A stretch of DNA of 64,000 bases from assembly GCF_003704095.1 (NCBI RefSeq), contig NW_020845578.1, forward strand, positions 248,001-312,000, given 5' to 3'. Below are positions 1 to 64,000 of this stretch, piece by piece. Numbering within the stretch: the first letter of the stretch is position 1; the number at the start of each line of letters is the position of its first letter. Under the pieces are notes generated by a model. That model was given only the letters and a program-made list of their open reading frames with translations, ran no database searches and was not told where the DNA came from. Both the position numbers and the translations under genes were made by a program. The DNA comes from Pocillopora damicornis (taxonomy: Eukaryota).

Positions 1-999
1 ACTGAGCACGGCCTCAATAGCCAAGTGAAACGAAGCCCAGTAGAACGGCGCCGTCTTTACAATCCCTTGTCAAAAAAGGGGAATTTAAATCGATGGATAT
101 AACAATAAACGGATATAGCAATAAATGAGAGAGTGAAAAAACATATAAAAGGCACACATTTACTGCTTTCTAAAACTCACAACGGAGCGTTTTAAGGACG
201 CACCGTTATGAAGGAGGAAACGTTCTTACCATAACCTAAATAGAACAAAGTCGTCTATAAATGGCTTGTAAGAGAAAGTTCATTAGCTGGCCATATATAT
301 AATAATGAAACTGCACCGATAATAGCCAAACGACATGCCACGGTATCATTCGATATAATTCGTTGTCGAAGATTCAGACTGGCAATATGATAATCGATCT
401 AGGACGATCTAGAATGAATAGTGACCTTTTATATTGTGAGACAAACGATAATTCGTTCATTTATTTTTAACTACGACCTGAACAACTAACGTTCCTTTTG
501 AAAGTATATCCAAATTAATTACCAGTACATTGATTCTTAAATCTTCATAGACCTTTCTTCTCAAACATAGTCAACTCCGACATGTTTCACATTTTTACAA
601 TCCTGAGGAACCCATCGTTCTGTTCATCTGTGCTTAACATATGCACGGTGAGAGGAATATTAAAACACCTAAATTGGAGTAGCCTCCAGCACCCGGGGAT
701 CATTGAGTTTGTTTTCTATTTAAATGCTCAGCCCTGGGATCTAGATCCTTACCCTTTCGACTCATGGGTTCAACGTGCCAATTTTTGAGCAGCTACTTAC
801 TATTTTTATATAGACGGCACATTATTTATACTATGCCACGTGTTGCGACATTGAAGGAAAGACAGCAGAATTGTTTGGTGACAAGCCACGGCGTCTATCG
901 CACTGTCACATCCACCATTAAAATACATTCCCTTTCTATCCGATTTAAAAATAGTTTGAAAAAAATCATAAAATCCCATCACACTTTACTCAAGCAAAA

Positions 1000-1172
1000 G
1001 CCTGACTTGCGTTCATTTTCGACCATTATCATTGTTAACGCGATTTATCAAACTAGTTTGGTATACGACCCCGTCAGTTGATCGCCATACAGTATGGTGA
1101 TCAACTGACGAGGTCGTAGTCGAGACTAGTTTTGTAAGCAGTATTAGGGTCGAAAGTAAACGCAAATCAGGC
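1000..1172. repeat. Nested imperfect palindrome (foldback, mini-MITE-like)
   Basis: Inner arms 1052-1090 (actagtttggtatacgaccccgtcagttgatcgccatac) and 1092-1130 are near-perfect reverse complements around a 1-nt centre at 1091. Outer arms 1000-1030 and 1141-1172 are also inverted copies. Confidence 0.8.
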
Positions 1173-3284
1173 AGGGTTTTTTTCCGATTTAAAATTTACG
1201 ACAAAAGCGCTTAAGAGCAATTTTTCTGTCATTTGTCATCGAAATATTATAGGAAAAGGGTAGAAAAATAGATAAAGTACACACCTTTACACCAGTTTTC
1301 GTTCACTGCAAAAATTTAGCCCGAGAAGTAATCGCGTGCGCCAGTTACCTTTTTGAATTCGCGGAGTATAAACAACTATGCTGTTTCGATAGTGGTATGC
1401 AGCAAAAATATAATTGGATTGTTCTTGTAAGTTTTGTACTGTTAGTGTTGAAAGTAAACGCCAATTAGGGTTTTTTCGATTTCAAGTTTACGACACGTAT
1501 TAACCTACCTTGAAATTGGAGGCGAACTTTTCATTGCAAAGCAGATGAAGCTCGTTAGATAAAATCATGAAGCAAAGTGCTTCTTTAGCTTTCTTGGTAA
1601 CAATTATTTACAGGGGTCATCAGGTTAAGTCACTTAAGTGTTTCAGTTTGTTTATCCAGATGTCCTTACCTACAAAAAAAAAAAAGGATTGATTCAGTTT
1701 TATCGTGTTCATATCAGCTATTCAAAAGGAAAATTTAGTCTTCCTCTCCAACTCAATACCCAAAAAAAAAGCTACAAAGCGATCGAAACAGTATTCGAAA
1801 ATATTCGCAGGGTGTCTCCTTCTACAATACTGATTGATGTTTGTAAAAAAAAACTGGTCTCACTAACTATGGGCCGCTTGTACTGATGTTGACCTTAAGA
1901 TATTTATTTTGGTGTATTCACAATATTGAATGTGAAAAAGAAAACAGTTGATGACCACCTTTATTCCTCCTATCAGTCGCTGACTGTTAATTAGATATAC
2001 GTTGAAACATGTCTAGCCACTCAAAAATTATAAACACTTCCAGGGTTCTTTAACCGACCGTCATGAGATGTCTTTAGTTCATAGTAAATCCCATCAAATA
2101 CTGAATTCAGATTGGCGCTAAAACCATTAAATTCCAATGATGAATTTAGAAACAGCTGGAATAAACATAATTAGATACATTATCTACTCAAAACTTCATA
2201 ACGTTATCATTACTTTAAAGCTCCGGAAATGATCTCGGACCGTAAATGAACCAAATTGCCTATGTTCCTGCTTTTTAATTTTTTTTTCCTTTGGTGTGTT
2301 TTTTCCCCTTAGTCTAAGGCTGCATTCTTAAGGGATCCATTCTCTTCTCTCCTAGACTGGAGCTAGACAAAGCAAATTTCCTCCGGCTTCTAATTCCTAG
2401 AGACTAATCTCGGTAACCGTCCCTCGTGAAGATTCAAAACTCAATCAGTTTCGGTTACACGATTTTCTTATTCAAACAAGGTGTAGAGACCTCTTGGTTG
2501 AGTTAGTCGTTACCACTGAGATTCTTATGATTTTGCTACTCACTAGAACCCTATGGATGAAATATGAATATTGACTTTCGTAAAAAAGCGCGAATGTAAT
2601 CAGCCTTTATAGGAACTTTAAATTGACTTTAATTGAAAGATTTAGGTTAGAATTTAAAACAGCCCGTAATTTTTGCCATGATCCTATTGGATTTAACATT
2701 CCAACGAAAGGTCCAAAGCTAATTTATCGACAGATAGTAACTAATTAAATCAGATAATCAAGCTGTTTGTGATCTTTGATATCAAGGTGGTTTTTTTATG
2801 TTAAAATACACTGACGGTAGAAGGTTGTACCGCACTCGCCGTTTTTCCTTCATGTTAGTTGTATTGTGAATTAAAATATTGCATTTGGTACCAATAAAAC
2901 AACAAGTTCAATGATTTGGGCACCATTTCTTAAACTAGAAAACAAAACAAAAAAGTACAAAAGAGTTATTCCATTGACTTGTTTGGCCTCATTTCCCTGA
3001 CAGCTATCGTCGTTATGTTTAACAGAAAAGAACATGATGGGGAGTTACTCGAAAACTTTCTCAATAAAAATATTGATTTCTCGCGCAATCTTTACACCCA
3101 TTCAAAACACAACGTTAAGGTGATTTACACCCTTTTAAACTTTAATTGTTTATTTTGATTTTCCCATAATTTGGAGCAGTGCGATGAACACCTCCTTGTT
3201 CTGTCGCACTCCGTGATAATCGACTCACTTTGGTATAAACTAAGTATAGATGATCGGAAGGCCAGTAAACCCGATGATAGCTCT

Positions 3285-3365
3285 TAATATTGTCAATAAT
3301 ATTGATAATGATGGTAACGATAATAATACTGCTAATAATTTATTATCATTATTGTTATTATTATG
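3285..3365. repeat. Degenerate (AAT/ATT)n low-complexity tract
   Basis: aataatattgataatgatggtaacgataataatactgctaataatttattatcattattg. Confidence 0.7.
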
Positions 3366-5493
3366 GACGGAAAGGACAGCTATCAATTGTTCCACTTGTC
3401 CTCCAACCATCTATACAAAGTTTATTACAAAGAGCGACGACGAGAGAATATACTCTCCTGGCGACGATTATTACTAAGTGCGACAGATCACTTCTTCCCT
3501 CGACTCAGGGAATAAGTGCCCTCGCCCCCTTTTCTAACGAGCGCCTCGGGCGCTTTTGTCGAGAACTTATAGGACGGTAAGAAAACGATCAGGGTACTTG
3601 TGGAGTTGAAGATTCTACACATGTCACGGATGTTTCAAACTTAGACGCTTACGAAACAACGTCGTTTGACTTTCCCCTACAGCCCTAAGGAGCACAATTG
3701 ACACCATACCTACAGGTAATGATTTTCACTTCCGCATCTTTGATTGACAGATTTAAAGAAACGAAAAAATATACATTTTTACATACACACAGTAATGCTT
3801 ACGCGTAATTTGTTATAGCTTGAAGGGATAATATGTACCCAGTCACCAGACATACTTAATTTTGTAGGATTTCTTAAGGCAATAAATGTGTGATGCTGGT
3901 GTTTTTATCACTTGACCACAAATTACAATAGCTTGCTTGGGAAGAAGTACGTTGCCTTACGGTGTAATATCAATATGTTTCATCGAAGAATTAATTCTGC
4001 CTATTTTTCCGCTGAAAGGTGGTCAACCACTAATTAATTTTCGTTTATTTAGGGAAGGTCGTGCCCTTAAATCGCTTGTTTCTTTCGTTGGAGGTGGGAA
4101 AGAAGTGAAGCTCGTCGCCGTGATAAACATTATAATTTTTTGTGCCAGAAAGCAACCACAAAGTAGTTCTTAATTAGTCAAGGAGAGAGCACTTGATGAG
4201 AAATATATGTTCCAATTCTCTGTGCAGACAAAACGGCGGAAGGATTTACATCTTCACTATACATGGTCGCGCAGACATGTGAGTAATTATGGACGCCAGG
4301 TCAAAAAGCGTCGAGCGGACTGGATGGAAATCAGCGCTATGCAAAACAGGATAAGACTCATAATTTCTAAACTAAACCTATGGAATATTAATTAGTGGAA
4401 ATAATACCTTTAGCATTGAAATTTTCCCACCCCGTTTGAAAATTTTCCTTAAAGCTTTCGTCTTTGCGGAATACCTTTTCTAACATGTTTAGCCGTCTTA
4501 GTTCCAAGGCTTGGATTGACTGCATATCTTTGGACGAATTTCAGCTTCGACTAGCACTGTTGACAGCTATCGCTCTGTATTTTCTATTATCCAAAGTAAT
4601 TGAAGCACCTGAGATCTTGATCCAATTTCTCACAGCAACTTATGTCGATCGCAAACCGCGGCAAAACTAGTCAGGTCCATCTCAGAGACCGAGCAAAAGA
4701 TTATCTGGAAGCTCCTCTTTTTCATCCACCGAGCACGCCCTTCGTAGAAGATTAAATAACTCAAAATCCTGTTTTTCAGAATTCTGTTATTCGTGTTCTT
4801 CGGCAGATGTCTCCCTTTCCTCGAAATACGTACGTTTTGTTAAAATATTTGATCAAGTAATAAATATGACTGTTGACACATTTGCATCGTTCTCGACGAG
4901 ACACAGGTAGAAACTTGACAACCTAAAGTGCGTATTGTTCTAACGTCTTTCTAAGAGCCTGATAAGTCTTTGCTTAAAAGTTCTAGCTTTTCCGATAATT
5001 GAAAATAAAACAATGCTATTTTAAGTCAGTGTCAAATATTACGCAAGGTTGTCAACTAAACTAAAGACAAAGCCCTAATCCGGAAAATTAATACAATGTA
5101 AAGGCAACACGAATGAGTCGGCTGTCAGTGTTTATCCAAGCCCCTGCCCCCCCTCTCTTTAAGAAAAACATATTTGACGCAAATTTCGTATCAGGTCAAA
5201 ATGGCATGGCGTGGAAAAGTATAACGAGTGACTGTTGTATACGTTTTAACGATGAATTTATGGAATTTCTCTGTTTTTTAATTTCCAGTTGAAACCTCTG
5301 GGACCAAATGAACGAGTTACCTGTACAACAACTTGTTTAATACGCTGGGGTGAAAGGTAATTAAGGATAGATGATTTGATTAAAATTAGAAATGTTATAA
5401 TTGATACGCATCGTCAAATTTTTTTTATCAAAGAGCTGGGAAGTGAAGCTTGAAGAGTATTTCAAGCCACACTTTTCTTTATTTGTCTAGCTA

Positions 5494-5906
5494 CAGTCAA
5501 ACCTGTATTAAGCGGTCGGCCACATGGAATGGTGACTGCTTAATACTGGTTCCAAAGAATAAGGGTGAAATAAAAAACGGTAAAAAACGCCATTTTATAC
5601 CATAATTCACCTCTAAATGTACTCGCTCAAAATAACTACGAACATCGATTTTGGCTGAAAAGTATGGATTGAATTCTACTTGAAAGATTATTCTTGGTTT
5701 TATTTGAGTAGTTCGGCTTTAAGTGATCGCTAAATACATGTGGAAGACAAAACAAACAGGCCGTTGGGATTCACTCAAAGGTGTCGGCGACCGCTTAATA
5801 GAAGTAAAAATTATAGTGATATGAGGAAACAAATTTGGGATTTGGCGATGGACTGCTTGATACAGGGTGACAGCAGATTCGACGCCGTTTGATACAGGTT
5901 CGACTA
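5494..5906. mobile_element. Tc1/mariner-pogo type MITE, copy 1
   Basis: Left end ta|cagtcaaacctgtattaagcgg; right end ...gatacaggttcgacta (decayed). Internal aaaaaacggtaaaaaacgccattttatac occurs inverted in the copy at 21356-21732. Confidence 0.75.
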
Positions 5907-7124
5907 TGTCCCGAGCATTGCCGAACCTACTGAATGCAAACATCACGCCGAATTCACTGAATGGCCCGGCACTGCTGCCGAGTGAATTGCCCACTGGGCT
6001 TTATAATACAGTGTTTCGGTAACGTAATTATATTATGGACTTCAAAAAGTGCATTGGAGTAACCCTTCTTAATTCCGCTGAAATTACCACCCTGTAGGCT
6101 GGGCATCCTGCCCAATTAGCCTTAAGGTTGTTATGAATCCCTAAGAGCATGAAGGGATGTATCGCTGGCAGTTAGGTATTCTACTTCGACTACTGTTACT
6201 ACTACTACCACCACTACTACTACTACTTCTTCCTTTAGGAAGTCTGTAAAGACCTCCAAGAAGTAAATTTTCATAAGAAACAACCGTAAGATGAACCACC
6301 AAAGGAGTTTTCTAACTTAGCCAAAAGTTAGGAGAGAGGAAGGTGGACATCAAGGGCTGTTTAGCAGTTCCACCAATCGAATAAGTGTTTTGACAACCTG
6401 ACTTGCTCGAAGGGGCTAAAAATTATGAAAGAAACAAAAGTTGTCCTCCTGGCTGCCCAAGGCTAAGAAGAAAACATCACTAGCTTATGCACACATGCTC
6501 GACGAATAAAGGAGATCAACTCCAACTGTTTAATGTTCGGGAAAGCGATACAATCTTTCAAGCCTTCAGTCCTTACTAAGCTGGGAGATATGCACGAATG
6601 GTAAAAATCCAATAGGCGACAAGTTTGGTGATCATTGTTTATTTTTTGTTCAATTTTTTATTATTGGTATCTCCATTACGTGTATTACCAGGTTGTTATT
6701 ATATGATAAAAAGAATAAGATATCAACTATGCGCAATGAGTATATATAATATATATAAGTATATATGTTGGCAAAAGCAAGAATGAAGAAGGACACGGTA
6801 TAGTTAAAACTAGTTAAGGCCCTTAAACAATGACAATCCTACATGTTTCCTTATTTCCATAAAGGAAAAAGGTAACAATAACAACAACAACGCATTCCAC
6901 ACATGCTCCTGATAAGGTTACGGAGCGAGTGGGGAGGCAAAATTCTGGGCAATTTTACAGTGCGACGACATAGGGCACTCCACACAGAATTAACCCCGCG
7001 ATCTCATTAGTATTTGTGATCTTTGCTTGCTTCTGAGAAGAATCTCAGGAGACTTAAGTTGTAAGCTTGGACGACAAGAGCAAATAATTATCTGGCGACA
7101 GCATGAGATAACCATGAAGAAGAT

Positions 7125-7320
7125 CATGATGATAATAATAATCATTTTGCAATATTAATAATGAAGATGATAATGATAGTAATAATTATCATAATAAAGC
7201 GATAACGATAATAGTATTTATGATTATAATAATAATAATGACAGTCATAATAATAATAATACTAATAATAATGTGATAATGATAATAATGATGATGATGG
7301 TGATAATGACAATGATAGAA
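7125..7320. repeat. (AAT/GAT)n microsatellite-like tract
   Basis: gataataataatcatt...aataataatgacagtcataataataataatactaataataatg...gatgatgatggtgataatgac. Confidence 0.85.
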
Positions 7321-10300
7321 ATCATAGTGGAAATAACCAAAGCTAATGGACTGTTTCTTTATGTGTGATTTCGAAACTCGGTTAGAAAAATACTGGTAGT
7401 TGGAAGATCACGGGTTCCTTCTAAGCTCGGGATCACGGTTTTCGGAAATTTTCTGGCAATAACAACAACTTGTTGTTTTATAGAATATATGGTCTCTTTA
7501 CGTTTTCAAATTATCAGCGAAAGTCCGCTTTTATATTTCATGAGTAATAGACATCATCGTATTATGAAGAAGAAAATTTTGCACTCCTCATATACCGTAA
7601 TTGTAAACCTCGGAAACAGCGGTGAACACTAGAAACATTATGGAGTCTTTTGTCTTTCGAAGAATAGAGCCAATCAGGATCAGAAAACTAACCGTAAACA
7701 GTAACGGTGATTATTTTTCTGATTTTGAGGTTTGCCTGCCTGTCCTGAACTTTATTTTTATCATCAGTAATCTACTGACGTGCCAAAATCAAATCAAAGT
7801 GCTCGAGGCTTTGGAGTATCACCGAAAATTTTCAAATCTGTTGGAACTCATTTTTAAGAATGATTTAATATTTTTTATATTTATGGAAAAATAATCCCGC
7901 ACTGATGCAAGGCTGTTAATGCCATAACGCATTTTCCTGACACTGTTTAATCGTCGGCATTAAAGAAAACAAAAAAGAGAACGTGTGTCTGTCTTGATTT
8001 TTATATCCATTTACTTCCCACTCAATTCGAAGATGAGGAGAACTTCCGAAATTTATTTGTGAGGTACATATCTCTCGGAAGAGGCCCCAACAGAAACCAC
8101 CAATTTATTTTGAACCAAGCGCAAATTAGCAAAAATAATCAACGTACCGTGCGGTTTTCAAAACATCTCATCTGTGTGACAGCTTTGCAAAGAGGATTGC
8201 TTTCCATATTACAAATTAAGTATTCGTGTTTGAAAAATGTAATCGCCATACCAAACAACTATTTTCTTTAACCTGATCCGGGTCGTCTTGTTTATGAGCT
8301 CGAGATACAGTTTACAAAAGGAGAAGTACAATATTCGTGTAAGAAAAGGATGAAATTACTTTGTTTGGATAAGACGTGGTTGTACATGATTCCTATAAGT
8401 ATTGCTAGCAGCTGTATCCGGCGAAGAACGAGGTGTTACAAGGGTTGAAACATAGGGCTCTAATTGTCTCTCTTCTGAAGCATTGTTTTGGTTCGCGAAG
8501 ATTTCCTAAAAATATCACCGTACAGCAACTCACAATCAATAAGGGCGATATTCAACAAAGACCATAAGAATATTTTTTCGATATGGAAAAGTGGGCAGCT
8601 ATCAGATGGTTTTTTTATTTCAAGCTGTAATCCCTGAGAATATGCTCATTCGTTGAAAACCGTGGATGACAAGGTGAGTCGGCAAACTTGTCGCATCTAG
8701 ACATGATACTTTCAGAAAGTATGAGATTTTAAAACAAGACTTTTACTTGTATAAATCTTTCACAGATTATAAAAAATCTTCCATTTGCAAATAGTATTTT
8801 CGTTCTTGAGGATGCTTGTCAAAAACTTTGGAAATTTCTTGCCTGCTTGCAGCTTTTTTAACGAAAAGTATTGAAAAGATTCTTCTAGGTATTCAAAAAT
8901 GGCGGTGTTCTCAATGACGCGCTATTCGCACTTAAGGGAGAAACAATCATTGCGACATTTATTCATAATACGGAGCTTTCCTGTCGGCTGTCAGAGCTAA
9001 TTTGCCGGAAGGATTAAAGTCTTCTTTCAAGTCTGCAAAAGTAAACATTTGTTTCATTCATAGTTCGAGCGCAAGGAAATGATGTCTTAAAAGATATCAT
9101 CGACGCATCTAGACGTGATACTTCCAGAAAGAATGATGGTTTAAAAAAGGAATCCCTGGTCAAGCACGGGATACGACATTCATACTCTTTTTGTCATTTT
9201 TAGCCTGATAATATACAGCTTATCAAGCCAGATCTGATGATACCTTATCGGTATCGAGTCGTTTACTAAGCATATCCTCTATGTTGTGGTTTAATGGCAA
9301 CTTTTCCTTTTTTGTTCCTGTGTCCGATAATACGAAATGTAATATGAAAATTTCAACAAACTACAAGATTGTTTTCTTTTAAATGAGGGCATAGCATACA
9401 TAGTATGCCCAGGATGCACTATAAGTTCGTGCGAAAAAACTAAGGAACCTTTGAGCGAGCGAAGATCTGCATATGCAAACGTCTTACCCTTTCCGTTGTA
9501 TTTATCAGCCTCCGAATATCACTTTCCTTGTTGTGTGATTGTGTGATTCAAGGGAAAATACTGAAATTTAGAATATCTTCAATTTTTAACAAAAGAACAT
9601 TGTCATGCGGCTTATCAAAGGCTCACCTGAATTCTACGGCATTTTCCGTATGCAATCCGACGGCAACGCGGTTGAAGCGGAAATGAGCGTAAACAATCGC
9701 TTGAATATATGATTATTTAAGGACCCAAGAAACGTTGCTACAGCCGAAGGAGAATGATTATGGGAGTTACCTCCCGAATCCGCGCGCATAATCTTCAAGC
9801 TCCTTTCCGAAACAAGCACTTTTTGATGAAAAATATACCAATTTTCACGAGTCATACGTCCAATTATAAGATACGATATTACACGCGTGTATTTATCGGA
9901 TAATAAAACAGCCAAACTGCGCATGTTTCTGATCTTACAGACGACAAATAAAGAATTTTCTCCGCTATTGTTAAGAATAGTGCTGCTGGATCGTTGAGGT
10001 TCTCCGGCAGTTAAGAATCCATAAAGGCTACGTTTGAGCAGAGCTGAATATTTGATGAACTCGATTCACTATTTGAGAAATGAAATTTATAGTTGTAGAT
10101 GATATGCAAGTGTAAACTGAGTCAGTAAAAATCACCTGAACTATTCTCCGTAAAGCTCAACCAAGTAACTAATATCTATACCAGAAGTAGAAGCATAAAG
10201 AATCAACAACAATTTCAGTCAAGTAAACAACTATGCTGCCTTTAAAATATACTGAAAAAAAGATACTCGTGTGCAAAGTTTATCTTTGGAACTGAAGAAT

Positions 10301-13300
10301 CATTTTGGTAGTTTCATTTTACGTTTTGGGCCAGGGCACGAACTAAAAACACCCGTATAACACAATTGTCGGGTTTAAATGATCTTGAAAAAAAAATCCC
10401 CTCTTTTGACTCAAAAAAAATAAAATTCAAATTTTAAAAAAAAAAAAAAAAACGTTTCTCTTGGTGCGAGTTACTTAAATGCAATTTCATTTATGCAATA
10501 TTTCTATGATGTTCCTGATAGGGTTATCCCACGATTTCACAATTATTATCGAGAGAAGTATATTCTATCAGGTCTAGAACAGTTCTCCAAACTAATACAT
10601 CTGCGATAAGTTCAATGTAACTGACGTGTCAGTGGTGTGTCCGCACTTATCAGGTTACACTCTTAACAATCAACAGCAGTGACGAATGAGGTTGCCAACA
10701 CCATCTGTCATAAACGGCTCTTGGTTATCTTTAAATAATTTGACACAGGTGACACATGGTATGGCAGATACATGTATGACGAACCAGGCTTTGAAAGGTT
10801 TTTGTATCACACTCCCCACACAAGGCTGTAATACAAAACATTTTAATAAAAGCTCGAAGGTCTATCAAGACAACTTCTTAACAGGACTTATTACCCCACA
10901 ATTCTCGATCCTCTTCGTATGCATCCAGCTATGCAACTAATTCAAAATAAAGGCTATCAGTTTTTAATCTGACTCTCGCAGAAATATTCCCATAATTTGA
11001 AACAATCCCATAAAAAAAACCTGTTCCGTTCCCACAAAGGAAATGTGGTAATTCTAACTTTGCCTTCCACGATTCAAACCGCGATAGTTTTGCTCTTGGT
11101 GAACGTGAGCAAAAATCTCTTTCTGAAAGGATTATCAAACGTAAAAGCTTTTCTGTTATTTCAGGAGGGCAGAAACCGAATTCTCACTGTTGGATCAAGA
11201 CGAGACTTTGTGTCAGGAGCCATTTAGGGTGAGTAGCAGTGTTCTATGTGATCTCACAAAAAAAGCGAGAATTAACCTAAACATCGAATTGAATATGTTT
11301 AACGACTCGCGTAAATGACTTTTTAAAAGTTCTAGTACACCCACATAGCTTAAGTGCGAGTGGTACGCGTCTCCTTTTAACTGACTCCCTGACGACTGAA
11401 CAACCATTTCTGTAAAAAACTATAAATAATTAAGGCAATATTTATTTGATGATTGATTAAACGAGCAGCTTGGGTCATAGTGGTCGGAATGGTTTACCGG
11501 TAAAATAATGTTAACATATAGTGTTACCGCTACATCGCATTAACTACGATTCAATCTGAGACTTTTTGTCTTGGAGTAAGCCTCAATTTTTGATAGTAAA
11601 TCGATCATTCAACAATAATTTTTCATTTTTGTTTGTGTAAAGGTTCAAAGCCTAACTCAAAGACGTTTCTCATAATGACGTGAGACGAAGTATTTCCAAC
11701 TAACCAAACTGATTTAAGACTCTTCAGTTGACAATTTACCGTTAAAACTATCAGACGACGTAAAATAAGTCGTCATACAAAGTATTGGATGTTTTGCAAA
11801 AATATTTGAAAAAGAAAGGGTTTTTTTTTTAAATGACACTCTTATTCGTCTGTCTTTGGTTTCTAATCACTAAATTTTAGTGCCCAGCCTTCTAATTTCT
11901 CTCTCGAATCCATCGACAGAGCCACGTTCACAGGTCACAATCAGTTCATCTAGATGCTGCCACCAATTAAATGCGAAAACTGCAGCGAAATGCGATTTTG
12001 TTCATAGCAATAAGCTTTCTCCCAAAAGGGAACCGGGGCTCGCTCTTGTCTGGTCCTGTCTATCACATTGTTTGCTTTGTCTCCATCGTTAGTGAAAGTT
12101 TATTGAAAGGTTTATGCTCGTCACGGATGTGAACTCTCCTGCGTTGCATGACCCATGAGATGGTTTCGGACTCCTCTTTGGTATGTTCCTATAAAGTTAT
12201 CGTATTGATATATGTGTGATGGACAATGAAAGTAACGCTAATGTACTCCAGAAAACAAATAGACAAACAAACTAAAATATACAAAAAGTCTAAATTGACG
12301 AGAAGAATAATATACACGAATCATGTTATATAGCAAACACTCCGAACAAGAATCCACAATAAATGAAACGGACATTGATTGTACAATTCTAAATTTTTGG
12401 ATTTCTCTTTCATTTTTGTTTTATCATACTACATACTGATTCAACTGTCGCGACAGAAAGAGGGCAGACCACTTAAGCAAAGCAAAAACAAAAAATTGTA
12501 CTGTAGAAAAAATAAGAGTAAGTGTAAGGAATTTATAGCAATGTAAAAATGAATTACGCTATACTTTGTTTACTGAGAAGGCCTAAAATCCCCCAAATAA
12601 GCAAGACTGCATGCACAACGTGAAGTAAAAGAAAAAATTAATGAATAAAAAATATATCCTGTAATTGCCTAAAACAAGCTTACCGTTGCCAATCAGTGAG
12701 GACACGTGTCTTCTTCACTTAGTGCCGACTTGAAGGAAGTCTTCCATTGATCCAAAGTCCAATTTCCGAGTTGTTGATCTTCGATGGTGGTGACGAGATT
12801 TACATCTGAAATATCAAACTAAATGATTTACATTTCTGATGGAATGGGAAGACGTTTGCGTGGGAAGCTATGACGATGAGATTTTGAAATAGATTGAACG
12901 TCCTTGGCTTCTACCTAAATCGGAAATGTTTATCCTTCATTTTTAAGGGGAAAAAGTAGACTCCACAAAGTCGGTAACTTTATTCCTGCTTCTGTATCAA
13001 TTTTTTTTCCAAAATCAGATGTCTGTATAGAAATTCATAAAACCGTAGACTGGCATCTTTAGACAGGAAGAAATGACAACTTTGTAGCCTACAGGGAATG
13101 TTAGGAGGAAAATTAATGAAGTAAAAGCTAACTTATAATTTCCAAATGTGTGATGAATAAGCGAAACATATTAAACAGTAAAGCATATGATAATTTCAAA
13201 CATGCCCCATGTATTAAGCGGGAAAGCATTCGGATGCGCCCATATCATTGCTCCTGAAGCCTCAGAGAAGCGTTTTGGCAATTTGGCAATTTGGTCGAAA

Positions 13301-15844
13301 TAACAGCCATCATTCCGCGGATACTGTGAGGAAGCTAAATCGGGCTTTAAGTGAGAAAATTTTGACATAAAACGGAAATTAACCTTGTACAACACATTAA
13401 CGAAACTTACGGAAAGAGCACCGCATACAAAATGTAGGCAACTGTTTTGGTTGAAAACATATATTGCCTTGACATTTACATATAATTTGCCTTCCGGACC
13501 TCTTAACCTACTTTGTATGACAAAACCATTAATGCACTTTATTGATGTTCCGGCCAGTAGGCGACACTTAAAAAATGCTATTTTACTTTATGAGGTAAAC
13601 AAAGTTTATAATATATACTTGCAACAGTCACTCAGAGTCCAGAGATGTTAAAGGATAATGACAAAAGACTTCAATGAATATAAAAATGCATTCGCTCTTT
13701 CCGTTTCGTGAGATCCATCTTTAAGGTAAGGTTCACTGTTTCTCTATTTGCCAAGAAATTAATGGTAAATACTGTAACAGTTTTTTAGATATCACCTCGA
13801 ACTCATACTAATTTGGGCAAGAATTATTATTTGGATTCCAAAAAAGACTTAACAAATCGAGAAAAATCACCATGTTCATCCTGTTCCATGGCGGAGATTT
13901 GACGAGTTTGTGTTTGTGTTGCTGTGATACATGATCGCAAAGTATTTCGTTTTGCGATCATGTATCACAGAGCCATATTTCTTTGTTTCAAAGTTTCCGA
14001 TTGAGGGCAAAGACTCGAATATAACTGAAACTGTCGAAAATTTGCCAAACGGCAATTTATTACTACTTGACAAACCAGACTGAACTAAATAATTAATCAG
14101 AAGACCACAGCACAACCAAATTATAAAATAATTTCGGGTTATTGAAATAAAATTTCTTTGTGAGCCATCGTTTTGTTTTATTTATCCCAACAAACTTTGC
14201 CAGTGAAAGGTAACGTCATACACGCTTTCTCAGCTGCAATAGCACTAGCTTTTGTACGAATTAGGACGCAGTATGAGAATGGATCATACGATCTTTTAGA
14301 GTAGTCATGCGTGTTTAAATGTTTGTGGCAAACATTTAGAAGTAAGTTGCTTTAGAACAGAAAAACGACAGGCGAAAGACACACAACAGATCCTTTTTTA
14401 AGTGATACTCCCTCCGACACTTTTGAGGCAGGGAGACATAAAAAACCTATTAACTTACGAGAATGATAATGAATCACTTATGCAATAAAAGTTCCGAATC
14501 TGAACAGCAAGACTTTTGCTTGTGAGCAAGAAAGAAATGTGTTAAATACCAAAATCAGATGATAAAACGACGTTCATTTTATTATATAAGTATCCACAGT
14601 CTCCATCTCTTTTTGTCTGTGCATAACTAAGTCATATAGTTGACCAAAAACACCCTCATCATTTACTATCTGCATTGCAATGATTATTTAATGTCGGTTA
14701 TATCCAACTGCGCATCATATTCAGAATTACCTGACCACAAATTTTGTCTTAAAGTCTAAATCTCTGATCAAATTTAATTTCAATTGCTATTGGAGCAATT
14801 AAAATCTCTTGTTACGTAGTACAAGATAACTTAAGAATTTCATAAAAATATTTTGAAGGAGTGAAAACTTTCCCTCCAAAACTAAACAAGTGAGCGGGCT
14901 TTTAAAGACACAATTAACGTACCATGCAATACAAATAAATGACATCGTAGGCACTTTTATCAATACGTTGCAACTTAACTGCAAGATTGACATTATTTCA
15001 CACTGTTTTTATTCTTCCCCTTGATAATTGCATTTCAAATTTGTTTTGACTTGTCTCTCAATTCGCAATGGCAAATCTCTCTGGAGATTTTTTGTTCACC
15101 ACGCTTTAGCATAAGTGATATGTTAGTATGCTGTTGATATGCAAGTATTGGCAATAGTAAAAACAGATTGGAAGTTTTATTTAATAGGGCAACCTGCTCC
15201 GCCAAAGTAAATGTAATAACCATCCCCTACAATTTCCAAAATTGGAACGTCATTTTCCAGTTCGTGATTATGTTAAAATTTAAACTTACGGTGATAATGA
15301 AGGAAATTCCAGTGTTATTCACGCTGGTAACTCTTTATATGTCCTTCGATTTAGAAAAGATGTAACTTCGAGTATGTTCAAAGTGATAAGATTAATTTCA
15401 CTTGTTTACAGTCGTTGCTAATGGCAATTTTAACTTGATGATAATAAAAAGCAAGGTAATTCTATGTTGTTTAGATATACGTATGTCAAATACAGTTGCA
15501 TTCTCCTTTGTCGTGTGCACTTGGAGCAAGAGGCTACAAACAGTGCGAAAATTCATGTCTGCAAAAAATTAAGAAAGTGCTTCCCTTGAAGCTTCCATAT
15601 GCCAGGTTAGATTTCCCTTTTTGTTGCATTTTTCTCATACCCATATGCGTGCTATTAACTCCGAATATCGAGCTGTATAATTGACACATATCAAACATGA
15701 TTACCAACTACTGTTATTCGAATTTTTTGGTCGACCGTTAGTTGGAGAGTGCTGTTGTTGGTGGTTCAATGAACACCTTCGGATTTTTAAACCAAATGGT
15801 TTTCACAAAGGCTTTGTGACTGAGCTTTACAAACATCACATACG

Positions 15845-16173
15845 TACGGTGGCCGGTAAAAACAAAACAGTCACAAAACCCACAACACAAACACAAACTC
15901 AAAACAGAATCACAAAATCCGCAACACTGACACAAAACCTACGTTTGTGTTTGTGTTGTAGAGTTTTGTGGTAGTGTTGCGGATTTTGTGATTCTGTTTT
16001 CAGTTTGTGTTTGTGTTGTAGAGTTTTGCGTTAGCGCTGCGCATTTTGCGATTCTGTTTTAAGTTTGTGTTTGTGTTGTAGAGTTTTGTGTTAGTGTCGC
16101 GGATTTTGTGATTCTGTTTAAAGTTTGTGTTTGTAGGTTTTGTGACTCTGTTTTGTTCTTACCGGCCACCGTA
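15845..16173. mobile_element. Non-autonomous DNA transposon (IS3EU-like MITE) with internal ~60-bp repeats
   Basis: TIRs tacggtggccggtaa (from 15845) and ttaccggccaccgta (to 16173); 6-bp direct repeat catacg at 15839-15844 and 16174-16179. The body has about three tandem 60-bp units (gtttgtgtttgtgttgtagagttttgtg...gattctgtttt) plus an inverted copy. TAY..RTA ends with a 6-bp TSD match IS3EU as I recall it. Confidence 0.8.
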
Positions 16174-19100
16174 CATACGATTTAGGATCCAAAAATTGCT
16201 GTCACAAGGCTGTACTATGATGTAGACAGCTAGAGAAAACGTAATGAAAAAAGTCGCCAGTTTCAAACAAAGGTTCCTAGCGGTTGTGTTGCTTTGTCGC
16301 AGTATTTTATTATAGGCGGATCGATTTCTTCTCTTTGAAGTAGTAGCTCCCCAGAGATGTGAAGTGGGTCATGAGATTTGAGGTAATTGTTGAACCCAAA
16401 ACCCCATCAGGTGATTGTCTCAAAGAGTTCCCCTTTTCCCGTTTCCATTTGTGAAAAGAGTTTGTGCAGTACAAGGTGCTTCTAATTATCCATTTTTTCA
16501 GGACAAGCGTATTGAGGTGGAGCTAATCTGTCCTTTATGACTCATATCACACTTCACGCCCGGCAACTTAATCCTCTCAGAAGTATGCCTAATTCTGTCA
16601 AAAAGTGTGCCTCATAACTCTCTGAAACAGATGGTTTCTCGTCTTAAAGAAAAATACTTGGCGGAAATTACATAGGAAAGATAAGTGTAAAAATGACCAG
16701 TCGAAAAATTAATTTAACAACCGATATATGTCTTCAGCAGAAATCTTAATCTCTCTTATGTTTTGTACGATTCATCGAATAAGTTTACTTTAGAAGTATG
16801 ACACACAGAAAGCCGGGTGGAAATCTAATTCAAGCCAAACCCGTCAACCAGATGACTTTCCTCTCCTCCCCCCATGGTGCAGGCTTAGGCTGTGTTCACA
16901 AAGTATCCCATATGTGCAACGAGTAACAAACGATGTTTATAATTCTCGAATAGGTATTAAAGCCACCACTAGCATAGAATAAGCAGGATCTAAAACTGCC
17001 CCTTTTCTTTTAAAAATCATTTGTACTTCTGTACTGAGTACACATTAGTTGGCGAACTATTATTAATACGAGCAAACGTTGATATTGGAGCGAGAAAAAT
17101 TTAAAGGTTAGGACGCCACTGGACGAAAAAAATCATCGGCTATTTGAGACCTGCAAGAATTCCCTGTGCAGCATTTTCTGCACGAAACAAGATATTTCTC
17201 CCAAATCTCTACGTGTTCTGAAATAGTAACGCCACTATAAACAGTAGCATAAAAACAGCTAAAGGGATAGTAATGATCTAATTAACATTCAATCCATACT
17301 AACCATCCAATAACCAGTCCCTCTATTTAGCTGCTTGGCACGTTAAAGGATATATCAATTTTTCATGAAAACGAGAAGAGAAGCCTGAGGTAACTTTGAC
17401 CTTAAATTATAGGCGAGACGGATGAAAGATGTACATGCATGTGTGTCAATTATTCTCCTGCTTGACTCACTCTCCATCTGATGGAGTCACTATTTAGTTT
17501 ATTTCATGATGGTGACTCCTGATAAAGATTTTCCTATGATCCCAAACACACCTACTTTTACTTGAACTTCAACCAGAGTTAAAAAAAAATCTTCTTTCTT
17601 ATAAATGGAGTTTTCACAAAAAAACACAACCACATAAGATAATACATGGACGTGAAATGGAATTGAAAATGCGTCAAATTTTGCACCCCACCGGGAATTT
17701 CCCTCGGTTGATGAATTTCTGTTCTTGATGATTCTACATTTATTTGATTATCAAAATCAGTAATACCCTTTTACCTACACACACTTAAGATTGTCTATTA
17801 AATATTGAAGCAACCCCGGTGCGTTCTGTGAAAAACTCCAGTTGCCTGGAGAATCTATGAGAATAACATGAATACTAATTCCAGTCTACAATTAACGACA
17901 GAATGAGATTTAGGTGTTAAATTCGGCTCAAACAACAACATAGATTAACAACTTACTGCTGCTTTGTTTTACTTTTACATCTGATTTTACTATCACCATT
18001 GATTTGCGTGTTTCTATGATTAAAAACCTGTTCCAAAGAGGCGAATTCTATTTCTCCATCATTTCGCCGCAGGGAAGGATTGGACTATCGCAGCATGTCG
18101 GAATAGTGTGACCACGTATTCGAATTTTCATTCAAAATAAATAGAAAGCCTATTCAAAAGCTTATACTGTTAACTTTAAAAACAATCTTTATTGTGTGGA
18201 AACATTTTTTATTGTTTTTTAACACCATCTCTTGAGGATGAAATTTCATGGAACTCTACAACATTTTCATTGAAATTGAATTGGGTTAATTGAAAAACAG
18301 CGGGGATTCGTATGTTTTTCACGGCACAGCTTGATAAAAATATATGGAAAGTCAAATTGCTTTGTTAATCGACACAGAATTATTTTGAAATCAGGAGTTT
18401 ATTTGTAATACGTTCTCAATCTCAAGAAGGAGGTTATATTCCACAAAAATTGCAAATTCATTCAGAGTAAGATTACAGTCCTTTTTAATCAAAACCAGAA
18501 CTGTGTTCTATCAACAAGAATTACCGACTACACATTCTCAGTGTAGCATAACCTGAGAAATACGTATAAGCGTGGAAGAACAAAAAAATAGCAGTATCCT
18601 ATGCTCCTATAGACAGGCCACAAATAGGTGAGTGGAGATATGCTGATACACAAATATCCCCTGAATGTAATCAGAGTCAGGGTCTTTTGTGGTCAGGGTC
18701 ACCTTAAAACTATTCAACCACTGACTAAAAAGGCTATTTTCTTGATAATCATTCCAATTTACTTACTGCAGATGCAATGGCTATTAAAATGCGTGCGCTT
18801 TTCAAAACTTGAAAATATTTGCTGTAACATTCATTCCCTGGGCGAATAAGCAATACACGGAGTGAAGATCGTTTAGAGAGCGATGAAAGAAACTGTCCTC
18901 TGAAGAATACATGAACAAGTCTAAAAAAATTAAGATTTTGAAACTCCCTGAAATTATTGACACTTAATTGTTTTATCTTTTTTGCACAATAATATGAAAT
19001 CTGCAGTTGTCGCCAACGTTTCTCAATGTGTATTATAAATTTGCATTTCCACTCCAAAGCATTTTGTTTCGATTTTCTTAGAACAATTTGATCTTTGACC

Positions 19101-19883
19101 GTTTTTACTTATTTTCGTTTCTAATTCCTTGAATGGTTTCCATAAGTTTGAAGTGACTACAATGTTGTAGAGATAGCCAGTACAATAAGAAAATCGTTAT
19201 AAATGAAAGGCACGCTGCACCTGACCCCGCTGCATGACAGCCGAAATAAGATTGGTGTGGTTGATTCGTTGAGGCACAGAAACATCTAAATCCAGGGGCC
19301 TGGTTCAGCCAGCATTGGATTCCTTTAGGCTCTCACTCTCTTGTGTCAGCATTCATGCAATGTGACTCAGTATGTTGGCTGATTCTCAGTCCTCACCCTA
19401 GGTTTGAATTTTTTTTTTTTTATCATCACGCTGCGTCTCGTTGCTTGTTAGATGAAGTGGAATGTTTTTGGTGGTTATTCCTTTTTCCGAAAAAAACTGA
19501 AAAGTTTCTGCGATTTCTTGTCTTGCCAGTACATGAACTTCTTGTTGCTGCCAATTTGCCGTCTCTCCTCTGACAGAAGCATTTAATTAACCCTTGTAAT
19601 ACAAATACATTCCGAAATCACGAAATAGACATACAATAACAAATGTACTTGATTTGTTGGTAATCTTAAATTGACTGATCAATGTTCGACATATTAGTTA
19701 GCTTTGCCTCTTGCTTACATTTCAAATCATGCTGAGAATTTAGTCTCCTGATTTCTGGTCAGCCTTGAGAGATCTTGCCACATTCCATTGTAAATGACAG
19801 CGCTCGCCCACGTTCCTGTTTTTCTATGGACACATCACGCGTCTACTTCGATCAAGCGTAAATTTCGTTTAATTTGCTTTCAG

Positions 19884-19918
19884 ACCAGGAAAGTTCGTGC
19901 TAGTACAAACTAAAGTAG
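19884..19918 (+). other. Candidate non-coding 5'-UTR micro-exon of the GPCR gene
   Basis: Acceptor tttgctttcag| at 19883 and donor tag|gtaag at 19919. The strong acceptor at 21818, just before the GPCR ATG, implies an upstream exon. Confidence 0.3.
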
Positions 19919-21355
19919 GTAAGCCCTTTTTGTTGCCCACAATCTTTTGCAATCTTCTTATTGCACCTAATGTTCTGATATACGTATTGCTGCTTTGTAA
20001 CATTTATACAGTGTACATCATGTTAACAGCTTTCTTTAATACAAAGACGGTTTGTTTTTGAGACCATGTCAGTCTCCATCCATTTAAATTTGTAATGCTT
20101 TTGAACCTGACATTTTGTATCGCCCCTACAAATTATCTTACTCTTAAGGCAAACAGACCAGACGAGTCTGAGTGATTCTGTTTCTTTCATGGAAGTTAGT
20201 GTGCATCGTTTTGTGTGCTCTATAACGATACTTTATGAAAAAAAAACCAACAAACAAACACTCAAGCAGTGCGAGCTAGGATCGTCATGGTAATCACTTA
20301 TCTATCATTCTCATTCAAATAAAGATCCCACGCATAGTTTCAATACGATCAGTGCTCCAGGAGTTTTACATTAACAAGACTCAACATGAGTGGCGAATTT
20401 CGATCACGAATTATCAGGAATGGTAGGTTTTGTCTGTTTACCTTCGAATTTCAAAGCGAATTGATTTCACCGGAGAACATAATACTTGCGTTCTAAGAGT
20501 GTGATGTCTTTCAACCAGAAAGCAGTTGTAGTGATGTAGTAAGCCTTCTGCAAACTACAGATTGACACATAAAGCGCTCATTGTTGTTTAGATGAAGAGA
20601 AGTACTGCGCCGCTTTATAATCGCAACGTTAAAGCTGCAATCACCCTATATCCTCGTAAGTGAGCAGCTCTGTCAAAATATGACAGGCGAACTAAAACAG
20701 TCAACTGAAACAGTCAGATATGCACCATACCAACAAGATCTACTTATCACCTAAAGAAAAATGCCACAAACAACCATTATATTTTTTTTAGAACTATTTA
20801 GTCCCTTTTTATGTTGACCTTGAATAGAATTTTATACTTTTAAGCTGAAATAATTTGTTTCTATTTATTTCACGCTCTGTGCTTCGCTTATTAGCTTGTC
20901 GAAATTTTAGTTTCACTCTTGTTATCATCTTTGATACTTCATCACTAGGTCAACCAAAGAAAAGGCTTATCAATGTATTCCACAGATGTTGAAAACCCTT
21001 ATTCTTAGCAAATCTTTTCTTACAAATTAGACAGACAAAATAGAAGAGTTTCTGCAGGGTTCGCCATCCAAATGTTATTTGCTTACTTTCTTTCTTATGT
21101 GAATGATTCAGTTGCTTTAGATAGTAGCAACCTCTAATAATTTTTGCAGTTGGGCTGTTGTTGGGTTAAAAATGTTCCCTATAAAATAATGAAGTACATC
21201 TCTAAATATTTTGATTCATTCTTAAGAACAAGAGGGGCCTTCTTATGAACCTGATAATAGCTTTTAATAACATTGTCGTTATCATCATTTATCATCATCT
21301 GTAATTATTAATTGATATAGAGGGGTAGGTAGGTAAATGGAAATATAGATAGATA

Positions 21356-21732
21356 CAGTCGAACCTGTATGACGCGGTACCTTATTGAGCGGTCACCCTG
21401 TATTTAACCATCAGTTGTCAAAGTCGCGATATTCTTTCCCTTCAAACATTGCAATTTCCACCTATGTTTGTACTGTCTTCTACCTGTATTTAACGGAATC
21501 AGTAGGACCACTCAAAGAAGAAACTCCCAAGTATATTTAATTCATGTTTATCTCCCGAAATCAATGCTAGTAGGTTTTGTACAGTAAGTGGTCAATTATT
21601 GTATAAAATGGCGTTTTTTTACCGTTTTTTTGCAAAACCCCTATTCCGTGGAACCTGTATTAAGTGGTCAACCTGTATTTAGGGGTCACCCCGCCATTCC
21701 CCGTGAGTGACCGCTTAATACAGGTTCGACTG
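21356..21732. mobile_element. Tc1/mariner-pogo type MITE, copy 2 (inverted relative to copy 1)
   Basis: TIRs cagtcgaacctgtat... / ...atacaggttcgactg; TA TSD at 21354-21355 and 21733-21734; inserted in a (TAGA)n tract. Confidence 0.85.
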
Positions 21733-21832
21733 TAGATAGAGAGATGGATACATGGATGGATAGACAGATAGAGAGAAATACTTCCACTAATGTTGATTTC
21801 TGCTTTTTCTTTCCTTAGGTTAAACATTAGAT

Positions 21833-22915
21833 ATGAATATTTCAAATGACAGTGCCACGACAACTCCCGTGCTATTTGTCACAGATCCTGTCAATATCAC
21901 TAGCGCAGTTGCTGTGGGTCTCGTGATAGTACTTACTATATTTGGAAATGCAATCGTATGTGCAAGCTTCTACACATTCCGAGACCTTCGAACAATATGT
22001 AACTATTTTATCATAAGTCTCGCAATATCCGATATACTAGTGGCAATTTTGGGGATGCCATTTTGGTTAGTATTGCAGCTTACCGATTTATCAAACAATA
22101 CCGTCATTCAGGGAGATCTTTATCTCTTTTGGCAATGCATGGATATTTTCTTTGGCACAGCATCCATAATGAACTTGGCAGCGGTTAGTGCTGATAGACA
22201 CGTGGCAATCACTGCCCCATATTCATATCCTCATGTAATGACATCACGAAGAGCTTTGCTTATTTTGTGTTTTGCATGGATTTATGCCGTCGTAGTGTCC
22301 AGTCTGCGACTCCTGGATAAAAACTGGATACGAACCGGTGGATATCAATATATGGTGTTCATAGCGAGCTTTGCACTTCCGCTGTTATTTATGATCGCGA
22401 TGTACGCTAGAATTTATGTTGTAGCTAGACGTCAGGCTCGTCGAATCGGTCGTAACAGGAACTACACTACAGACGTGAAAGCCGCGAAAACAATAGCGGT
22501 GGTGATTGGTGCGTTCGTTTTCTGTTGGGCGCCTTTCTTTGTGTCAGTCATTGGCTACATCAACAACAAGAACTTTTATCCTTTGGATGTTCACAAGTGC
22601 GCCAAATGGTTGGAATATGTAAATAGTTGTTTAAATCCAATTTTGTACACTTGCTTAAACAAAACCTATCGCAGGGCCTTCAAGAGACTTTTTACTCGAT
22701 GGCGTGGACGGCTAGAAAGAACTCGAGAAGAGTCACTCACTACAATAGGAACATTATCTAGAAGGCTTACCTTACCTAGAGGATCCATTTTTGCCACTCA
22801 TGGAGACACGTTTTCTAGCTCGTCCTCAAAAGAGCTTAGTGAATTAAGAAGGAAGCTTAGTAGAAAAAGCAGCGTTAAAAGAAAAACAGAAGACCCTCCT
22901 GTTACATTTATATGA
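21833..22915 (+). CDS. Class A (rhodopsin-like) GPCR, biogenic-amine-receptor-like, 360 aa, single coding exon
   Basis: Seven hydrophobic segments; GN (TM1), SLAISD (TM2), D3.32 in CMDIFFGTASIMNL, DRH (DRY variant), KAAKTIAVVIGAFVFCWAPFF (TM6), WLEYVNSCLNPILY (TM7); N-terminal N-glycosylation sequons. Branch point cactaat plus acceptor ttccttag| at 21818, 14 nt before the ATG. Confidence 0.95.
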   Translation: MNISNDSATTTPVLFVTDPVNITSAVAVGLVIVLTIFGNAIVCASFYTFRDLRTICNYFIISLAISDILVAILGMPFWLVLQLTDLSNNTVIQGDLYLFWQCMDIFFGTASIMNLAAVSADRHVAITAPYSYPHVMTSRRALLILCFAWIYAVVVSSLRLLDKNWIRTGGYQYMVFIASFALPLLFMIAMYARIYVVARRQARRIGRNRNYTTDVKAAKTIAVVIGAFVFCWAPFFVSVIGYINNKNFYPLDVHKCAKWLEYVNSCLNPILYTCLNKTYRRAFKRLFTRWRGRLERTREESLTTIGTLSRRLTLPRGSIFATHGDTFSSSSSKELSELRRKLSRKSSVKRKTEDPPVTFI

Positions 22916-25900
22916 CACCTCTCTTCTTCCAGGGATAGCGGGAAATGGAGCGGAGAATTAATTTCTTCATTAGAATTATAAACCTTTGGATTAAAAGGTT
23001 GGAGGAGAGGCGAACATGCTCACCATTGAAAAAACTCAATAAAGAGTAAGAGAAAGAGCAAAGCGAGTAAGTACAAGAATCTGTCGGTATTCGTTCGCCA
23101 CGGAGCACCAATATAAAGTTATAGTTAACTGTCAGTGAATCTCGTTAAACTTGTTTTAATTAATCGCCAATTTATTTTCGGAAAAGCTCCTTTGACTTTA
23201 AGTTTAGGGAGAGGAATCGTACTGAAATGTTGAAAAGTGCACATTCAAACACAATAAATTGAGGCGCAAGTTAAGCGCCTTCTGCAAAAAAAACTAATTT
23301 TCTGATAAATCAAGGCCGAAATCTTGCGGTATAAGGAAGGGAATGCTTTACGATGGAGTCTACGGATTGGTCCCAACAGACGTTTCCGTAATGTAAATTC
23401 CCACAGTTTTAGCTGTCAAGTTATCTTTCATAGTTGTAAGCCAACAAATGCTATGCTACTTTTTTTCTATTCAGCCTAGGGTAACCAGCAAGTAGCAGAG
23501 CTAACGACATTAAAGAGCCAGTGAGATTATCGTTAGAGTCATTATAGTTCCAATTTTCTCAGATGTTGTTAAAAATGATATCTCTGGCGTCAAAAAAAAC
23601 TCTTGTCAAACCTTAAGGTTGGTTTCCATCAGGGAACAGATTTACGCCCCGGCTAAACAATCAAAATTATCGTTCATCGCCGTATTTGTCGCACACGAAA
23701 TAGGGTGGCTAAACGAGCAAATAATCAGTATTTTATCAAACATGGAACGCAGATGAGCTCGCAAGACCCTTCCTGCGTTAAATTACTCATGTTTGGTTTC
23801 TAGTTGCTTGTTTTTCCCCGGTTTGGTTTGCTTCGTTTCTAGAGGTCGCTAAATGATCAAACACCATTATGCTTTTGAAGCAATTTGTAAGATGAAAAAG
23901 TTTGATTTAGATCAAACACGTGAGGCCATTTCAGTGCAGTTTCGAGAGAGGTGGCTGATCAGCCGCAAGTTCTAAAATGATTTTGGATGGTAACGTAAGG
24001 CAAGGCTTTCACTTTTGCTAAGAGTATCCCTAGCAATGCCTCAAAACTGACCACAGATATCTGCTTAACTTTTTCAATTTATTCAGACTAACACACATGA
24101 AGACGAATGAAAGTCTCTACTTCGTTGGTTTGCGGCTTTGTAAGATTTTTATGACTGTTTGGTCTATCCCAAGAAAGGCTTTTAAACGATTCTCCAGCCA
24201 AAGCGTACACTTAATAAATTTGCACGAACCATGATTATTAGATTATCATGTTTCCATGAGATGAATGCTCTAGAAACCAAGTAACTTTTTTTCTCCGCAA
24301 CCGAAAAGTGTGTTAAAAATTTAACTTCTTTCCGCAGTCTTAAGATTCCAGAGAATTAGCTAGCCGAAGTCAATTTTCTTCTAATGGGCTAAAATTGGAC
24401 TGTGGACACCCCCATTTTGAGAAACACTTCAGTGACTTAGCCGCGCACGAAAAATCGCAACAGGTGCTTCACATACAGCTACTGCTCTTGTTATCGTAAA
24501 AATGATCATCATTTAAATCCCAAATGTTCCTTTTTGTGTGGCCCTTAATGGTTAAAACAGATTATCAAGGGTTGAAAAGAGGATCGAGATTTGGTGATGT
24601 CACAAGCGCGCAGCCAGGCTGCCTAGCACAATATAGACAATTTTGAAACGGTTAAGCTTATCTTTAAAATCTCAAAACTTAATAGTTGTTATTGCTTTCA
24701 ATATACGCTTGTAACAAGGGAAAAAAATTTATATGGCTTGTGAAGCCTGCTGCGGTGTTAGGGCATTCTTCTGGGATCTTAGGACTGAAAAAGAGAGAGG
24801 ATTCGCGCCCTGGATTTTTCGTTCTGAAGGATAGTATAATCTTGGGCAAAGTTTGGCCTAACACAGTGAAATGTCATTGAATCTCCCTGGGCGACTACTG
24901 TTACGAAGTTTGACCCAATACAGAAGAATGTCCTTAGATTACCTACATTACTACGATCAAAATGGAATAAATATATAATTTGACTCGTAACAGTAACTCC
25001 GATGTTTCAAATTCATTATTATAATTACTAGAAAGCAGTTTAAAATTGTATGAATCAGGAGGCGAAGAAGGCCATAACCTATAATTGTTCCCACTTGTCA
25101 GTATTTATAATGACTATACACTGGAGGATTTCATAAAAAAATTTTATTGGCTCATTCAGGCAGGATGTTTGATAACTATACCCTTCACAAAAACTTTTGT
25201 AGAAAGGTATAGGAAAATATTTGTCATGATCCCGTTTGGTTATAGATTTACTGCTAACTGATGTTTAATTGGTGAAATATCCAGATATGATCCCTAAAAG
25301 TTGCCCAATGCTTTGAACTACATCTAAGTCATATTTTATCAGGTATTTGTATCCAACTTGGAGTTTTAGTGACCTGTTTTAATTAGTCAGTTAACGGAGA
25401 CACTGCACCTGTCGCGTGAGAGGTCATTCGCTTGCAGAGCGATTATTTTTGTTTAGAGCATCGAGTAATTACACTATTGTTCAAATTTTAACAGGAATTT
25501 AGAGTTCTGAAAACAAATCTTATACTTTTATCCTGACATATTTCTTGTGATCAAACAGGATATCATTCCTAGCTCAAGGTGATAAATGATGAGTTATTAG
25601 GTGTGAAAAGTTAGACAAAGTGAAGTATTCTGTTCAATCTCTTACCTTTAAGTTGTCAAACTACAAAATGATCTGAACCCAGCGTTAATAAACAAGTCTT
25701 TTTCCTTACATCAGTCGCTCTGTCGCTCTAACTCTTATTTAAACAGTTCAATTCATCTTCATTACTACAAAAAAATTTCCATGAGCCGTTTTCTCTTCTT
25801 TGACAACTATTTATTTGTACTGAGGTGCATTCCCATAAATTACGAACTTGACAGAAAGTCCAATCATTGTTTTGTCATGTCATGGGTTAGAATTTGAGTG

Positions 25901-28900
25901 GATTCATCGTTTGAGAGGGAAAATGGGCAGAGGTGAGGTTAGACGCTACTTAGCTATTTTTATACAGTGACAAGTACAAAAGCAAAAACCATGGTATGAC
26001 AACACTCTGGAATTGAGCTAACACTATATTGTTTAGTCGTGACTGAAAGATAGAAACTTAAATTCCCCATCAATCTGATGAGTGCAACCAGATAAAAAAT
26101 TAATGCAGTTCACAATGATTAAATGGTAAAAAAAAATGATGATCTGGAGAATAATAACATACTTAAGTTTGTTATCGGGATTTATATTGCTAAATATGCG
26201 GCTTTAATCAAGGTCGGTGATTCTCCAGGAATTATAGCTTAGCCAACCAATGATGAACATGCATACTTTCAACATTTCTTGTTCCACCAGTAGGCGGGAC
26301 GAGTTTTGCTATTATTGTTGCTTAAGAAACTAGAAAACGGCACCGAAACAGGTAGGAATTGGCAAGTAGAGTTGCAATCCTAGAATTTAGTTTGCTTTTA
26401 TCGTGATGATGTAATTAAATCTTATCCTGAGTTTAGTTAAAATCAGAAGTAAAAAATATTAATGGTGAGTGATTCATGCAGATCTTTTCATGGCTCGGTG
26501 TTTTTCTTTTTATAAAGATTTAGTCTTCCTGTTATTTGTTATTCAGAAAAATATATTTCATTAAAGCCTGCATTACGTGCCAGATGGTGCGCTAGTGTTT
26601 GTCGACAGAATTACGCGCGCTAAGGCTCTTTTAGGCCAATTATAACAAACCAGTTCTTCTCTAGATATGTTGTCAAAAGCGAAAAAAAACATCATAATTG
26701 CTTTATTTTCAAATTTCTCCAAAAAAATCAGTACCGAGGCCAGCGAGCAAACGCGAGAGCGGATGGTTACTCAGACTGCAAATAGGCTACCTCAGTACTG
26801 ATCAGACAGCTTTAACTCCTCAGCTCTTCTGAACAAGTGCTATCGACTCCAGACCACACAGGCGATGAAGTCGATGCTGAATGAGTTAGTATACACGGCA
26901 AGCGATTAAATTTGCACAAAAGTTAACTTTGCCTGCACTTTGCTAACTTTTCCTTCACCAGGTTCTAAGAATATTCTGTATTCTGAGTTAAATTGGTGAA
27001 ACTTTTATTTATTTGTCCTCAGTTACTCATTTATCGGTACAGTACCAGCTTCTTATGCCCACTCACAAATACTAACAAACGAAACGGAGAGCTCAGGGCC
27101 TCCTTTAATAACTTATGAAGCGCGCACACCTGTTTGCTTTCCTAACACAAATAAAGAAATGTAATCTCTCATTTTGGTAATATCTTTCCTCCTTCGTGGA
27201 CAAAATTAATCATTCTTAATGAGACAGGGTGTCACAATCATTTTTTATACATCTGGCTTTTCTGAAAGCTTTATCACTAGTGTTCTGTTAGATGTGTTTG
27301 TAATAATAAACGTGGGAATTGTCTAAAGCAAAAACCTTTTAACTTGTTGCACTATCTATTGTGTTCAATGGCTGAATTCATTATTCTGCATATGATAAGA
27401 AATTGTCCGTTTTGCAAGCTGTTTAACAATACCTTATATGCCACAAACATAGCTTAAATACAAAACAATTAAAACAATAATTTGCAGAGTCCTGTCCGGT
27501 GAAAGAGTTAAATCTAATACAAAGAGTTTCCAAACCATATGAATCTTTTTAGAACTGTCAACATAAATGTTCCTCAATAAAAACAATGAAACAAAACAAT
27601 GTTTGATATCTAAACGTCGGATCATAACTGCAGTGAGCTTGGTTCATTTTATTCATGATTCCATCCAGCGAATTTAGTTCATGGCGGTGTGGGTTGATGT
27701 TCGTTTACAGCCATTCTTGTGAGTAAAACAAGCCGGGTGGGTGCGTGTCGATGTGTTTAATTAACTGCAAAATTAGCTTTTCTTTGAACTGATGGTCCAT
27801 ACTTGGCAGGTTGCAAAGTCACCTCGTACATAATAGCCTTAGAAGCTTCCAGCAGCGTCAAGTCCAAGCTATTTGAAATAATTACCTTCATCGGTAGTTG
27901 ATAAGTTCTCAACTTCTGTTGATGACATTTGTCTCTACAAGTACAGTTTGTGCGAAGAGACTAGCAGTTCAATAGCCCGGCGATTGGGGAATCCAGCGAG
28001 GTGAGGAAAAAAGATATTACATTAGAAATGAAATCCCAGGCAATAGTAAAATTAATAACGTCTTCGACTGATTACAACTTCGACAACAAATTGAAGTGAG
28101 CCGATCATGTACCATCAGCTTAGATTATTTAGGATAACGCACTCTCCTTTCACCTCCTGACTACAGATGGCGTGTCAGACCCTGGTGCATTACACGTATT
28201 ACGTGCGTCAATAGAAGGGTTCCAAACCGTCTGATTAAACCGAGGTTTCTTTCGACAAATGTTTTAGTTTCAAGAGCCATCGCGAAGTTTCTGAGACAAT
28301 CCTATAACCGATATTCGTATGTTATATTGACAAGATAATTTTCGCTTTGTTATTTTAGTCACTTCTTGTACAATTTAGCAGAACCTTATCGAAATCGGCA
28401 GATGCGGTTATTACCAGCCGCATTCGACTAGTATGCTTTCTGCAGCTTATTTAACTTTTTTTCGTTGTTGTTGTTCCTTAAAGATCAAATTTGTACCCAC
28501 CTTGAACCAGTTAAAAACTTTTGAGCTTTAACCGACCTTAAAAAGAAAAAATAATTACCATGACAAGAGTAATAAAGGTTTTTTTGTATGCACTATGTAA
28601 AAATGTGATAAGCTAAGCTAATCAGCCGAAACACAAACAAGTCAACTTCAGAAACTATTCAACTCAGCTGTCACGCTATAGGAGCCGTTGGGTTTAATTT
28701 TCCGAACCTTTTAAGAGTAAGAGCTCATGGTACTATTTTTATTGTAAAAAGTTACGATTCAATGTTTACTTTCTTCATTTAAGAATACGACATTGCTGAA
28801 TGAATGTTTGATTACCTACTAAGGTGTTTTCTTTTGGGCTGTAAAACGTTTATATGAAATGTTCAATGTTTTCTTTTCATGGGCGGGAATTGTGGACTTC

Positions 28901-28986
28901 GCTTGTTTTCTGTTCAATTTTCGATCCGGTAATGCTTTTCCTCAAAATCCTAGAGACAATTGTTAGGTACTCCTACATTTAAATTC

Positions 28987-28990
<4 letters not shown>

Positions 28991-29028
<38 letters not shown>
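28991..29028. repeat. Poly(T) tract
   Basis: About 38 consecutive T. Confidence 0.9.
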
Positions 29029-29031
<3 letters not shown>

Positions 29032-31279
29032 GACGATTCGAAATTTTTAGTTTACTTCATCAAATGTAGAAAACTTGATGGTTTGTTTTTGGTGTGGATT
29101 ACTATTTTATTAACTTCAATCATTTTTTTGTTCGCAATTTTTCTTAAAATGGTGAATAACCTGGAACATGAGTATAGTATTTCGTTAGGTCTGATGGAAT
29201 GCCTTAAAGTTCCTGTCTATATAAGAGACTCTGAACATCTGTGAGGAAGTAAGTTTAGGTCATGCTGTCAACATTTTTCCTGCCTAAACCAAGAGATACC
29301 CTTCTAAGGGGGGCATCCTTCACTTAGTGGTTATGCACAGGCGAGAAAGAATTTCTGTCTAAAGACTCAATATTCAAGACCCATCAGCCCCAATTGTAGC
29401 CTGCGGCTGATGAATGGAAAAAAAACTTTGTTGACTCTGCAGATTATGCCTTACCCAAAATTTATCCTTCCACGTGAAGGAGGCATGTAACATGTTTTGA
29501 ACTCTTTTTTACAAATTTTAAATGATTTGAATTCGATTGAATGACACCCGAATAGCGATGAAATCACTCAAAGAAATTAATAGTTTTTTTTACAAAACCT
29601 GGGTATCAAGCGAATATGATTTCAAACGAATTTTAGAAAATGTCTTTATTGTCCAGTGGGTGGTTTGCTTTAGTTTTAAATGGTCCAAAATGAATACATA
29701 TTCAAACAAAAGGTTATTTAAATGTTGTCTTGTCGCGGTTGAAGAAGCCTGTTATGAAGTTGAGAGTGGAATCCGATATGGATTTGACCATATTTTTCCC
29801 CAAATGAATTTCTTGGCAAAGCTTAAGCGACCTTAGGCTCAAAGCAGGTGGGGAGGATAAAGGGTGGAGCTGACATTTGAAAAGTGTGGAGCGTCCTATC
29901 TCGTGCACACATAAAGCAGAGTTTCAATGAGATCATCTCCTCAGTAGAGAAAAAAGAAAGACGTTGAGATTCGATTTTCACATTAGCCTATATTAGAGTC
30001 TCCAGAAGTGACACGAGTTAACTTCAAGTCCGCGTGCATAATTTGTGCTTCTGCTTCTTCACAAAAAGAAAAAAGTCTTCAGACACCAAGCCTTTTCACT
30101 ATTGAAACCAATTACACATTATGGGACAATTAAGAAAATGAAGGTGAGAAGTTGCATTAAACATTAGAATAAAAGCTCCCATAAGCTGGCGGCACCACCA
30201 ATAAAAGGAAAAACTGCAGTAGCTCTGAAACATTTGTTTAGAACTTAAAAAGTCATTGTTTCCCAAAATGTTTAACAAACCTAGCATCCTATTCAAGTCA
30301 TCTGGAATTGTCTATGATGCAAAGCACAAAGCACTTTCTGTTTACTTAGAGCACGTGTATGCTTTTTGAAAATTTCTTTTGATTTTCGTATTTCGTTTCT
30401 ATACATTAGCAGTCTGTAATTAGGTGCTTTGAATGGTCTACAACATTTTTTTACATACTCAACGAGTTATGGTAAATTAATTTGGAAATATTTTACCGTG
30501 CCAACCAACTCCTGGTAACGGATATAAGATATCGAGTCTAAATCTTACGACAATTATCTTATTTGTTTTGTTTTGACAGTGCCCTAGCCCAGTAGTCGAC
30601 TCCCAGCACCACAACGGGCGTTACTGAGAACAAGTGAAAATCAGGTTTGTTTGTTATTTCCTGCATACTTATTGACAAACTTTTAGTTCGCAATAATAAA
30701 AGAACAATTGCGAGTAAAAGAAAAACTTTTACGTAAAAATCTTGCATAAAATGAAAGAGACCTCTGAAGCTAAAGTCAAAGTTGAGAAATAATGGGTGCA
30801 TATACTTTGTGTTGCTGAAAGTTAAGTTTCATATTTTAATGAATCGATTCAAATTTCACCAGGAGAGTCTTGTCATAAGTCAGCAATAAATTTGAACCCA
30901 CCGTAGCACAATTTTGCTCGTCATATTTTCAAATCGACCGCTAATTGTTCGACATTCAATCATCCCATAGCAACGGTAGCGTCAGTCAACAATGACGCAA
31001 TCCAATGACAGCAACAAGGGTCCTGATCCAGCACTCTACCATCTCTTGTACCGAACTCCAGATCTATCAACCCTTTTAGACAAATGGGGCTCCTTTCTAA
31101 AGAGATTTGCTATTTTACTATTTCAATGCTTATCATCCCAATCTACACTTTCGTTAAGTATTGCGAGTCGATTTAAATCAAACTTTTCTACCGCAAATTG
31201 CACAGCAGAAACCGAAGAAATTCATCGAGTACAAGCCGCATTTAGTCCCTTTCTGTCTCAGATTAGTGTCACATTCAAC

Positions 31280-31302
31280 ATGTCCAGTTTTTTGTTGGGA
31301 AG
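31280..31302 (+). CDS. Probable upstream coding exon of the zinc-finger gene (MSSFLLG-S)
   Basis: caacATG at 31280, donor ag|gtaaaa at 31303, acceptor ttcctctcaag| at 31711. AG+T gives Ser in frame with the ATG at 31713. Confidence 0.5.
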
Positions 31303-31712
31303 GTAAAAAGATTTATACGCGTTATACCCCAAACAAACCACAAACTCTAACCACTTCAAAAACTCTTTTGAATTTACATAATTACATTGAATTATGTTCC
31401 CATTTGAAACTGAACAAGGAAAAATCCGCATGATTGATTGTCGATGGACGAAAGTGGATTATATTCTCCGTTAGATCATTAATTCTGAATGATTATCATA
31501 ACAGTTATTTAGCTGGTTTGTCGGCCCCATTGGCAACCCATAGCGTTGTTCACATCCGTTTGGTGACTATTGATCTAGATTAGTCCGCTGAATTTTTCTA
31601 GGGGCCATAAAACCATGTTAAAAAATATGAGCATTTCTAACTGCTGTCGTTTGTCGGGAGGGTCATCGTTAGTATCAGTCACTCTAAAGTCTTTTATTTT
31701 TTCCTCTCAAGT

Positions 31713-34700
31713 ATGTTAAGGAAATCTCCCCGTAGTCAAGAGGAAATGGACAGTTACCCTTCCAGAACTGCGACAGGGGGAAAATATGAATTGAAATATG
31801 GATTTACGGCAAATCTGCCGGCGGAAACCTCGATGGCAAATGTGAACGGAACGGAATGCAATAACGAGATGAAAATATCGAAAATTTCCTCCATCAGTCA
31901 TGACAGATATTTCAGTCAAGGAAAACAGTCACACGTCGATAGAAGTAGTAGAAATTCAAGAGTTCCTTCAGAAGGCTACCGGCAATTGGCAACTGAAATA
32001 GAGAAGAGAACTCATAATAAAGAGCAAGATGGCGCTTCTAGAGACGAAGGTTCTCCTCTACAGATCCAGATCACCTCTACTTTCTCACTCAATCCAAACA
32101 TGTCGTCTAACTCCAGTCACGGCAAGAGGTCAAATTACCCGCAAACAACCTCTTTTTACTCCCAATCCACTCAAAGTCCATCTTGTTTCTCTCACTACTC
32201 GACTCGTCCCATTTTGGGTCAGCGGCACACAACAACGGAAACTAAGACACCGATACTAGCTCATCTCCAAAAAGATTCCCTTGCGATTACATTTAGTTAT
32301 TTTGGAAAAGACTCAGTTGATTCAACGGTGCCCGATGACAAACTCAACCACGCATATGAAATATACACAACAACTGAGCCAAGTAGAATGACTGACGGAG
32401 AAGTATTAAAGGAAGTTTGGAACAAAACTCACTTTTCAGACAAGGATGATAAGCATCTTTTGAAGGATCGTTCCTCTTCAGCGCCACCGATTCATCGCCA
32501 CATTTTTAACGCGGATGTTAGGTCATACCCATCAATACCTCTGGAGTGCTACAGATATGCACATAATACAAGGCAAAATAAATGTGAGGGAAAGAGAGGG
32601 GCACGTGAAAAACATCTAGAACAGTGCTTTTGCATCTGGGATTATCCGAAAGCTCAGTTCTTACTGAGAGGAGGCAGCGAAAACAAAATGCTTCCAGTAG
32701 GAACGAATAATCAGCAAGACAATTCTTGGTCTAATTCACTGCCTATCACAATAGCTGAAGAAACAGGAACTCAAGATGAATCGGTTGCTATGGATCTGAA
32801 AACCAATGAAACACAATTGTCGCCGTACTTCGCCACCGGTGAACATGATTTGCTAGTAGTAACGGATACCAATGACAACGACGATAAAACATGGCTTAAC
32901 GATGCACAAAGACCAATTGGGGTCTTAGCTGGAGAAAAATTGTTACCTTGGAGACATCAAACCCTGTCCGTAGAATCTTTCCATAAATTAGATACAACAA
33001 AAAAGGAGAGACTACAACAAGATGATGCACAAAGTGGCTACCCGTGGGTATTCACATATGAAAATGGTTCCTTCGAGGTAAGTTGTGGAGCAAGACAAGG
33101 TTTGAAGAGAAATCCCCGCAATTCACGGAGATCCAAACGGAAATATGGAAAGGCACGGTTTTACGTCACGCCAGCACCTGAACCATTCCAGAACCTGGAG
33201 ATGCAGCTGGCTTTGGAAAATGACAAGGAACCGGTGGTTAAGATACCAAACTACTTCTTTGATGTCACCCAAGAGAAAAGAGCATATCATAATCCGAAAC
33301 TCGAGCTTGTTAATCCCTTAAGAGAAAAAATTTTTTCAGGCCCTCAGGATTTGAATGTTCAGCCATCACAACAGAGTTGTCTACCCTTTCAAAAACCTCT
33401 AAGCAAACCAACAAAACCAGCACTCAGTGAGGTCAAATGCAACAAAGAATACAGGGAGGTGACAACTTTGGAGAATTCTGCGCCATGCAAAATAAACAAT
33501 AAGGGAACAAGAACCCTAGATGTATACAAAAATTTCACAAAAGGCCAAGGTGCTCTGATTCTAAATAAAAACCCATCTTCGGTCAGAAGCTTTCAATTTT
33601 GTTCATTTAAAGACGAAAGACCAAAGTCTGCCTTCGTGACCCAAAGCTCTTTAACCAGCGTTTCATGTCCGCCACCAACCTTAATGAGTAACTGTCCAAG
33701 GCTTACCAGCCGAAATCAATACCAACCAACATATCCTATTCTGAAACTACCCCAAGAGAGACCAAGCAGAACAATCGAGGGTGTAGGCATTTCTTATGGG
33801 GCTGAAAACTCTTTGAAATCAATGGTAGCTGTTAGCTCTCCTTTTCAACGATCAAGAGAGTTCTTCCAATTTCATGATATGATCGCAAAACGTGTAAGTA
33901 GCGCCACGTGTGAAAGAAAAGACAGATTGGAGTCCACAGAATGTGGATTTCCTTCTAGTAGTTCGCAAAACCAACAAACAACGAACCAACCAAAAAGTGG
34001 TTCGTCGAAAAAAATGGACATTTTACCGCAACTGGGGAGTTCCAAAGCAAATGATTTCACAGGAGAAAAGGAAGGCCTATCACGTTCAGAAACTTGGAAA
34101 GGAATCTTGCATCATGATGTGAACTCCACTTACACACAGACATCTGCCGCTGGAAATCCAACAAAAGAGGTGCCAATTGGGGAACGAAAATATCAATGCG
34201 AGGTGTGTGGACGGGCGTTCAGTCGAAGTAACACTTTAATCACCCACAAGCGCATTCACACTGGTGATAGGCCTTTTCCTTGTGATTTGTGCGGTAGGGC
34301 ATTCCGTCAACTTGGAAACCTAACTCGTCATAAACTGACTCACGCTTCTATCAAACCTCACGCCTGTCCACAGTGCAACAAGTGTTTCAGCCGCACATCC
34401 AACTTAAACACCCATATGCGAACGCACACAAATTACAAACCATTTTCGTGCGATTTTTGCGGAAAGGGATTCCATCAGAAAGTCGACATGAAAATACATC
34501 GCTACACTCACACTGGTGAGAAGCCACACAGGTGTAGCAAGTGCGGTCGCGGCTTCAAACAGCTCACTCACCTGAAGTACCACATGAGAACTCATTCCGC
34601 TGTTCGAATGTACAAATGCGAACACTGCGGCAAAGGCTTCAATCAGAAAGGAAACCTCCAGGCACATATCTATGGACATACGGGAAACAGACCTTACAAA

Positions 34701-34880
34701 TGCGACATTTGTGGAAAGGGATTTACTCTCACTTCTACACTTAACACTCACAAACGTACCCATGCACCAACTAAGCCATTCAAATGTGAGTTTTGTGAAA
34801 AAGCTTTTTACCAAAAGAACGCATTAAAAACTCACTACATATCATCTCACCCATACACGGACGGAGTTTGCCTTCTTTGA
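31713..34880 (+). CDS. C2H2 zinc-finger transcription factor (8 tandem fingers, Fez/Gfi-like array), 1055 aa in one large exon
   Basis: Eight CxxC-x12-HxxxH(x) fingers at ~34191-34850 with TGDRPF, TGEKPH and TGNRPY linkers. The segment NLNTHMRTHTNYKPFSCDFCGKGFHQKVDMKIHRYTHTGEKPH resembles Fezf and Gfi1 fingers. Long Ser/Thr/Gln-rich N-terminus; AATAAA at 35268-35273. Confidence 0.93.
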   Translation: MLRKSPRSQEEMDSYPSRTATGGKYELKYGFTANLPAETSMANVNGTECNNEMKISKISSISHDRYFSQGKQSHVDRSSRNSRVPSEGYRQLATEIEKRTHNKEQDGASRDEGSPLQIQITSTFSLNPNMSSNSSHGKRSNYPQTTSFYSQSTQSPSCFSHYSTRPILGQRHTTTETKTPILAHLQKDSLAITFSYFGKDSVDSTVPDDKLNHAYEIYTTTEPSRMTDGEVLKEVWNKTHFSDKDDKHLLKDRSSSAPPIHRHIFNADVRSYPSIPLECYRYAHNTRQNKCEGKRGAREKHLEQCFCIWDYPKAQFLLRGGSENKMLPVGTNNQQDNSWSNSLPITIAEETGTQDESVAMDLKTNETQLSPYFATGEHDLLVVTDTNDNDDKTWLNDAQRPIGVLAGEKLLPWRHQTLSVESFHKLDTTKKERLQQDDAQSGYPWVFTYENGSFEVSCGARQGLKRNPRNSRRSKRKYGKARFYVTPAPEPFQNLEMQLALENDKEPVVKIPNYFFDVTQEKRAYHNPKLELVNPLREKIFSGPQDLNVQPSQQSCLPFQKPLSKPTKPALSEVKCNKEYREVTTLENSAPCKINNKGTRTLDVYKNFTKGQGALILNKNPSSVRSFQFCSFKDERPKSAFVTQSSLTSVSCPPPTLMSNCPRLTSRNQYQPTYPILKLPQERPSRTIEGVGISYGAENSLKSMVAVSSPFQRSREFFQFHDMIAKRVSSATCERKDRLESTECGFPSSSSQNQQTTNQPKSGSSKKMDILPQLGSSKANDFTGEKEGLSRSETWKGILHHDVNSTYTQTSAAGNPTKEVPIGERKYQCEVCGRAFSRSNTLITHKRIHTGDRPFPCDLCGRAFRQLGNLTRHKLTHASIKPHACPQCNKCFSRTSNLNTHMRTHTNYKPFSCDFCGKGFHQKVDMKIHRYTHTGEKPHRCSKCGRGFKQLTHLKYHMRTHSAVRMYKCEHCGKGFNQKGNLQAHIYGHTGNRPYKCDICGKGFTLTSTLNTHKRTHAPTKPFKCEFCEKAFYQKNALKTHYISSHPYTDGVCLL

Positions 34881-35677
34881 CATTTCATACACGAACGAAG
34901 TGTTCACGAGAAGATCTTTTTATGAGTCGAACTTCCCTTTCATTCTTCCTCTTCGAAAGACTGAAAGGCAGCTTTCTTGTTTGTATCCGGTAACATATTG
35001 CACGCTGGGTAGAGATAGAATATTGTACAAAAAGACAAAATAACGTCAATTGTCATTTTGATTCAAGAAAAAAAAAACCAAGAAACAAAACAAAACAAAA
35101 AGCGAACAAACGAAAGAACCACAAACAAGAAAACAAACCACAAAACCCGAGGTAATTGCTATCGTGTAGCAGTCAACTTGATTTCACTGATTTTATCGGA
35201 AAATGTCAATCAGTTGTTAGAAATTAATACTCTTAGTGAGTTCATTCAGTTATTCTTAATGCCAGTCAATAAACAAAACAAAATATGAAAAAGATGGACA
35301 AGAAATATAAAAAGAGAGAAAAAACGTTCTCTAAAATTGAGTAAAACTTTATTGTAGTTGCGTCATATTCTTATTTCTTTGTACAGAGTAAGTCCATAAT
35401 GCTTAGTATCACATTCTTATTCACAGGAGAAACAATCAAGTATTCATAAATAAATTTGTAGTAGTTACGTTACTTAAATAAATTGCACTGGCAAACGACG
35501 TGAAAAAGCCAACAATTTAGAAATTTAGAGTCTTAAACATTTAAGGGATTGGGAGTAGACCCAAAAATTATGTTCCAAGAATATAAAGAAAGTATTCGTA
35601 GCCTCTTAAATAAGACAAAGCAATCGAGCACTATGTAAATAATTAAAATTTCAATTAGTGCCATGGAAACAACTGTC

Positions 35678-38600
35678 TTACAAGATACTGCATGTTTTCG
35701 ATTTCTTGTCTTTGTTTCTTACTTTTCCCTCACTAGTTGAATCTTTTGTTTGAGAAACCTTACGTTCTGGTGTTATTAGTTTATCGTTTTTCTCGGCAGC
35801 TAAGTCCTTGTTATTGTTATTTGCATCGCTGTTGTCTTCCTTTGAGTCCATCATTGCTAAAAAATGAAGAAAGAAAATTTGTAATCTATCTACAATACAA
35901 TTCTAGTTACCTCCAGTAATAAAAGAGTATGCATAACTGAAGTAGCAGGAATGCTATTGACAACAAATAGCACAGTAATGCTTCGACCCGAAGAGTAACA
36001 GTGATCATACGGTGCAACGATTACATTGGGAGATGGAGGCTAAATCACTGGAACATTTTCACTTGTCTGAAAAACATCCATACTCTGTAAAAAGGGTCTG
36101 AGGTACACCGCTTGTGAGCCCTTGGTAACAGGTCCATTGACATATAGACACAAAAGATCCATCAGATCATAGGAGTGCGTGGCCAAAATAGAATGAACTC
36201 ATTCTCTAACTATTTTGATTAATCGTTTAGTCACCAATCCTCCATACAACGAAGGTTGGCATTCTGATTAAAGATTATTATCAACAAAGTAATATTCTCT
36301 ATGGTATTCCTTACGATTTTTTCAATAAAATGTGTTATTATCACGCCAATCAGAGACTGATCGGGGCTTCGCTTGGGTACAATTACACCTTCACACGTAT
36401 TGAATATGAAACGATCTTTGCAGTAATGAACACTACTTGAGCAGTAGTGAAAATAAGCCCTGAAAAAAAATTCAGGACTGTGCAGGATTTGACCCCATGA
36501 CCTCTGCGATACCAATGCAATGCTCTACCAACTGAGCTATGTGAAATGCAGATAAAAACGTGAATATGAACGCGATCTTCGCAGTAATGAACGCTACTTG
36601 AGCAGTAGTAAAAATAAGGCCTGAAAAAAATTCAGGACCGTGCAGGATTTGAACCCATGACCTCTGCGATACCAATGCAATTCTCTACCAACTGAGCTAA
36701 CAAGCCAACTGGGAGCTGGTTGTTATGTTGGTTCCATAAAAACCCGTTAAGTGATGAATAAATGACAGTGAATATATCAAAATCATATATGTGAAATGCG
36801 GATAAAAACGTGAATATGAACGCGATCTTCGCAGTAATGAACGCTACTTGAGCAGTAGTGGAAATAAGGCCTGAAAATAATTCAGGCCTGTGCAGGATTC
36901 CAACCCATGACTTTTGTGATACCGGTGCAGTGCTCTACAAACTGAGCAAACAAGCCAACTGAGAGCTAGACGTTATATTGGTTCCATATAGACCCGTTAA
37001 GTGATGAATAAATGACTGTGAATATGTCAAAATCAACTTCTTCACTTCAAAATTGTGTGTGTTTGCTCGAGCATGAGGTATATTGCGCTCCACAAGACGC
37101 TTTTTCTGTCACGACATCCAGTGAAGAATTATGTGCAAATAGACGATGACGAAGTAGCGGGCAAACTAGACAGCTGCAGGATGGAGTAAGCAATCAAAAA
37201 AGCCAACATTTAGCCCCCGTCCTCCCCCCCCCACCCCCTCGTCTATCGTCTACTAGCCAAGCACTCCAACAAATGACAATAGTATTGATAGGGTTCCAAC
37301 CTTCTCGAGTGTTCTTATCCGCCAAGGCCAGCCAGTTGTTTTTGTTGTTAACACATCCATCATAAAGAGGTTTCAGACAAGGTTCCAAGTCATAAAATAA
37401 CTGCGGGAAAAGAGCGCATTATAAAGCTAGGCCAGATGACATCACGACATTAATTTAAGTTCAAGGCAGATCAACTAAACAGTTTACCCTTTACAAAAAG
37501 CACCAGTGAACCCTACCTGATACACCGGCATACAGATGAAGTCGATAAAACCAACTTGCATCTTTGGGAGCTCATCTTTCTTTTTCCTATCCATCATTGG
37601 CTATAACGACACCATAAATGCAGGTAAGTAATATTATATGAAACTGTACAGAATGTGGTTCATATGATTGCTGAGAAAATAAATTTCATACCTAGTTCAG
37701 AACCTCAAAGGGCCACAGAAAACAATTTTATTTAACTTTAAAAATGATAAAATAGATCACTTGTCTGCGGAGAAAATACCTGATTCAAGAAATATTAAGT
37801 TCTTACTAAACGAGCGTGAGAGCCGTACTGAGGAATATTGACTTGAAGTCGTGGCAGTACGGAGCGAGCGTAGAGAGGTCCGTCCAAAAAATACCGAGGG
37901 CCAATATTCCCTAGTGCGACTCGAGCAAACGAGGTTTGTAAGTAGTTCATTATACGGCACTCGGAAAAAACTTGCTTTAAATTTCCCGGCTTTCGCGAAC
38001 GAAATACACGCCTAATGTCCGTCTCCGTGGAAAGGGTCCGACCAAATGAGAACCAATCAAACGCTTTACCTCAGGACTACCTTGCCATGCAATTTAATTG
38101 AATTGTACGACACTTCAAAGCATAATTTTGTGATGGTCATATAAAAGCAGATCTACCGTTCACAGATTTACGGTTTACACCTCACAGCATAATTTTGTGA
38201 TGGTCATCTACAGACAGATCGACGGTTCACATCGTGAAGATTGCATCTTCCTTAAAAATTAATAGGTTACATGATACTTACAATAGGTTCAGAATTGAGT
38301 TGTAATCTCTCCAGGTCACCTTGTTCGAAAAACTCGCTTGCAACTAGCTCAGCTACCTGTTTAAAGATTTACGATTTAAAAAAGCCTTCACAAATTCTAT
38401 TCAAAGGCGACCCATTTTAAAACCTAGAATTGTATTCGAATTCGAGGATCAGGTCAGCGGCTACTCTCGAACCATGTTTTGGTGTGGATCCCGCGCGAAA
38501 GAAAAGTCTCAAGCCAGCTCTAACAGTTATTTTTTCTCGAGAGCCCACGTATCACAGCAAGACTCGCGAAAAAAAGGCAGAGAGCAATGAAACTGTTGGT

Positions 38601-59890: not shown

Positions 59891-62800
59891 ATGGACGACC
59901 AGCACCTAAAAGCGAAGAGATATGGAGTTGAAGTTTTTTTGTCCAAAGAAAATCCCGAGTTAGCCCCAGAGTGTCCTCACGGTAGGTCATGCGCCCATTT
60001 TCTGAGTGTCGACTCTGAAATATGATTGTATTGCAAGCTGAAGTGCATTAATACGTCTCATCTTTGATTTGTAGCTGCCTCTTTATTAATTATTATTGCT
60101 TTAGGATTTGTTGAATTGAATTCTTGATGTCGAACATTTGTGGTTTAAAACATAAAATTAGAAGCTTATTTTAAAGTATCAGGACTAACCAAACCAACAA
60201 CCAAAAAGCAGTGCTTTTTATTGTGTTTTCGTTGTAAGAGCTGTTCTTCAGCTGTTGTATTGTTGAAACAGTGGCGAAAGAAAACATACTTAAAACGCCA
60301 GCCATTGTTTCACTCGCAAATTTCCAGCGTAGCCAAATGTTGTGGCATCCAAGGCTCGCATTTGATTTGCTATCTGTGAATTTCTTTGATTATTGACCAA
60401 TCAGAATGTCTGGTTTGTTACTTTCTTTGCACTGGATTAACCCTCTTCTGCATTATATTACCTGAAAACTGCATTTATCTTAACCAATCAGAACTGAGTA
60501 ATTTTTTCATGTATGTTATTATTATGGTAACTGCACAGTTCTTTTTACATGACTTTGCTTTGTCCCAGTGTTGACTCTTTTTGCAACAAAATGTTATCAG
60601 CTGAATCTATTCACTGCTGTATGGGTCACAGTGTGGTTGTCATGTGATAGATCCAAACTTGAGATCCCCGGTGGCATCTTACAATTTTATACTCACAAGA
60701 ATTTGGCTTTAACAGTAATTGAAATATGACTCTACCAACAAATACATGGCAGTTATCGCCATGTATCTCTTGCCTAAAATCACTTTCACATGGTAGAATC
60801 GCCTCTTTACACATAACTGCTAATCATCCATGTGATTACACTTGTAAGGTAAAATGACTCACTAAACAATTGGAGTTGTGTGGCAATAAATATTTCTTGA
60901 TTGTTCTACTTTTTTTAATCTGGTTCAATAGTAACTTACTAAAGTGTTTTGTGTTACATAGCGTTATCACTGCAAGGAAAGTTCCTATTACTCAATTGTG
61001 TCATAAATCTACTTTCCTAAGTAAAAGTATACAAGTATTGTATTGTAAATATACTATCTTGATCAATGAATAAAGGACAATTGAATGAGGAATGAGAAGA
61101 GTCAATGAGAAGAATCACTTGACCTATGAATACTCTATACCTCGCATCAAGTGTTGTTCATACTGCATTCTGCTATTTGGGATCAAACATTTTTGAATGG
61201 GGAAAGTTCTCCTTTTTTTTTTTTAATTTTTAGTTGTTTCATCTCCCTTGATAAGATCAACAACTGTCCTTGGGTGGCAAAAAGCTTAATTTTTTTCATT
61301 AATTCCTTGACTATGAAAGAAAGATTCAGTGCAGATCTACATTTTTTGGTCAATATATTATTCTCATTCCCTCAGAAGTAACCATATGTAAATTATTATC
61401 TCTGCTTTGCCTTTAAGGACCAATGCTCCTGTTTGAAAGATTTTACAAGGATGGTCGGTTACCCCGCAGGTTCTATGCCTGCTCAGCATCCAGAGACAGA
61501 AAACACTGTTCATTTTTTCAGTGGGAGGGAGATGTATTGTCAGAGGCTAGGAAGGAGGCTCATCAAGGAATGATACAAACTTTCAGACAGTCACATAATG
61601 AAGCCTGTTTAAGATACTCTAGCATTTTCCATGAATCAGATAATCTTCAAGGGAAGAAAAGTTTTCTTTGTCACTCTTGTGGCCTGCTGTTTCAGCATAA
61701 CCAAAAGAAAAATCATCTGTCACATGATTATGAAGAAGCCGTTGATTTGTCCAAGCCAACTCTCATACTGAGACCAAAAGAAAATGAAAAGACACAAGCA
61801 GTATGTATCATGAACAATGTATGTAAATGACACACTAACATGGATGCTGTGTTGTAGTATCGGGAATGAGTGAAACTAGCCCACATACATTTGACTTTCA
61901 GCCCCCTTTTGAACACTACTCTGACATGCACACCATACCTGTCCATTGATAAATCAGACCAGTTCCTTAATTGATGTAATTCAGTCCCTCCATTATACTC
62001 TCATTGATCCTTGCAATGTCCCTAGTGCCCCTATTTTACTGCATTTCGATTACATGATTGTATAGTGAATGCTTCTATTACTTTGCACTGGTGCATGTAG
62101 ATGATTATTTCTTCTTCCCTTTTAGCAATACTTTTTTTCAAGTAAGACAACACAGTTCCTCATTTGTCTACTTAAGGAATTAGGATTTCACAATGTGCTA
62201 TGTGTAGGCACACCAAGGTATGTGTATTGATTCATGTTTTATTAATTTATTTATGTATTTGCAATATTTAGACAAGCTAGTCCAGTTCAGCTTTAAAGCT
62301 GGTTTGAATCCTTTGGTTCTCTACTCTTTGCATGAGTTCTTTTATATCCCATGCTAACCAGAACAGAGAAGATGCAGGAGATGGGGCCTATGGTTTATGG
62401 TCCTTATCCTTGAACAGTAGAATGTCTAACCATTGAAGGAAGTTGTAGCAAAGGCAGTACATTCTTCTCTGTTACTTTAATATGCTGAGGGTTGGTTCTG
62501 CGCTCTACAACATGAGTGAACCATGCATGGTGAAGTGAATTTTTTCTTGTTTACATCACTGTTGCTATCTTATGAGGTGACTGGGTTGATTTATTACATT
62601 CATATGTCCACATAAGGGTCTATTCCACACTTTCTTTTCTATACTAAAAGAAAAAAATCATGATGACAAATTTAATTTGGTAAACCTGATTAATATCATC
62701 TAATGTAACTGCATTGTACAATTTCAAGGGATGTCATACTCCCACCAGGTGAAACGTTTCGTTAATGTCACAATAATACTTACACTGGTAGGAGATGTAC

Positions 62801-63756
62801 TTCAATTCAATGTTTCCATTGTTTTGTTTTCATAGAGTTCACGAAGAAATTCAAGCCAGCCGGAAATCTGATAACTTTCCATCTGGTTGTTTGGATAGTC
62901 TTCTTCTGGACATCGACTTCAGATATGTATGTCATGATATTCTCTAGGAGTTGGAATGTGGCAGATATCCCTCAACTCATTTTCATGTTTAAACATTTCT
63001 TAAATGTGACAAGATTCTGCAGTATTTTTACTGTAATTATTATTATTATCATTACTCATACAGGCTCAATTTTTTCCACCATCCAAGTATTGCTGGTACA
63101 ATATGTTTAATCATTTCTTCTTTGGAAAACACTCAAGTAGAGAGGTATTCAACTTGTTCATCAGGAGGAAGGGTGTTGTGTTAGTGATGGATCCTCCATT
63201 TGGTGGTCTGATTGAGGTTCTCTCTGTCTCAGTGAAAAAGATCTGGGATACATGGAGACAGGCTCATTTTGATGGTAATTGTCAATGTTAGTTGTGTACC
63301 TCAAAAAAAATGGAAAATGTTTTTACATGTTTTGATTGTTAGAGGCCCATCCTTGTCGCATGAAGGTCTTCAATATTTATGTTTTCTTAAAATTAAATGA
63401 TAACGTGCATTACTGCTCATCATAAAACATTTGAGTTGATATTCTTGCTAAAAGGCAACTGGATTAGTTTATGACTTGTACACTCACCAGCTGATTGAAT
63501 CATATTTGGTGGCCACTTCTGCTTAAATGGGGAAGAAATTTAGTGAGTGCTACGTGAAGAGAACTGGCACTTGATTACAACTAAGGCAAGTCTTCTTTTT
63601 ACATTTTCATTGGGTCTGTCATTATTACCAATACTTTGTAATTTCTTCCTTTCAGGCAAATCAGGGGTTGAGTTACCAACAGTTTGGATATTTCCATATT
63701 TTATGGAGCCTCATATGAGAGCTGCCTTGCCCTCATTCAACATGCTGGATTATAAG
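59891..63756 (+). CDS. ZCCHC4: rRNA N6-adenosine methyltransferase ZCCHC4 (5' six exons; gene continues beyond the window)
   Basis: Phase-consistent exons 59891-59981, 61418-61800, 62126-62217, 62836-62926, 63064-63274 and 63656-63756. Motifs APECPHGPMLLF..RRFYACSASRDRKHCSFFQW (GRF zinc finger), AQYFFS, VLCVGTPRVHE, LLLDIDFRY, YNMFNHFFF, catalytic DPPFGGL, WIFPYFME..MLDYK. Confidence 0.95.
60220..60530. repeat. Interspersed repeat fragment in ZCCHC4 intron 1 (family uncertain)
   Basis: Two ccaatcagaa blocks ending in tttttcatgtatgttatta. Resembles a widespread anthozoan repeat terminus (recall only). Confidence 0.35.
62340..62525 (-). repeat. Degenerate SINE-like repeat in ZCCHC4 intron 3
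   Basis: ggggcctatggtttatggtccttatcc...gaatgtctaaccattg...caaaggcagtacattcttctctgttactttaa resembles the core of a common cnidarian tRNA-derived SINE (recall only). Confidence 0.4.
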
Positions 63757-64000
63757 GTCTGGATTACGATGTATCTGTCATTTCAAATTTAATGACTAAC
63801 ATGGGATACGTGAACATTCACACTGAGAATTTACCTAGGTTAGTGAATTGATTGAGGTTAACTTCACTTTTTGGTGAAATGAGGTTATCACTTAGACTGA
63901 AGAGGAATATACATGTACATTTACCACCGCCAGATGAGTGATTGCCTCACCAATACTTCCTTCACTCCCTCACCAGAGAGAATAAGGTCATTTCTTCATC

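Follow-up and report, generated by a model that had tools for sequence, protein, structure and literature searches.

The 64,000-nucleotide stretch of Pocillopora damicornis DNA that was analysed (the window; contig NW_020845578.1, positions 248,001 to 312,000) contains a minus-strand gene (55302..35678) with 22 coding exons. The gene encodes an 869-residue GAF-GAF-phosphodiesterase with its domains in the order GAF-A, GAF-B and PDEase_I. The exon model was built by tblastn against a Stylophora protein (P0175) with phase-consistent GT-AG joints, the donor of exon 9 being GC. The model has as many coding exons as the initial annotation had counted, and the class given there, a member of the PDE5/6/11 group with GAF domains and a tail that is polybasic and ends in CaaL, is also retained. 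The joined 869-residue model was the source of the identity counts and of the tree row, and the queries in database searches were single exons or the orthologues P0175 and P0442. In P0442, which is 99.8% identical, Pfam identified PDEase_I at 559-792 (291 bits) and GAF domains at 140-272 and 305-453.

Exon 1 (54682..55302) encodes residues 1-207, which include a 19-residue N-terminal motif, the sequence RRKS and the first half of GAF-A, and it has a Pfam GAF match. GAF-A continues in exon 2 (52052..52141), placed by tblastn to P0175 with GT-AG, phase-consistent joints, and in exon 3 (50292..50360), which carries an NK..F..DE motif. The gene model then places exon 4 (49954..50043), exon 5 (49221..49361), where GAF-B begins, exon 6 (48311..48375), exon 7 (47301..47364) and exon 8 (47035..47082). 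Exon 9 (46417..46492) is followed by a GC-AG intron, and the peptide across its joint matches P0175 exactly. The NK..F..DE motif of GAF-B lies in exon 10 (45930..45997), followed by exon 11 (45730..45822), exon 12 (45390..45440) and exon 13 (44862..45008), which encodes the linker to the catalytic domain. PDEase_I starts in exon 14 (44222..44329) with HNWRHAFNV, as placed by the gene model and Pfam. Exon 15 (43678..43787) encodes a 10-residue metal site, and exon 16 (39800..39887) encodes a 19-residue PDE5-like segment identified from the gene model and PDB scores. Exon 17 (39341..39441) is placed by the gene model and by the RNA joint 38848|39341. RNA joints also define exon 18 (38707..38848), exon 19 (38282..38356), with a 10-residue segment, exon 20 (37517..37600), whose 28-residue segment contains the invariant substrate glutamine and scores best against PDE6C, and exon 21 (37301..37400), which ends the catalytic domain in phase 1. 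These further joints seen in RNA are 37400|37517, 37600|38282, 38356|38707 and 38848|39341.

Exon 22 (35678..35856) encodes a 58-residue tail and the stop codon (35680-35678), and the same tail is present in the transcript-derived protein P0393 and in the RefSeq protein P0442. Its reading frame ends in a polybasic stretch (35693..35725, minus strand; 6 Lys/Arg in 11 residues) and the CaaX box C-S-I-L (35681..35692), in which Cys866 is encoded by the codon 35692-35690. A GT donor stands directly after 37301 and exon 22, from 35856, is preceded by a pyrimidine tract and AG; the joint of exons 21 and 22 is in phase 1 (1 base + 2 bases), and the frame across it runs on to the CaaX end. The initial annotation had described this exon as read here, including its phase, but had taken it to be missing from the open reading frame track, whereas the ORF tool does list that frame.

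The junction from 37301 to 35856, which had been proposed for a check by RNA-seq, is bridged in whole-colony coral metatranscriptomes. RNA contigs join 35856|37301 with 1444 bases skipped (CT..AC on the plus strand, GT..AG on the gene strand). The shorter side of the joint measures 100 letters in contig X6 and 94 letters in contig X11 (2147 nt, from exon 17 to the 3'UTR). Contigs X1 and X3 carry the same joint with a 28-letter side, narrowly short of the 31-letter rule, so that the firm bridging contigs come from two studies and a third study contributes the 28-letter side. The spliced form reaches a depth of 21-126 vs 0-6.5 in the intronic bins. The dominant transcript therefore carries the terminal exon that ends in the polybasic stretch and CSIL, and not a different terminal exon lacking CSIL. 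The idea that the CaaX exon is minor or spurious and that the protein truly ends by read-through of exon 21 (...CWLF*) draws on the open frame that runs on past the donor and on the shallow contigs that cover the intron, but it can practically be dismissed, since in four runs, which belong to three studies, the intron-retaining contigs are 10-30 times shallower than the spliced ones and the transcript-derived proteins and RefSeq models of Pocillopora and Stylophora share the CaaX tail. Two substitutions lie beside the 37301|35856 joint in contig X11.

The model is identical at 867/869 positions to Pocillopora verrucosa XP_058944495.1, also of 869 residues, and shares 91.4% identity with Stylophora XP_022796615.1. 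Both the gene and the tail are thus already annotated; taken by itself the gene is ordinary and contributes nothing new. The cnidarian source that the initial annotation had considered probable is borne out by the identity to P. verrucosa and by the coral metatranscriptomes in which the RNA occurs.

A maximum-likelihood tree (IQ-TREE, LG+C20, 37 rows, vertebrate PDE5 and PDE6 sequences not among them) places the gene within a CaaX-bearing clade (support 100/99) together with Drosophila Pde6 and the sea-urchin sperm PDE5. The clade follows the species tree, with a cnidarian subclade (97/84) and a bilaterian subclade (99/94), and the coral gene stands next to that of Stylophora (100/100). It lies apart from a clade named 'PDE11-like' and from a third clade, parB, for which the coral genome has separate paralogues on C3905 ('PDE11-like') and C2024 (parB). 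An N-terminal RK[IL]S[AGS] site is present in 105/118 members of the 'PDE11-like' clade and in 0/160 relatives in the gene's clade. The C3905 paralogue has the exact sequence RKISASEF, which is the site carried by PDE5A. The coral gene shows no more than RRKS, around residues 96-99, and a site of the RKISASEF type was not found in it.

The gene is very improbably a member of the PDE11 or PDE10 family. Some close matches are named 'PDE11-like' (e.g., P0153), but the tree separates the gene from both the 'PDE11-like' and the parB clades with support of 100/99, the genome holds separate paralogues for these two clades, and PDE10A scores only 249 bits. The refuting placement firmly in PDE10/11 that the initial annotation had named was thus not obtained. 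Hamster Pde11a (P0126) is real over its first ~306 residues and a mis-prediction over the remainder; with its 9.6-unit branch it was for this reason left out of the tree and used in a local score comparison only. Its real N-terminal/GAF-A part scored 129 bits with the parB paralogue, 102 bits with the PDE11-like clade and 84 bits with the coral gene, so that the parB clade, not the gene's clade, is its best match. No usable vertebrate PDE5A, PDE6 or PDE11A sequence was among the best 150 matches of the search of representatives with exon 1 or among the best 120 word-search matches each of Acanthaster P0005, Ciona P0014 and Stylophora P0175. A motif search found no PDE6-type proteins in the retrieved sequence set, and the subfamilies could not be told apart by an ESM Atlas look-up.

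The CaaX tail is present at the C-terminus in 138/160 relatives in the gene's clade vs 2/118 in the neighbouring 'PDE11-like' clade. The clade members that bear it include anthozoans, Hydra, Clytia, a scyphozoan, echinoderms, amphioxus, molluscs and insects. Its absence from cnidarian orthologues had been named as grounds for abandoning the proposal, yet the tail was found in Nematostella, Exaiptasia, Hydra, Clytia and Sanderia. In 17/17 of the clade members aligned (alignment A1) the tail Cys is invariant, standing fourth from the end, and a K/R-x-S/T-K-x-C pattern is conserved in cnidarians, deuterostomes and protostomes. Because of this invariant Cys and the difference between the two clades, the tail is not a product of chance. 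The CaaL tail reported in the initial annotation is therefore real and expressed, but it is no coral novelty: nearly all members of the invertebrate clade have conserved it, and it is not a discovery. The 58-residue tail alone gave no meaningful match in PDB.

We consider it very unlikely that the tail is no more than a sequence motif, with the enzyme being soluble or the CaaX convergent and uninformative on PDE6. A CaaX box with basic residues is short and easily evolved, and tail-less isoforms are predicted in some relatives, including molluscs and P. verrucosa, from which it follows that a soluble form may also exist. Against this stand the Cys and the flanking pattern kept across cnidarians, deuterostomes and protostomes, and a PrBP/delta-family gene in the coral genome. 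The Drosophila orthologue, moreover, is prenylated: PMC4595086 cites Day et al. 2008 for prenylation of Drosophila PDE6, a C1128S mutant and a prenyl-binding protein.

Affinity to the vertebrate subfamilies was compared by score. Over its full length, the Stylophora orthologue P0175 matches PDE5A with 732 bits, PDE6 with 550 bits and PDE10A with 249 bits in PDB. A PDE6-like catalytic segment and a PDE6C-like N-terminus had been noted at first. Exon 20 does match PDE6C best (38 bits, vs 28 for PDE5A and 24 for PDE10A, from a 23-residue segment onwards), but the whole protein is nearest PDE5A, and the segment MMDR..K.D.LP.Q is an ancestral motif, since it is also present in the coral PDE11-like paralogue, 21 PDE11-like relatives, an outgroup phosphodiesterase of the same genome and PDE10A. 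The N-terminal motif VEKYL..FAK.YF.RK matches PDE6C with 18.8 bits, but PDE5A with 28.5 bits over a longer stretch. The PDE5/11-like character first assigned to the exon 16 segment agrees with its scores: the 19 residues match PDE5A with 36 bits and also PDE10A, no PDE6 chain was matched in PDB at E<=0.01, and the PDE6-type divergence of the catalytic core was not found. The Asp/Asn difference (MMDR/MMNR), considered as a marker linking PDE5A to the 'PDE11-like' clade, was rejected as not clean (89 Asn vs 21 Asp there).

The PDE6 and PDE5A scores, respectively, were 550/732 bits for the gene's clade and 470/777 bits for the 'PDE11-like' paralogue in Stylophora, 547/678 vs 433/766 bits for the gene's clade and the other clade in amphioxus, and 735/974 vs 638/1101 bits for the profiles of the gene's clade and the 'PDE11-like' clade. 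In all three comparisons the other clade is nearer PDE5A, by 45-127 bits, and the gene's clade is nearer PDE6, by 80-115 bits; bit scores do not add up as distances would, and the PDE5A differences stem in part from unequal coverage of the N-terminus. By score, the gene's clade is the invertebrate lineage nearest PDE6.

The PDE6 lineage probably has its pre-vertebrate counterpart in this clade, a view that stands about level with the clade being a PDE5/6 pro-orthologue and that is based on score comparisons and shared characters, the tree containing no vertebrate PDE5, PDE6 or PDE11. As a pro-orthologue, the clade would go back to one ancestral prenylated gene from which PDE5 and PDE6 both arose in chordates, with PDE5 later losing the CaaX, and the coral enzyme would be no nearer PDE6 than PDE5. 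This is a substantial possibility, although less likely than not. It agrees with PDE5A as the top PDB match (732 vs 550 bits), with the PDE5-like exon 16 and N-terminus, and with names in use, as RefSeq calls the protein 'cGMP-specific PDE' and the urchin orthologue 'sperm phosphodiesterase 5'. It also agrees with the literature, in which the origin of PDE6 is placed in chordates, from a PDE5/6/11 ancestor (Lagman 2016, PMC4906994; Muradov 2007, as cited in PMC4948711). If both vertebrate genes came from the gene's clade, however, equal cross sums would be expected, whereas the three comparisons put PDE5A nearer the other clade and PDE6 nearer the gene's clade. The distribution of RK[IL]S[AGS], frequent in the other clade and absent from the gene's clade, with RKISASEF in PDE5A, also speaks against it.

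We tentatively propose instead, at slightly below an even chance, that PDE5, PDE6 and PDE11 descend from three GAF-phosphodiesterase lineages of the cnidarian-bilaterian ancestor. The prenyl-tailed lineage would correspond to PDE6, the 'PDE11-like' lineage, which includes Drosophila Pde11 and bears the RKISA phosphorylation site, to PDE5, and the third (parB) lineage, with the coral C2024 paralogue and one protein each from a horseshoe crab and amphioxus, to the true PDE11. If this is true, vertebrate phototransduction took over a membrane-anchored cGMP phosphodiesterase of ancient origin, with P-gamma as the sole addition, and the published chordate origin of the PDE6 catalytic subunit needs revision. 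The conservation of the tail from corals and jellyfish to amphioxus, together with the three reciprocal PDB comparisons, suggests that the lipid-anchored PDE6 lineage long predates the vertebrates and that the automatically assigned names 'PDE5-like' and 'PDE11-like' mislabel invertebrate clades. The value of the gene is as a data point on the under-discussed origin of photoreceptor PDE6.

Components of the PDE6 machinery were sought in the coral genome. A six-frame search of the 234-Mb assembly gave no match to P-gamma (PF04868) at E<=1, which is weak evidence of absence where the gene is short and split; no P-gamma was found in invertebrates by Lagman 2016 (PMC4906994). A PrBP/delta-family gene (PF05351) of three exons was detected at G000:C464:552240-554291 (profile 2-155; 101, 61 and 44 bits), a match that covers the PDE6D and UNC119 types alike. 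We know of no transducin coupling of the coral enzyme, and none of the findings connects the gene with photoreception.

The gene is very likely the pocilloporid orthologue of the invertebrate prenyl-tailed, GAF-regulated cGMP-type phosphodiesterase represented by Drosophila Pde6 and the sea-urchin sperm flagellar 'PDE5'. A Leu in the X position of a CaaX box predicts geranylgeranylation, and PDE6 subunits, too, carry a CaaX box. Cys866 would be geranylgeranylated, the last three residues removed and the Cys methylated. Together with the Lys-rich stretch, the lipid may anchor the enzyme, as a dimer, to the inside of the plasma or ciliary membrane, with PrBP/delta as the putative shuttle of the lipidated form. 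GAF-bound cGMP would tune the enzyme, which would end cGMP signals in the vicinity of cGMP-gated channels and membrane guanylyl cyclases, like the urchin orthologue in sperm flagella.

Among known proteins, P. verrucosa XP_058944495.1 ('cGMP-specific 3',5'-cyclic phosphodiesterase', RefSeq) has the same start, exon content and 11-residue end as the coral model, and differs from it by P86A and R809Q. The R809Q variant also occurs in RNA contig X11. Human PDE5A (PDB 3bjc, 9lss) is the best full-length PDB match, with both GAF domains and the catalytic domain aligned, and the Gln pair of its cGMP pocket is conserved in the enzyme of the coral clade (Stylophora query). Its RKISASEF site is absent from the gene's clade, and the C3905 paralogue with this site scores higher to PDE5A than the gene's clade. 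To our knowledge, PDE5A has no CaaX. Cone PDE6C (PDB 6x88, 9cxg) shares the GAF-GAF-PDE architecture, the exon 20 segment and the N-terminal motif, and ends in a geranylgeranyl-type KKSKTC-aaL tail. It scores 536-549 bits overall vs 732 for PDE5A (Stylophora query), and unlike it the coral catalytic core keeps PDE5-type residues, in a genome where P-gamma was not detected by the search above.

Drosophila melanogaster Pde6 (CG8279, 'PDE5/6') belongs to the same clade and has the same architecture, with ~52% identity and a CaaX tail, KKRSKLCALL, that also ends in Leu; the fly protein is ~250 residues longer at both ends, and its known role is in cGMP handling in the Malpighian tubule. The 'sperm phosphodiesterase 5' of S. 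purpuratus, likewise of this clade, is 56% identical and has the CaaX tail KNKSSLCSVI, ending in Ile where the coral has Leu. The sea-urchin sperm flagellar PDE5, including Arbacia PDE5, is the best-studied orthologue, whereas the coral protein is known here from sequence and colony RNA. At the flagellar membrane, the urchin enzyme works together with the CNGK channel and a receptor guanylyl cyclase (PMC7024835). A receptor guanylyl cyclase is also reported from the flagella of stony-coral sperm (PMC6787079); on this comparison, the tail may matter in coral reproduction.

A minus-strand gene (55302..35678) encoding a GAF-GAF-phosphodiesterase (PDE) of 869 aa was modelled by tblastn of its Stylophora relative P0175 (XP_022796615.1) against the window and a splice-site search. 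Relatives were reached by a representative search with exon 1, which led to a starfish protein, and a word search with that protein, which led to the coral proteins. The model contains 22 coding exons, the number counted in the initial annotation, and 20 of its 21 introns are GT-AG. The exception is the GC-AG intron after exon 9, and its donor (GCAAGT, 46415-46416) is the sole non-GT donor. The product is 91.4% identical to P0175 and shares 867 of 869 residues with the Pocillopora verrucosa protein P0442 (XP_058944495.1), which has the same length and tail. An identical tail occurs in P0393, a transcript-derived cluster of 73 members. Pfam detects two GAF domains and PDEase_I (559-792) in P0442. 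Existing annotation already includes both the gene and its tail, which belong to a known kind.

The large intron 15 (39888-43677) contains an N gap at 41940-42039. Intronic microsatellites at 44750-44850 and 39560-39720 (TA/CA and ATT-type runs) yield long spurious Ile/Tyr/Cys/Val-repeat ORFs in the ORF list. Upstream of the gene, a plus-strand ORF of 135 aa (61423-61830) contains a Cys/His-rich stretch (...CSASRDRKHCSFFQWEGD...) and may represent a zinc-finger exon from an adjacent gene.

The last four coding exons span 35678-38356 (-). Exon 21 ends at 37301 with ACT CGA GAA G, followed by GTTGGA, and a pyrimidine tract and AG lie upstream of 35856, where the last exon continues in the frame (G)CA ATG ATG GAC ... 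AAG AAA TCG AAA ACA TGC AGT ATC TTG TAA. The phase-1 splice and the polybasic CaaX end read earlier from the strand are thereby reproduced; the last exon had been described as absent from the ORF track, whereas its frame is present in the list of the ORF tool. Public runs were queried with the last exon and 3'UTR, and 13 RNA runs matched, each a coral or marine metatranscriptome. Four of these, from three studies, were aligned to 35450-39500, and the proposed joint 35856|37301, whose intron has GT..AG ends on the gene strand, is bridged in all four. The shorter side of the joint is 100 letters in X6 and 94 in X11; in X1 and X3 it is 28 letters, slightly under the 31-letter rule of the tool. 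The X11 contig (2147 nt) runs from exon 17 to the 3'UTR and carries two substitutions adjoining the joint, with Arg809 replaced by Gln. Further joints observed in RNA are 37400|37517, 37600|38282, 38356|38707 and 38848|39341. Read-through of exon 21 would yield a protein ending ...EGWNPINT...CWLF*, but the depth of the spliced contigs is 21-126 versus 0-6.5 in bins of the last intron (repeat excluded), and this form is therefore minor at most.

In study P1, unspliced contigs of the polyA runs cover introns 19 and 18 (37601-38281 and 38357-38706) at about one-third to one-half of the depth of the spliced form (25 versus 47 and 16 versus 41), far above the last intron. This coverage could reflect intron retention or another transcript. 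In the last intron, a tRNA-derived repeat occurs three times in succession (36400-37000, -), and ARAGORN reports a fold resembling tRNA-Thr(GGT) at 36634-36706. RNA contigs over the repeat reach a depth of 250-1600, far greater than over the exons on either side, and have many loose ends; the repeat resembles a SINE family that is abundant and transcribed, and not part of the PDE gene.

The CaaX tail is not special to the coral gene. A C-x-x-x terminus is present in 103 among the best 120 relatives of the starfish protein and in 138 of the 160 CaaX-clade relatives listed for that protein and P0175. Among these 138, basic residues stand just ahead of the Cys in 129, and 105 terminate in Leu or Ile. 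The tail Cys is invariant in a 17-species alignment. Cnidarian orthologues, in which loss of the tail would have spoken against the initial reading, retain it in Stylophora, Oculina, Acropora, Montipora, Exaiptasia, Nematostella (RRSKMCAVV), Hydra (NSKTCSML), Clytia (CSLL) and the scyphozoan Sanderia (CSLM). It is also found in sea stars, sea urchins ('sperm phosphodiesterase 5', KNKSSLCSVI), acorn worms and amphioxus, and in molluscs, an annelid, a nemertean and insects ('phosphodiesterase 6'; Drosophila KKRSKLCALL). Only 2 of 118 listed members of the neighbouring 'PDE11-like' clade end in C-x-x-x. By the standard CaaX rule, a final Leu predicts modification by geranylgeranyl transferase I. 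Day et al. 2008 (Biochem J 414:363, as cited in PMC4595086) reported prenylation of Drosophila PDE6, along with a C1128S mutant and a prenyl-binding partner.

By analogy, Cys866 of the coral enzyme would be geranylgeranylated, the last three residues (SIL) cut off and the Cys methylated, and the lipid together with six Lys/Arg among the preceding eleven residues may anchor the dimer at the plasma or ciliary membrane. The NK..F..DE motif is kept in both GAF domains of a 17-sequence alignment, so cyclic nucleotides bound there are probable regulators of the enzyme. In the catalytic domain, the His/Asp sites and the glutamines of MQVGFID and FFEQGD correspond to the cGMP-selective arrangement of PDE5. 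The coral assembly (234.35 Mb, 4393 contigs) contains a PrBP/delta-family gene (PF05351; contig C464, 552240-554291), with three exons that together span the whole profile. P-gamma (PF04868) was not found at E<=1 in a six-frame genome search, a weak test for a short split gene, in line with its absence from invertebrates according to Lagman et al. (PMC4906994). The sea-urchin orthologue is the abundant flagellar PDE, which acts at the membrane beside the CNGK channel and a receptor cyclase to end cGMP signals (PMC7024835), and a flagellar receptor guanylyl cyclase of stony-coral sperm is described in PMC6787079. With these parallels, the most concrete guess is that the enzyme works in sperm or other cilia, with no tie to light sensing seen here.

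The initial annotation had read 35678-38356 as a PDE6-like prenyl-tailed GAF-PDE; the observation was confirmed, and the interpretation was supported in part only. Searches of PDB chain sequences, with P0175 as full-length proxy and the window exons taken singly, give a mixed picture. P0175 scores 732 bits to PDE5A, 550, 549 and 536 to PDE6B, PDE6C and PDE6A, 396 to PDE2A and 249 to PDE10A. Exon 20, in the proposed PDE6-like catalytic segment, does match PDE6C best (38 bits versus 28 for PDE5A and 24 for PDE10A), but its motif MMDR..K.D.LP.Q also occurs in the coral's PDE11-like paralogue, in 21 listed PDE11-like relatives (molluscs, cnidarians, nemerteans and a few arthropods), in one outgroup PDE of the coral genome and in PDE10A. 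On these comparisons the motif is ancestral rather than PDE6-specific. The 19-residue N-terminal motif likewise matches PDE6C as proposed (18.8 bits), but the match to PDE5A is both stronger and longer (28.5 bits). For exon 16, called 'PDE5/11-like', the PDE5 part is borne out: PDE5A is best (36 bits) and no PDE6 chain of the PDB reaches E<=0.01.

Two further genes of the subfamily are present in the genome. One (contig C3905, ~91700-111200; loci L011, L012, L015 and L016) is the orthologue of the Stylophora 'PDE11-like' protein P0307. It has a MANCC start, a possible acylation site, and an exact RKISASEF ahead of GAF-A, and is without CaaX. Its score to human PDE5A exceeds that of the CaaX gene, and its database name may be a misnomer. 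The other (contig C2024, ~434500-452500; loci L013, L014 and L017) has an apparent end ...NKHQPIT*, also without CaaX. A tree (IQ-TREE, LG+C20, 37 rows, 836 columns; support as ultrafast bootstrap/SH-aLRT) was built from invertebrate sequences, with GAF-PDEs of greater distance (C1450 and C1382) as outgroups. It resolves three clades. The CaaX clade (100/99) comprises cnidarian (97/84) and bilaterian (99/94) subclades and a long-branched Trichoplax, and the window protein adjoins Stylophora (100/100). The second is the 'PDE11-like' clade (88/83), and the third (99/100) unites the C2024 paralogue with a horseshoe-crab 'PDE11A-like' protein and an amphioxus protein. A PDE10/11-type identity of the gene, which would have overturned the initial reading, is therefore ruled out by its placement.

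The remaining interest of the gene lies in the evolutionary reading of the PDE5/6/11 lineages. In PDB bits, the Stylophora CaaX paralogue scores 550 to its best PDE6 and 732 to PDE5A, versus 470 and 777 for the PDE11-like paralogue; the amphioxus values are 547 and 678 versus 433 and 766, and those of the 17-sequence clade profiles are 735 and 974 (CaaX, A1) versus 638 and 1101 (PDE11-like, A2). In all three comparisons, which are not a phylogeny, PDE6 is nearer the CaaX clade and PDE5A nearer the PDE11-like clade. The cross sums differ by 125-233 bits, whereas roughly equal sums are expected if both vertebrate genes derive from one clade. The CaaX end, which this clade has in common with PDE6, agrees with the pattern. 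RK[IL]S[AGS] precedes GAF-A in 105 of 118 listed PDE11-like members versus none of 160 listed CaaX-clade members; PDE5A presumably carries RKISASEF, in agreement with its nearness to the PDE11-like clade. In a hamster Pde11a model the first ~306 residues are genuine, and this part has its best score with the third clade: the GAF-A piece reaches 129 bits against the C2024 paralogue, 102 against the PDE11-like clade and 84 against the subject gene. These comparisons suggest three ancient lineages that are counterparts of PDE6, PDE5 and PDE11, a reading with about an even chance of being right. Such a reading conflicts with an origin of the PDE6 catalytic gene in chordates (PMC4906994, PMC4948711), and it fits the PDE11A, PDE5A and 'PDE6-like' groups recognized in cnidarians by Picciani et al. 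2022 (PMC9776813).
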